55,776 nt of DNA, taken from assembly GCA_037139495.1 (NCBI GenBank), contig JBAXGG010000002.1, forward strand, positions 1 to 55,776, read 5' to 3'. The stretch comes from Candidatus Saccharimonadota bacterium. GTDB taxonomy: Bacteria > Patescibacteriota > Saccharimonadia > Saccharimonadales > JAUPVS01. The notes beneath the pieces were generated by a model. It searched no databases. It saw nothing but the letters and a program-made list of their open reading frames with translations, and was not told the DNA's origin. The translations under genes were made by a program, and so were the position numbers. Below, piece by piece: positions 1-55,776 of the stretch (positions are counted from its first letter, which is position 1; each line of letters begins with the position of its first letter).

Positions 1-64
1 GGCATATAAAGTGTATGTGAACCATTTGATTACATTGTACTATATTTATTAAAACCGATGATGA

Positions 65-95
65 TAGTTGCAATAGCGTCTACAGTGGCCCTCCA
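65..95 (+). repeat. Copy D of the 31-nt cassette-boundary core (TAGTTGCAATAGCGTCTACAGTGGCCCTCCA), inverted relative to copies A-C
   Basis: 28/31 nt match copy B (32403-32433, minus strand). It ends in TGGCCCTCCA, like the tRNA-Lys 3' end. A 7-bp hairpin follows (ATGCCAA...TTGGCAT, about 113-145). Confidence 0.7.
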
Positions 96-265
96 AGCAT
101 AAGCACTATAAATATGCCAAGATTCTTAAATGGTTAGCTTTGGCATTACTGGCCTATCCGATTAACGCTCTACTGGTCGGGCAAGATTGCTAATTTCTTT
201 GGGACCGTGCTGATCTAGTCGTTTCAGTTCGACGAGTACGTCACTGTTCGAGTTTAACTGTGACA

Positions 266-1423
266 TTATTTCGTCGCTGTTGATGTCGGCGTACTAGAAA
301 ACAGCTGGTCCAGTAAGGCCTGGATTTGCGAGTAGTTATCAAGCCCGGCGGCAGGTATCAACGTAGACTGACCATCAGCGCTTGTGTAGTTGCGTAAATA
401 ATTAACTTTGTTGTAATCGTTGAGACTTACAGATTTAATGTCGGCCGAGTTTATACCCTTAGTGAGATTACTTAAACGGCGGATATTGCCGAGCGACAGG
501 TCTATCTTGGCATTTTTCCCAACTGCATCAAATAGATTACTGATTTTTACTGGGTTGGTTAAGACGCCAGCGCTGGTGGCCTTGTCTTTTAGGGCAAGCA
601 ATATTTGACGCTGGTAGCCAGTTCTGTCGAAGTCACTGACTACACCATAGGAACCAGGGCCATCACCCCGTGATCGGGCTAAGTTCAAGGAAATCTGGCC
701 GTCAAGATGATTGACCCCGTTGGGAAGTTTGAGATTAGTGTAAGGGTCGTAAACACCGTATTTGCTTATACTATTTATTGTTAAGTTAACGCCACCAACA
801 GCATTTACAGTGTCCCGGAAGGCGGTATAGTCTATCAGCGCATAATAATCAATTGGGATACCAAGTTTTTGGCTAAGAGTTTTCTCGAGTAGGCCCATCC
901 CGCCGATTGGGTAGCCGGCTTCGTTAAATTTGCTGCCGTAAACATTCGCAGCATTAATTTTAGAATAGCCCTGCCCAGGGATATTTACGTATAGATCGCG
1001 AGGGATGCTCATTAAAAATGCAGTTTTATTGTTCGGGTTAATGCTAATTAGCATGATTGAATCGGTCAGTTCGGCACCATCATGGCCCGGGTCATCGGCC
1101 GAATTACCAGCTAGTAATATATTAATCCGACCCCTGTCCTCTCCTTTCAGCTTGGAGTTATCAAACAAGCTCCAAATACTAGTGCCTAATTTGCCGGTAT
1201 TAATATAGGCTTTATAGCCTAGCCATCCACCCGTTAGCAGGGCGACAACAAACAATGCCAAGAAAGTTCGCTTAAAAAGCTTCTTCCAGCCAAACCCCGG
1301 CCCATTAGTCGGCCGCTTGACGATTGGGGGCGCCCGCAAAGTACCATCACGCAAGTCTGGCAAGCTACGACTGACCTGATAATTAGCATTGGCCTTTTTC
1401 GGCGTCTTGACGGGTTTCTTCAT
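266..1423 (-). CDS. LytR-CpsA-Psr (LCP) family cell-wall glycopolymer ligase
   Basis: 385 aa. Basic N-terminus and a single TM (FLALFVVALLTGGWLGY), then the LCP core (INILLAGNSADD, TDSIMLISINP, SIPRDLYV) and an S/T-rich C-terminus. Confidence 0.85.
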   Translation of the reverse strand: MKKPVKTPKKANANYQVSRSLPDLRDGTLRAPPIVKRPTNGPGFGWKKLFKRTFLALFVVALLTGGWLGYKAYINTGKLGTSIWSLFDNSKLKGEDRGRINILLAGNSADDPGHDGAELTDSIMLISINPNNKTAFLMSIPRDLYVNIPGQGYSKINAANVYGSKFNEAGYPIGGMGLLEKTLSQKLGIPIDYYALIDYTAFRDTVNAVGGVNLTINSISKYGVYDPYTNLKLPNGVNHLDGQISLNLARSRGDGPGSYGVVSDFDRTGYQRQILLALKDKATSAGVLTNPVKISNLFDAVGKNAKIDLSLGNIRRLSNLTKGINSADIKSVSLNDYNKVNYLRNYTSADGQSTLIPAAGLDNYSQIQALLDQLFSSTPTSTATK

Positions 1424-1464
1424 ATGTTTACTTACAACTTATTATACCTGAAAACAGCTGAGAT

Positions 1465-1956
1465 TCAGCTGTTAGTACCCGGCTCCTGATCCCAAACTTC
1501 AAAGTTAAAATTCATACCATTTTCGGCTTGGGACGGTTCCTGGAAAGTTAATTTGAATTTATTCTCAAATTTTGGAAAAAACTTTGTGCACTCAAAATCA
1601 CCGGCAATCCGTGTTAGGTAAATTTTTTGAGTTACTGGTAATAATTTAGCGTACACGGCCGCCCCGCCAACAATCCAAAGTGTATTATTGCTATCCTGGT
1701 ACGTCTTAAGCAGATCAGTAATATCCTCAATCGGTTCAAAGCCAGCCTCGAGCTTAGTATTGGGTCGTACTATCACTAGGTTGCGGCGATTCGGTAATGG
1801 CTCAGCAAATTCAGAGTACATGTTATAGCCCATCAAAACCGGATGACCTATAGTTTTATCACGAAAATAAGCTTTATCAGTTGGCAGATCCCAAGGAATA
1901 CCTCTTGCCGTAGCTAAGCCCATCTTTTCGTCAACAGCCGCGATTGCGTAGATCAT
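1465..1956 (-). CDS. folA: Dihydrofolate reductase
   Basis: 163 aa. DHFR-like motifs IPWDLPTDKAYFRDKT, VLMGYNMY and LWIVGGAAVY. Overlaps folC by 4 nt. Confidence 0.85.
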   Translation of the reverse strand: MIYAIAAVDEKMGLATARGIPWDLPTDKAYFRDKTIGHPVLMGYNMYSEFAEPLPNRRNLVIVRPNTKLEAGFEPIEDITDLLKTYQDSNNTLWIVGGAAVYAKLLPVTQKIYLTRIAGDFECTKFFPKFENKFKLTFQEPSQAENGMNFNFEVWDQEPGTNS

Positions 1957-3206
1957 TTAAACTCCTTTATTAGTGGACGTATAAGATTAAGCAAATAGAA
2001 TGATCCGGTGATTAGTAGAACAGTTTCTGGGCGATCTCTCAGGACAGCTAGAGCTTTTACTGGCTCAGGAACGACTTCAAGTGATTTAATGCCGGCCTTT
2101 ATAGCCGAGGATTTAACTAGTTCGGAGTCAATTGACCACCGGGGCAAATCTTGCTCAACCTGAAAGGTAGTAATGATGAGATGATCGATAGCAGCATGGA
2201 GAGCAAGCATTTTTTCATCCAAATTGTCATTCTTGTCATGACTAAAACTGACGATGGCAGCAATTTTTTGATCGGTATACTTTTCTTTAACACTCTTGCA
2301 CAGGGCTAGGATCTTTTGATTATTGTGAGCACCGTCAAAAATTAAGGTTTTATTACCAATGCTTTTTATTTCCATACGAGCTGGGATAATGGTTTGAGCG
2401 CTTGCTTTAGCCTGGGAATCGGTAAACAAGAAACTATCACGCTCGGCTAACAGCTCCACGGCTGCCCTGGCCAAGCACCAGTTACGCTGTTGGAATAAGG
2501 GCAGTTGCTTTGGAGCCTTAACGACCTCCATGACTCCCAGGCTAGCACCAACTTTATCAGCTCGCCGCTTAACGGCGTCCAAGACAGGCTGACCCTGCCG
2601 GTTCATAACAACCAGGTTACCGGCCTGAATAATACCAGCCTTCTCGCCAGCAATCGTCACTACGTCGTGTCCTAACATTGCCGTGTGGTCGAGGCCAATG
2701 TCTGTTATGACGGCAATCTTATTAGGATTTTTAATAATGTTGGTGGCGTCTAAGCGGCCACCTAGCCCGACTTCGACCACCGCGTAATCAACGGCTTGGG
2801 ATGCAAATACCCAATAAGCGAAGGCCACTAAAAGCCCAAAGTAACTCGGTTTATTGTTTTTAACAGCTGGCAAATCTACAAATTCGCCAAATAGTCGGCA
2901 AAATTCGGCTTCCGGCAGGGGCTGGCCATCAAGCTGTACGCGTTCGTTTATATTGTCAACATGAGGTGAAACTGTCAGACCAACTGTCTTACCGGTCCTT
3001 TGTAACATATCAGAAATGTAATAGCACGTAGAAGTCTTTCCGGAAGTACCTGCCACATGTATAATTTTGACTTTCTCCTGGGGATTTCCCAGTTCGTTCA
3101 TTAAAGCCTTCATATCATCTAATGCAAAGCTCCAGTTAACCGACTGGAATTTGGGAATATAATCATGCAAGACTGTAGCTACTTGTGATAGATTGGAAAT
3201 TTTCAT
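1953..3206 (-). CDS. folC: Folylpolyglutamate synthase / dihydrofolate synthase
   Basis: 417 aa. Mur-ligase P-loop HVAGTSGKTST and VVEVGLGGRLDATN. Forms an operon with folA. Confidence 0.85.
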   Translation of the reverse strand: MKISNLSQVATVLHDYIPKFQSVNWSFALDDMKALMNELGNPQEKVKIIHVAGTSGKTSTCYYISDMLQRTGKTVGLTVSPHVDNINERVQLDGQPLPEAEFCRLFGEFVDLPAVKNNKPSYFGLLVAFAYWVFASQAVDYAVVEVGLGGRLDATNIIKNPNKIAVITDIGLDHTAMLGHDVVTIAGEKAGIIQAGNLVVMNRQGQPVLDAVKRRADKVGASLGVMEVVKAPKQLPLFQQRNWCLARAAVELLAERDSFLFTDSQAKASAQTIIPARMEIKSIGNKTLIFDGAHNNQKILALCKSVKEKYTDQKIAAIVSFSHDKNDNLDEKMLALHAAIDHLIITTFQVEQDLPRWSIDSELVKSSAIKAGIKSLEVVPEPVKALAVLRDRPETVLLITGSFYLLNLIRPLIKEFK

Positions 3207-3217
3207 ATTAACTGATA

Positions 3218-3958
3218 TTGTACAGTAGAATCATGGAACAAGTTCTATTAGCTTTTGCTACCTTTTTATCAACCCTCGCTGGCGGCATTGTTGCTATTAA
3301 AAACAAGCGTTATATTCATCACATTCTGGGATTTACAGCTGGGATTATTTTAGGCGTCATCGCTTTTGACATATTACCGGAACTATTTAAGATTGTTCAT
3401 GCCAGTAATCTGGATGCCACGTGGCCAATGATCGCTTTAGTGGTTGGCTTTTTAGCTTTTCACATCCTAGAAAAAAATGTATTGATCCATCATGCCCACG
3501 AAGAAGAATACGGCAAACACCGTCACCCTCAGGTTGGCATTGTATCCGCTCTGGCCCTAAGTGGTCATAGCTTTCTGGATGGTGTTGGCATCGGCTTAGG
3601 CTTTCAGGTTAGCTCAACAGTTGGTCTGGCAGTAGCGATTGCAGTAATCGGTCATGATTTTGCTGACGGGCTAAATACGGTAAGTTTAATGCTGTCTCAC
3701 AAAAACAGTGTCAAACGATCAGTTAGCATGCTGGTTGTAAATGCTTTTGCACCAGTACTGGGTGTCTTATCAACCATGTTCTTCCAGATCTCCGATGCTA
3801 ACCTGGTTATCTATCTTGGATTCTTTGCTGGCTTCCTGCTATACATTGGCGCTAGTGACATTTTGCCTCAAGCTCACGAAGAAACATCCTCACGCATTAC
3901 TATTGGCCTAACTGTTTCTGGCGCGGCAATGATGTTTGTTTTGACCCGTTTTATTTAA
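3218..3958 (+). CDS. ZIP family divalent-metal transporter
   Basis: 246 aa, polytopic. ZIP motifs HSFLDGVGIGLGF and GHDFADGL. The TTG at 3218 may not be the start; an ATG at 3233 is more likely. Confidence 0.8.
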   Translation: MYSRIMEQVLLAFATFLSTLAGGIVAIKNKRYIHHILGFTAGIILGVIAFDILPELFKIVHASNLDATWPMIALVVGFLAFHILEKNVLIHHAHEEEYGKHRHPQVGIVSALALSGHSFLDGVGIGLGFQVSSTVGLAVAIAVIGHDFADGLNTVSLMLSHKNSVKRSVSMLVVNAFAPVLGVLSTMFFQISDANLVIYLGFFAGFLLYIGASDILPQAHEETSSRITIGLTVSGAAMMFVLTRFI

Positions 3959-4443
3959 TTGTTGTTTATAGCCTTTTTGAGTTTTTCGCCGTATAGTTTC
4001 ATGAACTTAGGGAACTGTGAGTGGATTGGCTGCGGAAGTTCGTCTAATTTAAACCAGCCGTACTTATCAAACATATCCGGTTCACAGATCTTAACCTTTT
4101 TAGGGTCGACCAAAACAGCAAAGTAGAGTGCCAACCAGTGAGTCGGCTGGCCGTCGGGAGTTTCGCGAAAGGCATCCATATAGCCTAGAAACTCAATATA
4201 AAGGGGCTCTACACCATACTCTTCTTTAACCTCTCGGCGAAGATTATCTTCGACTGCCTGTCCGTGTTTCAGCCCACCCCCGCCGGTATCCCAATTACCA
4301 TGTTCATCGCGAGAATTCTTGCTACTTTGCGCCAAAAAGAGCTTGCCTTTGCCGTCGTGACACATAAACGCTGTCGTAACGCCAGTGAAGCTAATACCCT
4401 TATGTTTACGAAGATCTTCTTGAGAAAGTTTTTTTACAGCCAT
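3955..4443 (-). CDS. NUDIX hydrolase
   Basis: 162 aa with the Nudix box GGGLKHGQAVEDNLRREVKEEYGV. Confidence 0.85.
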   Translation of the reverse strand: MAVKKLSQEDLRKHKGISFTGVTTAFMCHDGKGKLFLAQSSKNSRDEHGNWDTGGGGLKHGQAVEDNLRREVKEEYGVEPLYIEFLGYMDAFRETPDGQPTHWLALYFAVLVDPKKVKICEPDMFDKYGWFKLDELPQPIHSQFPKFMKLYGEKLKKAINNN

Positions 4444-4475
4444 CTATGAGATAATGATAGAGAAGTTTAATATTC

Positions 4476-4913
4476 ATGCAAGGATTAAACCATGTCGTCT
4501 TTGGCAGCCTGATAGGCTTGACCATTAAACAGCCTGCTTTGGCGGTGCCCTTAGCATTGGGCTCACATTTTGCCCTAGATATGATTCCGCACTACGGGGA
4601 GCACCATCTCACCAAACTCGGGACTAAACTTTTTCATGCCAGAGCTCTGGCAGACATAGTTTTTTCTTTTGGTTTCGGGTTTTGGCTATTGTCCTTAACC
4701 CCCCCGAACCCTCAAGTACTGATTATTTGTATGGTTGTGGCAGTGTTGCCGGATTTACTTTGGCCTTTAGCCCTATATATTAAACATTCGGGTCCCGTCT
4801 GGGCGTTTTTTTCTTTCCATAAAAAAATTCAACACGAGAGCCCTTGGGGCATTTACATTGAGATTATCTGGTTCTTAATTACTGGCGGTCTGGTTTACCG
4901 ATTAGCGGTATAA
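4476..4913 (+). CDS. Hypothetical polytopic membrane protein
   Basis: 145-aa ORF with 4 predicted hydrophobic helices and no recognisable motif. Confidence 0.55.
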   Translation: MQGLNHVVFGSLIGLTIKQPALAVPLALGSHFALDMIPHYGEHHLTKLGTKLFHARALADIVFSFGFGFWLLSLTPPNPQVLIICMVVAVLPDLLWPLALYIKHSGPVWAFFSFHKKIQHESPWGIYIEIIWFLITGGLVYRLAV

Positions 4914-4920
4914 TGAATAC

Positions 4921-5358
4921 ATGAGGCGAATGCATAAGATTATACTAAGAAAAACCGCGTTTATTTACATTGTATTTGCCTTGATCCTGTTGCCTTGGAC
5001 GTTGTACCTGGCTCAGTCTCTACCAACCCAACATCTTAATATACACTGGGACATAAGCTGGGTTGGCCTAAACGTTATACTGCTATTTTCCCTCTTGGCG
5101 ACCGGTATATTTTCCTACTACCAATCACGCTGGACTGTAATCACAGCTACGATGTTAGGTAGCCTGTTACTGCTAGATGCTTGGTTCGATATACTTAGCC
5201 AGCGTGGTGGTGATGACCTTCAGCAGGCCATACTGCTAGCCATCCTAATTGAAATCCCGATTGCGATCGCTAGCTTTATTTTGGCCGGTCGAGCCTTAAT
5301 AAAAAATGACACCCGGGTAATGCCCAAGCTCCAGGTACATAATCCACGAAAAAAATGA
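4921..5358 (+). CDS. Hypothetical polytopic membrane protein
   Basis: 145-aa ORF with 4 hydrophobic helices. It follows the previous ORF after 7 nt. Confidence 0.55.
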   Translation: MRRMHKIILRKTAFIYIVFALILLPWTLYLAQSLPTQHLNIHWDISWVGLNVILLFSLLATGIFSYYQSRWTVITATMLGSLLLLDAWFDILSQRGGDDLQQAILLAILIEIPIAIASFILAGRALIKNDTRVMPKLQVHNPRKK

Positions 5359-5616
5359 TACGGATAACAGCTTACGTGAGTTGATTTCGGGAATGCAACA
5401 ATGCGGGCCTTTGCGAATAGTGGAATCGTCGGAAATACAGTTATAACATAGCAACTTTCCAAAAGCTGTTTGGCCGGTTAGCATGGCTGCCTTGCGTTCA
5501 GAATGCTAGGCTAAGCCTAGTCGTAACACCGTATAGTCAATGAGTTATGATTTATTTATACTTGTTATAATTTATAAATAAAGTCTTTAGTATTTCAAAA
5601 ATGCCTAAAAGTAACT

Positions 5617-5693
5617 TGGTGCGCCCGGACGGATTCGAACCGCCGACACCTGGTTCCGAAGACCAGTGCTCTAATCCGCTGAGCTACGGGCGC
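5617..5693 (-). tRNA. tRNA-Arg (anticodon UCG), CCA encoded
   Basis: The reverse complement GCGCCCGTAGCTCAGCGGATTAGAGCACTGGTCTTCGGAACCAGGTGTCGGCGGTTCGAATCCGTCCGGGCGCACCA folds as a cloverleaf. Anticodon loop is CTTCGGA. Confidence 0.9.
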
Positions 5694-5705
5694 CTAACAC
5701 CACAG

Positions 5706-5714
5706 ATTATAACA
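5706..5714 (-). promoter_or_regulatory. Extended -10 element TGTTATAAT upstream of tRNA-Arg
   Basis: On the minus strand, TGTTATAAT lies about 12 nt upstream of the tRNA 5' end. The same 9-mer precedes tRNA-Gly and resembles the islet promoters. Confidence 0.4.
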
Positions 5715-5743
5715 GATAAGCCTCAGGGGTAGCTAGAAGATCT

Positions 5744-6358
5744 TCAAATTAAAGTTTTCCAGTAGTACCAAAAGTGATTCATGATAATAAATATAATCAT
5801 GGCGTACCAAAAAACTAGAATGTCACCGTGATGCTTCTGAATAAAGGCCACTAGCTCCTTTAGTGATTTCGGGGTCGTGATTACGCCTGTCCGTAAATTG
5901 TAAAGAGTGGTGTACCAAAAGATTGGCATTGTAACTGTCCAAACCACCATACACCATGGGCAAAGTGCCCGGATAGTGAAAATACTTTGATACTGTAGCC
6001 AAGTAAGCAGGCCAATCGCTAGGATAGTACCGCTTTGCAAACCTAACCAGAACCAACGGCTGAGCTTTTGTGGCTGTAAGCCAGCTATCAGAGCCATGCC
6101 GATAGTGATAACTATGGCAAAGCCAGCAACACCCATCAAAGAGTTCGGAAAACCAGCGACGGCAGACTGCTGAGTTTTAATAACTGATCCACAGCTAATT
6201 AGTGGGCTTAGGTTACAGTTGGGCACAAAGTTAGGGTTCTGTATAAGTTTGATTTTATCCAGCGTTAGTTCAAACGAAGCTAAGAAACCGATAACTCCAC
6301 CAATAGTCAGGATGTACGGCCAAGTTCGATCCAAAGTTAATTCAGATTTTTTACTCAT
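5744..6358 (-). CDS. Vitamin K epoxide reductase (VKOR) family membrane oxidoreductase
   Basis: 204 aa, polytopic. It has a loop Cys pair (CNLSPLISC) and a CPWC redox motif in a TM helix, as in bacterial VKOR homologues. Confidence 0.75.
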   Translation of the reverse strand: MSKKSELTLDRTWPYILTIGGVIGFLASFELTLDKIKLIQNPNFVPNCNLSPLISCGSVIKTQQSAVAGFPNSLMGVAGFAIVITIGMALIAGLQPQKLSRWFWLGLQSGTILAIGLLTWLQYQSIFTIRALCPWCMVVWTVTMPIFWYTTLYNLRTGVITTPKSLKELVAFIQKHHGDILVFWYAMIIFIIMNHFWYYWKTLI

Positions 6359-6411
6359 GAGCTTAGTTTCTATTATAGCGCACTATATTCAACCCAAGGT
6401 ATAATAAACTC

Positions 6412-6696
6412 ATGAATAAACCCACCTCTTTGTCTACTTTTGCCAGCCCTGAAGAACAGGATGCATATGCACAGTCTCTTTTGCGAGTCGTAGCGCTAGA
6501 CTATGAAAAACAAAGAGCCCAAACACCGGTTACAAAACATATATTTTCCAAAAAACGTCTGATTATTCTGGCCGTTTCTACTATTATTAGCATCTTATCA
6601 TTTTGGGTCGTGTCTTTGGCCGGCAAACAATCCAATAATTCATCATCTCAGATCATTAACAGTGCCAAAACTTTTAACGATCCAAATAAATACTAG
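6412..6696 (+). CDS. Hypothetical single-TM protein
   Basis: 94-aa ORF with one hydrophobic helix (LIILAVSTIISILSFWVVSLA). Confidence 0.5.
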   Translation: MNKPTSLSTFASPEEQDAYAQSLLRVVALDYEKQRAQTPVTKHIFSKKRLIILAVSTIISILSFWVVSLAGKQSNNSSSQIINSAKTFNDPNKY

Positions 6697-7260
6697 TTAC
6701 TTGAGTAAATCAGCTTTGGCAGCCATAAATACTGTATCAATTTTACCGCTATCGTTAACTTTAAACGAAACCACTAGGTCGTTAGCCGACTTCCCTACGA
6801 CTGTCCGGTCCCCAAAGTATTGCTTATAGGAGCCCCCTTGGTAAACCGCTAATGTCACTGCTGGTAACGCGAAGTTCCATGGTGAAGTCCCAGCACTCAG
6901 ATAATCAAGATCCTTGACGGCCAAAGCAGCCGATTCAGTACCACCCTTTCCGGAGGCGGCAATCACAACCGTAACTGTATCGGCCATGTAACCTTCTAAC
7001 GCGGCGGTATTTTGCGTTTCGATTGAAGCGGCAATATTTTCTTTAAGGGAGTCCGAAATAGGTTTAATTGTTGTTGAGGCAGCTGCCGGAGCTGGAGTAG
7101 TTATTGTTTTTGCTGGCGTCGCTGTTTTTGTAGCAGTGACGGTTGTTTTTTTATGATTATTCTTATGGTAAATATACCAACAAGTGACGCCGATCACCCC
7201 TATCGCTGCTACTATTAATAATATTCCAATGACACCAAAGCCCTGCTGTTTATTCTTCAT
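6697..7260 (-). CDS. Hypothetical N-terminally anchored extracytoplasmic protein
   Basis: 187 aa. N-terminal TM (FGVIGILLIVAAIGVIGVTCWYI), a Thr/Ala/Pro-rich linker, then a globular domain. Confidence 0.6.
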   Translation of the reverse strand: MKNKQQGFGVIGILLIVAAIGVIGVTCWYIYHKNNHKKTTVTATKTATPAKTITTPAPAAASTTIKPISDSLKENIAASIETQNTAALEGYMADTVTVVIAASGKGGTESAALAVKDLDYLSAGTSPWNFALPAVTLAVYQGGSYKQYFGDRTVVGKSANDLVVSFKVNDSGKIDTVFMAAKADLLK

Positions 7261-7307
7261 AGCTATAGTTTACCTAATATGCCAGCACTAAGCCATAGTG
7301 CTTATGG

Positions 7308-7835
7308 TTACTGCTTAGAGGGGGGCAATAGTTTTGGTGTTTGCTGGCCGCGCTGCAAAGTTTGCCCTAGTACTTCGAAAACTCGAATCGCTTGATCTCT
7401 GCTCATCCCTACTCGGGCAATTGGGTTAGCTTGGCCGTTGCCTTGGGCTTGTAAGAAATTCATCACTAAACCTTGATTATTGGCCACTACATTCACGACA
7501 TCGCTATACATAATCCGGTTGTCTGGCTGCATTAACATAACGATCGGTTTGGTCGGTTCTTCATTGATACTCCCAGGGATTATAGCCTGGTCATAACCGG
7601 CTAACTCCCATAACTGAACAGCTTCATCCTCTTGGGGATCTAAGTGACTGATTAACAGCAGTAATACGTCTTCGCTCGGACGACGCTCACCTTGTTCAAT
7701 CCGTTCCAGGTTATCAGGGTCAATCTCGACGGCACCAGAAACTTCAGCTAAACTTTGATGCAGACTTTCGCGCAGACGTCTTAAACGGAATCCTAAATTT
7801 TTATACGGTGACTGGTTGTATTTCTGCTCACTCAT
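7308..7835 (-). CDS. XRE-family HTH protein with a DUF3467-like C-terminal domain
   Basis: 175 aa. The N-terminal HTH is LRRLRESLHQSLAEVSGAVEIDPDNLERIEQGERRPS. The C-terminal part (VVNVVANNQGLVMNF...ARVGMSRDQAIRVFEVL) resembles DUF3467. Divergent from murB. Confidence 0.7.
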   Translation of the reverse strand: MSEQKYNQSPYKNLGFRLRRLRESLHQSLAEVSGAVEIDPDNLERIEQGERRPSEDVLLLLISHLDPQEDEAVQLWELAGYDQAIIPGSINEEPTKPIVMLMQPDNRIMYSDVVNVVANNQGLVMNFLQAQGNGQANPIARVGMSRDQAIRVFEVLGQTLQRGQQTPKLLPPSKQ

Positions 7836-7893
7836 AATCTAATTATATGGTACGTCTGCTGTCTGGTCATTGCAAGCAAAAGCCGTATAATAA

Positions 7894-8946
7894 ATGATAA
7901 TGAACGTACAACATGACTCACTATTAGCGCCCTATACTTCATTACATGTCGGCGGGCCAGCCAAAACCTTAATCGAGTTGACCGATGCAGACTCACTGCA
8001 GGACGCTCTATCCAAAGCATCAGCACCAATCTATGTGCTTGGTTATGGCACTAATACTCTAGTTTCTGATAAAGGAGTTGATGGTACGGTTATTATTAAT
8101 CGTGGTGACGCTATCAAACAGCTGTCACCTACCCAACTTAAAGTAACCAGCGGGGTGGCCTGGGATGACCTTGTCAAAAAAACAATTGAGCAAGGCTTGT
8201 ATGGTCTAGAGTTTACCAGTGGTATACCAGGTGGGGTCGGGGCAGCGATTGTCGGTAATATTGCCGCCTACGGGCAAAGCGTATCCGACTGCCTGCTGGG
8301 AGCGACTATTCTAGACATTACTACTGGTTCAATTACAAGCTGGGGCAAGCAAGCTTTCGAATTTAGTTATCGTTTTAGTGCCCTACAAAAACCAAAGCAC
8401 AAAAATTGTCTAATAATTGATGCGACTTTTGAACTATCGAAAGAACCGACCAGCCAACTGGAGTACGACTCAGCACTAAACATCGGTCAAAAGCTCGGGC
8501 TTGAACCAAATAGTCTAGCCGACCGACGCGCGATAATTATGGAAACCCGTGAACAATCGGGCTCATTGCTCGTGGACAATGCTACTGGCCCCTGGACAGC
8601 CGGATCATTTTTTAAGAACCCTGTGGTCAATGAAGATCAGTTGGACGCAATTATCAAGCACGAAGAAACCAATATCAGCAAGGATCAACTACTTAGGCAA
8701 AACAAAATTCACGGTGGCAGTCGTGTTAGGGTTTCGGCGGCTCATGTTCTGCTGGCAGCCGGCTTTAAGCGCGGACAGACGTGGGGGTCAGTTCGCTTTC
8801 ACCCCGATCATATATTAAAAGTTGAAAATACCGGCCGGGCCACAGCCCAAGAAATTTATGAAGTTATCCAAGAAATTATCAAAACTGTGCATGATAAGCT
8901 GGCTATCGATCTAGAGCCCGAGGTGCGCTTTTTAGGTGAATTTTAG
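7894..8946 (+). CDS. murB: UDP-N-acetylenolpyruvoylglucosamine reductase
   Basis: 350 aa. MurB N-terminus LAPYTSLHVGGPA, with the FAD-binding region GYGTNTLVSD. The start may be the third codon (ATG at 7900), which lies 8 nt after a TATAAT. Confidence 0.85.
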   Translation: MIMNVQHDSLLAPYTSLHVGGPAKTLIELTDADSLQDALSKASAPIYVLGYGTNTLVSDKGVDGTVIINRGDAIKQLSPTQLKVTSGVAWDDLVKKTIEQGLYGLEFTSGIPGGVGAAIVGNIAAYGQSVSDCLLGATILDITTGSITSWGKQAFEFSYRFSALQKPKHKNCLIIDATFELSKEPTSQLEYDSALNIGQKLGLEPNSLADRRAIIMETREQSGSLLVDNATGPWTAGSFFKNPVVNEDQLDAIIKHEETNISKDQLLRQNKIHGGSRVRVSAAHVLLAAGFKRGQTWGSVRFHPDHILKVENTGRATAQEIYEVIQEIIKTVHDKLAIDLEPEVRFLGEF

Positions 8947-10220
8947 CTATCGCTAGGTAGTGGGAATTTAAGAGCGAAGGTCTTAACCTCGTCTCGCAGT
9001 TTAGCTAGAACTTTAGGATCATCCCGACCATCGATAACTTGTTTCATCCAAGTCGCAATCGTTGCCATATCATCTTCTTTCAAGCCTCGTGTCGTAATAG
9101 CTGGTGTGCCTAAACGAATACCGCTAGGCCTAAAAGGCGGCAAAGGGTCATTGGCAACGGCATTTTTATTGAGGGTCAGACCAATTTCATCCAATGCCTC
9201 TTCGACTACCTTACCGTCAACTCCAAAAGCTTTATAGACATCTGCCAGCATTAAATGATTATCGGTACCGCCAGTAATCAAGCTAAAGCCTTGCTTAAGC
9301 AGCTCTTGGCTGAGCCGCTTGGCATTCAATAAAACCTGGTTAGCGTAGTCATGAAAGGCCGGTTTTAGTGCCTCGCCAAAAGCTACCGCTTTGGCAGCAA
9401 TAATGTGCTCGTGTGGCCCACCCTGCAAACCGGGGAAAACCATTCGGTCAATTAGAGTTGGTAAGTTATCCAGAGTTTTATCGACTTTTTTAAGCGGATT
9501 ACTGACTATTCCCTGGCTCAAAATCATACCACCACGCGGACCGCGCAAAGTTTTATGCGTGGTAGTGGTAATTACATGAAAACCGTAATCGAAAGGATTT
9601 TTAGCGACTTTGCCAGCAATCAGCCCGGCGATATGAGACATATCGGCCATCAACATGGCACCAACTTCGTGACCAATCGCGGCAAACTTGGCGTAATCAA
9701 GCTCGCGCGGGTAAGCACTAAAACCAGCCAAAATAATCTTTGGTTTATGCTTGAGGGCCATCTCGCGCAGTTGTTCATAATCAATCTCTCCAGTATCTAT
9801 ATTCTTCATGCCATACCTGACGAAGTTATATTGGCGCGACAAGACTGTCACAGGATGTCCATGAGTTAGGTGGCCGCCATGACTAAGGTCCATCGCCAGC
9901 ACAGTATCGCCGGGTTCAAGCCAAGCATGATAGACAGCCTCGTTAGCCTGAGCACCAGAATGCGGCTGAACGTTAGCGTGAGCACAGCCAAAAAGTTCTT
10001 TGGCTCGATCAATTGCAAGCTGTTCAACTTTGTCGGTATTTTCTTGGCCACCATAATAACGTTTGCCAGGGTAGCCCTCAGAATATTTGTTAGTAAACAC
10101 GCTGCCCATTGTAGTTAGAATGTCTCGACTAACGTAATTTTCGGACGGTATTAACTCTAATCCCTCGCGTTGGCGTTTTTCTTCGGCTTCAATCAGTCTA
10201 GCTACCACTTGGTCTTGCAT
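8943..10220 (-). CDS. glyA: Serine hydroxymethyltransferase
   Basis: SHMT throughout (LELIPSENY, the TTTTHKTLRGPRGG PLP-lysine region). I trimmed the track ORF (to 10337) to the ATG at 10220 (MQDQVVARL), because the 39-aa extension is not SHMT-like. Confidence 0.9.
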   Translation of the reverse strand: MQDQVVARLIEAEEKRQREGLELIPSENYVSRDILTTMGSVFTNKYSEGYPGKRYYGGQENTDKVEQLAIDRAKELFGCAHANVQPHSGAQANEAVYHAWLEPGDTVLAMDLSHGGHLTHGHPVTVLSRQYNFVRYGMKNIDTGEIDYEQLREMALKHKPKIILAGFSAYPRELDYAKFAAIGHEVGAMLMADMSHIAGLIAGKVAKNPFDYGFHVITTTTHKTLRGPRGGMILSQGIVSNPLKKVDKTLDNLPTLIDRMVFPGLQGGPHEHIIAAKAVAFGEALKPAFHDYANQVLLNAKRLSQELLKQGFSLITGGTDNHLMLADVYKAFGVDGKVVEEALDEIGLTLNKNAVANDPLPPFRPSGIRLGTPAITTRGLKEDDMATIATWMKQVIDGRDDPKVLAKLRDEVKTFALKFPLPSDS

Positions 10221-10286
10221 CCTTTTATTGTAGCAGACTGTAAAAAGGGGTTTTAAAATACCTCGGGCGGTATATAATAGTCGAAT

Positions 10287-11810
10287 ATGCCCAATAGTAA
10301 TGAAAAGATCGGTCAACTTATTTACCAGATACGGCAAGAACGTGGCCTGACCCAGGCAGAGTTCGCTCGCCGCCTGAGTACTAGCCAGTCAGCAGTCAAC
10401 CGCATCGAACACGGCAAACAAAATCTTAGCCTAGAAACCTTGGGTCGTATCAGCGACGTGCTCCAGAAACCATTAATCAGCATTAACCAGGGCGCAATTA
10501 ACCTTCAGATTGAAGGCGGTCAAGAACTCAGAGGGGAGATAACTATTAAAACTAGTAAAAATGCTGCTGTCGCCCTAATTTGTGCCAGCTTGTTGAATAA
10601 AGGTACCACCAAACTAAAAAATGTTGCTCGCATAGAGGAGGTCAACCGACTAATCGAGGTATTAGTTAGTATTGGGGTCAACGTTCGTCGGTTACCGGGC
10701 AATGAGCTTGAAATAAAACCGCCAGCTGTTTTTAACCTCGATAATATGGATAAGGATGCTGCACGCAAAACACGAAGTGTAATTATGTTTATCGGTCCCC
10801 TGATGCATGCCATGAAAGATTTCAAGATTCCATATGCTGGTGGCTGCGAATTAGGTCGTCGTACTGTCCTCCCGCATCTCTATGGTTTACAAGAATTTGG
10901 TGTCGAAGTAATTACCAAAACGGGTCATTATCATGTCACCGTTAATAAGCATTTACCGAGACGTTCAGTTGTTCTGTACGAATCAGGCGATACTACCACT
11001 GAGAATCTACTCATGGCGGCCGCCTTAACTGAAGGTGAAACCGTCATTAAGATGGCCAGTGCTAACTATATGGTTCAGGACTTATGTTTCTACCTACAAA
11101 AATTAGGTGTCAGGATAGCCGGTATCGGCAGCAGTACCTTGCGCGTCCAAGGACTTAAAGAAATAAAGAAGAATGTCTCCTATGCTCCAAGCGAAGACCC
11201 AGTCGAAGCCATGACTTTCGTAGCAGCTGCCGTAACTACAAACTCCGCCATAACTATCAAACGAGTGCCGATTGAATTTATGGAACTCGAGTTACTTAAA
11301 CTAGAGAAAATGGGTCTTGAATACAGTGAATCGAAAACCTATAAAGCCGAAAACGGCCAAACGGATTTGGTAGACTTAAAAATCAAGAAACACAACGGCA
11401 AATTAGTGGCACCTACTGATAAAATTCACCCCAACATCTTCCCAGGATTAAACATCGACCATCTACCTTACTTTGTACCAATCGCTGCCGTCGCCAAAGG
11501 TCGCACTCTGATCCATGACTGGGTGTACGAAGACAGAGCCTTGATGTATACCGAAATGAAAAAAATCGGCGTTAAGGTTGAACTAGCCGACCCGCACCGC
11601 GTTTTCATTGAAGGCCCAACTCGTTTTAAAGCCGCCGACCTAGTTTGCCCAAGCGGTATCCGCCCCGCCGTTATGATTCTGATTGGCATGCTAGCCGCTT
11701 CGGGCACATCTCTGCTCCGTAATGTTTATACTATCAACCGTGGTTACGAAGATTTGGCTGAACGCCTAAACTCACTTGGAGCCAAAATAACGGTTATGCA
11801 CGAGCTTTAG
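10287..11810 (+). CDS. murA: XRE-type HTH domain fused to UDP-N-acetylglucosamine 1-carboxyvinyltransferase
   Basis: 507 aa. Residues 1-65 form a canonical XRE HTH (LTQAEFARRLSTSQSAVNRIEHGKQN). From about residue 68 it is MurA (LRGEITIKTSKNAAVALICASLL; catalytic-loop Cys in YAGGCELGRRTV). There is no stop or ATG between the domains. Confidence 0.85.
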   Translation: MPNSNEKIGQLIYQIRQERGLTQAEFARRLSTSQSAVNRIEHGKQNLSLETLGRISDVLQKPLISINQGAINLQIEGGQELRGEITIKTSKNAAVALICASLLNKGTTKLKNVARIEEVNRLIEVLVSIGVNVRRLPGNELEIKPPAVFNLDNMDKDAARKTRSVIMFIGPLMHAMKDFKIPYAGGCELGRRTVLPHLYGLQEFGVEVITKTGHYHVTVNKHLPRRSVVLYESGDTTTENLLMAAALTEGETVIKMASANYMVQDLCFYLQKLGVRIAGIGSSTLRVQGLKEIKKNVSYAPSEDPVEAMTFVAAAVTTNSAITIKRVPIEFMELELLKLEKMGLEYSESKTYKAENGQTDLVDLKIKKHNGKLVAPTDKIHPNIFPGLNIDHLPYFVPIAAVAKGRTLIHDWVYEDRALMYTEMKKIGVKVELADPHRVFIEGPTRFKAADLVCPSGIRPAVMILIGMLAASGTSLLRNVYTINRGYEDLAERLNSLGAKITVMHEL

Positions 11811-11855
11811 GTTTTAGGGAAATAAAAAAGACTCCTTTATGAAGTCTGAAGTATA

Positions 11856-11933
11856 TGGGGCGAGCTATGGGGATCGAACCCACGACCTCCGGAACCACAA
11901 CCCGGCGCTCTAACCAACTGAGCTAAGCCCGCC
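11856..11933 (-). tRNA. tRNA-His (anticodon GUG), with encoded G-1 and CCA
   Basis: The reverse complement GGCGGGCTTAGCTCAGTTGGTTAGAGCGCCGGGTTGTGGTTCCGGAGGTCGTGGGTTCGATCCCCATAGCTCGCCCCA has an 8-bp acceptor stem including G-1:C73. Anticodon loop is TTGTGGT. Confidence 0.9.
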
Positions 11934-11993
11934 ATAACTCGATAATTATATCTGTTAAAGTACCCTTAAGCAAGCATGCCTAAGAAGTGGTTT

Positions 11994-12070
11994 TGGTGCC
12001 CCGGGTAGGACTTGAACCTACGACCTTGAGCTTAGAAGTCTCCTGCTCTATCCAGCTGAGCTACCGGGGC
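11994..12070 (-). tRNA. tRNA-Arg (anticodon UCU), CCA encoded, weak anticodon stem
   Basis: The reverse complement is GCCCCGGTAGCTCAGCTGGATAGAGCAGGAGACTTCTAAGCTCAAGGTCGTAGGTTCAAGTCCTACCCGGGGCACCA. The acceptor, D and T arms are good and the loop is CTTCTAA. The anticodon stem GGAGA/GCTCA has only 3 Watson-Crick pairs. Confidence 0.75.
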
Positions 12071-12081
12071 CTAACAAATTG

Positions 12082-12156
12082 TGGTGCGGGATACCGGAGT
12101 CGAACCGGTGTCCAAAGTTTGGAAAACTTTTATATTAACCGCTATACGAATCCCGC
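12082..12156 (-). tRNA. tRNA-Gly (anticodon UCC), CCA encoded
   Basis: The reverse complement GCGGGATTCGTATAGCGGTTAATATAAAAGTTTTCCAAACTTTGGACACCGGTTCGACTCCGGTATCCCGCACCA folds as a cloverleaf. Anticodon loop is TTTCCAA. It is the first gene of a Gly-Arg-His cluster. Confidence 0.85.
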
Positions 12157-12168
12157 ACGCTGGACAAT

Positions 12169-12177
12169 ATTATAACA
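12169..12177 (-). promoter_or_regulatory. Extended -10 element TGTTATAAT upstream of the tRNA-Gly/Arg/His cluster
   Basis: On the minus strand, TGTTATAAT lies about 12 nt upstream of the tRNA-Gly 5' end. Confidence 0.4.
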
Positions 12178-12189
12178 GAGATGGTTTAT

Positions 12190-14613
12190 TTATTGCCGGT
12201 CATCCAGCGTGGCTTGTAGTTCAGGTGCATCAAGCTGCATCGTCTGGCCCGGAATAACAGTTCCAGCTAAGAGACGTTGGGCGACAACGTTTTCGACGGA
12301 GCGTTGAACGGTCCGGCGTAATGGGCGTGCTCCTAATCTTGGGTCGTAACCCTTGTCGACAAGCAAATCTTTGGCCGCATCAGTCAGGCTAACCGTAATT
12401 TTACGTCCGGCCAACCCCTTATTAATACTCGCCATAAGTAGACCGACTACTTGTTTCAATTCTTGTTTGGTCAATGGTCTAAAAAGAATAATCTCATCGA
12501 ATCGGTTAAGGAACTCGGGGCGAAAAATATTATCGTTAATTAATTCGTTAACGAATGCTTCTTCGAATTGCTCAAGTTGCTGGCCAGCCTCAATGTGAGC
12601 CCGAATTTTGTCAGCACCGGCGTTGCTGGTAGCGATAATAATTGAATCCCTGAAGCTAATTGGTTTGTTTTGAGCGTCGCGCAGGGTGCCTTCGTCCAGT
12701 AATTGGAGCAGTAAATTTAGCACGTTCGGATGAGCTTTTTCTATTTCGTCGAGTAAGACTACGCTAAAAGGTTGCTTAGCAATCTGCGCACAAAGGCTAT
12801 ACGGATCATTTGCGCCAGCGGTTAACAATCGATTGGTGTCATCGGCGTGTGAAAATTCGTTAAGATCAATCCGGACAATCCGATCTTCGCCACCGAAGTA
12901 AACATCGGCCAGTGCCTTAGAAAGTTCGGTCTTACCAACGCCAGTCGGTCCCAAGAAAAGGAAAGTACCTATCGGTTTCTTTTCGTTTCCGACGCCTGTG
13001 CGAGCCCGCCTTAAAGCATCACTGACTAACTTAACGGCTCTAGACTGATTAATCATCCTCTCGTGAATCCTACTTTCTAGGTTTATTAAAGTGTCCTTTT
13101 CCTCAAAGCTGCTGGCGGTTTGAACTTTAATATCAAAAGATTTCTCGATAGCTTGCTGAACCGACTTAACCGTAACAAAATGTTTTTGCTCCGGGAAACC
13201 AGCCGCAGCATCAATCAGCTTTAGTGCTTTACCGGGGAATGCCTGTTCGTGAATGTAGCGTTCGGATAACTTATATGCCTCCTCTATAGCCTGACGCATC
13301 AATACAATCTGGTGCTTCCCTTCGATTAAAAGAGTCTGGTCTTCGATGATTTGAACAGTTTCATTGAAGTTAAGCGGGTTGACTACCACTCGATTAAGCG
13401 ACTGTACCAGGCCGGGATTTGTTTGAGCCAGTCGTAGCCATTCCTGATTATCCAAAGCAATAATAATCTTCAGAGCACCACCCTCTAATACTGGTAAAAG
13501 AATATTAGATAAATCAACCGAACCAGTACCCTCTCTCAGGAATAGCTGAGCCTCGTCCAAAAACAAAATCACGTTTTTAGCCTGGATAGCTTCGTTGAAT
13601 ATATGAATTAGTAACTCCTCTAGTTGACCCCGGCCTTGAGAGTTGGCAATTAAATGAGCGGCGTCTAGCTCAATTACCTGCTGATAGCGCAAAGTTTCTG
13701 GAACACTCTTAGGGTCTTGTAGTAATCGTTGCGCGATCGTATAGACCAAGGTTGTCTTACCGACACCAACTTCACCGACTAGCGTAGCGTTGCGACGTCC
13801 AGGCTGACCGAGCAAATGAATAATTTGATCTATTGTAGGGAGTCGACTGTCGACTGGTCGCCTTAGGATGCCACCACTCTGGATACTGTTAGTAATGTTA
13901 AATCCGACGTGGTTTAAAACTGGTGCCCAGCCGAAACTTAAATCACGACCGATCCCACCGTAATGGCGTCTTTCGCGATGTCGATCGCGCATCATTTTAA
14001 TGTGATGACGCCAACCAACGCCAGACAATATATCACCAGCGTCTAGTTCGAGCTGGGCTAATTGTTGTTCGTGATCTGGGTTAGATAATATTAGCGCTGC
14101 TACCAAAACCGTCGAATCAACAAGATCGCTGTTTGTTTTTTGGAGTACGCTCAATGCTTGCTGCCATACTGCGTCGGTGTGCGTCGGGTCATCTGATGTT
14201 AGCTGCTGCATAATATCTGGACCGATAGCAAAGCGTGAAGCAAAAAAGTAACCACCCTGCTCTTTAGCAACCAAATTAGCCAAATCCTGCGGCGACATAC
14301 CGGTTCGTAATTTGGATAATAACCGTCGGCTAAGAATATCTGTTATATCATTAATTTGGCTTGCCGAGCCAGGAGTTAAATCTTTAAGTTCGCCATAATA
14401 CCAGAATAACGGGATGGCTAACGTACCACTGAACGCAAACAGTAAGTGAGCGAGCATTTGGTGCTGGATAAAAACACCCCACACCCAGCCTAGCAAGTTC
14501 AGTAACAGGAACGTCCACAGTACCATCCGGAAGACTTTGTTATCAAAGGGTGCAGCAAAGCGCGACTTTTTGGCACGTGGGCTCTGTAGATTACAAACTA
14601 CCCCTGTGTTCAT
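12190..14613 (-). CDS. Membrane-anchored two-ring AAA+ Hsp100/Clp-family ATPase
   Basis: 807 aa with two N-terminal TM helices (VLWTFLLLNLLGWVWGVFI, LAHLLFAFSGTLAIPLFWYY). D1 has Walker A GEVGVGKTT and Walker B ILFLDEAQ. D2 has Walker A GPTGVGKTE and Walker B VVLLDEIEKA, plus the sensor-2 region GARPLRR. There is no long coiled-coil M domain. No [LIV]-G-[FL] loop occurs between SNAG and FRPEF. Confidence 0.85.
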   Translation of the reverse strand: MNTGVVCNLQSPRAKKSRFAAPFDNKVFRMVLWTFLLLNLLGWVWGVFIQHQMLAHLLFAFSGTLAIPLFWYYGELKDLTPGSASQINDITDILSRRLLSKLRTGMSPQDLANLVAKEQGGYFFASRFAIGPDIMQQLTSDDPTHTDAVWQQALSVLQKTNSDLVDSTVLVAALILSNPDHEQQLAQLELDAGDILSGVGWRHHIKMMRDRHRERRHYGGIGRDLSFGWAPVLNHVGFNITNSIQSGGILRRPVDSRLPTIDQIIHLLGQPGRRNATLVGEVGVGKTTLVYTIAQRLLQDPKSVPETLRYQQVIELDAAHLIANSQGRGQLEELLIHIFNEAIQAKNVILFLDEAQLFLREGTGSVDLSNILLPVLEGGALKIIIALDNQEWLRLAQTNPGLVQSLNRVVVNPLNFNETVQIIEDQTLLIEGKHQIVLMRQAIEEAYKLSERYIHEQAFPGKALKLIDAAAGFPEQKHFVTVKSVQQAIEKSFDIKVQTASSFEEKDTLINLESRIHERMINQSRAVKLVSDALRRARTGVGNEKKPIGTFLFLGPTGVGKTELSKALADVYFGGEDRIVRIDLNEFSHADDTNRLLTAGANDPYSLCAQIAKQPFSVVLLDEIEKAHPNVLNLLLQLLDEGTLRDAQNKPISFRDSIIIATSNAGADKIRAHIEAGQQLEQFEEAFVNELINDNIFRPEFLNRFDEIILFRPLTKQELKQVVGLLMASINKGLAGRKITVSLTDAAKDLLVDKGYDPRLGARPLRRTVQRSVENVVAQRLLAGTVIPGQTMQLDAPELQATLDDRQ

Positions 14614-15020
14614 CGTCCGACCCCAAAAATCATCATTAGCAAGCTAACTGGCAATGCGAATGGTGCTAGAGGCCACAAGGCAACAAAAAACATTCCACTA
14701 ATCAAGACAGCTAGGCTGGCTAGCGCTCCTGTTAGAATAATAAAACTACGAGCAAAAAAACCAACAAACCGTGAGATGACATTATCGAAAAAAACATGGA
14801 TTCTGACATCTATCGGTCCACCCGGTTTGCTATAAGTCTGCTTAAAGGGAGCGAGCCAAGTTTTAATTAGAGCGGTGATTGAAAATGTTTCGTTACACCA
14901 TTGCAGTCGCTCGACGACGGCTCGATTCGTCGCCCATTGCCAACCAGCGCCGTACCACCAGCGCAGACTTAACCATATGACCATAAGCAGTATTGTATCA
15001 GATAGCGCCAGATGACACAC
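14610..15020 (-). CDS. Hypothetical membrane protein, translationally coupled to the Clp-like ATPase
   Basis: 136-aa ORF with a GTG start. It contains LRWWYGAGW and 2-3 TM helices. Its stop overlaps the downstream start (ATGA). Confidence 0.6.
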   Translation of the reverse strand: MCHLALSDTILLMVIWLSLRWWYGAGWQWATNRAVVERLQWCNETFSITALIKTWLAPFKQTYSKPGGPIDVRIHVFFDNVISRFVGFFARSFIILTGALASLAVLISGMFFVALWPLAPFALPVSLLMMIFGVGR

Positions 15021-15035
15021 TTCTTGATATAATCA

Positions 15036-16883
15036 TTGAATATGCATAAAATTATCAATTTTTTCAAACAGTACAGACAGCTAGGTTTAGTGCTCATCGC
15101 TATCTCGGTGGCGTTTATACTAGCCCTAACTGATCAGACTAAACTTTCTAACCTAGTACTCGGTATTACCGCTGCCATATCAGTGTTACCACTGCTATGG
15201 GGTATGGTCCAAGACATTAGAGATGGACAGTACGGGGTAGACATCTTGGCAGCTACAGCAATTATTGCCTCGGTCGCTCTAGGCGAATACTGGGCCGGTA
15301 TCGTTATTGTCTTTATGCTAACGGGCGGAGCGGCGTTGGAAGATTATGCCGAACATAGAGCCAAGACAGAACTTGATGCACTTCTTAAACGGGCCCCAAA
15401 AAAGGCACATCTGCTTAAGGGGACACAAGTTGTAGAAATTTTAGCTAGCAACGTTAAGGTTAATGACAGGCTACTTATTAAACCAGGCGAACTAATTCCG
15501 GTCGACTCCATAATTCTAGAAGGCCATACTAGTCTGGATGAATCCAGCTTAACTGGCGAAAGCTTGCCGACCGAAAAAACTGTTGGCGATGAAATCCTGA
15601 GTGGCGCCGTTAACCTCGACGGTGTAATTACTGTTAGAGCCCTGCGGGTGGCAGCCGATAGTCAATATGAAATGATTATTAAGTTGGTGAAGAATGCTAG
15701 CAGTAATCAGTCACCTTTTGTTCGTTTGGCCGATCGCTACAGTATTCCTTTCACGATTATTGCCTACGTAATAGCTATTAGTGTCTGGGTAGTCTCTGGT
15801 GATGCCATTCGCTTTTTAGAAGTTATTGTCGTTGCTACGCCTTGCCCGCTGCTTTTAGGAGCACCGATTGCCTTAATATCCGGCATGACCCGAGCCGCTA
15901 AACATGGAATTATTGTTAAAAATGGCTCCAGTATGGAGCGACTGGCCGAAGTTAAAACTGTCGCTTTCGATAAGACTGGTACCTTAACTATTGGTAAGCC
16001 AGTCGTCGAACGGGTTGAGGCCTTTGGAAAATTTGATAAAGAAACTGTCCTGCGCGCAGCCGCCAGCTTAGAGCATAACTCTAACCATATTTTGGCTAAA
16101 GCAATTGTCGATGAGGCTGTTAAAACCCATATAAAACTAGTTAAAATCAAAAGTCTGCGCGAAGAAGCTGGCTACGGTCTAGCCGGCATCATAAACCGTC
16201 AGGAAGTCCTTATCGGCAAGGCCGCTCTACTAATTAAGTCCAACATTGATGTGCCCAAAAAATACCAAGACGCTGCCGCTACCACTGCCCTGGTGGCAAT
16301 CGACGGACAATTGGCTGGCGTCATTGAGTTTACTGATGAATTAAGAGTGGAATCAAAAGGAACACTCAAACGTCTACGTGATGCCGGTGTTCGCCATATT
16401 TTGATGGTAACTGGCGATAACCAGGCTAGCGCCAATGCCATTGCCAAAAAGGTTGGTCTTATTGAAGTAATGGCGAATTGCCTACCAGTCGACAAGCTAA
16501 ATACCATCGAAGCTTTGCCGAACCGTCCAGTTGCCTTTGTTGGTGACGGCGTTAATGACGCTCCAGTATTAACAGCTGCCGATGTTGGCATCGCTCTAGG
16601 CGCCCGTGGCTCAGCTGCAGCCAGTGAATCCGCCGATGTGGTGATTATGCTCGACGACCTAGGTAGAGTCGCTACAGCCATCGAGATTGCCAAATACACC
16701 TTCTTTATAGCTAAACAAAGTATCCTGATTGGAATCTTTATAAGTATTGGGTTGATGCTAGTCTTTGCCACAGGAAGATTCAAACCAATCTACGGTGCGG
16801 CCCTGCAAGAAGTGGTTGATGTAGCAGTAATCTTTAATGCCCTACGAGCTCACGGCTCCTGGCGCAAAGACAACCTCGCCTAA
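15036..16883 (+). CDS. P1B-type heavy-metal-translocating P-type ATPase without an N-terminal metal-binding domain
   Basis: 615 aa. Motifs LTGESLP, DKTGTLT and GDGVNDAP, with the TM metal site ATPCPLLLG. The likely start is the ATG at 15042, 8 nt after TGATATAAT (15025-15033). Confidence 0.85.
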   Translation: MNMHKIINFFKQYRQLGLVLIAISVAFILALTDQTKLSNLVLGITAAISVLPLLWGMVQDIRDGQYGVDILAATAIIASVALGEYWAGIVIVFMLTGGAALEDYAEHRAKTELDALLKRAPKKAHLLKGTQVVEILASNVKVNDRLLIKPGELIPVDSIILEGHTSLDESSLTGESLPTEKTVGDEILSGAVNLDGVITVRALRVAADSQYEMIIKLVKNASSNQSPFVRLADRYSIPFTIIAYVIAISVWVVSGDAIRFLEVIVVATPCPLLLGAPIALISGMTRAAKHGIIVKNGSSMERLAEVKTVAFDKTGTLTIGKPVVERVEAFGKFDKETVLRAAASLEHNSNHILAKAIVDEAVKTHIKLVKIKSLREEAGYGLAGIINRQEVLIGKAALLIKSNIDVPKKYQDAAATTALVAIDGQLAGVIEFTDELRVESKGTLKRLRDAGVRHILMVTGDNQASANAIAKKVGLIEVMANCLPVDKLNTIEALPNRPVAFVGDGVNDAPVLTAADVGIALGARGSAAASESADVVIMLDDLGRVATAIEIAKYTFFIAKQSILIGIFISIGLMLVFATGRFKPIYGAALQEVVDVAVIFNALRAHGSWRKDNLA

Positions 16884-17536
16884 CCTATTTTAGCGGCCTG
16901 TAAGACGACTATAATCAACAACGGTACAAATATATTGTCAGTTCCAGCGATAGCTATATTTTCTACTGCTGTGGCAGCCAATGGTAAACAGATTAGTAAA
17001 GGCACTAAAGCCAGTGTAATCTGACTACCCGAGAGAATAACTGTGATATATACAATTATTAAAGAGGTCAGGAAGAATGCCAGAGTTCCGGCCAAAGTCT
17101 TAGAATAATTACCAATTTTGTATTGATGGTTTTTACCGTATTTTTTTCCGATTACCGCCGCCAGGCCATCGGCTACAGACAAGTGCAGAATTGCAGCCGA
17201 AAAAACAATTGGGGCCGGCATAATCAACGCCGAGATACCTACCCCGATCGGAAAAAAAAATTCCCCCCAAGTCTGGCGATTAACTGCGTGAACAGCATGA
17301 AAGATATGCTTTTGCATCGAAATCACAACAACAACCAAAAATGCCAAACTCATAAACTGAATCTGTTGCCAACTCATAAAGTACGGCCAAAAAGCTACAA
17401 AAGTTCCAACTAAGATATGAACAAACTTGCGTGCGTTTTCGCCTTTAATCACTTTTTTTCGCCAGAGAAGTTCGGAACTGGCAAGGATAGCCGATACGCC
17501 AGATAACGCAATGAATAAAGCTATTTGTGAGTCCAT
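16880..17536 (-). CDS. CTP-transferase-1 family membrane protein (polyprenol/dolichol kinase or CdsA-like)
   Basis: 218 aa, polytopic. RKFVHILVG, and VADGLAAVIGKKYGKNHQYKIGNYSKTLAGTLAFF which matches the family C-terminal motif (D..A..G..G....K(S/T).eG). Confidence 0.6.
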   Translation of the reverse strand: MDSQIALFIALSGVSAILASSELLWRKKVIKGENARKFVHILVGTFVAFWPYFMSWQQIQFMSLAFLVVVVISMQKHIFHAVHAVNRQTWGEFFFPIGVGISALIMPAPIVFSAAILHLSVADGLAAVIGKKYGKNHQYKIGNYSKTLAGTLAFFLTSLIIVYITVILSGSQITLALVPLLICLPLAATAVENIAIAGTDNIFVPLLIIVVLQAAKIG

Positions 17537-17679
17537 AGAACTAGTATGTATGGCTATGGCTCAATTGCAAGTGCGTTTTGAGGTGAAAGGCATCTCACAA
17601 CTACGCGTGTCCTCGAAGCAGGCTTCTGTGTGCAATCTGGCTGACCGTTCCTTCGACTTTCGCCTGCAAGCTGTTGGGT

Positions 17680-17704
17680 CTAATAACCAAGTCTTGGTCA
17701 TTAG
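17680..17704. promoter_or_regulatory. 25-bp near-perfect palindrome (CTAATAACCAAG-T-CTTGGTCATTAG)
   Basis: 11 of 12 arm positions are complementary (the exception is G:U on the minus-strand RNA). It lies between the tRNA-Pro terminator and the promoter region of 16880-17536. Confidence 0.4.
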
Positions 17705-17709
17705 CCAAT

Positions 17710-17734
17710 GAAAAAGTCGCCTTTTCAGACGACT
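17710..17734 (-). terminator. Rho-independent terminator after tRNA-Pro
   Basis: On the minus strand: AGTCGTC-TGAAAA-GGCGACT (7-bp stem including one G:U) followed by TTTTTC. Confidence 0.55.
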
Positions 17735-17741
17735 CTTTCAT

Positions 17742-17817
17742 TGGTCGGGGTGAAAGGACTCGAACCTTCGACCTCACGGTCCCAAACCGCGCGCGCTACC
17801 AACTGCGCCACACCCCG
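17742..17817 (-). tRNA. tRNA-Pro (anticodon UGG), CCA encoded
   Basis: The reverse complement CGGGGTGTGGCGCAGTTGGTAGCGCGCGCGGTTTGGGACCGTGAGGTCGAAGGTTCGAGTCCTTTCACCCCGACCA folds as a cloverleaf. Anticodon loop is TTTGGGA. Confidence 0.9.
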
Positions 17818-17914
17818 AGATGTGATTAACAGAGGAGATTATAACTGACTTGAAGAGATATTACTAGGCTAAGTTTGGCGTATTTATATAATTTATGTCA
17901 TAATCATAGACATA

Positions 17915-18073
17915 ATGAAGTATATCTCAATTTTCTTCACGATTTTATTGATCTGGGTGGCAGTCATTTTTATGGCTATCACACGGAACAACTCAACTGA
18001 GATTTTTGAATTATTCTTGGCCGCGATTGGTTCAACGGTAGTATTGTTCCTGATTGGCTTCACCAGAAAGTAG
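17915..18073 (+). CDS. Small two-TM protein (52 aa) upstream of the UbiB-like kinase
   Basis: Found by hand; it is below the track length cut-off. Sequence MKYISIFFTILLIWVAVIFMAITRNNSTEIFELFLAAIGSTVVLFLIGFTRK. It stops 4 nt before the kinase ATG. Confidence 0.45.
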   Translation: MKYISIFFTILLIWVAVIFMAITRNNSTEIFELFLAAIGSTVVLFLIGFTRK

Positions 18074-18077
18074 ATAC

Positions 18078-19637
18078 ATGAAGCAGCAGTCGATTGCCGC
18101 CATAAAACGTTACCGAACCCGCCGGTTAGCTAGCTTAGCTACCCGTTGTTACTACCTGCACCGCCGTGGCAAAGATGAGCAGATGGCGACGCTACTATGT
18201 GATGAGTTCGTAGCTTTGGGCGGAGTCTACATAAAATTCCTGCAGGGTGTCTTACTGCAAAGTAAATTCTTGAAGAAATGGCAAAATCCTGACCGTTTGA
18301 AGATTTTCGAAAATCTCGAAAGTGAACACCTGGACATCGTTACGCTTTTACAGCGTGAATTACCGGCCAAACAATTAGCAAAAATTACCATGGTTCAGCC
18401 ACAGCCATTCGCGGCCGGGAGCTTTGGTCAGGTCTATTACGGTCAGCTAGCTAATGGTCAACCAATCATCATTAAAGTATTGAGGCCAATGGTTCGTGAC
18501 CTACTACGTTACGACCTGCGCTTATTGTCTACCTTTAGTAAAAGCTTCTTTGCCAAGCTATACAAAAACATGAATCTTCAGGTTGATGAGGCTTTGAATG
18601 AATTCCGTCAAGCAACACTTCGCGAAACCGATTATCACCATGAGGCAGATTTTGCGCGTGAGATGCACGAAGCCTATAAAGAAAATCCCAAATTTATTGT
18701 GCCTGAAACTTACCTAGACCTTTGTACCGACAACATAATAGTTCAAGACTATGTTCCGGGTATATCTGTAGCGCAGGTTATTAAACTTAAGGAGCAGGGT
18801 TATGACCCCTCAGAATATATTTTTGAGACGCTGGGTTCAAATTTAGACGTCCAGCTTACTACACTAGGTTACGAGTCAATGTTAGGAATTTTTCGACTGG
18901 ATAGAATTCAAGGAGATCCGCACCCAGGTAATATTCGCTTAATGACAGAGGACCGTGTTGGACTGATTGATTTTGGCATCAGTGCGACATCGCCGCATGA
19001 GAAGGCCGCCCTTTTTGGTATGTTCAAAGCTTACGATAGTTTGTTTAACGGCTCCCAGACTGCGGTCGCTTTATTCGAACAAGGTTTAAGATTTTTTGTT
19101 AGTGACTTGTACCGAGCGCTTAAAAAACTAGCCTCAATTTATGGTAAAGGTGACGACAAAGACTACCTGGGTGAAGTCAGTGGAATTGCCGCCAAGGCTT
19201 TTGCCGAGTTAACAGGCAGCGACATCATAGAGGCCAACTTCGCCCAAGATAATAGCGCTCTTGTGGTTATTAACCGCCTCGTCAATAAGGGTAATCGATT
19301 TGGTTTAATCATGCGCTTGGAGGCCAGCGATATCCTTCGAGCCGTTCAAACCTACACCTCGCTAGTTAGTAGCCTAGGACGATACCAGTCCGTATTGCCG
19401 CCTATGATGAACCGTGTCATCCAAGATGTAGAACGGCTTTATCCTGACAGTATTAATGATCAGGACGATTCGATAGACGTTGGTGATGCCATTGATATAA
19501 TTATGAAGTGGCTGGAACGAGTGGCCGAACGAGATCCAGCTCTTTTCCGTCAGTTAATGAGTAAAATTCGTCTCGGTAATGATAAGCCCAAAGTTAAACC
19601 AGCTAAAGTAAACAAGGAGGGTCAAGCCCATGCTTAA
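18078..19637 (+). CDS. ABC1/UbiB-family atypical protein kinase
   Basis: ABC1 signatures LGGVYIKFLQGVLLQS, FAAGSFGQVYYG, IIIKVLRP, GDPHPGNIRL and LIDFGI. I chose the ATG at 18078 over the TTG at 18054, which overlaps the upstream small ORF. There are no C-terminal TM helices. Confidence 0.85.
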   Translation: MKQQSIAAIKRYRTRRLASLATRCYYLHRRGKDEQMATLLCDEFVALGGVYIKFLQGVLLQSKFLKKWQNPDRLKIFENLESEHLDIVTLLQRELPAKQLAKITMVQPQPFAAGSFGQVYYGQLANGQPIIIKVLRPMVRDLLRYDLRLLSTFSKSFFAKLYKNMNLQVDEALNEFRQATLRETDYHHEADFAREMHEAYKENPKFIVPETYLDLCTDNIIVQDYVPGISVAQVIKLKEQGYDPSEYIFETLGSNLDVQLTTLGYESMLGIFRLDRIQGDPHPGNIRLMTEDRVGLIDFGISATSPHEKAALFGMFKAYDSLFNGSQTAVALFEQGLRFFVSDLYRALKKLASIYGKGDDKDYLGEVSGIAAKAFAELTGSDIIEANFAQDNSALVVINRLVNKGNRFGLIMRLEASDILRAVQTYTSLVSSLGRYQSVLPPMMNRVIQDVERLYPDSINDQDDSIDVGDAIDIIMKWLERVAERDPALFRQLMSKIRLGNDKPKVKPAKVNKEGQAHA

Positions 19638-19818
19638 GGAATTTATTTTATTCATCAAATACCCCTACACCGCCGGTGTTATCGCCACCGTTTGGCTGGG
19701 TAGTGCAATCTTAATGGCTATTAATCATGACTTGCCAATTGTACCGATGGTAATAATCGACATGGCAGTCAGTGTAATAATTGCCGGTGTTGGCTTTAGC
19801 GGCCACAAAGAAGCCTAG
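19630..19818 (+). CDS. Small two-TM protein (62 aa) overlapping the kinase stop
   Basis: Two hydrophobic helices (AGVIATVWLGSAILMAI, PMVIIDMAVSVIIAGVGF). Its ATG lies 8 nt inside the kinase 3' end. Confidence 0.5.
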   Translation: MLKEFILFIKYPYTAGVIATVWLGSAILMAINHDLPIVPMVIIDMAVSVIIAGVGFSGHKEA

Positions 19819-19827
19819 AACCTAGAT

Positions 19828-20628
19828 CTATCCAATAAAACGCTGAATAGGCTCTACGGAGCTCGCTAGGCCTGTTTCTTCATTGACATCGACTAACAGA
19901 GCATTAAATTGGAAGGGGCCGCTGGTCTCCAGCTCATTACGAGTCTTGATGTTATCATGCCACCTAGGTATTACTGAATCCAGGCTAATGCCTAAACTAG
20001 CGTGCAGTGCACCGCACATACCAACGTCGGTTTGGTGGGCTGTCCCCTTAGGTAGGATCATCGCGTCAGCGGTTGGAACGTGCCAATGATCGCCAATAAC
20101 TAAGCTAACCTGCCCGTCCAAATAATAACCGATTATTATTTTTTCACTGCTGAAGTCGCCATGAAAATTTACGACCGTAGCAACTTTAGCATGATCTTTG
20201 GTCTCGTCCAGGATCTCATCGATTACTTGCAGAGGATTATCGGTTGGTTTATCAGCATCACGTCCGACAATCGCACCCAATAAACTAATTATTAGAACTA
20301 CTCCTTTAGGTGTCTTAACAACCTTGTAGCGTTGCCCTAGCGTACCTTCGGGATAGTTAGCTGGCCGAACAATCGGCTGCTGAGGGTCACTTAGGTGGGC
20401 ATGAATTTCGTCATTATACAGACTCCAATTTCCCCCTGTAAAAGCATCAACTCCCGCCTTTTGCAGACGGACGTAATCGACTTTACTGATCCCCTTGCCA
20501 TCGGTAACATTTTCGGCCTGAGCAATAGCAACGTCAACTCCCAATTCGCTCCTTAGCCCGGGCAAAAGTTTTTCGACAGTTTTAATCCCAGCCTCAGCCA
20601 TAATGTCACCGATGTAGAGTATCTTCAC
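19828..20628 (-). CDS. ymdB: YmdB-family metallophosphoesterase (2',3'-cyclic-nucleotide phosphodiesterase-like)
   Basis: 266 aa. MKILYIGDIMAEAG, AQAENVTDGKGI, GGNWSLY and NFHGDFSSEK. Lies downstream of rny, as in Firmicutes. Confidence 0.8.
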   Translation of the reverse strand: MKILYIGDIMAEAGIKTVEKLLPGLRSELGVDVAIAQAENVTDGKGISKVDYVRLQKAGVDAFTGGNWSLYNDEIHAHLSDPQQPIVRPANYPEGTLGQRYKVVKTPKGVVLIISLLGAIVGRDADKPTDNPLQVIDEILDETKDHAKVATVVNFHGDFSSEKIIIGYYLDGQVSLVIGDHWHVPTADAMILPKGTAHQTDVGMCGALHASLGISLDSVIPRWHDNIKTRNELETSGPFQFNALLVDVNEETGLASSVEPIQRFIG

Positions 20629-21224
20629 AGATCCAGGCCGTTTTCTTTTTGAATTAATGTTTTAGTGTCGGCTACAATCTGATCTTCGCTATCGGCGCGG
20701 ATAATATGCATGCCCAGGCTACGAGCTGGAGGTAAACACTTTTCTTGATCGTCTATAAACAATATTTCTTCTGCTTTTACTCCTAACCTCTTAATCGCTA
20801 GCTTGTAGAATTCTGGGTCAGGTTTTGCCAGGCCCGTTTCGGAGGACAATAAAATTGGGTCAAAATTTGTATAATATCCGTCTTTGGAAAGAATATCAGC
20901 ACTCAACTGGTAAACATTGGAGAGGATGCCGGTTTTTATGCCATGAAGGCGTAGAGAATCAGCCAATATATACACTTTTTGATTCTTGACAAAAATATCG
21001 GAATATTCAACAAACTTTTCGGCTGTAACTGGTTTACCATAAAGGCGACTTAGTTCTATAAAAAAATCTTCGGCAGAAATGTCTCCACGTCGGAATTCGC
21101 TATGCAGACCCTTGAGATCTACCTGGTCTTCCGGAATCCCTAGCAACTTACTATATACGCCGCTTATTGTCTTGCCACCAGGCGACAATACGCCGCCGTA
21201 ATCGAATAGAACGGCTTTAATCAT
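20625..21224 (-). CDS. HAD-superfamily hydrolase
   Basis: 199 aa. HAD motif I is VLFDYGGVL and motif IV is LFIDDQ. Confidence 0.75.
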   Translation of the reverse strand: MIKAVLFDYGGVLSPGGKTISGVYSKLLGIPEDQVDLKGLHSEFRRGDISAEDFFIELSRLYGKPVTAEKFVEYSDIFVKNQKVYILADSLRLHGIKTGILSNVYQLSADILSKDGYYTNFDPILLSSETGLAKPDPEFYKLAIKRLGVKAEEILFIDDQEKCLPPARSLGMHIIRADSEDQIVADTKTLIQKENGLDL

Positions 21225-21227
21225 CAG

Positions 21228-22742
21228 TTACTTAGCGAACTCGACGGCGCGAGTTTCGCGAATAACGTTAACTTTAATCGTCCCCGGATACTGCATGCTA
21301 GCTTCGATCTTAGTGGCGATGTCGCGAGCCAGCTTGATGGCACTTAGATCATCAATATCTTTAGGCCGGACAAAAACGCGCACTTCACGACCAGCGCTAA
21401 TGGCATAAGATTTTTCGATTCCATTAAAGCTGTTGGCGACGTTCTCGAGGTCTTTCATACGCTCAACGAAATTTTCGGCGCTGATGTTACGGGCACCTGG
21501 CCGAGAGGCGCTAACAGCGTCTACGACGCGTACGATCAAAGCTTCGGTAGTAGTTGCCTCAACGTCGTCGTGATGCTGCTCGGCTGCCAAAGCAACTGCT
21601 TCTGGTGCGCCATACTTACGAAGCATTTCGCCACTAATGTGATGATGTTTACCTTCCATCTTATGCGTCATGGCCTTGCCTAAATCATGTACCAATGCGG
21701 CGTATTTAGTAGTCTTTACATCGGCGTTAAGTTCTTCAGCGATGATACCAGCCATGTGAGCCATTTCGGTACTGTGCTTGAGTACATTCTGGCCGTAACT
21801 AGTTCGGTATTTCAATTCACCGAGTAATTCCAGAATTTCACGAGGGATACCAATCACCCCAACCTCGCGAGCAGCATCCTCCCCAGCTCGGACGACATCT
21901 TTATGGACGTTCTTCTGAGCCTTCTCAACAACTTCTTCGATCCGACCTGGATGAACTCTACCATCCTTAAGTAGCATCTCGAGAGCCTGGCGGGCAACTT
22001 CGCGACGGACTGGATCAAAACTGCTTAGTACGACGTAACCAGGAGTATCGTCAACCATAATGTCGACGCCGGTCGCCCGTTGTAGGGCTTGGATGTTGCG
22101 GCCTTCTTTACCAATTATGCGACCCTTCATTTCTTCGTCTTCCAGCTTAAGGCTGGTTATCGTCCGCTCGGCGGTAACTTCGCTGGCCATTCGTTCCATA
22201 GCTTGAGCGATAATTGAGCCAGCTTGTTCCTCGGCGTCAACTTGGGCTTCTTTTTGCATTTTAGAAATTAAACCTAGTAGATCAGCTTTGATGTCACGTT
22301 CTGTCATTTGCATGAGTTTTTCGGCGGCATCGGCTTTGGTCAGCTTGGCAATTTTTTCAAGTTTTTCTTGTTGCTTGACGCGGACAGTTCGAATTTCGTT
22401 CTTTAGTTCTTCGGCTTCGTCTTCGGCCTTACGTAAGTTTTCGTTACGCTTATCTAGAGCATCGAGTTTTTTATCAAGTGACTCTTCGCGGTCCAGTAAG
22501 CGTTGTTCAATCTGTTTGATTTCTTTGCGGCGATTCTGTTCGTCGCGGCGGGCTTCTTCGGCAACTGATGCAGCTTCTTCGCGGGCCTTAGCTAACTCTT
22601 TAGCGCCTTCCTTTTTTGCTTGAGCCATTTCTTTAGAAGCGGCGTCTTTACTTGCACCAAGTTTTTTTTGCGTCACAGCAGTGCTGGCACCAAAGCCAAT
22701 GGCCAGTCCAGCCACAGCCAATACGATGGTAATTGGATCCAT
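21228..22742 (-). CDS. rny: Ribonuclease Y
   Basis: 504 aa. N-terminal TM, a long charged coiled coil, a KH domain (GRIIGKEGRNIQAL) and an HD domain (HSTEMAHMAG...LVHDLGK). Confidence 0.9.
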   Translation of the reverse strand: MDPITIVLAVAGLAIGFGASTAVTQKKLGASKDAASKEMAQAKKEGAKELAKAREEAASVAEEARRDEQNRRKEIKQIEQRLLDREESLDKKLDALDKRNENLRKAEDEAEELKNEIRTVRVKQQEKLEKIAKLTKADAAEKLMQMTERDIKADLLGLISKMQKEAQVDAEEQAGSIIAQAMERMASEVTAERTITSLKLEDEEMKGRIIGKEGRNIQALQRATGVDIMVDDTPGYVVLSSFDPVRREVARQALEMLLKDGRVHPGRIEEVVEKAQKNVHKDVVRAGEDAAREVGVIGIPREILELLGELKYRTSYGQNVLKHSTEMAHMAGIIAEELNADVKTTKYAALVHDLGKAMTHKMEGKHHHISGEMLRKYGAPEAVALAAEQHHDDVEATTTEALIVRVVDAVSASRPGARNISAENFVERMKDLENVANSFNGIEKSYAISAGREVRVFVRPKDIDDLSAIKLARDIATKIEASMQYPGTIKVNVIRETRAVEFAK

Positions 22743-22924
22743 AAGTGATTCCTTTCTGGAATGTGCTAACAGATTATCGCTTGCCGAACGATCACTATCA
22801 CTTCATTAGTACGACATTTTTTACGAAATCTGAATATTCAATTAAAAGTTAATTACAGGTTCGGATTTTGTTACCAAAACTCCTAAAATCCTACCCATAC
22901 TATACCCTGTGCATAGCAACTTGT

Positions 22925-23314
22925 CTATTTGCGAGGCTTAGTAATATGCGGTTCAGCACCATACTCTGGGATTGCCGAAACTTCATTCTCGCCATTAATA
23001 ATGCAGGCAATTCCTTCGGTCTGCCAGTCATCCCCAATCTTGCTTACCACAGGAACATCTAAACCATAGGCCAAGGCGTTACCAACACTTAAGCCAATCC
23101 TTAGGCCGGTAAAACTACCCGGACCTTTAAAGCACACAATGCCTTCTATGTCTTTTAGGCTCAACTTCTGACCATTTAATATCTGATTGATTTGAGTATG
23201 AATTGTTTCGGCCAACTTACGGTGAGCTTCCCACTTCAGTTCAGTTACTCTTGTTTCGCCAGTAAATAATGCTAGTTCGGCTTCGGGCTGATCGGTTTTA
23301 ATAGTCAAAATCAT
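22925..23314 (-). CDS. tsaB: tRNA t6A biosynthesis protein TsaB, short form
   Basis: 129 aa with GPGSFTGLRIGLSVGNALAYGL. Only the N-terminal half of a typical TsaB is present. Overlaps tsaE by 4 nt. Confidence 0.75.
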   Translation of the reverse strand: MILTIKTDQPEAELALFTGETRVTELKWEAHRKLAETIHTQINQILNGQKLSLKDIEGIVCFKGPGSFTGLRIGLSVGNALAYGLDVPVVSKIGDDWQTEGIACIINGENEVSAIPEYGAEPHITKPRK

Positions 23315-23772
23315 TTTATGTCCTTTGTTAAGTAGGCTAGGCTACCGGGCCAGCTCAAAACAAGTTCTCTATCAGTTTCGAATTTAGTCACAAAGGTCAC
23401 TGTTAGCCTTTCGGCCGGTAAAGCATGGTTGACCTTTTCGGCCCATTCTACTACTACTGTACAATCAGGATCATTGACTACCTCTTGTAGTTCATGGGCA
23501 ATTAGACCAGCCTCAGGCAACCGGTAAAAATCGAAGTGATGAATCTCTTTGGGGCCGTTTTTGTAGACCTTACTAATTGTGAAAGTTGGGCTAGAAACAT
23601 GATTAGTGCTACCAAAACCCTTGGCCAAGCCTCGTACAAAAGTCGTTTTACCGCCTCCAATATCACTAATTAACTCGATAGTTTCACCGCCCTTAAGATT
23701 GTGGCCAATTTTTTCGGCAACAGCTTCAGTTTGTTGTGGGCTATTCGATCGGCAGGTTTTTTTATTGGACAT
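23311..23772 (-). CDS. tsaE: tRNA t6A biosynthesis ATPase TsaE
   Basis: 153 aa. P-loop variant ISDIGGGKTTFVRGLAKG, SPTFTI and HFDFYRL. Confidence 0.85.
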   Translation of the reverse strand: MSNKKTCRSNSPQQTEAVAEKIGHNLKGGETIELISDIGGGKTTFVRGLAKGFGSTNHVSSPTFTISKVYKNGPKEIHHFDFYRLPEAGLIAHELQEVVNDPDCTVVVEWAEKVNHALPAERLTVTFVTKFETDRELVLSWPGSLAYLTKDIK

Positions 23773-23812
23773 ATGTTTATGGTAGCGTGATTACACGAAC
23801 GTCCGCAAGCTT

Positions 23813-24367
23813 GTGCGGTATAATAAATTTACTATGTTACAGCTGAGTAAGTCATTGATTAATCGACCGGTGATGAGTTTGCGTACCGGTAGCCAAGTAG
23901 CAACTGCCACTATGCCCATTATTAACCCTAATAATCTAAAGATTGAAGGCTGGTACTGCCAAGACCGTTTTAGCAAAGATACCTTAATATTATTAAGCCA
24001 AGATATCCGTGACGTCATACCCCAAGGCCTAGTTATTAATGACCACGATAACTTAAGTGAGCCGGGTGAACTAGTGAGGCTTAAGGAAGTTTTGGATCTG
24101 AAGTTCGAGCTACTTGGAAAACCGGCCGTAACGGTTAATAAACAGAGGATGGGTAAGGTCGAGGATTTTGCCGTTGAAGTTGAAACTTTTTATATTCAAA
24201 AAATCTATCTAACTCAACCACTAATCAAAAGCTTCAAGGGTGGTACTCTGAGTGTCGATAGAAACCAAATAATTGAAATAACCAATCGCAAGATTGTCAT
24301 CGATAACCCCCAGATGCCAGTCAAGGTTAACGGACGCGCCACGGCACCAGTGCCGTCTCAGGCCTAG
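23813..24367 (+). CDS. PRC-barrel domain protein (two repeats)
   Basis: 184 aa. LINRPVMSLRTGSQVATA...IEGWYC, then a second similar half (LLGKPAVTVNKQRMGKVEDFAVE). The start may be the ATG at 23834. Confidence 0.55.
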   Translation: MRYNKFTMLQLSKSLINRPVMSLRTGSQVATATMPIINPNNLKIEGWYCQDRFSKDTLILLSQDIRDVIPQGLVINDHDNLSEPGELVRLKEVLDLKFELLGKPAVTVNKQRMGKVEDFAVEVETFYIQKIYLTQPLIKSFKGGTLSVDRNQIIEITNRKIVIDNPQMPVKVNGRATAPVPSQA

Positions 24368-24960
24368 TCTTTTAGGGCATCCTTAATATCACCGTAGTTA
24401 AAGCCTTGCCTCAGTAAGTAAGCAATCAGCTTTTGGTCGTCCTGATAGCGAGTTTGCGGTCGTTTTTTATCTATCATCTCCTTTAGAGCGCTAGACTCAT
24501 CACCCTCATCAGTTTGTAGGGCCATTTCAATCACTTCTTTGCTTACATGTTTTTGGATTAATTCTTGGCGCAAGCGACGTAGGGAAGTGGGCTTGAGTAG
24601 ACGCCGGGTATTAATCCAGGACTGCGCAAACTTAAGATCATCAATATAACCATAATCGCTTAACTTGTTAAGTGTTGTATCTATGGTGGGGGAGTCGTAT
24701 TCTTTCCGCTTAAGATAGTCCCTTAGCTCCCATTCGCTCCTGGGACGCCTCGATAGATAATCTAGGGCACGCATATTAGCTTTGTCTAACTCGGAGGTAT
24801 GCTGTAACTCCTCGATTTCGGCCTCAGTATATTCTTTGCCGATTCTAATGCCGCTCTTCATCAGTTCTGATTGGCCAAGGCTAAAGCAATACTTACCGTC
24901 GACGTACATCGAATAACGGCCTTGCCGCTTAACCTGCTGCTTGATGTCGGTTATTCTCAT
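24364..24960 (-). CDS. recX: RecA regulator RecX
   Basis: 198 aa with repeated three-helix units (ALDYLSRRPRSEWELRDYLKRK...). Lies immediately downstream of recA. Confidence 0.8.
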   Translation of the reverse strand: MRITDIKQQVKRQGRYSMYVDGKYCFSLGQSELMKSGIRIGKEYTEAEIEELQHTSELDKANMRALDYLSRRPRSEWELRDYLKRKEYDSPTIDTTLNKLSDYGYIDDLKFAQSWINTRRLLKPTSLRRLRQELIQKHVSKEVIEMALQTDEGDESSALKEMIDKKRPQTRYQDDQKLIAYLLRQGFNYGDIKDALKD

Positions 24961-25002
24961 AGTTTGTTACTCCAGAAATTGAACCGCGATTTGATCTATA
25001 AA

Positions 25003-26052
25003 TTAATCTTCTTTTTTGGCAGCTTCGAGGACCTTTTTGGATACTTCTTCTAGAACTTTAGGGTTAGCTTCTAGATACTTCTTGGCGGCTTCGCGGCCTT
25101 GAGCGATTTTCTCACCTTTGTAGGCAAACCAGGCCCCGCTTTTTTCGACGATGTCGGCTTCGGTCGCTAGATCAAGGACATCACCGCTGACACTAATGCC
25201 TTGGTTGTACATAATGTCAAATTCAGCCTGACGGAAGGGTGGCGCAATCTTATTTTTGACAACCTTGACCCGTACTCGGCTTCCAACAATCTCATCACCT
25301 TGCTTAATCTGACTGATTCTCCGGATATCCATGCGAACACTAGCATAAAACTTAAGGGCGTTTCCGCCAGTAGTGGTCTCTGGGTTACCAAACATAACAC
25401 CGATTTTCATGCGGATCTGGTTAATAAAGATAACCGTGGCATTGGACTTATTAATAACGCTGGTCAGCTTACGTAAGGCCTGGCTCATCAAACGAGCTTG
25501 TAGGCCCATGTGGGCGTCGCCCATGTCACCTTCGATTTCGGCACGTGGTACTAAAGCGGCAACAGAATCAATTACAATCAGGTCAACAGCGTTACTACGG
25601 ACTAAAGTTTCGACAATTTCTAAGGCTTGTTCACCACTGTCAGGCTGTGACAATAGGAGGTTGGCTGTGTCGACGCCAATTCGCTTAGCATAGGCTGGAT
25701 CAAGGGCATGCTCGGCGTCAATAAATGCTGCTGTGCCACCAAGTTTTTGAACTTGAGCGATAGCATGCAAGGTCATGGTAGTTTTACCGCTGGACTCTGG
25801 TCCGTATATTTCGACGACACGACCCTTAGGTATACCTCCACCAAGAGCTAGATCCAGTGAAAGACTGCCAGAAGGAGTACACTCAACGTGGACTGGATGA
25901 GCGTTGCCCATCTTCATGATCGAACCTTTGCCAAATTGCTTTTCGATAGTTTCGACGGCTAAGCCGAGAGCTTTAGATTTGCCGGTAAGGGCTGTGTCGT
26001 TGGCTGATTTGTCTGTATTGTCTTGTTTGGTCTTGTTGTCTTTAACGGCCAT
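25003..26052 (-). CDS. recA: Recombinase RecA
   Basis: Walker [10 protein letters not shown]; [11 protein letters not shown]; [10 protein letters not shown] chose the ATG at 26052, which has the SD GGAGG 6 nt upstream, over the GTG at 26064. Confidence 0.95.
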
Positions 26053-26209
26053 GACTGCCTCCACTTATGTTATTAGTACCTAGTATAAACGGCGCTTGGA
26101 GACCTGACAATGCAAGCTCTTGATCACCTCCGTTACATTTACCAGCTTTTAATTAAAAGTTAACTTGTTAGCCAAGCATAACTAATATGCTACAATTACC
26201 GTTAGGAAT

Positions 26210-26710
26210 ATGTTCTGGATGTTTACACGACTAAAAACCAAACACCAAGGCTTCACCGTACCCGAACTACTATTGATGGTACTTATTATTATTGTCCTAT
26301 CTGGCCTAGTTCTAACTAACTATCAGGCAGCCCGCGCTAAAGAACGAGATACACAAAGAATTAGTGATATTAACCAGATAAATAGCAAACTAGAAACTTA
26401 CTATAATGAAAAGAACTCATACCCAGCTAGCTTTTCGGCTAAAGATTTATACGGCATTTCCGAGGATAACCTCAAAGACCCTAACGGCAGAATGGTAGTT
26501 ATCCACGAACCAGTCGCCGACTCTACAGCTGCCCAGGCCATTCCAAGCCCAACTGCCAGTAGTAAGTCGAGCTATCTATACATCCCATACCCAGCCGGCT
26601 GCACTAATGCGGCCAATAACTGTAGCGGCTTTATAATTAAGGCTTACGTAGAAAAGCCCACCAGCACAACGCCAAACCCTTACACCAAAGTCGGCATAAA
26701 TAATAACTAG
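26210..26710 (+). CDS. Type IV pilin-like protein (prepilin N-terminal cleavage/methylation domain)
   Basis: 166 aa. The leader ends ...KHQG|FTVPELLLMVLIIIVLSGLVL, with Gly-1, Phe+1, Glu+5 and a hydrophobic helix. Confidence 0.75.
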   Translation: MFWMFTRLKTKHQGFTVPELLLMVLIIIVLSGLVLTNYQAARAKERDTQRISDINQINSKLETYYNEKNSYPASFSAKDLYGISEDNLKDPNGRMVVIHEPVADSTAAQAIPSPTASSKSSYLYIPYPAGCTNAANNCSGFIIKAYVEKPTSTTPNPYTKVGINNN

Positions 26711-27265
26711 TTACTTTGTATTGGTGCCGATGAACTTTTCGCGGGCATCTAATACAACCTTGCCGCAATAATCAGGTCGTGGACAGTAGCTAAATTTGAA
26801 GTTTTGCGACTCGCCAGCCGTCTCAACTAACAGATCGCCGTAATTTAACACTGAAGGGAAGAAGCCTTGTTTAGCCGCAGAGACATCTTCGACATCGGCC
26901 ATGGAAAGCTCGGACACTTGTCGGTTAAATAAGCCTTTTTGGACAATTACCGTTAAATTCTTATTACTAACGAGTATCTTACTTTGGCGGTAAATGTAGG
27001 TGTAAAGAACTAGGATTAACCAGCTGATGATGGCGGCTGCAGTTATCAATATCAAGATTAATGCACCATGCTGAGATGTGTCGCCGCTATTAAACATATT
27101 GGGGGCAATGAACCAAAATAAAGCAGTGGCAGCCACTAATCCAACCACTACTTCAAAATAAACAATAGCTAGGCCAAACCAGTGGCGGCGAATTTCTTCT
27201 AATTTAGTTTCGTTAGGGCTAATTGCCTCAATAGTATCTAATTTATTTAAACTCATGACTGCCAT
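26711..27265 (-). CDS. Membrane protein with a probable bacterial PH (YdbS/YdbT-like) domain
   Basis: 184 aa. A two-TM hairpin (RRHWFGLAIVYFEVVVGLVAATALFWFI ... LILILITAAAIISWLILVLYTYIY) followed by a small soluble domain. Confidence 0.5.
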   Translation of the reverse strand: MAVMSLNKLDTIEAISPNETKLEEIRRHWFGLAIVYFEVVVGLVAATALFWFIAPNMFNSGDTSQHGALILILITAAAIISWLILVLYTYIYRQSKILVSNKNLTVIVQKGLFNRQVSELSMADVEDVSAAKQGFFPSVLNYGDLLVETAGESQNFKFSYCPRPDYCGKVVLDAREKFIGTNTK

Positions 27266-28296
27266 TATAACAAGCTTTTTTGGTTTGGCGGGCTTTGTGG
27301 TTTTTTACCAAGATGCTTATAGGCTTTATGAGTTACCTTACGTCCGCGTGGGGTTCTTTCTAGCAGGCCAATTTGTAACAAATAGGGTTCGTAGAAATCT
27401 TCGATTGTTGATCGTTCTTCGGCTGTAATGGCAGCCAGAGTTTCTACACCAACCGGTCCACCCTGATAGCTATTAATTATGGCCAGCAATAGCATCCGGT
27501 CGGCTGGATCAAGGCCCAGGTCGTCGACCTCCAGTAGAGCTAGGGCTTGAGTGCTAATCGCGGCGTCAATAATTCCATCGCCATTTACATCGGCGTAATC
27601 ACGAACTCGTTTAAGCAGACGATTGGCAATTCTCGGTGTTAGTCGGGCTCTTTTAGCCAGGTCTTGGGCAGCAGGTTTGTCGATTCTAATACCAATTATT
27701 TTGGCAGCTCGTTCGATTATCTGTTGGATTTCGGACGGTTGGTAAAATTCCAGCCTATGAATCATTCCAAAACGATCGCGCAATGGAGCTGCCAGGGAAC
27801 CAGTTCGGGTGGTGGCACCGATAATAGTAAACTTTGGCAAATCTAGTCGCAAGCTACGGGCCGTTGGGCCTTTACCGAGCATAATGTCTAATTTAAAGTC
27901 TTCCATTGCACTATAAAGAACCTCTTCAACATTCCGGTTCAACCGATGAATTTCGTCGATAAACAAGATGTCGCCGTCCTGTAGGTTGGTAAGCAAACTA
28001 GCTAGGTCACCGGCTCGTTCGACAGCCGGGCCGCTAGTTACGCGGATGTTGGCACCCATCTCATTGGCAATAACTGTGGCCATAGTTGTTTTGCCTAGTC
28101 CAGGTGGCCCATGTAAAAGAATATGATCCAGCGGCTCACCGCGTTTTTTGGCAGCACTAATTGCTAATTGCAGGTTTTGCTTAAGTCGTTCCTGACCGAT
28201 GTAATTAGTAAAATCATGAGGTCGAAGCGTGATTTCTAATTCAACTTCTACCGGATCGTCATCATCGACTGGATTCAGGATTCGCTCGATTGCCAT
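27265..28296 (-). CDS. ruvB: Holliday junction helicase RuvB
   Basis: 343 aa. Walker [10 protein letters not shown], Walker [11 protein letters not shown] and the sensor [15 protein letters not shown]. Confidence 0.95.
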
Positions 28297-28877
28297 TACT
28301 TAGTCCTTAGAGCCTGCTTAATTCGTTCTGGGGTAGGGAGGTTGTCGGGAATGTTGTCTAGGGCCTTTGCGGCATCCAGTGCAGTGTAGCCGAGAGCCAT
28401 TAAAGCTTCAACGGCTTCGTCCTGGGACAGCATGGCCTCCGACTGCAGCATCCCAGTGCTAGATAAATCGACACCATCCAAACCAACTTTGTCTTTAAGC
28501 TCAACAACTACGCGCTCGGCCACACGTTTGCCGACACCGTTAGCTTGTTGAATGAATTTAGTGTCCCCACCGGCAATTGCTCGCCTAACCTCCCCTGCCG
28601 ATCCGATACTTAACATGTTAAGTGCCATCCGTGGGCCAATCCCATTAACGGATAGCAGTTGCTCGAATAAGTTCTTAGTGTCCAGCTTGCAGAAGCCAAA
28701 TAAATCATGGCTGCTCTCTCTTATATGTTCGTAAATATATGCTTTAGCGGCCTGTCCGACTACCAACTGACCAAAGTCGCCGGCCGGTACCAGTATTCCG
28801 TATCCAACGCCACGAATATTTAAAACCACAATGTCCTGTAGTTTTTCGCTTACCGTTCCCTCTAGAGTTGCAATCAT
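28296..28877 (-). CDS. ruvA: Holliday junction DNA-binding protein RuvA
   Basis: 193 aa. MIATLEGTV, the HhH motifs [13 protein letters not shown] and [13 protein letters not shown], and 1-nt overlaps within the operon. Confidence 0.9.
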
Positions 28878-28887
28878 ATACTAGATA

Positions 28888-29361
28888 TTATCGCATATTT
28901 ATTGTGCAACAGATAGCTGTAGCTAGTGCATCAGCCGCGTCATCAGGCTTTGGGACTTCTTTAAGCGCCAACAGTACCCTGACCATTTCTTGCATTTGTT
29001 TTTTATCAGCTCGGCCATGGCCAGTAATCGCCAACTTAATTTGTTGAGGCGAAAATTCGTAGAGTTCTAGATTGTGCTGCTTGCCACATAGAAGAACTAC
29101 TCCCCTAGCCTGCGAAACGCTCATAGCCGTGGTGACATTCTGGGCAAAAAACAGCTTTTCTACGGCCATGGCCTCTGGCTTGTTGGCGGTAATAATTTCG
29201 TGAAGCTCATCATAGATCGTAGCCAGTCGTTCGCTATCTGGTTGATGAACTGGAGTGCGAATAACTCCGGCATCAACTAGGCTCACCTTACCCCCATCAT
29301 CTAGGTCGATAACACCAAATCCCAAGATTCCAGTTCCGGGATCAATCCCTAATATACGCAT
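28888..29361 (-). CDS. ruvC: Holliday junction resolvase RuvC
   Basis: 157 aa. MRILGIDPGT, VEKLFFAQN, and the C-terminal acidic pair DDAADALA. Confidence 0.9.
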   Translation of the reverse strand: MRILGIDPGTGILGFGVIDLDDGGKVSLVDAGVIRTPVHQPDSERLATIYDELHEIITANKPEAMAVEKLFFAQNVTTAMSVSQARGVVLLCGKQHNLELYEFSPQQIKLAITGHGRADKKQMQEMVRVLLALKEVPKPDDAADALATAICCTINMR

Positions 29362-29460
29362 AGTAGTAGCATACCAGACCAGTTAGCCAGTTACCCGCCG
29401 TTTAGTGATACGACAACGCACTAAACCAGTAATATCATGTCAGTACTCGTTAACTTCTGT

Positions 29461-30201
29461 TTAAGCCGAGAGCCGGTTCAAAAGAGCTTCGGGTATATCA
29501 AAATTTACATGGGTATTGGTGACGTCATCGATCTCGTCCAAGGCATCCATTAATCTTAGAATCTTACCGGCGGTCGCCTCATCTTCGACTACGACAGTAT
29601 TATTGGGTACATAGGTCAGCTCGGCTTCGGTAATCTCGTATCCATCCACTTTAAGGTTGTCACGGACATTAGCAAGTTCTTTAGCCTCAGTATAAATTAC
29701 AGATTCTAAGCCTTCTTCCTGAACGTCTTCGGCGCCGGCATCCAAAGCAGCCAGCAGTACTTCATCACCACTGCCGTGCAATCTAATCATGCCTTTATGG
29801 TCGAACTGAAAAAGCACAGCACCTTTTTCGGCTACACTGCCACCGTGTTTACTAAAAGCTAGTTTTACCTCAGGATAGGTTCGATTTACGTTATCGGTAG
29901 CAGCTTCGACAATAATAGCTACGCCACCGGGGCCATAGCCTTCGTACAAAACTTCCAGAATTTCGGCACCACCGAGTTTGCCAGAACCGCGGTCAATCGA
30001 ACGCTGGATGTTTGCTACTGGCATGTTGGAGGCTTTGGCTTTATCTACCGCCATGCGTAGCGAAAAGTTCATGTTAGGGTCGGCGCCAGCTCGGGCAGCG
30101 ACGGCAATATTATTGCCAAGCTTGGTGAATACCGCGCCGCGGGCGGCATCTTTAACGCCCTTCTGTCTTTTGATAGTAGACCATTTAGAGTGACCAGACA
30201 T
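29461..30201 (-). CDS. YebC/PmpR-family transcriptional regulator
   Basis: The family N-terminus MSGHSKWSTIKRQKG starts at the ATG at 30201. The upstream 42 codons of the track ORF (to 30327) are not family-like. Confidence 0.9.
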   Translation of the reverse strand: MSGHSKWSTIKRQKGVKDAARGAVFTKLGNNIAVAARAGADPNMNFSLRMAVDKAKASNMPVANIQRSIDRGSGKLGGAEILEVLYEGYGPGGVAIIVEAATDNVNRTYPEVKLAFSKHGGSVAEKGAVLFQFDHKGMIRLHGSGDEVLLAALDAGAEDVQEEGLESVIYTEAKELANVRDNLKVDGYEITEAELTYVPNNTVVVEDEATAGKILRLMDALDEIDDVTNTHVNFDIPEALLNRLSA

Positions 30202-30478
30202 ATCTGTTATTCTACTATATTGTGGTGGTTCTTGCGAACCTTCTGACGGAAAGAATAGTTTTCCTTGCCATTTTCTCAGGCAATATATCCATTGGGTGAA
30301 ATTGCATTGTCTATGGTATTTTCGCAATTGTAAAGAAATCCTGAGATTAACACCTCATTAATAAAACCGTTTGCGGCTTGAGTTTTTATTCGACTATTCT
30401 TCCGACTCTTTTAACTCATTAACTTCGCGGTCCAAACAAAAAGACTACGCATCGAAAGCTCTCATATTATACTTATGT

Positions 30479-30509
30479 ATGAGGGCCAGCGCGAAAGCTA
30501 TAGCAACTA
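30479..30509 (-). repeat. Copy C of the cassette-boundary core (TAGTTGCTATAGCTTTCGCGCTGGCCCTCA)
   Basis: It begins 4 nt after the NmrA-like gene's stop. By hand alignment, 24/31 nt match copy B. The flank CATACATAAG resembles the CATACATAAA found after tRNA-Lys. It overlaps a hairpin (GCTCTCATA...TATGAGGGC, 30458-30486). Confidence 0.65.
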
Positions 30510-30513
30510 TTAT

Positions 30514-31395
30514 TTATACAAAAACATCCTCAAGAACTTTAGGGTGAATATATGGAAAAAGTTCATGGGCCTTATTATTTGTAACCACCATTGGGTTAGA
30601 CAGTGAATCTACCATAATTCTGCCGACCTTGGCATGGGTTTTAGGAGTGAAAAGATTCAACCACCAAGCAGCAATACTTGCTGGTATAACGTGCAACTTG
30701 ATGATTACCACTTTTTTGTTTTCCCATGCAGCATACCGTTTCATTAGATCTCCGTAAGAAAGTTGCTCTGGACCGCCTATTTCTACTATTTGATTTTCTT
30801 GGGTATTCAAATTCAGGGCTGCGATTAAGTAGCTCAGCGCATCCTTTAAACCTATCGGTTGGGTTAATGTTTTTGCCCATTTAGGTAATGTAAGTACTGG
30901 TAGTTTGTGAATAAGATTTGTCACTATGTCGTACGATATGCTGCCGTTTCCTACCACCATAGATGCCCGGAATTCTATGACATGAAACCGACCATTTCTT
31001 AATATTTCACCTGTTTTGTGACGACTAGCAAGATGCTTAGATAATTTATCATGATCATTTCCTAGCCCACCAAGATATATAACTCTCATGATACTAGAAT
31101 TATTTGCAGCCCTGCAAAAACTTTCAGCGGCTTTTGCTTCCGCTTCAGCAAAATCAACTTTCTTTTGGGCCATCATGTGTATTAAATAAAAAGCCGTGTC
31201 ACAATCCTGAAGGTATGAATGTAGTTTTTCTGTATCGAATACATCAACATTATGTTTAGTTAAGCGTTTGTGATTAAAGGGGATTGATTCCGCTTCAGGT
31301 GATAATGCTATTACGCTATATTCAGTATCTGATAATAATCTTTCGATTAAATTATGTCCAATGTAGCCATTCGCACCTATTACCGCAATATTCAT
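30514..31395 (-). CDS. NmrA-like / atypical SDR NAD(P)-binding protein
   Basis: 293 aa with the Rossmann N-terminus MNIAVIGANGYIGHNLIERLL. Confidence 0.75.
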   Translation of the reverse strand: MNIAVIGANGYIGHNLIERLLSDTEYSVIALSPEAESIPFNHKRLTKHNVDVFDTEKLHSYLQDCDTAFYLIHMMAQKKVDFAEAEAKAAESFCRAANNSSIMRVIYLGGLGNDHDKLSKHLASRHKTGEILRNGRFHVIEFRASMVVGNGSISYDIVTNLIHKLPVLTLPKWAKTLTQPIGLKDALSYLIAALNLNTQENQIVEIGGPEQLSYGDLMKRYAAWENKKVVIIKLHVIPASIAAWWLNLFTPKTHAKVGRIMVDSLSNPMVVTNNKAHELFPYIHPKVLEDVFV

Positions 31396-31410
31396 AAATA
31401 ATATTCAGTA

Positions 31411-31716
31411 TTACGGTCTTGTTTCTTTTAGTTCTACAAGTATGGTGTGAGTGTCAGTTTTTCCAATGTTTTCGCCAATATGGTCTTGTTCGGGCTGCCA
31501 ACCGGCTTCGTAAGCCTTTTTATTTACAGTTTTCTCGTTGCCATTAACATAAAGTTTTCTATCGAAAGCGCTAAGAGTGAACGTAAAGGTATCGGGGTGG
31601 TGATGGAGTGTAGTTTTATCTCCTGGCTTATCTTTGTATTCAAACACTCGGACTCTGTCATTCTCAAATATTACTTTGTAATTATCTGGATTAGTGGTTT
31701 CTGGATCTTTGTTCAT
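31411..31716 (-). CDS. Small cupin-like protein
   Basis: 101 aa. YKVIFENDRVRVFEYKDKPGDKTTLHHHP is typical of small cupin-fold proteins. It lies 15 nt upstream of the NmrA-like gene. Confidence 0.6.
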   Translation of the reverse strand: MNKDPETTNPDNYKVIFENDRVRVFEYKDKPGDKTTLHHHPDTFTFTLSAFDRKLYVNGNEKTVNKKAYEAGWQPEQDHIGENIGKTDTHTILVELKETRP

Positions 31717-31722
31717 CGTTTA

Positions 31723-31731
31723 ATTATAACA
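31723..31731 (-). promoter_or_regulatory. Extended -10 TGTTATAAT, 6 nt upstream of the cupin ATG (leaderless-type)
   Basis: The minus strand reads TTGTTATAAT-TAAACG-ATG. There is no SD sequence between them. Confidence 0.45.
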
Positions 31732-31757
31732 AAACAGGAGCAATTTGCTCCTGTTTT
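31731..31757 (-). terminator. Terminator hairpin of module A
   Basis: AAAACAGGAGCAA-T-TTGCTCCTGTTTT. A/T runs on both sides, so it could act bidirectionally. Confidence 0.65.
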
Positions 31758-31802
31758 AAGAATAAGCGTATTGGAGGGACGTATGTATCGCTGTTGCAAC
31801 TA

Positions 31803-32345
31803 TTATAAAGAATACTTCCAGCCAGGTTGCCAGGATTTAGTCTTTCGCCAATCATTTGCAAATGCTTCGTCCCAGTTCATTCCTTTAACTAAAACATCCA
31901 AAGCAAGCTGGGGAGCTTTATGGGCAACGATTGCAATGTGCTTGCCATCGTATTGTGTTTTTATTTCGTTTATAAAGTCTTCAATTCTTGCTTTGACATC
32001 TTCGTAACTTTCACCCTTTGGCATTGGCGTTGTTATGGATTTTTCTTGCATAGGTTCAACTATGCTTGAATCTTTACCGTTCATATCTCCATAATTACAT
32101 TCACGGAGTCTTCTATCTGCAAACATAGGGTAATTATTGCCCCAAGTCAGATTAGCTGAATCTATGGCTCTGCTTAAGTCAGATGTGAATACTGCATCAA
32201 ATTTCAAGTTTTCTGTTAACTGTGTGAGGTCTTTTGACTGCTGTATACCTAAATCAGATAGCCTTGCATCATTCCATCCAGATGATCTGTTGTTTTCATT
32301 ATCTACGGTTGTGCCGTGAACAAAGTACGTAATCTTGACTGACAT
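31803..32345 (-). CDS. Histidine phosphatase (phosphoglycerate mutase-like) superfamily protein, VHG variant
   Basis: 180 aa. The family blocks SDLSRAIDSA, LRECNYGDMNG, GESYEDV and IAIVAHKAPQLAL are present, but the N-terminal motif reads FVHGTT instead of RHG. Confidence 0.75.
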   Translation of the reverse strand: MSVKITYFVHGTTVDNENNRSSGWNDARLSDLGIQQSKDLTQLTENLKFDAVFTSDLSRAIDSANLTWGNNYPMFADRRLRECNYGDMNGKDSSIVEPMQEKSITTPMPKGESYEDVKARIEDFINEIKTQYDGKHIAIVAHKAPQLALDVLVKGMNWDEAFANDWRKTKSWQPGWKYSL

Positions 32346-32351
32346 ATATTA

Positions 32352-32360
32352 ATTGTATCA
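32352..32360 (-). promoter_or_regulatory. Extended -10 TGATACAAT, 6 nt upstream of the phosphatase ATG (leaderless-type)
   Basis: The minus strand reads TTGATACAAT-TAATAT-ATG. Confidence 0.45.
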
Positions 32361-32361
32361 A

Positions 32362-32388
32362 AAAACAGAGGCATATTACCTCTGTTTT
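32362..32388 (-). terminator. Terminator hairpin of module B
   Basis: On the minus strand: AAAACAGAGG-TAATATG-CCTCTGTTTT followed by TTG. The stem differs from module A by paired, compensatory changes. Confidence 0.7.
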
Positions 32389-32430
32389 AAGCATAAGCGG
32401 TATGGAGGGCCATCGTAGATGCTATTGCAA

Positions 32431-32775
32431 CTATTTTGGGCGAACAATCTCGGATTCAAACCATTCTTCTTGAAACTTAGTAGCCTCACGAATCTCTTTG
32501 TCAGTAAAGTTAACTTTTGGCTCACAGACCACTAACTTATCATCGTCGTCGTTTGTGCGATGTATGATTGCAATGCAATGTCCCGCAAACTCATTTATCG
32601 GCTCATCTACACCTAGCACGTAGGCATCTAGCTCTTCTCCATCCGGCGCCTTAGTACCAGGCACAAACCCATAGTTGATAGGGTAAACAAAGTCATACTT
32701 TGGATGCATGCTTCCAAGTGGACGGTCAATCTCCACTTTGACGTCCTGTCCAAGAAAAGGTAGTGAATATTTCAT
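32431..32775 (-). CDS. Small inorganic pyrophosphatase-like protein
   Basis: 114 aa. INYGFVPGT...DGEELDAYVLG...AIIHRTNDDDDKLVV resembles the short inorganic-diphosphatase-like family. Confidence 0.6.
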   Translation of the reverse strand: MKYSLPFLGQDVKVEIDRPLGSMHPKYDFVYPINYGFVPGTKAPDGEELDAYVLGVDEPINEFAGHCIAIIHRTNDDDDKLVVCEPKVNFTDKEIREATKFQEEWFESEIVRPK

Positions 32776-32782
32776 ATCTAGT

Positions 32783-32791
32783 ATTATATCA
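32783..32791 (-). promoter_or_regulatory. Extended -10 TGATATAAT, 7 nt upstream of the PPase-like ATG
   Basis: The minus strand reads TTTGATATAAT-ACTAGAT-ATG. It lies directly downstream of the tRNA-Lys 3' end and resembles the promoter part of modules A and B. Confidence 0.45.
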
Positions 32792-32834
32792 AAGAAAAAC
32801 TCCTCATATTTAGAAGTTTATGTATGGACTAATT

Positions 32835-32911
32835 TGGAGGGCCCAGTGGGACTCGAACCCACGACACCCTGCTTAAAAGGCAGGTGCTCTAACCAGCTGA
32901 GCTATGGGCCC
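32835..32911 (-). tRNA. tRNA-Lys (anticodon UUU), CCA encoded
   Basis: The reverse complement GGGCCCATAGCTCAGCTGGTTAGAGCACCTGCCTTTTAAGCAGGGTGTCGTGGGTTCGAGTCCCACTGGGCCCTCCA folds as a cloverleaf. Anticodon loop is CTTTTAA. Confidence 0.92.
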
Positions 32912-32944
32912 ACATAGTTCATGAATGCTGAATTAACTTCTTAC

Positions 32945-32972
32945 ATTATGCGTATTTTGGGCGAAATGTCAA
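32945..32972 (-). promoter_or_regulatory. Sigma-70-like promoter for tRNA-Lys
   Basis: On the minus strand: TTGACA, 16 nt, CATAAT, about 35 nt upstream of the tRNA. Confidence 0.4.
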
Positions 32973-32984
32973 TCTGTTAATGGC

Positions 32985-33479
32985 TTAATGATGATGCCTT
33001 TTGGACGACTTGTGACTCCGCGGAGCCGTAACCCAAAGCACTGTCATGCTAATAACTACTCCAGCTACCACGACAATTTCTCGGCTTTTATCTAGCAAAG
33101 TCCAGCCATTTAGACTCGTGATGGCTATCTGAGGTCCATACGGCAATAGTGGTACGGCTAGTAAAACACCGACAACTCCGACCGCCACAGCTGGTGCAAT
33201 ATTAAATACCATTTTGGGGCCGGTCAAAGTTTTGCGCATCAATATAGCGCTCAGCATCGCCGGCAAAAGTAATAAGGCTAACTGGAAGTATTGACTGACT
33301 GCATTAGAGTTATTACCGATGGCAGACCCAACTAAACCAGCTTCGTTACCGACGAACTTCACAAGTAAAGCTCCGGCACACAGGCTTAAAAATACGATGG
33401 CAGCGTTGGTACGTAGCAAAAGTATCAATATCATCGGCACAGCAATGGCCACTAACAAAGCAATATTTTGCATAATCAT
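32985..33479 (-). CDS. Hypothetical polytopic membrane protein
   Basis: 164 aa with 4-5 hydrophobic helices, ending in SSKRHHH. It is the last gene of the rimK unit. Confidence 0.6.
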   Translation of the reverse strand: MIMQNIALLVAIAVPMILILLLRTNAAIVFLSLCAGALLVKFVGNEAGLVGSAIGNNSNAVSQYFQLALLLLPAMLSAILMRKTLTGPKMVFNIAPAVAVGVVGVLLAVPLLPYGPQIAITSLNGWTLLDKSREIVVVAGVVISMTVLWVTAPRSHKSSKRHHH

Positions 33480-33518
33480 GCGCCCATCATAGCATGAGCA
33501 GGTTGGCTTGTCTCTGTT

Positions 33519-34424
33519 TTAGGCGCCGATACGGTCGCGTTTGCCACGCTTGCTTTTAGCGTTTTGCTCTATGTATTCAATGATCTTGCTAGCAACATCA
33601 CGACCAGTCACCTTCTCTATACCAAAACCTGGGCTAGCGTTAACTTCTAGAACCAGTGGGCCTCGAGCGGAGCGCATCATATCGACACCGCAGATTGGTA
33701 AACCCATAGCTTTGGCAGCTTTTTGAGCGGTCTTTATTTCTTCGTCGGTTAACTTAACAATCGTACCCTCGCCACCTTGATGCAGGTTAGAGCGGAAATC
33801 ATCATCCAGGCTTTGACGTTGCATGCTCGCGACTACTTTGCCGTTAACCAAAAAGGCTCTAATGTCAGTTCCGGCTGATTCTTGAACGAACTCTTGGACT
33901 AAAAAGTTCACGCCTTCTACATAAAAAGCCTGCATTACTGCTTCGGCAGCCTTGCGGGTTTCTGCCAATACAACACCTTTACCGTGCGTACCGCGGGCGA
34001 CCTTTATAATCAGAGGTGCACCACCAGCTTGTTCGATAAGGTCAGCGGCTTCGGCTGTTTCGCGAGCGAAAACGGTTTTAGGAATGCCAACACCGGCTCG
34101 GGCTAAAATTTGGGTAGCTCGCAGCTTATCGCGTGTTCGGTTAATCGCTAGTGAACTAACTACTGAGTAAACACCCTGCATCTCAAACTGACGTACAATT
34201 GAGGTGCCATATTTAGTTAGGTTAGACGCTATCCGCGGGATGATTACATCAATGTCGCGAATTTCCTCGCCCTCATAACGAATAACCGGGTTATTTTGCT
34301 CTAGCGTAACGTAGCACTTGGCATAATTAATAACGCGGACGGAGTGACCACGCTTTTCGGCTTCTTCTTTAAGTCGCCTGGTAGAGTAGTTGCCGGGACC
34401 TTTGGATAAAATAGCAATCTTCAT
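33519..34424 (-). CDS. rimK: RimK-type ATP-grasp alpha-L-glutamate ligase
   Basis: 301 aa, collinear with E. coli RimK as I recall it (MKIAILS..., IPRI, RDKLR..Q.LAR.G, GAPL..K...GT.G.GVVLAE, DIR..V, GDFRSNLH.GG, GVD..R...GPLV.EVNASPG). Confidence 0.9.
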   Translation of the reverse strand: MKIAILSKGPGNYSTRRLKEEAEKRGHSVRVINYAKCYVTLEQNNPVIRYEGEEIRDIDVIIPRIASNLTKYGTSIVRQFEMQGVYSVVSSLAINRTRDKLRATQILARAGVGIPKTVFARETAEAADLIEQAGGAPLIIKVARGTHGKGVVLAETRKAAEAVMQAFYVEGVNFLVQEFVQESAGTDIRAFLVNGKVVASMQRQSLDDDFRSNLHQGGEGTIVKLTDEEIKTAQKAAKAMGLPICGVDMMRSARGPLVLEVNASPGFGIEKVTGRDVASKIIEYIEQNAKSKRGKRDRIGA

Positions 34425-34427
34425 GAC

Positions 34428-35777
34428 CTACCACCTTTCTAGTTCGTGTTTAAAATAATCAGCTAAGGTCGATATCTTTGCCTGAGTAAGCTGCCGGTTA
34501 TTGGTGTAGAGTTGGGGAGCAGAGTTTACTTCCAGAATATACCACTTACCGCTGTTTTTGTCTTGCAAAATATCAACCCCCGCTATCTGGCGACGCATAA
34601 CTTCGGCGGCTCGCAACGATATACTAACTACTTGCCCGTCTAATTTGGTCGGGTCAACCAAAATCGCATTAGTGCTACCGACTGTTTTGTTAAGATGGGC
34701 TTTTTGGGGATCCGTATGTGTAACGCCTGACCGACTTATGGCCATATTGACTTCCTTGCCAAGTACCATAACTCGTAAAAAACCATCGTTGGGTATATAC
34801 TTTTGAACTGCAAATAAGCACTCATCCGGCGATTTGTTAAGTAGTTTTATTAGTTCGGACTTATCGTGGATTAAATAGTTATTTTTGCCGCGGTCAGAAA
34901 ATACATCTTTCACCACCGCTGGGAAGCCAATCTGAACAGTAATCTCTTCTATATTAGCCAAAATATAATTTGTTCTGGCGACAAACGCTTTAGGTACACT
35001 AAACGCATGCGTGACAAGCTCCATCATTTCGCTGAGTTTACTGTGCGAAATCATGTAATCAAGTTCTTCATCACGATAAATAACGTTTTTGTAACGCAAG
35101 TAGCTGGCTACAGCCATGGCCTGCTCTAGTTTGTTTTTGCGTGATTTAAGATAAACCAGGTCGTAATCCGCAAGATCTACAAGAGTATCTGCGATAATTA
35201 CGCTAGGGTGTTCATCAATCTTAAAAATCAGTTCATCGTAACTAATAACATCAACCGAGCCACTGAACCCCTTAGCAACTTGTTTAAAAAAACTTTTTGC
35301 TGCGTCATTTGGATTGGAAGTTAAAACAAGTACTTTCTTATTATAGAGGGTCTTTTGGGGTGCCGTTAGTATGTAATTGCGTGATACGTCAACCAAGAAC
35401 CGCTTATTTAAAAAGCGTTTGCCAAGTAAGATTGGAAAATGGTTTTTTGAGCGGTCGGCCAAGTTAAAACGAACGCGGTACCGTTTAGTGCCAAGTTTAA
35501 TCGATAGCAATACAGTATAACGACGCTCACTAATACCAAAAGAGTTCTTAACGCTAGTTACCTTGTAATGGTCAGTGCTTAGCTCTTCGCCCGTAAAATA
35601 GACTGATCCAGCCCCGAATAGACTAAAGGTTAACTTGCCGTCGGATTCCTTAATGTCAGTTGCCCAAATTGCACAACTATCAGCCCCCGTATCAATTTTG
35701 GCAGGTACGTCTTTAATGGGGTGGTCAACAATTTCAACCAACTCATTTCGTCCGATAACAGTGTTAGTAACATCCAT
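34428..35777 (-). CDS. Fusion protein: RimB-like retropepsin/'ATP-dependent zinc protease' domain + second ATP-grasp ligase domain
   Basis: 449 aa. The N-terminal 135 aa carry the PF05618-type signature (GRNELVEI...PAKIDTGADSCAIWA...FPILLGKRFL). The C-terminal part is RimK-like ATP-grasp (FPAVVKD...GKNNYL, AVQKYIP, AGVDIL...WYILEVNSAPQL). There is a 3-nt gap to rimK. Confidence 0.75.
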   Translation of the reverse strand: MDVTNTVIGRNELVEIVDHPIKDVPAKIDTGADSCAIWATDIKESDGKLTFSLFGAGSVYFTGEELSTDHYKVTSVKNSFGISERRYTVLLSIKLGTKRYRVRFNLADRSKNHFPILLGKRFLNKRFLVDVSRNYILTAPQKTLYNKKVLVLTSNPNDAAKSFFKQVAKGFSGSVDVISYDELIFKIDEHPSVIIADTLVDLADYDLVYLKSRKNKLEQAMAVASYLRYKNVIYRDEELDYMISHSKLSEMMELVTHAFSVPKAFVARTNYILANIEEITVQIGFPAVVKDVFSDRGKNNYLIHDKSELIKLLNKSPDECLFAVQKYIPNDGFLRVMVLGKEVNMAISRSGVTHTDPQKAHLNKTVGSTNAILVDPTKLDGQVVSISLRAAEVMRRQIAGVDILQDKNSGKWYILEVNSAPQLYTNNRQLTQAKISTLADYFKHELERW

Positions 35778-35847
35778 CTACCATATTTCCTATATTAAAC
35801 TCTATAATAACATATTTGAGCGTAAAGTTCAATACCTATTATGGGGT

Positions 35848-35970
35848 TTACCGATGTTTTGCAACTCGCAGATATATAAACACGATAGCCAAAACCAGTA
35901 TTGCCAACAGCATAATCATCATCGGAATGAAGCCTTCTGAGTTGCTAGGAGTAAGCGCAAGCTTTTTCAT
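35848..35970 (-). CDS. Possible 40-aa single-TM peptide
   Basis: Hand-found ORF MKKLALTPSNSEGFIPMMIMLLAILVLAIVFIYLRVAKHR, upstream of the RimB-fusion gene. No other support. Confidence 0.3.
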   Translation of the reverse strand: MKKLALTPSNSEGFIPMMIMLLAILVLAIVFIYLRVAKHR

Positions 35971-36011
35971 GTTATAGTTATTATAGACTAAACCCAAAAT
36001 AAACAACATAT

Positions 36012-36758
36012 ATGAGACAAGAAACTACAGGCTCGCAGCCACCCGAAAAAATAAATCCACTGGACGACCCATTGATTATTGAAGCCGCCCGTCGTCTGGT
36101 CGAAAACCCAGATAACCCTGCAAAAGACGCTTACTACGCTAGCGAATGGGAAGAAATTGTTAATATCACGATACGGGCTCAAAGTGATCGTGACAAAGCC
36201 GAATACAGCGCTGAGCATGATCCACTTACCGGACTTCTGAACAAGCGGGGATTTAAAAACTACATGGAAGGCTGGCTTGAAAAAGCACAAAGTGGTGATG
36301 TGGCAGTTATATATATTGATCTGGATAACTTTAAATCAATTAACGATAATATGGGGCACAGAAACGGAGATGCGTTCCTTAAGTCATTTGCTGGCTGGAT
36401 GAGAGAAAGCATTCGCCAAGATAAAGGCCGACTAGGAGATATCCTTTCACACCCTACAGGGTTATCCAGGGATGGAGGTGACGAGTTTATTATTGGTGTT
36501 CTGCTTAACTCTGGTTCCGACAGAGAAGACCACCCAATTACACCTAAAGAAAAATTAAAAATACTGTGCGGTAGGTTAAGACTTAGCTTTAGTGAATTTA
36601 TTGAAAAACACCCCTCTTTCGAGCAGCTGGGGAAAATTAGCATATCACTTAGTGCGGCAATTTGGGAGGAAGATATGACACTAGAAGACCTAAAAGAAAT
36701 TGCAGATAATGAAATGTACAAGGAGAAGGAGAAAAAAAAGAGTCAGCTCCGGGGCTAG
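36012..36758 (+). CDS. GGDEF-domain diguanylate cyclase
   Basis: 248 aa. HDPLTGLLNKRGF, YIDLDNFKSINDNMGH and SRDGGDEFIIG, so the active-site GGDEF is intact. There is no RxxD I-site 5 residues upstream and no obvious sensor domain. The gene is AT-rich (one hand-counted 60-nt line was 30% GC). Confidence 0.85.
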   Translation: MRQETTGSQPPEKINPLDDPLIIEAARRLVENPDNPAKDAYYASEWEEIVNITIRAQSDRDKAEYSAEHDPLTGLLNKRGFKNYMEGWLEKAQSGDVAVIYIDLDNFKSINDNMGHRNGDAFLKSFAGWMRESIRQDKGRLGDILSHPTGLSRDGGDEFIIGVLLNSGSDREDHPITPKEKLKILCGRLRLSFSEFIEKHPSFEQLGKISISLSAAIWEEDMTLEDLKEIADNEMYKEKEKKKSQLRG

Positions 36759-37852
36759 CGCCAAAAACCTTTTTTTTGACCTTGGCTTTCGCCGAAACCT
36801 TCTAGTAATCCATGTTGTTCTTTAGTTAGCTTGATCGGAGTATCAATTACCAAGGTAACTATGTGAGCACCTCGACCACTTCCCCGCATATGTGGGACAC
36901 CGTGGCCGGATAACTTGAAGTCAGTGCCGCTTTGTGTACCAGCTGGTACCTTCATACGGATAGGTCCGTCAACGGTATGAACTTCAATCTCGGTGCCCAA
37001 TGCAGCTGCTACCATACCGACATGTTCTTCGCTTAGTATTAAGTCACCTTCTCGAGTGAAATGTTTGTGCGGCTTAACCCGGACATCTACGTATAAATCA
37101 CCGGTCTCACCACGAGCCATCGCATTACCCTGCTCTCTTAAGCGAATAGTCGTACCATCGTCTATCCCGGCGGGGACTTTTATCTGTAATTCACGGTTTT
37201 TAAATTGCGTACCTTTGCCCCGACAGACTGTACAAACTTTTTCTGGTACTTTGCCACCACCATGACAGGTCGGACAAACTGTAGCCTGCTCAATATTACC
37301 AAAAATAGTTCTTACAGCCTGGTTTACCTGACCGCGTCCCTTACAGGTATCACAAGTTATCATCTCATGACCTGGCTCGACGGTTGTGCCCTCACAATGC
37401 TCGCACGCAATGTCGCTACCATAACGAACTTCAATCTCCGAACCAAAGATGGCATCTTCAAAACTAATATCAACACCAGTGTTAACATCCTGCCCTCGAC
37501 GACGCCTTTGCTGCTGACCGCCAGCTTGGCCTCCGAAAAAGGTACTAAAGATGTCTCCCAGGCCCATATCGCCAAAGTCGAAGTTGATATTTTGGCCCTG
37601 GCCACCAAAACCGGCATACGGATCACCGCCTCCGCTGCCCCCAACGCCAGCGTGACCGAACTGGTCATAACGTTGGCGTTTACTGGTATCCTTTAAAACT
37701 TCGTAGGCTTCATTAATCTCTTTAAACTTGCCTTCATCGCCACCACGATCAGGATGAGACTCAATCGCCTTTTTGCGATAAGCTTTTTTTAGCTCATCAG
37801 CGCTGGCATCTTTACTAACACCTAGAACTTCGTAGTAATCGCGTTTAGCCAT
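36755..37852 (-). CDS. dnaJ: Chaperone DnaJ
   Basis: 365 aa. J domain with HPD (KKAIESHPDRGGD), a G/F region and four CxxCxGxG zinc-finger repeats. Confidence 0.95.
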   Translation of the reverse strand: MAKRDYYEVLGVSKDASADELKKAYRKKAIESHPDRGGDEGKFKEINEAYEVLKDTSKRQRYDQFGHAGVGGSGGGDPYAGFGGQGQNINFDFGDMGLGDIFSTFFGGQAGGQQQRRRRGQDVNTGVDISFEDAIFGSEIEVRYGSDIACEHCEGTTVEPGHEMITCDTCKGRGQVNQAVRTIFGNIEQATVCPTCHGGGKVPEKVCTVCRGKGTQFKNRELQIKVPAGIDDGTTIRLREQGNAMARGETGDLYVDVRVKPHKHFTREGDLILSEEHVGMVAAALGTEIEVHTVDGPIRMKVPAGTQSGTDFKLSGHGVPHMRGSGRGAHIVTLVIDTPIKLTKEQHGLLEGFGESQGQKKGFWR

Positions 37853-38172
37853 TAGTATTCTGGTCCTCCAGGGAATTGCAGCAGGACGTATTCGGCTCCT
37901 GGCTCAGAATCACGTGGCAACCCTGCCACAACTTCATCTTGATCTATTCTATGAAAAATATTACCAATAAAACCGTAAGCTAACTCAATATCTTCACCTT
38001 CAATATCGCCTGATGCTCGTGCAGTAATGATTGCGTCCATCAGATCGGTCAGATTAGTAGGATCATAATTAACTCTTATCTTAAGGGGAGAGTAATTTAT
38101 TTTCTCAGCTGTGTCACCAAAAGTATTTACACAGTGTTGAAAAAGTTCGTTTTCAGCTTCGCTGAGCGGCAT
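37852..38172 (-). CDS. Hypothetical protein inserted between dnaK and dnaJ
   Basis: 106-aa acidic ORF with no recognisable motif. It starts 5 nt after the dnaK stop, and its stop overlaps the dnaJ start (TAATG). Confidence 0.6.
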   Translation of the reverse strand: MPLSEAENELFQHCVNTFGDTAEKINYSPLKIRVNYDPTNLTDLMDAIITARASGDIEGEDIELAYGFIGNIFHRIDQDEVVAGLPRDSEPGAEYVLLQFPGGPEY

Positions 38173-38177
38173 ACCTA

Positions 38178-40094
38178 CTACGCTTCTTTTTCTTTCTTAT
38201 CTTCATCGATAACTTCGCCTTCGACAGGTTCGTCTTTGCGCTTTTTCTTATCGCCATCTTCGGCTGGGGCTTCCTCTTTAGCGGCTTCTTCGTATAGCTT
38301 AGCGCCGATCGGCATAGTCTTGTCACTAAGTTCTTTGGCAGCTGCTTCTAGGATTTCCTTGTCAGCTTTTTCGTCGGCAACAACTTTCTTGGCGACTTCA
38401 ACTGCTTCATCTAGAGTTTTCTTATCCTCGTCCGATATTTTTTCGGCATTGTCAGCTTTTAGTTTTTCAGCCTGATAGACGGCGCTGTCTAGAGTATTAC
38501 GAGCATCGATTGACTCACGCTTCGCTTTGTCTTCTTCAGCATGAGTTTCGGCTTCTTTAGCCATCTTCTCAACTTCTTCTTTACTCAAACCACTACTGTT
38601 CTGAATAGTGATGCTTTGTTCTTTACCAGAGCCTTTGTCTTTGGCGGATACGTTCAAGATGCCGTTGGCATCAAGATTAAAGGTAACTTCGATCTGCGGT
38701 ACGCCACGGGGGGCTGATGGAATTCCATCTAGTACAAAACGGCCAAGTGATTTATTATCGCTAACCATTTCGCGCTCACCCTGTACGACATGAATTTCCA
38801 CCTGAGGCTGATTATCGGCTGCGGTCGAGAAAGTCTCAGACTTGCTAGTAGGAATTGTGCTGTTGCGTTCAATCAGTTTTGTCGACACACCACCTAAAGT
38901 TTCAATTCCAAGGCTTAGTGGCGTTACGTCCAGTAACAGAACATCTTTAACGTCACCTTGTAGCACGCCACCTTGGATGGCGGCACCTATGGCAACAACT
39001 TCGTCGGGGTTAACACCCTTCATTGGATCCTTACCAAATATGGCTTTCACTTTTTCTTGGACAGCTGGCATACGAGTCATACCGCCAACCAGAACGATAG
39101 CATCAATGTCACTGGCTTTAAGGCCGGCATCTTTGAGAGCTTTTTCGCAAGGGATGGCAGTTTTAGCGATCAACTCGCCAACCAGACTTTCCAGCTTAGA
39201 TCGAGTTAATTTATGCTCAAAGTGCTTTGGACCATCGGCGTCGGCAGTCAGGAAAGGCAGGTTAATGTTAATTTCATTCGTAGTCGAAAGCTCAATCTTA
39301 GCTTTTTCAGCTTCATCACGGAGACGCTGCATAGCGGCTTTGTCATCTGTAATATCTAGGCCATGTTCCTTTTTGAACTCGGCAGCAAAATAGTTAACGA
39401 GTACGCGGTCAAAGTCGGCGCCACCAAGGTGAGTATCACCGTTAGTAGATTTAACTTCAAAGACACCGTCACCTAGTTCGAGAATAGAAACATCGAAGGT
39501 ACCACCACCTAGGTCGTAGACAGCGATTTTTTCGTCAGTCTTTTTACCCTTGTCTAGGCCGTAAGCTAGAGCGGCAGCAGTTGGTTCGTTAATAATCCGC
39601 TTAACTTCTAACCCGGCGATTTTACCAGCATCTTTAGTAGCTTGGCGCTGTGAGTCATCAAAGTAAGCTGGTACGGTTATTACAGCTTCTGTAACAGTGT
39701 CGCCCAAGAAACTTTCGGCGTCGGCCTTAAGCTTACCCAAGATCATTGCGCTAACTTCCTCGGGGCTATACTCTTTATCACCCATCTTAACTTTAACGCC
39801 GTTGCCGGACTTTACCATTTCGTAACCCATTAACTTGATGTCACGCTGGACTTCTTTGTCCTGCCAATTACGGCCAATCAAACGCTTTACTTCGTATATA
39901 GTGTTGGTTGGGTTAGTCACCTGTTGGCGTCGAGCCACCTGGCCCACCAAACGCTCACCAGCTTTATTAACAGCTACGACTGACGGTGTTGTTCGGGCAC
40001 CTTCTGAATTAGCAATAATCTCTGGCTTGCCAGCCTGCATTACTGCCATCGCAGAGTTAGTTGTTCCTAGATCAATTCCAATAATTTTTCCCAT
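38178..40094 (-). CDS. dnaK: Chaperone DnaK (Hsp70)
   Basis: 638 aa. [17 protein letters not shown] and [10 protein letters not shown], with the SD AAGGAG upstream. Confidence 0.97.
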
Positions 40095-40126
40095 AATTTA
40101 TTCTCCTTTTCGTTTATATTCAAGCT

Positions 40127-40435
40127 TCATAATCTGTCCCCAGTCTCAACTGTTTCGAATTTAATGGCTGCTTGGTTGCAATCACCAAGGATTTGAGCTT
40201 GGGAGCAGGCTCGGAGGCCAGATTCCAGCTCCACAGGTATATCTTTAGCCGCTGCCTGTTCAACGGCCACCCTCTCGAAGACGTCAGGGTTATGTATAAG
40301 TGTACCTGCTGTTACAAACTTACTTATTTCACGAACGGCTTGCCGAAAATCTACGCCAATACTTTTTCCGCTATCCTCTAGGATTATCCTAGCTTCGCAA
40401 TTATCACATGGTACTAAGGGGTGTTGTAATCTCAT
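40127..40435 (-). CDS. Hypothetical Cys-containing protein inserted between grpE and dnaK
   Basis: 102-aa ORF. Its start overlaps the grpE stop (ATGA). It has CDNC near the N-terminus plus two later Cys residues (C77, C86). No recognisable family. Confidence 0.55.
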   Translation of the reverse strand: MRLQHPLVPCDNCEARIILEDSGKSIGVDFRQAVREISKFVTAGTLIHNPDVFERVAVEQAAAKDIPVELESGLRACSQAQILGDCNQAAIKFETVETGDRL

Positions 40436-40899
40436 TTTGCAACCTCCATGCGTACTTTGACCATGGCATGCCTGATTACATTCTCGCCTAGGCGATAGCC
40501 AGGTTGAAGTTCCTCAAACACAACCTCAACTGTTCCTTCGCCTTCGTCCATGCTAATGGCCTCATGAACTTGTGGGTCAAAAACTTCACCAACAGTCTTA
40601 ATACGTTCCACTCCCATGGTGAAAAGAGTTGATTCGAACTGTTTAACAACGCCCTGAACACCTTTGACGTAATCGTTTCCAACCAGCTCAGCTGGAACAT
40701 GCTTTAAGGCTCGCTCGAAGTTGTCAATAACTGGCAGTAGTTCAGTAATGACATCGGCTTTAACGTGGTTTTTTAGGCCACCTAGTTGAGCATCATGTTG
40801 GCGGCGGACATTACTGACATCGGCCCGCTCCCTCTGCAAAGCACCGGTAAGGTCGGAAATCTGTTCGTGCAACTGAGCGATGGTTGGTTTTTTAGGCAT
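40432..40899 (-). CDS. grpE: Nucleotide exchange factor GrpE
   Basis: 155 aa with the GrpE C-terminal signature (LLPVIDNFERAL ... FDPQVHEAIS ... GYRLGENVIRHAMVKV). Confidence 0.9.
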   Translation of the reverse strand: MPKKPTIAQLHEQISDLTGALQRERADVSNVRRQHDAQLGGLKNHVKADVITELLPVIDNFERALKHVPAELVGNDYVKGVQGVVKQFESTLFTMGVERIKTVGEVFDPQVHEAISMDEGEGTVEVVFEELQPGYRLGENVIRHAMVKVRMEVAK

Positions 40900-41593
40900 A
40901 AAGGCGATCCTCCAAAGTCCGTCCGGCGTGTTCGACGAGACGCATTACATCACGATACTGCTGTCGGGTGGGCCCTAATACACCTATATAACTATCGTCG
41001 CTGTAAGGGCTACGGAATTTACTGATAATTAATGAACACTGGGCGCTACGACCAATCGGATTTTCGCTACCTATGTAAACACTCAAGGGCTTGTTGGGTG
41101 AGGCTTCTTTAAGCCAGGGCTCTAGGTTATCCAGCAACCTCGCAACTTGCTGGACTTGTACGCCGTTTATAAACTCTGGTTGACCGAAAAGATTGGACAG
41201 ACCGCTCATGTATAGTTGATCGCCAATTGTTGCCAAACCCAGGTTGTGAGTTAGCTCAACTAAAGTATCAACAGTGTTTCGAATAGTGCGTTCCGGTAGA
41301 CCGCCGCTTTCGGCTCGTGCCGCTAGAGCTCGCGAGCCTCGACTGACTGGCTCTTCTAGTTCGTTGGCTAGATTATTAACGTACAGGCGGTAGCCTTTAT
41401 CAGTTGGGACTCGGCCAGCGCTGGTGTGAGGCTGCATAATAAAACCGGCTCTTTCTAGTTCAGCCATTTCGGCGCGAATCGTAGCTGAAGAAACGTTAAA
41501 AAGTTTGGCCATCAAGCTAGAGCCTACCGGGCTGGCAACCTCGGCGTACTGCTCTACAATGGCGGCTAAAATCTTTTGCTGTCGTTCGGTCAT
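40892..41593 (-). CDS. hrcA: Heat-inducible repressor HrcA, short form
   Basis: The N-terminal winged helix (TERQQKILAAIVEQYAEVASPVGS...SSATIRAEMAELERAGFI.QPHTSAGRVPTDKGYRLYV) is typical. At 233 aa from the ATG at 41593 it is shorter than the usual ~340 aa. Confidence 0.85.
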   Translation of the reverse strand: MTERQQKILAAIVEQYAEVASPVGSSLMAKLFNVSSATIRAEMAELERAGFIMQPHTSAGRVPTDKGYRLYVNNLANELEEPVSRGSRALAARAESGGLPERTIRNTVDTLVELTHNLGLATIGDQLYMSGLSNLFGQPEFINGVQVQQVARLLDNLEPWLKEASPNKPLSVYIGSENPIGRSAQCSLIISKFRSPYSDDSYIGVLGPTRQQYRDVMRLVEHAGRTLEDRLYA

Positions 41594-41604
41594 GATATTT
41601 ATGC

Positions 41605-41631
41605 TTGCCACTAACATGGAGTTAGTGCCAA
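41605..41631. promoter_or_regulatory. Second inverted repeat TTGCCACTAAC-N5-GTTAGTGCCAA upstream of hrcA
   Basis: 10 of 11 arm positions are complementary. Its half-site is related to the CIRCE-like element 20 nt away. Confidence 0.4.
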
Positions 41632-41650
41632 TGTGTACATTTTACCGCTT

Positions 41651-41677
41651 TTGGCACTCCTTAGTCAAGAGTGCCAA
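41651..41677. promoter_or_regulatory. CIRCE-like HrcA operator (TTGGCACTC-N9-GAGTGCCAA)
   Basis: A perfect 9-bp inverted repeat with a 9-nt spacer. It matches the CIRCE consensus TTAGCACTC-N9-GAGTGCTAA except for one symmetric A-to-G change. It lies in the hrcA / kinase-like divergent intergenic region. Confidence 0.8.
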
Positions 41678-41713
41678 CTTGCAATGTCGCCCCTGTAAAC
41701 ATACAATAAGGGG

Positions 41714-42319
41714 ATGGAAGATATAAAACTTTGGCTTAAAAACGGATCTATCAACTTTTTTGGAAAACCATTTGCTGGCAAGGACACTTGCGCTGATTCT
41801 TTAGCCAAATTACTAGGTGCCTCGGTAATTGGTGGTGGCGATATACTAAGGAATAATTCAGCTCACGCTTCAACTCAAGCCAAAGTTGAGGATGGTAGCT
41901 TGGCCCCTAGCGATGAATACCTTAGCATCGTTCTGCCCTACTTTGCCCAATCGGAGTTCGCCAACAAACCATTGGTCCTCAGCTCGGTCGGACGCTGGCA
42001 TGGTGAAGAACCGGGCGTTCTTAAAGCTACAGACAAGTCAGGTCACCCGCTAAAAGTAGTGATATTTATTGATATTGACGAATCCGAAACTCGCCAACGC
42101 TGGCAAGCTGCCCAGAAACTGGCCGATAGAGGCCAACGTAAAGATGATGCTAAACATGTACTCGATAAAAGGCTTGAAGAATTTGCCAATAAAACCATGC
42201 CCGTCTTAGATTTTTACAGGCAAAAAGGCATCTTAATCGAAGTTAACGGAAGACAGAGTCGCCAGGCTGTTTTGCAAGAAGTTATTAATAAGCTAGCTAA
42301 ATTTATTAATAAAAAATAG
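41714..42319 (+). CDS. Adenylate kinase-like nucleoside-monophosphate kinase
   Basis: 201 aa. P-loop FGKPFAGKDT, with an NMP-binding-like GGGDILR. It is divergent from canonical Adk. Confidence 0.6.
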   Translation: MEDIKLWLKNGSINFFGKPFAGKDTCADSLAKLLGASVIGGGDILRNNSAHASTQAKVEDGSLAPSDEYLSIVLPYFAQSEFANKPLVLSSVGRWHGEEPGVLKATDKSGHPLKVVIFIDIDESETRQRWQAAQKLADRGQRKDDAKHVLDKRLEEFANKTMPVLDFYRQKGILIEVNGRQSRQAVLQEVINKLAKFINKK

Positions 42320-42423
42320 GTTTATTGGTGGGGTCAGCCTTATATTCAGCAGCAATGGTATTTTTACCACTTAGTTATTTGTGCTTATGTAGTGTTTCTG
42401 GTTGTAATCGGGTTCAGTATAGC

Positions 42424-44205
42424 CTAATCGCGCCTGAGCATTACCGTAAAAGCTTCGGCCGGTATGTCGACCTTACCAAATCGTTTCATGCGTTTTTTAC
42501 CTTTAGCTTGCTTAGCTAAAACTTTTTTCTTGCGTGATACGTCACCACCGTATAGCCCTGTTGTAACGTCTTTACGGAAGGCACTTATATCCTCGCGGGC
42601 GATAAACTTACCGCCTATTGCGGCCTGAAGTGGCACCTGGAAGTTCTGACGTGGGATAACTTCTTTAAGTTTTTCAACCACTTCCCGCCCCAAACGCTGA
42701 GACTCGGTCTTGTGAACCATAATGCTCAGGGCGCCAACAATATCGCCGGCGACATAAAAGTCTAAACGTACTAGGTCTTCAGCTCGATAGTCATCAAGCT
42801 CATAACTAAAAGAGCCATACCCGCTCGTCACACTTTTAAGCTGATCATAAAAATCTGTTAATAAGTTTGCCAGTGGTGCCTCAAAAGTTACTAGGGCTAG
42901 CTGGGCATCAACAAAGGATAGATTCTTTTGGATTCCCCGTTTGCTAACGATTAGCTGTATGACAGCGCCGACAAAATCTTTAGGGACGACAACTTCGCCC
43001 TTAATCCATGGCTCTCTAATCTCTAGAATCTGCGCTGGGTCCGGCAAATCGGTAGCGCTCCTAATGGCTAGCTCTTCGCCGTTCAATAAACTAATCTGGT
43101 AATCGGTTGAAGGGTTAGTAACTACTAGGTCAAGATTGTATTCACGTTCTAGGCGCTCTCGGACAATGTCCATATGCAGTAATCCCAGGAAGCCAATTCT
43201 TACCCCAAAACCTAAAACTGGAGAATTTTCGGGTTCAAACTGCAATGCTGAATCACTCAAACTCAGTTTTTCTATGGCCTCTTTGAGTTCTTGATAATAC
43301 TCATTTGATTCTGGGAAGAACCCAGCATAAACAAACGGCCGGACGTCTTTATAGCCTGGCAAAGATTGAGTAGCTGGCTCCCTGGTTAACGTTACTGTAT
43401 CGCCAACTCGGGCTTGACGGGTACTTTTTAGGTTGGTAACTATGTAGCCTATTTCACCAACTTCTAGCTGTTTGTTTGGAGTCATTTCTGGCCGTAAGGC
43501 TCCAACTTCCAAAGCGATACCCTCAGCACCAGTAGCCATCATGGTAATATTGGCACCTTTGGCAATATCGCCATCCATGACACGTACATACAAAATTACC
43601 CCACGATAGTCATCGTAATAACTGTCAAAAATTAACGCCCTGGTAGAATCTTTCATACCGCCAGTTGGGGCTGGTACGTCTTTAATGACTCGATTTAGTA
43701 CTGCTTCAACTCCCTGTCCAGTTTTGGCAGAAATATGCAAAATGTCTTCAGCTTTACAGCCCAACAGCGAGACTACCTCGGCGCTAACTCGTTCAACATC
43801 TGCCGCTGGTAAATCGATTTTGTTCAAAACTGGGATAATCACTAGATCGGCCGCCAAGGCTAGATAGACGTTAGCCAGTGTCTGGGCCTGAATTCCTTGG
43901 CTGGCATCAACTACCAGGATGGCTCCCTCACAAGCCTCTAAACTGCGCGAAACTTCATAACTAAAATCAACGTGACCGGGAGTGTCTATAAGGTTTAGTT
44001 GATAGCCCTTGTACTTCATTCTGACAGGGGCAAGTTTAATGGTTATACCCTTTTCACGTTCCAAATCCATCTTGTCCAAAAGTTGAGCTTTCATAGCCCG
44101 TTTTTCGACTGTGCCGGTAACTTCCAAGAGCCGATCGGCCAAGGTTGATTTACCGTGATCAATATGCGCAATAATACAAAAATTTCTAACCTGTTTCTGT
44201 TCCAT
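42424..44205 (-). CDS. lepA: Translation elongation factor 4 (LepA)
   Basis: 593 aa. G1 is AHIDHGKST and G3 is DTPGH, with the LepA-specific C-terminal domain. TGTTATACT lies 9 nt upstream of the ATG. Confidence 0.95.
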   Translation of the reverse strand: MEQKQVRNFCIIAHIDHGKSTLADRLLEVTGTVEKRAMKAQLLDKMDLEREKGITIKLAPVRMKYKGYQLNLIDTPGHVDFSYEVSRSLEACEGAILVVDASQGIQAQTLANVYLALAADLVIIPVLNKIDLPAADVERVSAEVVSLLGCKAEDILHISAKTGQGVEAVLNRVIKDVPAPTGGMKDSTRALIFDSYYDDYRGVILYVRVMDGDIAKGANITMMATGAEGIALEVGALRPEMTPNKQLEVGEIGYIVTNLKSTRQARVGDTVTLTREPATQSLPGYKDVRPFVYAGFFPESNEYYQELKEAIEKLSLSDSALQFEPENSPVLGFGVRIGFLGLLHMDIVRERLEREYNLDLVVTNPSTDYQISLLNGEELAIRSATDLPDPAQILEIREPWIKGEVVVPKDFVGAVIQLIVSKRGIQKNLSFVDAQLALVTFEAPLANLLTDFYDQLKSVTSGYGSFSYELDDYRAEDLVRLDFYVAGDIVGALSIMVHKTESQRLGREVVEKLKEVIPRQNFQVPLQAAIGGKFIAREDISAFRKDVTTGLYGGDVSRKKKVLAKQAKGKKRMKRFGKVDIPAEAFTVMLRRD

Positions 44206-44227
44206 CGTTAGAACAGTATAACAGAGA

Positions 44228-44248
44228 AGCCGACGTCAACCGTCGGCT
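44228..44248 (-). terminator. Hairpin after murJ (AGCCGACG-loop-CGTCGGCT)
   Basis: A perfect 8-bp GC-rich stem between the murJ stop and the lepA promoter. The downstream U-tract is weak. Confidence 0.4.
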
Positions 44249-44290
44249 GATGTGTCAAAGGGGGCTGTTTGAACCGTTATATAACACTCG

Positions 44291-45880
44291 CTACTGAATA
44301 CGAACTGTCGAGCCAAGCAGTTGGCGAGTTTTATTGATGACAGGGATAGCTTCTTCCAGGCCAAAAAGCCAAGAAACGCCAATGTGAACCGCAAAAGTAA
44401 CGCTAACTATGGCGCCAAGCTTGAATCCTAGGGTTATAAAGCCCTTATCACTGAGGTTAAGTGGCAAAAGCGAAATCATGATAAAGGCCGTCATCACGCT
44501 AAAGCCCGTGACCGAAACGATCTTTATAACTCCATTCCAGAAATACCAATTAAACAAGTTGTGGTCACGAAAAAGCATAATAATGAACAGGATTGCAACT
44601 TCCACGAAAGCGACAATAGACTGAGCCATGGCTAGACCAGCAATCCCATAGGCCGTCGGGCGCGACAAAGTAACGGCTAGATAAACATTAAGACCAATTG
44701 AAAATATCGATACTAATAGTGGTGTGACCGTATCTTTTTGGGCATAGAACCAGCGAGAAATAATCGCGTAGAGCGTTCTAAAGAAGATGGCTCCTGCCAG
44801 AAATCCAAAGATTAAGGCAATTTGCGGCGCACTAGTAGTAAAAATTAATCGGGCGAAGTAACCACGGGCGAAGTAACAAATAATACTCAGCGGCATGGCT
44901 ATCCAAATCATAACTCGCAAAACTTGTAAGAATTCCTTACGGAACAGGTCTTTTCGACCCTGGGCCAGACGGTCGTTAAGTCGTGGGAAAGCCGCAGTGG
45001 CAATGGCTGTACCGATTAGTAATACCGGTGTCGTGCTCATTATGTAAGCATTCTCGTAGTAACTAATGTTACCTAAGCCAATTTTAGCTGCCAAGTTCGT
45101 CTCGACAATACTGTTAATTGAGTCGATGCCTTGGTCTATCGAGCGCGGTGGTAAGTTACGTAGGATGAGCTTGAAGTCTTTGTTACGCCACATAATATTC
45201 GGTCGCCACTTAAAGCTAATCCCAGGCAAACCGAAGAGAGCGATTATTAACTGCAGGACAGCCCCGATCATTGCCCCAACTCCCAAGCCAACTAAACCAA
45301 TATTATTCCGGAAAACGAAAATACTAATTATGATAGCTAGGTTATAGCCTATAGGCGCCAGTGCGTAAAAGAAGAAGCGTCCATAGGTCTGCTGAACGCT
45401 AACCAGTACCCCAGAAATAGCAAAAAGCATTGGATTGAAGGCCACTAGTCGCATAATAGTCACGGCATTATTGAGCTGTGCAGGCGGTAAAGCTGGCGCT
45501 ACAATCCCGTGTAAAATTGGTTTAGCAAAGATTAGGATAATTAGTCCAACGAGGAACATAACGATGGCCAACAGGTTAAGTAAGCTGTTGGATAATTCCC
45601 AAACACCTTTTTTGTCGCCTTTGTCCATGTGTTCAGCAAGGATCGGCATAAAAGCCACACCCAGGGCACCAGCCGCTAAGGTGAAGAAGAAAAAATCAGG
45701 AATCTTAAAAGCCGCAAAGTAGGCATCGGTACTCTGAGACCCAATTGCTAGAAAATTGGCATTGATTAACTTATAGCGAAGAAAACCTAGAATCTGACCA
45801 ACCATAGAGATAACAATCAGCAAAAATGCAGCATTGCCCAGGCTAGTCCGTTTGTTAGCACGTTTTAAGAATCGATTCAT
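44291..45880 (-). CDS. murJ: Lipid II flippase MurJ (MviN family)
   Basis: 529 aa with about 14 TM helices and a MurJ-like N-terminus (LGFLRYKLINANF...DAYFAAFKIPDF). Confidence 0.85.
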   Translation of the reverse strand: MNRFLKRANKRTSLGNAAFLLIVISMVGQILGFLRYKLINANFLAIGSQSTDAYFAAFKIPDFFFFTLAAGALGVAFMPILAEHMDKGDKKGVWELSNSLLNLLAIVMFLVGLIILIFAKPILHGIVAPALPPAQLNNAVTIMRLVAFNPMLFAISGVLVSVQQTYGRFFFYALAPIGYNLAIIISIFVFRNNIGLVGLGVGAMIGAVLQLIIALFGLPGISFKWRPNIMWRNKDFKLILRNLPPRSIDQGIDSINSIVETNLAAKIGLGNISYYENAYIMSTTPVLLIGTAIATAAFPRLNDRLAQGRKDLFRKEFLQVLRVMIWIAMPLSIICYFARGYFARLIFTTSAPQIALIFGFLAGAIFFRTLYAIISRWFYAQKDTVTPLLVSIFSIGLNVYLAVTLSRPTAYGIAGLAMAQSIVAFVEVAILFIIMLFRDHNLFNWYFWNGVIKIVSVTGFSVMTAFIMISLLPLNLSDKGFITLGFKLGAIVSVTFAVHIGVSWLFGLEEAIPVINKTRQLLGSTVRIQ

Positions 45881-45907
45881 TACCCCCTAGTATAGGGGTA
45901 AAACGCT

Positions 45908-47788
45908 TTAGTATAAAGCAGCTTCTTTAGGAAGTGTGGAGCCTTTCAATATCTTCAAGACATCGTCGGCTTCGACGGTCTCTTTTTCGATTAATACTTT
46001 CTGTAAAGCTTCCAGTTTGGTCTTGTTGGATTTAATTACAGCTCGGGCTCGGCGGGCAGCTTCACTAATTAAGTTTTCAACTTCATCATCAATAATCTTG
46101 GCAGTTTCTTCGGAATATTCTCGCTCGTGCATCAGTTTATCCATCATAATACCTTCGTCGACGTGGAAGACTTGATCACGCAGCTTCTTACCCATACCCT
46201 GGTTAATAACCATGTCACGAGCCAGTTCGGCAGCTTTTTGCAGGTCACTACCTGCTCCAGTCGTAACTCGCTCCGAACCATAGACAACTTCTTCGGCAAT
46301 TCGGCCACCAAGCATTCGAGCCAAAACATCCTTGTACTCAATGATGCTATGGTAGCTTTTATCCTCCGGTGGTATAAACCAAGTAACTCCACCGGTGCCG
46401 CCACGAGGAATAATCGTAACTTTGTGAACCATGTCGCTGTCTGGTAAAACGTGGCCAACTATAGCGTGGCCAGCTTCGTGATAGGCTGTAAGTTCTTTCT
46501 CTTTGTCGCTCATAATTTTACTCTTACGTTCTGGACCGATTGCAACCTTTTCAAAGGCGGCCGTAACGTCGGTTTGACTAATTTCTTTGCGGCTCTGGCG
46601 GGCAGCCAAAATAGCTGATTCGTTAGCGATGTTAGCTAGATCAGCACCCGAGGAGCCCGCAGTTTTAGCTGCCAAGGCATCAAGGTCGACATTTTTTGCC
46701 AATGGCTTTTTAGCGAAGTGGACTTTAAGAATTGCCTCACGGTCTTTACGGTCTGGAAGTCCAATTCCAACCCGCCGGTCAAAACGACCAGGTCGCAATA
46801 ATGCAGGATCAAGTACATCGGCGCGGTTGGTAGCCGCTAAAACAATCACGTTCTGACCTTGTTCGAAGCCATCCATTTCAACCAAAATCTGGTTCAGAGT
46901 TTGCTCGCGTTCGTCATGACCGCCACCCATTCCACTACCGCGTTTGCGACCAACAGCGTCAATTTCATCAATGAAAATAATGCACGGGGAGTTCTTCTTT
47001 GCCTTAGCAAATAAGTCGCGGACTCGACTAGCACCAACACCAACAAACATTTCGACAAACTCCGAACCGGAGATGCTAAAGAATGGAACATTGGCTTCGC
47101 CGGCCACAGCTCTGGCTAGCATGGTTTTACCAGTACCCGGAGGACCGACTAACAAGACGCCCTTAGGAATTTTAGCGCCGACACCTTCGAACTTCTTTGG
47201 GAACTTAAGGAATTCAACAATTTCTTCGAGATCTTGCTTAGCTTCGTCGCTACCAGCTACGTCCTTAAAACTAACCTTATCTTTTTCGTTACCATATAGA
47301 CGAGCTCGACTCTTGCTAAAGCTCATAGCCTGATTCCCCTGTCCCTGAGCACTACGCAGCATAAAGAACAGAACACCGCTAATCAAAATAACTGGCAAAA
47401 TGCCACTAGCCAACGAGACCCACATGCTATTGCTGTTAGATTCTGGTCGCGGGTTAACTGTTAAACCTTCGACGTTCTTGTTAAGACCTTGATCGTAAAT
47501 ACTAGCGCTAGCTTCTTTGTAGGTTCTGGCGCTTGGAGCCGATTGATCTTTTTTGATTACTAAAATTTCGTTACCTTTAATGGTCAGTTCTTTAATCTGC
47601 CCAGCGTTAGCCTGGGAGACAACTTCTGATAAAGGTAATTGGGTCAACTTGCTAGGCTGCTTGAAGGAAGAAAAGATAACGATTCCAAAAATTAGGACAA
47701 TAACAATTAGTGCTAAATTTTTAAAGCTTCGTTTTCCGGGACCTGGTTTTGCCGAAGCTTTCGAGCCTCTGAAGGGTTTTTTATCCAT
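45908..47788 (-). CDS. ftsH: ATP-dependent zinc metalloprotease FtsH
   Basis: 626 aa. Two TM helices, Walker A GPPGTGKT, Walker [10 protein letters not shown], the SRH, and the HEAGH zinc site. Confidence 0.97.
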
Positions 47789-47825
47789 ACGTGTATTCTA
47801 TTATATCTGCTCTAAAGCCAGAAAT

Positions 47826-48710
47826 CTAGCGGTCTTGGCTGCCGAGTGCTAAATAGTCCTGGCTGACCGTCATAAAATAGGGCCCGCTTATGTCGGCACG
47901 CTTATGTGGTTTATAGGTTTTTGCGGCTACTACTAACCGTTCCAGCGTCTTCCGGTCAAAGCTTACTTGCTGCGCCCTAAGCCAGCTGGCCAGAACTTCT
48001 TTAGCCACGTTATGCGGTAGCTGGACGAACCAATGTCGATCCATCTTAAGTATATGTGGCTGAATGTGCAACTGGGTAGTCAGAAGATCTTCTATTTCAT
48101 TATTTAATTCGGCAGCTTTAGTAATATGCTCCAGCAACTGCTGGCGTTGGGATTTCGTAAATTTTTTAAGAATCTTTAGTCTGGCGTAGTTACGGAGATA
48201 TTTTTCATCGGCATTGCTGCTGTCTTCACGCCAAACTAGTTTATTTTCATCGGCATGATACTGAAGTTGCTTTTTATCATGAGCCAGTAAGGGCCGGATT
48301 ATTTTATCCTGACTTTTCAAGGAGCTCAAACCACGACGCCCGGTACCTCTTAGAATGTTTATAATAGCTGTTTCGAGCATATCGTCCTGGTGGTGAGCGG
48401 TAATAATCGCCTTAGCACCTGCCGCCAGCCGAACTTTATGCAAAAAATTGTATCTAGCTATACGAGCCTGGTCTTCGCTAGCTCCCGGTCCAAGATGTCC
48501 CTGATGATAAACAAATGGTAAATGATATAAGCGGGCAACGGCCTCAACCAGTCGGCGATCCTGCGAAGAATCAGCCCTAATACCATGATCAAAATGGGCG
48601 ACTGTTAGGCGCAAGTCTAGCTGTCGAGTAAGTAAATCTAGGAGCACCATAGAGTCTACACCGCCAGAAACGGCGACCACATAATGACCAGCAGGAACTA
48701 CAGTTTTCAT
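47826..48710 (-). CDS. tilS: tRNA(Ile)-lysidine synthetase
   Basis: 294 aa. PP-loop VAVSGGVDSMVLL and TAHHQDD. Confidence 0.9.
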   Translation of the reverse strand: MKTVVPAGHYVVAVSGGVDSMVLLDLLTRQLDLRLTVAHFDHGIRADSSQDRRLVEAVARLYHLPFVYHQGHLGPGASEDQARIARYNFLHKVRLAAGAKAIITAHHQDDMLETAIINILRGTGRRGLSSLKSQDKIIRPLLAHDKKQLQYHADENKLVWREDSSNADEKYLRNYARLKILKKFTKSQRQQLLEHITKAAELNNEIEDLLTTQLHIQPHILKMDRHWFVQLPHNVAKEVLASWLRAQQVSFDRKTLERLVVAAKTYKPHKRADISGPYFMTVSQDYLALGSQDR

Positions 48711-48729
48711 CTTGTTATATTAGCAGTAA

Positions 48730-50031
48730 TCAGCCGGCTGAGATGGCATCGGGCGTACTACCCTTCTCATAGAACCTGAGATCGTCTGCCGATTCACCCC
48801 AAATAGCCTGTATACCGCCTAGTATCTCCCAACTAGCCAACACCTCTTTACTAGTACTAAAAAGCGTATGGTCAGAACGCATTGCGTCAACAAATACTCG
48901 CTCATATGCATCTGGTAACTTATTTTTGGGGCTTTGTTTATACTCAAAAGATAGAGGAATCTGCTGTAACTGACGATCAAACCCTGGCTTTTTAAACCAC
49001 AGACTGACATCAGCGCCTTCATTTGGCTGAATATGTAGCGTCAATACATTAGCTTCACTGTTACCTTCGCCTCGATAAGTAATTCGAATCTCGGTAGTAT
49101 GAATGTCGAGTGCCTTACCAGTTGTTAATTTAATTGGTACACCCTTCCAGTTTGGGTCATTCGATTCTAAATTGACCGAAACAAAAGTTTCGACATTACT
49201 ATTAGGGTTACTAACTTCTTTGCGATATCCCATATATTGTCCGCGCACTGCGATTTTAGCCGGCAAGATTTGCTGCAAAGCCTGATGCCGCAAGTCAGGG
49301 ATACTATTCAATTCATCGAGTTTAGGGAGTTCCATTAGTACTAAAGCCAACAATTGCAATAGATGGCTCTGCACGACATCACGCAAAGCACCAGTCTGCT
49401 CGTAAAAAGTTCCGCGACCTTCGATGCCAATAGTTTCACTGGCAATCACCTCTATGCTGGCAATAAACTTATGATTCCAAGTTTGGGAAAAAACCGGGTT
49501 CGCGGCTCTAAAAACAACTAAGTTCTGAGCCATCTCCTTGGCCAAATAATGGTCAATCCTGTAAATTTGATCTTCCTTAAAATGCTTGTCTAAATCCGCT
49601 ACTAGGCCCTCGGCCGATGCTAAATCAGTCCCGAATGGCTTTTCCAGTAATAATTTTGTGCTTGGGACCTTAGATAGGTCAGTTTCTCCGAGCATCTCAA
49701 CTACCGTCTGGACGGCATCTGGTGGTAACGATAGGTAGAAAAGCCGTTGCGCTGAACCGCCTAGTGAACGATTAATACCTTCTAATTGTGTAGCTAGCTT
49801 GTGATAGGCCTGCTTATCTTCCAGATCCATCTGATGCAATTCAAGGTGCTGTTCCCAGAATTCATCATTCGGAGCGACATCGGACAGTTTTAAATCTCGG
49901 CGAGAAATACCGACAATTCTGAATGCTTCTGGTAGCCCACCCAGCTTTGCGATCTCTTGGATTGCTGGCAATAATCTGCGATGCGCCAAATCGCCGGAGA
50001 TCCCGATAATCACTAGAATGGTCGGGGTCAT
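48730..50031 (-). CDS. zwf: Glucose-6-phosphate 1-dehydrogenase
   Basis: 433 aa. GISGDLAHRRLLPA, RIDHYLAKE and EKPFG. Confidence 0.9.
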   Translation of the reverse strand: MTPTILVIIGISGDLAHRRLLPAIQEIAKLGGLPEAFRIVGISRRDLKLSDVAPNDEFWEQHLELHQMDLEDKQAYHKLATQLEGINRSLGGSAQRLFYLSLPPDAVQTVVEMLGETDLSKVPSTKLLLEKPFGTDLASAEGLVADLDKHFKEDQIYRIDHYLAKEMAQNLVVFRAANPVFSQTWNHKFIASIEVIASETIGIEGRGTFYEQTGALRDVVQSHLLQLLALVLMELPKLDELNSIPDLRHQALQQILPAKIAVRGQYMGYRKEVSNPNSNVETFVSVNLESNDPNWKGVPIKLTTGKALDIHTTEIRITYRGEGNSEANVLTLHIQPNEGADVSLWFKKPGFDRQLQQIPLSFEYKQSPKNKLPDAYERVFVDAMRSDHTLFSTSKEVLASWEILGGIQAIWGESADDLRFYEKGSTPDAISAG

Positions 50032-50933
50032 TTATTTAGCTCGTGGCCACCAAATTTATTACGCATGGCAGCTAAAAGTTTAGTAGTAAAGTTAACCTCA
50101 CCTCGTTGCGATGCTAAACGAACATCGAAGGCGGTCTGGATGGCTGGTAATGGAATACCCATGTCCTTAGCAGCTTCGAGTGCCCAGCGGGCTTCGCCAG
50201 ATTCAGCCACAAAGCCATCAATACCATCGAGGTTGGGGTTTTCGGCCAACGCTGCTTGCGAGAGTTCATTCAGCCAGGAAGTTACCACGCTATGATGCTG
50301 CCAAACATTGCCTGCAGCGGCCAGATCGATACCATCTTCATAGGCACCTTCTTTGAGCATCCGATAGCCTTCTGCTAAACTTTCCATCATACCGTACTCA
50401 ATAGCGTTATGGACCATTTTTACGTAATGACCGGAACCACTATCACCGAAGTGGAAGTAAGCGCCTTCTGGCACAGCTAGTGTTTGTAGGGCCGTTTCAA
50501 TAACAGCCACTCCGGCTTTATCACCACCAACCATCATCGAAAAGCCATTTTGGTAGCCCCAAACTCCGCCACTCGTGCCAACATCTAGCAAGGTTGATCC
50601 CCGGCTAGCAACCAGTTCGGAGCGTTTTTTAGTCTGCCTAAAATCGGAGTTACCACCGTCTATCAAAATACTGCCTTTCGGTAGTAGGTCGAGCCAGATA
50701 GCCAGCTCACTATCAACAACTTCGGAAGGAATCATAATCCATAAAACTACTTGGTCGGAACCAAACTCTTTTACTACAGCCTCTTTGGTCAAAGCAGCAG
50801 TGGCACCATAACCGACCGCCTGTTGGATTGGCTCGGGGTGGCGATTATGAGAAATAACCTGGTGGCCATTTTCACTCAATTTGCGCGAGATCTGCATGCC
50901 CATTCGACCTAAGCCAGAGATTGCAATTTTCAT
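50028..50933 (-). CDS. gnd: 6-phosphogluconate dehydrogenase (decarboxylating), short GndA-like form
   Basis: 301 aa. The Rossmann N-terminus is MKIAISGLGRMGMQI, followed by GSGHYVKMVHNAIEYG. Overlaps both zwf and pgl by 4 nt. Confidence 0.85.
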   Translation of the reverse strand: MKIAISGLGRMGMQISRKLSENGHQVISHNRHPEPIQQAVGYGATAALTKEAVVKEFGSDQVVLWIMIPSEVVDSELAIWLDLLPKGSILIDGGNSDFRQTKKRSELVASRGSTLLDVGTSGGVWGYQNGFSMMVGGDKAGVAVIETALQTLAVPEGAYFHFGDSGSGHYVKMVHNAIEYGMMESLAEGYRMLKEGAYEDGIDLAAAGNVWQHHSVVTSWLNELSQAALAENPNLDGIDGFVAESGEARWALEAAKDMGIPLPAIQTAFDVRLASQRGEVNFTTKLLAAMRNKFGGHELNK

Positions 50934-51595
50934 TCGTTGTCTCCTATCTGATCATTAAATATTGTCAGTTTAGTTACTTGTTTTAAAGCCTGAGCCGGTT
51001 CTTTATCGAAGTTAATATCTTGAAGTAAGCCTTCCAGAGCTGCCTGTTTTGATTTACCCATAGCGTAAACTACGGCTTCTTTAAGTGCGGCTATAGCTAA
51101 CGGTGTCATGGTAACCCGCGTAAAACCTGGCGCATGATAGCTAGCCGCCCATTCGGCTGAAGTGACCGCTGAGCTACCAGGTAAAATCCCAGCGGTATGC
51201 CCATCAGGTCCCATCCCAAAAAAACCTATACAATAGCTGGCACCTTGGCAAAATCTTTGCAAATTATTTGCAAACTCGCTGGTAGTTTCCGCTAGGCTGT
51301 GGCCATGCAAAACTGGCACCATTGTAGCGCCAGGTAAATGAAAGTTAGCCAAGTGTAGCTGTTGCCAGTTTGAATCTTTATGTCCAACTGGCCCAAATCG
51401 CTCATCAGTAAGAGTTACTGTGAGATTAGTAAGGTCGTTCCCTCTTAATTTTTGACTAACTGCAGCGGCTATAGTAACTGCTGATCCCCCTGATACCAGC
51501 CACAAAACTTTCAGACCCTCACTAAGTTTTCCCATAATCTGGCCGGTCAGATAATCAACCACGATTTCGTCTGAAGTAATTTTACGAATGGTCAT
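50930..51595 (-). CDS. pgl: 6-phosphogluconolactonase
   Basis: 221 aa of the SugarP-isomerase/Pgl family (LSGGSA-like VSGGSAV, TLTDERF, GMGPDGHTAG). Part of the operon with gnd and zwf. Confidence 0.8.
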   Translation of the reverse strand: MTIRKITSDEIVVDYLTGQIMGKLSEGLKVLWLVSGGSAVTIAAAVSQKLRGNDLTNLTVTLTDERFGPVGHKDSNWQQLHLANFHLPGATMVPVLHGHSLAETTSEFANNLQRFCQGASYCIGFFGMGPDGHTAGILPGSSAVTSAEWAASYHAPGFTRVTMTPLAIAALKEAVVYAMGKSKQAALEGLLQDINFDKEPAQALKQVTKLTIFNDQIGDNE

Positions 51596-51633
51596 ATTAA
51601 CTATAAGTATAGTTCATCTGCCGGTGAGTTGTA

Positions 51634-51879
51634 TTAACGAATTTTTGTAATCAGGCGAAGGTTAGAGACATACTGCTCTGGATCAATACTTGGGTGGCCA
51701 TTCAGATAGTTCATGTGTTTATCGACAAAAGGTATTAGGTGATCGGCGTACTGAACGGCAATGCTGTAGCTAGACTTGGTATTGTAGGCTTTATCGGCGG
51801 CAATATCAGTTAGTGCCTGCTTTACTGCAGCGCCCTCTTCAGATTCGAAAAAGTTAACCTTACGTTTGGTGGTAGCCAT
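51634..51879 (-). CDS. Hypothetical protein
   Basis: 81-aa ORF upstream of pgl with no recognisable motif. Confidence 0.5.
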   Translation of the reverse strand: MATTKRKVNFFESEEGAAVKQALTDIAADKAYNTKSSYSIAVQYADHLIPFVDKHMNYLNGHPSIDPEQYVSNLRLITKIR

Positions 51880-51880
51880 G

Positions 51881-51937
51881 TTAAACCTTGGCTTTTTTAG
51901 GTTTTTTTATTTCGCGGCGACCTTTATCTTTAGACAT
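51881..51937 (-). CDS. Possible 18-aa highly basic micro-ORF (MSKDKGRREIKKPKKAKV)
   Basis: Hand-found. Its stop lies 1 nt before the ATG of the 81-aa ORF (TAA-C-ATG). There is no independent support. Confidence 0.2.
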   Translation of the reverse strand: MSKDKGRREIKKPKKAKV

Positions 51938-52000
51938 CCTCGACTCCAATCTCTATATATTTCCTAGTATACTCTTACTTCGGTAGATAGCCTAATCTAT

Positions 52001-52612
52001 CTAGTCTTTTAGGGAGCCCTTCCGGCGCCAGCGCAAACCGATAAAACCCAGTACCACAAGGTTAGCGATCACCCAAAGCGCTCGCCATAAACCATTTTTG
52101 AGATCAGTGCCAATCATGATGCTATGGAAGAAAACAAACACTATTACGGCGTAGCTTAAAAAGTGGGTCAACTTCCAGGCTCGAAAATATTTGGTCATGA
52201 TCTTATTTAGCGATGTAAAAACAATCGCCACTATCATATAAAGCGATATAACACCCAAAGCTACCCCGAGCGAGCCAACGGCTACGCCCAAAAGATGAGT
52301 ATGTTTATAACCTGAGGCAAAAGGCAAAAGGATCTGATAAACATTGAACGGTATAAATTTGTCGAATAAGAGCGGGATAACGTGTAGCAGAATGGCGACC
52401 GTAAACAATATTCCCAAAGTTCGGTGATTAGCCCAGGCTTTTAGGGGCTGCATGAACTTATATTGGTAGCCGGTAAACATACTTATGCCGGTAATCATAA
52501 GTATAACCAACAAGATTGACGCCATTAATCCGGCCGCTCGAGTTAAATACCAGGTCCAGGTGGTAAACAATCGAACATGGGGCTCGGTGGCAAATAAGGT
52601 TAGGGAGCTCAT
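52001..52612 (-). CDS. Ferric-reductase-domain (NOX/MsrQ-like) di-heme-type membrane protein
   Basis: 203 aa with about 6 TM helices. His63/His77 are 14 residues apart in one helix and His150/His163 are 13 apart in another. Overlaps apbE by 4 nt. Confidence 0.7.
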   Translation of the reverse strand: MSSLTLFATEPHVRLFTTWTWYLTRAAGLMASILLVILMITGISMFTGYQYKFMQPLKAWANHRTLGILFTVAILLHVIPLLFDKFIPFNVYQILLPFASGYKHTHLLGVAVGSLGVALGVISLYMIVAIVFTSLNKIMTKYFRAWKLTHFLSYAVIVFVFFHSIMIGTDLKNGLWRALWVIANLVVLGFIGLRWRRKGSLKD

Positions 52613-53541
52613 TCTAAGACAATCCTCTGGCCTTTAACGTCAATATCAGTTTGGGTCTGCACTAGAACATCACTAATTATATGCTGGTCGGCAAAACCTT
52701 GATAGTGCCCGCTGCCTAGAGCCACTAGGCACGAGGCGTAAACGTCTGCCAACAACCCAGTCGACATGCAAACCGTGGCCGTCAAAATGTCGGTTCTGGC
52801 CGGTTCACCACTTTCCGAACTAATTATGTGGTGCCAGGCTGAGCCGTTGTAACGACCCTGGCGTTTAGTTATCCCAGAGGTGGCAATCGCCAAAGGTTTA
52901 TCTGTTGGTATTATTACCCTTGCTAGTGTCTGCGAAGGGTGCAAAGCGTTTGCGATACTTACCGTCCAGGGATGTCCGTCGGGCTGGCTTCCCCGCGCTA
53001 AGATGTCACCGCCCAGCGATAGCCAGTAATCGTTAATTTTGCTCCTAGATAGGTAATCTCCTAATTGATCCAGCAGGTAACCTTTACCACACCCGCCCAG
53101 GTCAATCGCGCTGTTAGCCGGGATCCGGGCGGTTGTAGCGGTTAACTTTAAATTTAACGCATCGACAACTTGCCGATCCGAATAATCGGGTGGATCAGCG
53201 GTGGCGGCGGTTGGTATCCAAGATTTTATGTAACCAACTCTTTGTAGGGCCGGGAGAATAAATGGATTGAACATCCCGTCAGTAGCTACCGACATTTTTT
53301 GAGAAATTACTAACAAGTCATGGAAAGCTGGCGAAATAATAATGGTTTTGCCGGCCTTCTGATTCAGTTGGGTAATTTCGCTATCCAACCGGAAGCGGCT
53401 GAAACGCCGGTTGAATTCGTCGATTTCTTGCCAAAGTTCACTAAATACTCTCTCAATTGCTAGAGATTTTTCATCTGAAGATAGAGTCAAATGTACTTTT
53501 GATCCAAGGGCAGTTTTAGATTGTTGATAAACTTGCTTCAC
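52609..53541 (-). CDS. apbE: FAD:protein FMN transferase (ApbE family)
   Basis: 310 aa. ApbE-like blocks DGMFNP, AIDLGGCGKGYLLD and AIATSG. I saw no signal peptide or lipobox at the N-terminus. Confidence 0.8.
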   Translation of the reverse strand: MKQVYQQSKTALGSKVHLTLSSDEKSLAIERVFSELWQEIDEFNRRFSRFRLDSEITQLNQKAGKTIIISPAFHDLLVISQKMSVATDGMFNPFILPALQRVGYIKSWIPTAATADPPDYSDRQVVDALNLKLTATTARIPANSAIDLGGCGKGYLLDQLGDYLSRSKINDYWLSLGGDILARGSQPDGHPWTVSIANALHPSQTLARVIIPTDKPLAIATSGITKRQGRYNGSAWHHIISSESGEPARTDILTATVCMSTGLLADVYASCLVALGSGHYQGFADQHIISDVLVQTQTDIDVKGQRIVLE

Positions 53542-54569
53542 GAAACAGTTGACACTGGCTGTTGATAAGTTCGACTTTGAGTTGGGGCCGTCGTAACCGA
53601 TGGTGTGGCTGCTGTACTGGTAACGGCCGGGGTGGCAGTGATCGTTGGAGCCGGCGTACCACTATTAGACCTAGGCGCATCATCACTTAAGCTGCTTAGC
53701 TTGGCGGCGGCTTCGGCTGACAACGTTGAATGAGCCAGCAGATCGGTGGTTGTAATCGCGCCGATAATCAGCATAAACGCAACTGCAGCTAAGCCGTATG
53801 TCGAAAACATCAACTGGCTCAATGATCGCCTAGCCCCCCGCTCAACAACGGCTTTAGCTTGGGTGAAGGCTTCGTTGTTAATACGAATGGCCGGCGTTCC
53901 TTGTTCTGACAACATTTCGGTCATATCATCCATAAAACTAGCTGAACCGCACAAAAAGAAACTAGTTGTTTCAAAATTCTGACGAGCAGCCTTGGTTAGC
54001 ATTGATTTACTGATTCGACCTGATACAACATGGCTAGAATCAAAGCGTGAAGTATCACCTTTAGAGACAAAAAAGACTACCCTAAAGCGCGAGTTTGTCT
54101 TTTCTAAGGCCAGTAATTCGTCAGCAAATGGCGCATCCTTCTGGTCACGTACAGAGTAAAATAATGTAAAAGTATTCTCTGCCCCTTCTGTTACAGCCGC
54201 AGCTAGAATACTCATAATTGGCGTTATACCAATACCCCCCGCTAAAAAGACGGAGTTTTGATCGAACTGCCGGTCGTAAACAAACTCACCAAATGAGCCA
54301 TCAATATCTACGGCACTATTTAGAGGTAGTTCCTGTAGAGCAGTCGTAAATTGTCCCTCTACTTTTACAGCAAATTGCAAAATACCCTGGTCATTAGGTC
54401 GGTTAACTATAGAAAAACAACGAGCTGGAGTTGGTCGCCCAAGACGTGTAAAGCGTAAAGCGGCATATTGCCCCGGCCAAAAACCAATACCACGTGAGTT
54501 TTTGGGCTCAAAGGTCAGAAGGATAGAGCTGGCTGTCAAAATTTTGCGTTCAGTTAATAAGTACTTCAT
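53538..54569 (-). CDS. FNR-like FAD/NAD(P)-binding oxidoreductase with a C-terminal TM anchor and S/T/P-rich tail
   Basis: 343 aa. The FAD motif is RCFSIVN (R-x-Y/F-S) and the NAD motif is LAGGIGITP, with CGS near the end of the domain. A TM follows (YGLAAVAFMLIIGAITT), then the tail TPAPTITATPAVTSTAATPSVTTAP. Confidence 0.75.
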   Translation of the reverse strand: MKYLLTERKILTASSILLTFEPKNSRGIGFWPGQYAALRFTRLGRPTPARCFSIVNRPNDQGILQFAVKVEGQFTTALQELPLNSAVDIDGSFGEFVYDRQFDQNSVFLAGGIGITPIMSILAAAVTEGAENTFTLFYSVRDQKDAPFADELLALEKTNSRFRVVFFVSKGDTSRFDSSHVVSGRISKSMLTKAARQNFETTSFFLCGSASFMDDMTEMLSEQGTPAIRINNEAFTQAKAVVERGARRSLSQLMFSTYGLAAVAFMLIIGAITTTDLLAHSTLSAEAAAKLSSLSDDAPRSNSGTPAPTITATPAVTSTAATPSVTTAPTQSRTYQQPVSTVS

Positions 54570-54630
54570 TGGATGATAGTATGAGCTCCGGAGCTTAGTT
54601 TAGGCTGAGAGATTGCCAGCCTTCATTTGG

Positions 54631-55176
54631 CTATTTTGTTCTGGAAATATGGCGCAAACCAAGTAGAACGAGCACGCCCATAACAGCCGCGCCAGCGAAT
54701 GCGGCCACAGCGGCATACATAGCAATTAAACCAAATGTCCAGTAGGCATAGCCATCACCGAGCAAGATTCCCCGTAATGTTTCGCCCTGGAACAATGTAG
54801 CTTTTTGAGCAGCTAATTTTGGATTATTCGGATCATTCTTGGCGTCGGCACTAACCTCGGAGTAAGTTTTACCACCGGCAACTTTAGCGAGGTGGCGGCC
54901 AATAAACCCGTTAGCGTAGGCTTTAGCCTTAGGGCCATCATCGACCTGTTGGCCAGCGTACTTCTGTAAATCAGGGAACTCAGCAGGGTCCAAAGCCGCA
55001 CTACCTTTTGCTGGGAAGTAAATTTTTTGCTGCACTAGTTCTGTTCTGACACTGTTAGTCGCAAATGTGTAGGCATACCAAGACAAGCAGCCCACCACAA
55101 TAAGCGTTGCCATCATAGCAACTCCTAATAATACAAATACCTTATCAATTGTTTTTCTGTCTGATTTTTTAGCCAT
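54631..55176 (-). CDS. Hypothetical protein with N- and C-terminal TM anchors
   Basis: 181 aa with TM helices at both ends and a soluble middle domain of about 110 aa. No recognisable motif. Confidence 0.6.
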   Translation of the reverse strand: MAKKSDRKTIDKVFVLLGVAMMATLIVVGCLSWYAYTFATNSVRTELVQQKIYFPAKGSAALDPAEFPDLQKYAGQQVDDGPKAKAYANGFIGRHLAKVAGGKTYSEVSADAKNDPNNPKLAAQKATLFQGETLRGILLGDGYAYWTFGLIAMYAAVAAFAGAAVMGVLVLLGLRHISRTK

Positions 55177-55267
55177 TATATAAATTTTTATATTTTTCTA
55201 TTATCATAAGGATTATTTTACCACCTCTTAAACATCAAATAAAGATAAAACGTGATAATCTACACTT

Positions 55268-55657
55268 ATGCTTAGATTACTTAAAATTGCAATAATTTCG
55301 TGCATTGTTTTTGGCTTGTTCTTGCTAGGGGCAGGAGACGGCAGGTTACTGGGGATCTCTGGAAGTATCGGTTTTTTGATTTTGTTCCTGGGGTCGGGCT
55401 GGTTCGCCATTATGGCGAATGTTTATGCTATGAAAATATCTGATGACATTAACCCGCCTAGTCCTTTCTACGTTGTTGGTCTTGTATTATTTGTCATCGG
55501 AGCCATCATATCGGGTATACTATATCGCACCAGTTTAAACTCACTTCAAAGTGATGCTATCGCAATGGTAGGCCTGACTTTATTGGCGATATCAATAGGT
55601 GTACCTGGCCTGGTAATCCTAACTATCAGCGCACTCCGACTACCCGATAATACTTAG
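55268..55657 (+). CDS. Hypothetical 4-TM membrane protein
   Basis: 129-aa hydrophobic ORF. Confidence 0.55.
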   Translation: MLRLLKIAIISCIVFGLFLLGAGDGRLLGISGSIGFLILFLGSGWFAIMANVYAMKISDDINPPSPFYVVGLVLFVIGAIISGILYRTSLNSLQSDAIAMVGLTLLAISIGVPGLVILTISALRLPDNT

Positions 55658-55776
55658 AATATAATCGTAGTGTTTGGTAACTCTGATTTTAATTTACTAA
55701 GTGTACTTGGGCTAATCGGGTTTCCGGTAAGATTGAACTCTTTTAGAGTATTTTTGAGATTAGCGAGTTCATTGGG
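55654..55776 (-). CDS. 3' end of a leucine-rich-repeat protein (partial; continues beyond the window)
   Basis: Hand translation is open to the window edge: PNELANLKNTLKEFNLTGNPISPSTLSKLKSELPNTTIIF*. It has the LRR pattern L..L.L.GN.IS. Confidence 0.5.
   Translation of the reverse strand, partial: PNELANLKNTLKEFNLTGNPISPSTLSKLKSELPNTTIIF

Follow-up and report, generated by a model that had tools for sequence, protein, structure and literature searches.

The window, i.e. the whole 55,776-nt stretch of DNA from a Candidatus Saccharimonadota bacterium that was analysed, contains a tRNA-Lys(UUU) gene followed directly downstream by an islet of three compact gene units (cassettes 1–3 of array 1), each closed by a copy of a core sequence. 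A further core lies at the left edge of the window.

32835–32911, minus strand: tRNA-Lys(UUU) (ARAGORN; Rfam RF00005, 74 bits), the anchor (attB-like) of array 1
32403–32834, minus strand: cassette 1 (432 nt), with a 59-nt 5' arm, a PPase-like ORF and core B
32431–32775, minus strand: PPase-like ORF (Pfam Pyrophosphatase, E = 6.5e-9)
32403–32433, minus strand: core B, TAGTTGCAATAGCATCTACGATGGCCCTCCA (PWM score 43.5), with a TAG that doubles as the PPase-like gene's stop codon
31772–32402, minus strand: cassette 2 (631 nt), with a type-1 arm (TACCGCTTATGCTTAAAAC), a hairpin, a histidine-phosphatase ORF and core A
31803–32345, minus strand: histidine-phosphatase ORF (Pfam His_Phos_1, E = 4.8e-31)
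31772–31802, minus strand: core A, TAGTTGCAACAGCGATACATACGTCCCTCCA (PWM score 40.0), directly preceded by a TAA stop
30479–31771, minus strand: cassette 3 (1293 nt), with a type-1 arm, a hairpin, a 101-aa ORF, an NmrA/SDR-like ORF and core C
31411–31716, minus strand: 101-aa ORF, without a Pfam match at E ≤ 0.01
30514–31395, minus strand: NmrA/SDR-like ORF (Pfam NAD_binding_10/Epimerase/NmrA)
30479–30509, minus strand: core C, TAGTTGCTATAGCTTTCGCGCTGGCCCTCAT (PWM score 19.7), degenerate and ending in CCCTCAT; the distal end of array 1
29461–30201: yebC, beyond core C
65–95, plus strand: core D, TAGTTGCAATAGCGTCTACAGTGGCCCTCCA, the terminal core of another array, which leaves the window at its left edge

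The original prediction, made from the letters of the window, had placed the tRNA gene and cores A, B and C exactly where they were found, with each core 0–4 nt from a stop codon (the TAA of the last gene lies 4 nt upstream of core C), but had overlooked the fourth copy, core D. Its identification of four minus-strand genes downstream of the tRNA was borne out for the PPase-like, histidine-phosphatase and NmrA-like genes; the 'cupin' label was not confirmed, the 101-aa ORF having no Pfam match at E ≤ 0.01. When up to one mismatch is allowed, the window contains TAGTTGCWAYAGC four times (expectation 0.41), and none of 100 shuffles contained as many; the 9-mer GGCCCTCCA by itself is not significantly enriched in the window. 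The sequence CATACATAA is present both after the tRNA gene and after core C, as had been noted. The predicted AT-richness was also borne out: the islet (30479–32834) has a GC content of 38.4%, about 4 sd below the 44.7% of the whole window (sd of 1.6% among same-size sliding windows, of which only 0.5% are as low), and is the part of the window with the lowest GC; its genes have GC3 values of 0.30–0.41 versus 0.41–0.49 in the flanking genes.

Each of the three units carries an extended -10 sequence close to its first start codon, namely TGATATAAT in cassette 1 (32783–32791, ending 7 nt before the ATG), TGATACAAT in cassette 2 (32352–32360, 6 nt) and TGTTATAAT in cassette 3 (31723–31731, 6 nt). 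In cassette 2 a hairpin plus T-run is found at 32362–32388, and the hairpin of cassette 3 (31731–31757) shows compensatory changes relative to it. The arm and hairpin of cassette 2 are nearly identical to the DNA directly after tRNA-Lys in a related locus (L111), and the 43 nt behind that tRNA are almost the same as those behind core B in the window. At its distal end, the L111 array has a gene closely homologous to the NmrA-like gene of cassette 3, unaccompanied by the 101-aa ORF. The description of the units as single-gene fits cassettes 1 and 2 but not the third, which has two genes.

Approximately 250 cores (consensus TAGTTGCAATAGCGTCCACGATGGCCCTCCA) were identified across approximately 190 related loci, all from metagenome-assembled genomes (MAGs), in two samplings: 1.36 Mb of DNA around yebC, chosen independently of the cores, and loci retrieved by the core pattern. 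In the yebC-centred 1.36 Mb, 33 of the 34 cores in tRNA-Lys-bearing loci are located downstream of the tRNA and co-oriented with it and none upstream; shuffled controls of this sample yielded no cores, and neither did the other approximately 1.1 Mb of sampled Saccharibacteria DNA. Among the core-pattern loci, 49 of 91 have a tRNA-Lys gene within 8 kb (31 CUU and 20 UUU), and 109 of 114 strong cores lie downstream of tRNA-Lys in the same orientation. The core is widespread in Saccharibacteria and essentially confined to DNA downstream of tRNA-Lys genes, and a dispersed (REP/MITE-like) repeat can be ruled out because the cores in the 1.36 Mb are not scattered. Both tRNA-Lys(UUU), including the gene found in the window, which anchors arrays in relatives too, and tRNA-Lys(CUU) act as array anchors. 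The tRNA-Lys to yebC interval ranges from 0.2 to >7 kb and differs in gene content among genomes; relatives thus do not share one fixed set of four genes.

A single anchor, tRNA-Lys(UUU), had been proposed, but the window touches the arrays of two. Locus L145 reaches 1.9 kb beyond the window and contains two further cores upstream of core D, with DUF711 and LMWPc cassettes; L183 and L234, which have tRNA-Lys(CUU) arrays, contain cassettes 97–99% identical to these.

The last 10–20 nt of the core are a copy of the tRNA-Lys 3' end. The consensus of 205 unique copies has TGGCCCTCCA exactly in common with tRNA-Lys(CUU), and its last 20 nt match one tRNA-Lys(CUU) 3'-end variant at 17 of 20 positions, whereas exact tRNA identity in individual cores extends over only 9–12 nt. 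The tRNA-Lys(UUU) gene of the window ends in ...CTGGGCCCTCCA, the source of the common CCCTCCA. The core ends had been thought to copy the adjacent tRNA; they do derive from a lysine tRNA, but tRNA-Lys(CUU) is the better match, and the '1-nt gap' of the cores relative to tRNA-Lys(UUU) arises because they copy this other lysine tRNA. The core has a fixed length of 31 nt, and its 5' half (TAGTTGCAAYAGC) is strongly conserved and not tRNA-like.

The cores are spaced at a median of 704 nt (IQR 594–890), and the interval between two cores usually contains one co-oriented gene; 73% of the cores are preceded by a co-oriented ORF (median 149 aa) that ends -6 to +80 nt before the core. A cassette thus consists of an arm of 15–20 nt, in many cases a terminator hairpin, then an extended -10 sequence, one gene (sometimes a pair) and the 31-nt core. 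A TATAAT-like box ending 6–7 nt before the start codon was found in 66 of 133 cassettes; in the same set, 58 have a TG-extended box 3–12 nt from the start, and a Shine–Dalgarno (SD)-like sequence was seen in only 11. All three units of the window fit the extended -10 pattern. Its position 6–7 nt before the start codon implies leaderless mRNAs. The original prediction had drawn a parallel to integrons, from whose cassettes the present ones differ in having promoters of their own. The cargo is hyperdiverse and includes toxins and small enzymes, 144 cassette proteins matching 106 Pfam families, among which the toxins YafQ, YoeB, ParE and PIN are most frequent. The array flanks contain conserved housekeeping genes (RimK, FolD, DnaK/J, MurD, YebC and RuvABC).

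When homologous cassettes in different contexts were compared, homology began at the common ..CCCTCCA and stopped 1–3 nt past the core. Cassette 1 of the window (a UUU array) and the third cassette of L192 (a CUU array) share 87.4% identity over the length of the former, with boundaries at -8/+3 nt; the LMWPc cassette of L145 and the first cassette of L183 share 97.5% identity (-12/+1 nt); cassettes of L218 and L233 have boundaries at -7/+2 nt; and the homology between cassettes of L145 and L234 (99.3% identity) ends at +1. The arm GCTTATGCTTAAA follows 29% of the cores and 38% of the tRNA-Lys genes in array loci, compared with 3% of the tRNA-Lys genes in core-less loci and 0.4% of control 30-mers. 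Serial site-specific integration at the 3' end of the tRNA would be expected to yield just such homology, stopping at CCCTCCA on both sides of a cassette. As judged from their sequences, the 97–99% identical cassettes with different neighbours argue for recent turnover; the arrays may be active at present or, as the original prediction also allowed, fossil.

The islet is thus probably a tandem array of small mobile cassettes that arose by repeated site-specific recombination at the tRNA-Lys 3' end. The serial accretion at one tRNA att site that had been suggested is supported by the exact cassette ends, the widespread core, the variable content and the deviant composition, and none of the three outcomes named there as refuting it was observed. 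In the process envisaged, circularisation of a cassette would bring core and arm together, creating an attP-like site within the 3' UTR, and the cassette would be inserted by recombination with CCTCCA at the tRNA end or with an existing core. The crossover would fall inside the last 6–7 nt, CC(C)TCCA; core positions to the left of this motif deviate from that genome's own tRNA and move together with the cassette. After insertion, the terminator of the cassette would serve the tRNA, and the next unit would supply that of the cassette gene. An overlap of 6–7 nt would suit a tyrosine recombinase, and the enzyme presumably acts in trans, encoded elsewhere by the host or on an unseen element, because none was found linked to the arrays. 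Cores of higher rank, counted from the tRNA, are slightly lower in quality (rho = -0.19, p = 0.03), a weak trend that provides poor support for entry at the tRNA-proximal end.

Searches of the ORFs (at least 50–60 aa) of the window and approximately 190 loci by phmmer (XerD, Tn3 resolvase and Hin) and jackhmmer (the tyrosine integrase of L179) returned only the L179 integrase itself; these were single-sequence queries for enzymes of these kinds, as distinct from DDE, HUH and IS110-type ones, with limited sensitivity to divergent or novel enzymes. The L179 integrase family is located next to other tRNAs, without cores. By the same searches, no recombinase or integrase fragment was detected inside the arrays, cassettes of >2 kb included, and the window has no match to XerD (phmmer) or the integrase (jackhmmer), in line with the original prediction that no recombinase is visible there. 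No core-bearing phage, plasmid or helper was found in the array flanks, IMG/VR, the INPHARED phages or the PLSDB plasmids, and no circular form with a core in the sequences searched.

This distribution of recombinases, with a single enzyme in or near approximately 190 arrays and its family not core-associated, would also suit a process that has no dedicated recombinase and works by natural transformation together with recombination that depends on RecA or on short homologies. The cores (31 nt) and the tRNA (77 nt) would provide the homologous stretches, and cassettes lying between repeats would be replaced or deleted. Competence genes are present in Saccharibacteria, which can be transformed, the cores are well conserved direct repeats, and repeat-to-repeat exchange would likewise place homology boundaries at the cores. 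However, efficient homologous recombination usually requires at least as much homology as a 31-nt repeat at 70–95% identity offers, or more, the addition of a unit beside the tRNA requires right-hand homology, for which the tRNA offers only 9–12 nt, and the left boundaries fall at 7–12 nt common with the tRNA, too short for RecA. This process, which explains neither the cores as tRNA 3'-end copies nor the same arm after tRNAs and cores, is considered unlikely. It is quite improbable that the units are decayed integrase-bearing islands or prophages at tRNA-Lys, the array being a series of fossil attR scars and the single genes being deletion survivors. The units are uniformly small and of stereotyped order (arm, promoter, one ORF, core), no integrase fragments were found in the loci searched, distant genomes share a conserved non-tRNA half of the core, and 97–99% identical cassettes recur with exactly the same ends beside different neighbours, although partial copies of a tRNA 3' end are what such elements typically leave behind, core-less relatives have tRNA-Lys 3'-end repeats of at least 20 nt located 150–185 nt downstream of the tRNA, and larger integrase-headed Saccharibacteria islands exist at other tRNAs.

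The constant position of the core between the stop codon and the next terminator, in the orientation of the gene, together with its fixed length and conserved non-tRNA-like half, could instead point to a functional 3'-UTR or DNA element (the site of a regulator, an RNase or a nucleoid protein) carried by accessory genes, in which case the likeness to the tRNA would be accidental or mimicry and the clustering would reflect a general hot spot for insertions. Yet the core has no conserved internal pairing, mutual information being confined to adjacent columns, no common hairpin appears in DNA folds of the core plus 75 nt, and no Rfam family matches it. Furthermore, cassette homology ends at the core, and the other approximately 1.1 Mb of sampled Saccharibacteria DNA is core-free although many genes there need 3' ends, which leaves this the most improbable of the explanations considered.

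Read as products of serial integration at tRNA-Lys, the arrays resemble integrons in their co-oriented, tandem, compact and mostly single-gene cassettes (0.3–1.4 kb), each closed by a recombination-site-like repeat, in their hyperdiverse cargo rich in toxin–antitoxin genes and small enzymes, and in their fixed chromosomal platform; CALINs likewise have no adjacent integrase. In contrast, the anchor is a tRNA 3' end instead of attI, each genome has two platforms (tRNA-Lys UUU and CUU), and the repeat is fixed at 31 nt and partly tRNA-derived, whereas attC is a hairpin of 57–141 nt with R''/L''–L'/R' boxes. No GTTRRRY box is present, the GTTGCAA of the core being incompatible with it, and no intI was found next to the arrays by XerD phmmer or Saccharibacteria integrase jackhmmer (single-sequence queries of limited sensitivity). 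A long core/arm hairpin was predicted for only 1 of 40 sites (the core at 584 in L080; core plus 75 nt), and no long-range covariation was detected inside the core. Integron cassettes are mostly promoterless and rely on Pc, whereas the present ones have their own extended -10 promoters. Membership in the integrons was therefore rejected, the co-oriented array of diverse cassettes being the only defining feature found.

As in tRNA-targeted elements, direct repeats of the tRNA 3' end bound the inserted DNA and the tRNA remains intact, but no integrase of their own was detected beside the att site in the arrays searched. Like CIMEs, the cassettes are att-flanked and have no recombination or transfer genes. 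In streptococci, integrative elements and integrase-less CIMEs accrete in tandem at the 3' ends of tRNA-Lys and other genes; the CIMEs have att repeats derived from the tRNA-Lys 3' end and are thought to be mobilized in trans or in cis by a helper integrase (PMC5704250; PMC7563491). CIMEs are, however, few, kilobases long and visibly ICE/IME-derived, whereas up to 8 or more units of approximately 0.7 kb are found here, with a stereotyped promoter–gene–core design, a core conserved class-wide and no helper in view. Prochlorococcus tycheposons build genomic islands at tRNA genes, and they also involve a streamlined genome with flexible genes downstream of particular tRNAs, where partial tRNA repeats mark successive integrations and older material is pushed distally (bioRxiv 10.1101/2020.12.28.424599). 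Tycheposons nevertheless have tyrosine or large serine recombinases, replication modules and many-kb cargo, whereas the Saccharibacteria units are single genes, neither of these hallmark modules was found in the arrays searched, and the att repeat has a conserved non-tRNA half; assignment to the tycheposons was thus rejected.

Xer-dependent modules, i.e. IMEXs and the pdif modules of Acinetobacter plasmids, are also small, often with toxin–antitoxin or other single functions, and have short recombination sites and a recombinase encoded elsewhere. The Saccharibacteria sites differ in being direct repeats at a tRNA end, and inspection of the consensus revealed no dif-like pair of 11-bp inverted arms around a 6–8 bp spacer at the core/arm junction. 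On the basis of these sequence comparisons, we conclude that the arrays probably represent a new form of the known tRNA-anchored accretion, with integrase-less cassettes, and are not integrons by membership.

The genomes of Saccharibacteria and other CPR bacteria are tiny, with few recognizable mobile elements and a strain-variable gene content, and to our knowledge the way in which they acquire genes is poorly understood. It is conceivable, as a tentative extension, that the arrays constitute a lineage-wide gene-capture platform that is analogous to integrons but of independent origin, in which an unlinked recombinase, either a co-opted housekeeping enzyme or a member of a new family, inserts and excises leaderless, self-expressing single-gene cassettes at a core or at the 3' end of tRNA-Lys, for both lysine tRNA genes, and that this platform is a main route of accessory genes into these ultra-reduced epibionts. 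If so, integron-like arrays would have evolved more than once, here out of a tRNA attachment site, and the arrays would point to a recombinase yet to be found. The 31-nt core would provide a sequence tag with which to harvest accessory genes from metagenomes, as attC does for integrons, and the site would lend itself as a natural 'landing pad', with its promoter and terminator logic built in, to the engineering of those few strains that can be cultivated. For the biology of these bacteria, a conserved and readily recognizable platform at both tRNA-Lys genes would offer a concrete mechanism of gene gain and shuffling.

Directly downstream of tRNA-Lys(UUU), four ORFs were found on the minus strand of the window, three of which are supported by Pfam; a 101-aa ORF of this islet has no Pfam match at E ≤ 0.01, and Rfam matched only tRNAs. 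The 31-nt repeats (cores) that close the three gene units (cassettes 1–3) of the array lie exactly where the original prediction had placed them, and a fourth core (copy D), overlooked there, was identified on the plus strand. The features of the window are as follows.

32835–32911, minus strand: tRNA-Lys(UUU) (ARAGORN and Rfam)
32403–32433, minus strand: core B
31772–31802, minus strand: core A
30479–30509, minus strand: core C
65–95, plus strand: copy D
32783–32791, 32352–32360, and 31723–31731, minus strand: extended −10 boxes (TGnTAnAAT), 6–7 nt before the start codon
Islet ORF, minus strand: short pyrophosphatase-like protein (Pfam)
Islet ORF, minus strand: branch-1 histidine phosphatase (Pfam)
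Islet ORF, minus strand: NmrA/epimerase-type NAD-binding protein (Pfam)

The window contains four copies of TAGTTGCWAYAGC versus 0.41 expected, and no shuffled sequence reached four. The islet had also been thought to be AT-richer, which was borne out by its GC content (38.4% at 30479–32834 versus 44.7% for the whole window), a value approximately 4 standard deviations below windows of the same size and the lowest of the window. The three units share one layout on the minus strand, namely an arm (the short sequence following the tRNA or a core), an extended −10 box, one or more genes, and a core starting 0–4 nt past the stop codon. The −10 boxes (TGATATAAT, TGATACAAT, and TGTTATAAT) end 6–7 nt 5′ of the ATG. 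In units 2 and 3, the arm is followed by a perfect hairpin and a T-run, and the two copies of the hairpin differ by compensatory changes. The most distal core of this array is degenerate.

From 205 unique cores, the consensus TAGTTGCAATAGCGTCCACGATGGCCCTCCA was derived. The final ten bases are exactly those of the tRNA-Lys(CUU) 3′ end, and 17 of the final 20 positions match one tRNA-Lys(CUU) variant (GAGTCCCAGATGGCCCTCCA). The 5′ 13 nt and a conserved A-r-t-t immediately upstream are not tRNA-like. The same arm families follow the CCA of the tRNA and the cores. Among the related loci collected for comparison (L numbers), the core 5′ half recurs in inverted form in some downstream arms (CTAGTRGGAATACTATTGCAACCAAGAGCC), e.g. 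in L080 (core at 584–614 and the next ~60 nt), where covariation links core and arm (GTTTCAAT/ATTGAAAC) and the two form a DNA hairpin of −19 kcal/mol; most sites have no such pairing. The arms concerned also include the type-2 arms of L087, L112, L111 (core at 6694), and L107 (core at 1859).

Several other identities of the core were considered. Read as a coding sequence, it yields plausible peptides in several frames of both strands (IVAIAST.. and SCNS..PP; WRAxCExIATKL in reverse); this reading was rejected because the stop-to-core offsets are scattered, the frames have stops and no start codons, and the DNA level accounts for the conservation. Programmed frameshifting or readthrough into the core was rejected as well, since the C_CCA_AAA preceding core B is not general among the copies. 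So was an attC-like or RNA hairpin, as such folding is limited to a single site, with no covariation. By inspection, the consensus departs from the spacing required of a CRISPR repeat, a sigma-54 promoter, a −35 box, or a dif/Xer site. No core carried by a phage or plasmid was detected in two IMG/VR scans or by blastn against INPHARED and PLSDB.

YebC, encoded beside the islet, leads to Saccharibacteria (Saccharimonadales) MAGs, with a best match of 83% identity. The yebC-centred set comprises 80 loci of ~20 kb (1.31 Mb in total; 1.36 Mb including the window), in which the proximity of tRNA-Lys(UUU) to yebC is conserved, although the distance ranges from 0.2 to >7 kb and the orientation varies. 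Scored with a position weight matrix derived from the cores, this set gave 40 copies and shuffled sequence none. In loci containing tRNA-Lys, 33 of 34 cores are downstream of and co-oriented with the tRNA and none is upstream, copy D of the window being the sole exception; the six cores in loci lacking tRNA-Lys are all within ~1.2 kb of a contig end. An initial collection scan with a strict pattern returned mostly chance matches and one true locus (L015). The pattern GTTGCAAYAGY-N11-CCCTCCA was scanned over 185,579 species-representative genomes, and at least 117 stretches matched. Among the matches listed, high-scoring cores are almost confined to contigs labelled as Saccharibacteria/Patescibacteria, the few under other taxon labels are taken to be mis-binned contigs, and the remaining matches score at chance level. 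Also among the matches listed, with at most 8 kb retrieved for each, tRNA-Lys was found in 49 of 91 strong-core loci (31 CUU and 20 UUU); in these, 109 of 114 strong cores are downstream and co-oriented, and up to eight cores occur per 6–8 kb. The data are assemblies, mostly MAGs, but because the pattern recurs in many independent assemblies, including chromosome-level ones (e.g. OY970151.1), it is not an assembly artefact.

In four core-less relatives (L083, L095, L099, and L140), a tRNA-Lys 3′-end repeat of at least 20 nt is located ~150–185 nt after tRNA-Lys(UUU), with a T-arm-like piece (GTGTCGTGGGTTCG) ~70 nt ahead of it; this arrangement, which has no match in Rfam, may be either a tRNA-like element or a small scar. 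In L118, L095, and L114, a convergent tRNA-like 3′ end (TGG...GGGATTCGAACC, opposite strand; no ARAGORN call) directly follows the tRNA-Lys terminator.

The same sample yielded contig L145, which matches the first 3 kb of the window at 100% identity and reaches 1.9 kb further left. Its region 11329–13309, which continues window 1–95 (+), contains two further cores; copy D thus closes another array, one with at least three cores, and the contig ends short of the anchor, i.e. the tRNA-Lys heading the array. The L145 cassettes encode a DUF711 protein and, in the opposite orientation, an LMW-phosphatase. Because the cassettes of this second array are 97–99% identical to those of tRNA-Lys(CUU) arrays in L183 and L234, it is most likely anchored on a tRNA-Lys(CUU) outside the window. 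In the ENA assembly ERZ27299986, the window is split over k141_584076 (23.2 kb) and k141_1046378 (38.0 kb), corresponding to window 1–21344 and ~21–55 kb; the former ends inside the second array, as expected of repeat-induced assembly breaks. Exact-protein look-ups for population variants of this species' array matched the same sample only. A second tRNA-Lys copy was found within the arrays of L222 (2212–3936), L147 (1640–1715), and L157 (3617–4152). In L222 and L147, the same ~90-nt sequence precedes the inner tRNA-Lys, as if a whole tRNA-Lys gene were cassette-borne, and L147 and L229 have cores upstream of a tRNA-Lys, in keeping with extra tRNA-Lys copies inside arrays.

If the cassettes are discrete mobile units, homology is expected exactly between recombination points, whatever the genome, rank, or anchor. 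Homologous cassettes in different contexts show this pattern, their homology spanning exactly the stretch between successive recombination points; the few bases shared beyond the left end of each cassette belong to the ..(G)CCCTCCA that the tRNA and the cores have in common.

Homologous cassettes in different contexts (identity; left/right boundary of homology relative to the cassette ends)
Window cassette 1 (PPase-like), directly after tRNA-Lys(UUU), and L192 cassette 3, third in a tRNA-Lys(CUU) array: 87.4%; −8/+3 nt
L145 LMWPc cassette, third visible unit, and L183 cassette 1, first after tRNA-Lys(CUU), with different neighbours on both sides: 97.5%; −12/+1 nt
L218, tRNA-Lys(CUU) array, and L233, tRNA-Lys(UUU) array: 80.6%; −7/+2 nt
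L145 and L234: 99.3%; ends at +1

The boundaries, the arms, and the origin of the core fit repeated site-specific recombination, in which the tRNA-Lys 3′ end or an existing core would serve as the attB-like site and the core–arm junction of a circular cassette as the attP-like site. In many cases, core positions 24–25 deviate from the genome's own tRNA and are carried along with the cassette, e.g. GTCCCTCCA cores next to a ..GGGCCCTCCA tRNA in L111 and GGACCTCCA versus GGCCCTCCA in the L145/L183 pair. The exchange would thus occur to the right of these positions, and we infer that the crossover must lie within CC(C)TCCA or perhaps extend to the base after it (mostly A). Overlaps of 6–8 bp are typical for tyrosine recombinases, and the overlap length suggests that the cassette recombinase belongs to this class. 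In the circular form, the stop codon and the terminator would flank the recombination site, placing it in the 3′ UTR; upon integration, the tRNA would acquire the terminator of the incoming unit, and every gene would rely for termination on the unit that follows it. Such passing on of terminators would explain the stereotyped cassette layout. Cores match the consensus slightly better nearer the tRNA (rho = −0.19, p = 0.03), a weak hint that new cassettes may enter at the tRNA-proximal end.

The original prediction had noted no recombinase in the window. In limited searches of the window and ~190 loci, made with XerD, Tn3 resolvase, and Hin as queries and, iteratively, with the tyrosine integrase of L179, the only tyrosine or serine recombinase recovered was the L179 integrase itself. 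This integrase was rejected as the cassette recombinase: its family (~2,000 homologues) heads larger islands by tRNA-Leu, Gly, Val, His, and Pro, which contain no cores and carry a Cu-ATPase, R-M methylases, or a large serine recombinase. The regions examined, each with a tyrosine integrase of ~298 aa, are 3517–5762 in L179 and around 8400–10900 in L265, L267, and L269. In L179, L265, and L267, the integrase is preceded by two conserved ORFs (~211–225 and 225–312 aa); the second is 209 aa in L269.

For 253 cores, the median spacing is 704 nt (IQR, 594–890), 73% follow the end of a co-oriented ORF (≥60 aa) by −6 to +80 nt, and the median ORF length is 149 aa. In 133 single-ORF cassettes, the median distance from the previous core to the start codon is 58 nt; 66 have a TATAAT-like hexamer whose 3′ end is exactly 6 or 7 nt upstream of the start codon, a TG-extended box lies 3–12 nt from the start in 58, a hairpin with a T-run precedes the promoter in 52, and an SD-like sequence is present in only 11. 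Judged from these signals, the cassettes seem to be autonomous and to give rise to leaderless mRNAs; leaderless transcription may be a general trait of Saccharibacteria. The large protein clusters at the loci all represent housekeeping genes of the flanks (RimK, a 164-aa membrane protein, FolD, DnaK/J, MurD, YebC, and RuvABC), and array-internal genes form only tiny clusters. In total, 144 cassette proteins match 106 Pfam families, the commonest being YafQ, YoeB, ParE, and PIN toxins, small kinases, NUDIX hydrolases, deaminases, and peptidase S51. Cassettes of >2 kb encode surface proteins with sortases, ABC transporters, and GNATs, and no recombinase was found in them.

In the full-text literature searched, no account of such arrays was found, although coverage was partial and absence is not proven. 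The arrays share with integrons a fixed platform, compact and diverse cassettes, and plentiful toxin–antitoxin genes, but contain no intI, attC hairpin, or GTTRRRY, and their cassettes carry their own promoters; thus, they resemble integrons in working and yet fall outside them by these features. In streptococci, integrase-less CIMEs accrete at tRNA-Lys (PMC5704250, PMC7563491), sharing with the present arrays the att logic of tRNA-integrating elements, and the islands built by tycheposons in Prochlorococcus (10.1101/2020.12.28.424599) are similar in kind. The Saccharibacteria arrays are set apart by their miniature single-gene units, the conserved non-tRNA half of the core, the use of two isoacceptor genes as anchors, and class-wide conservation.
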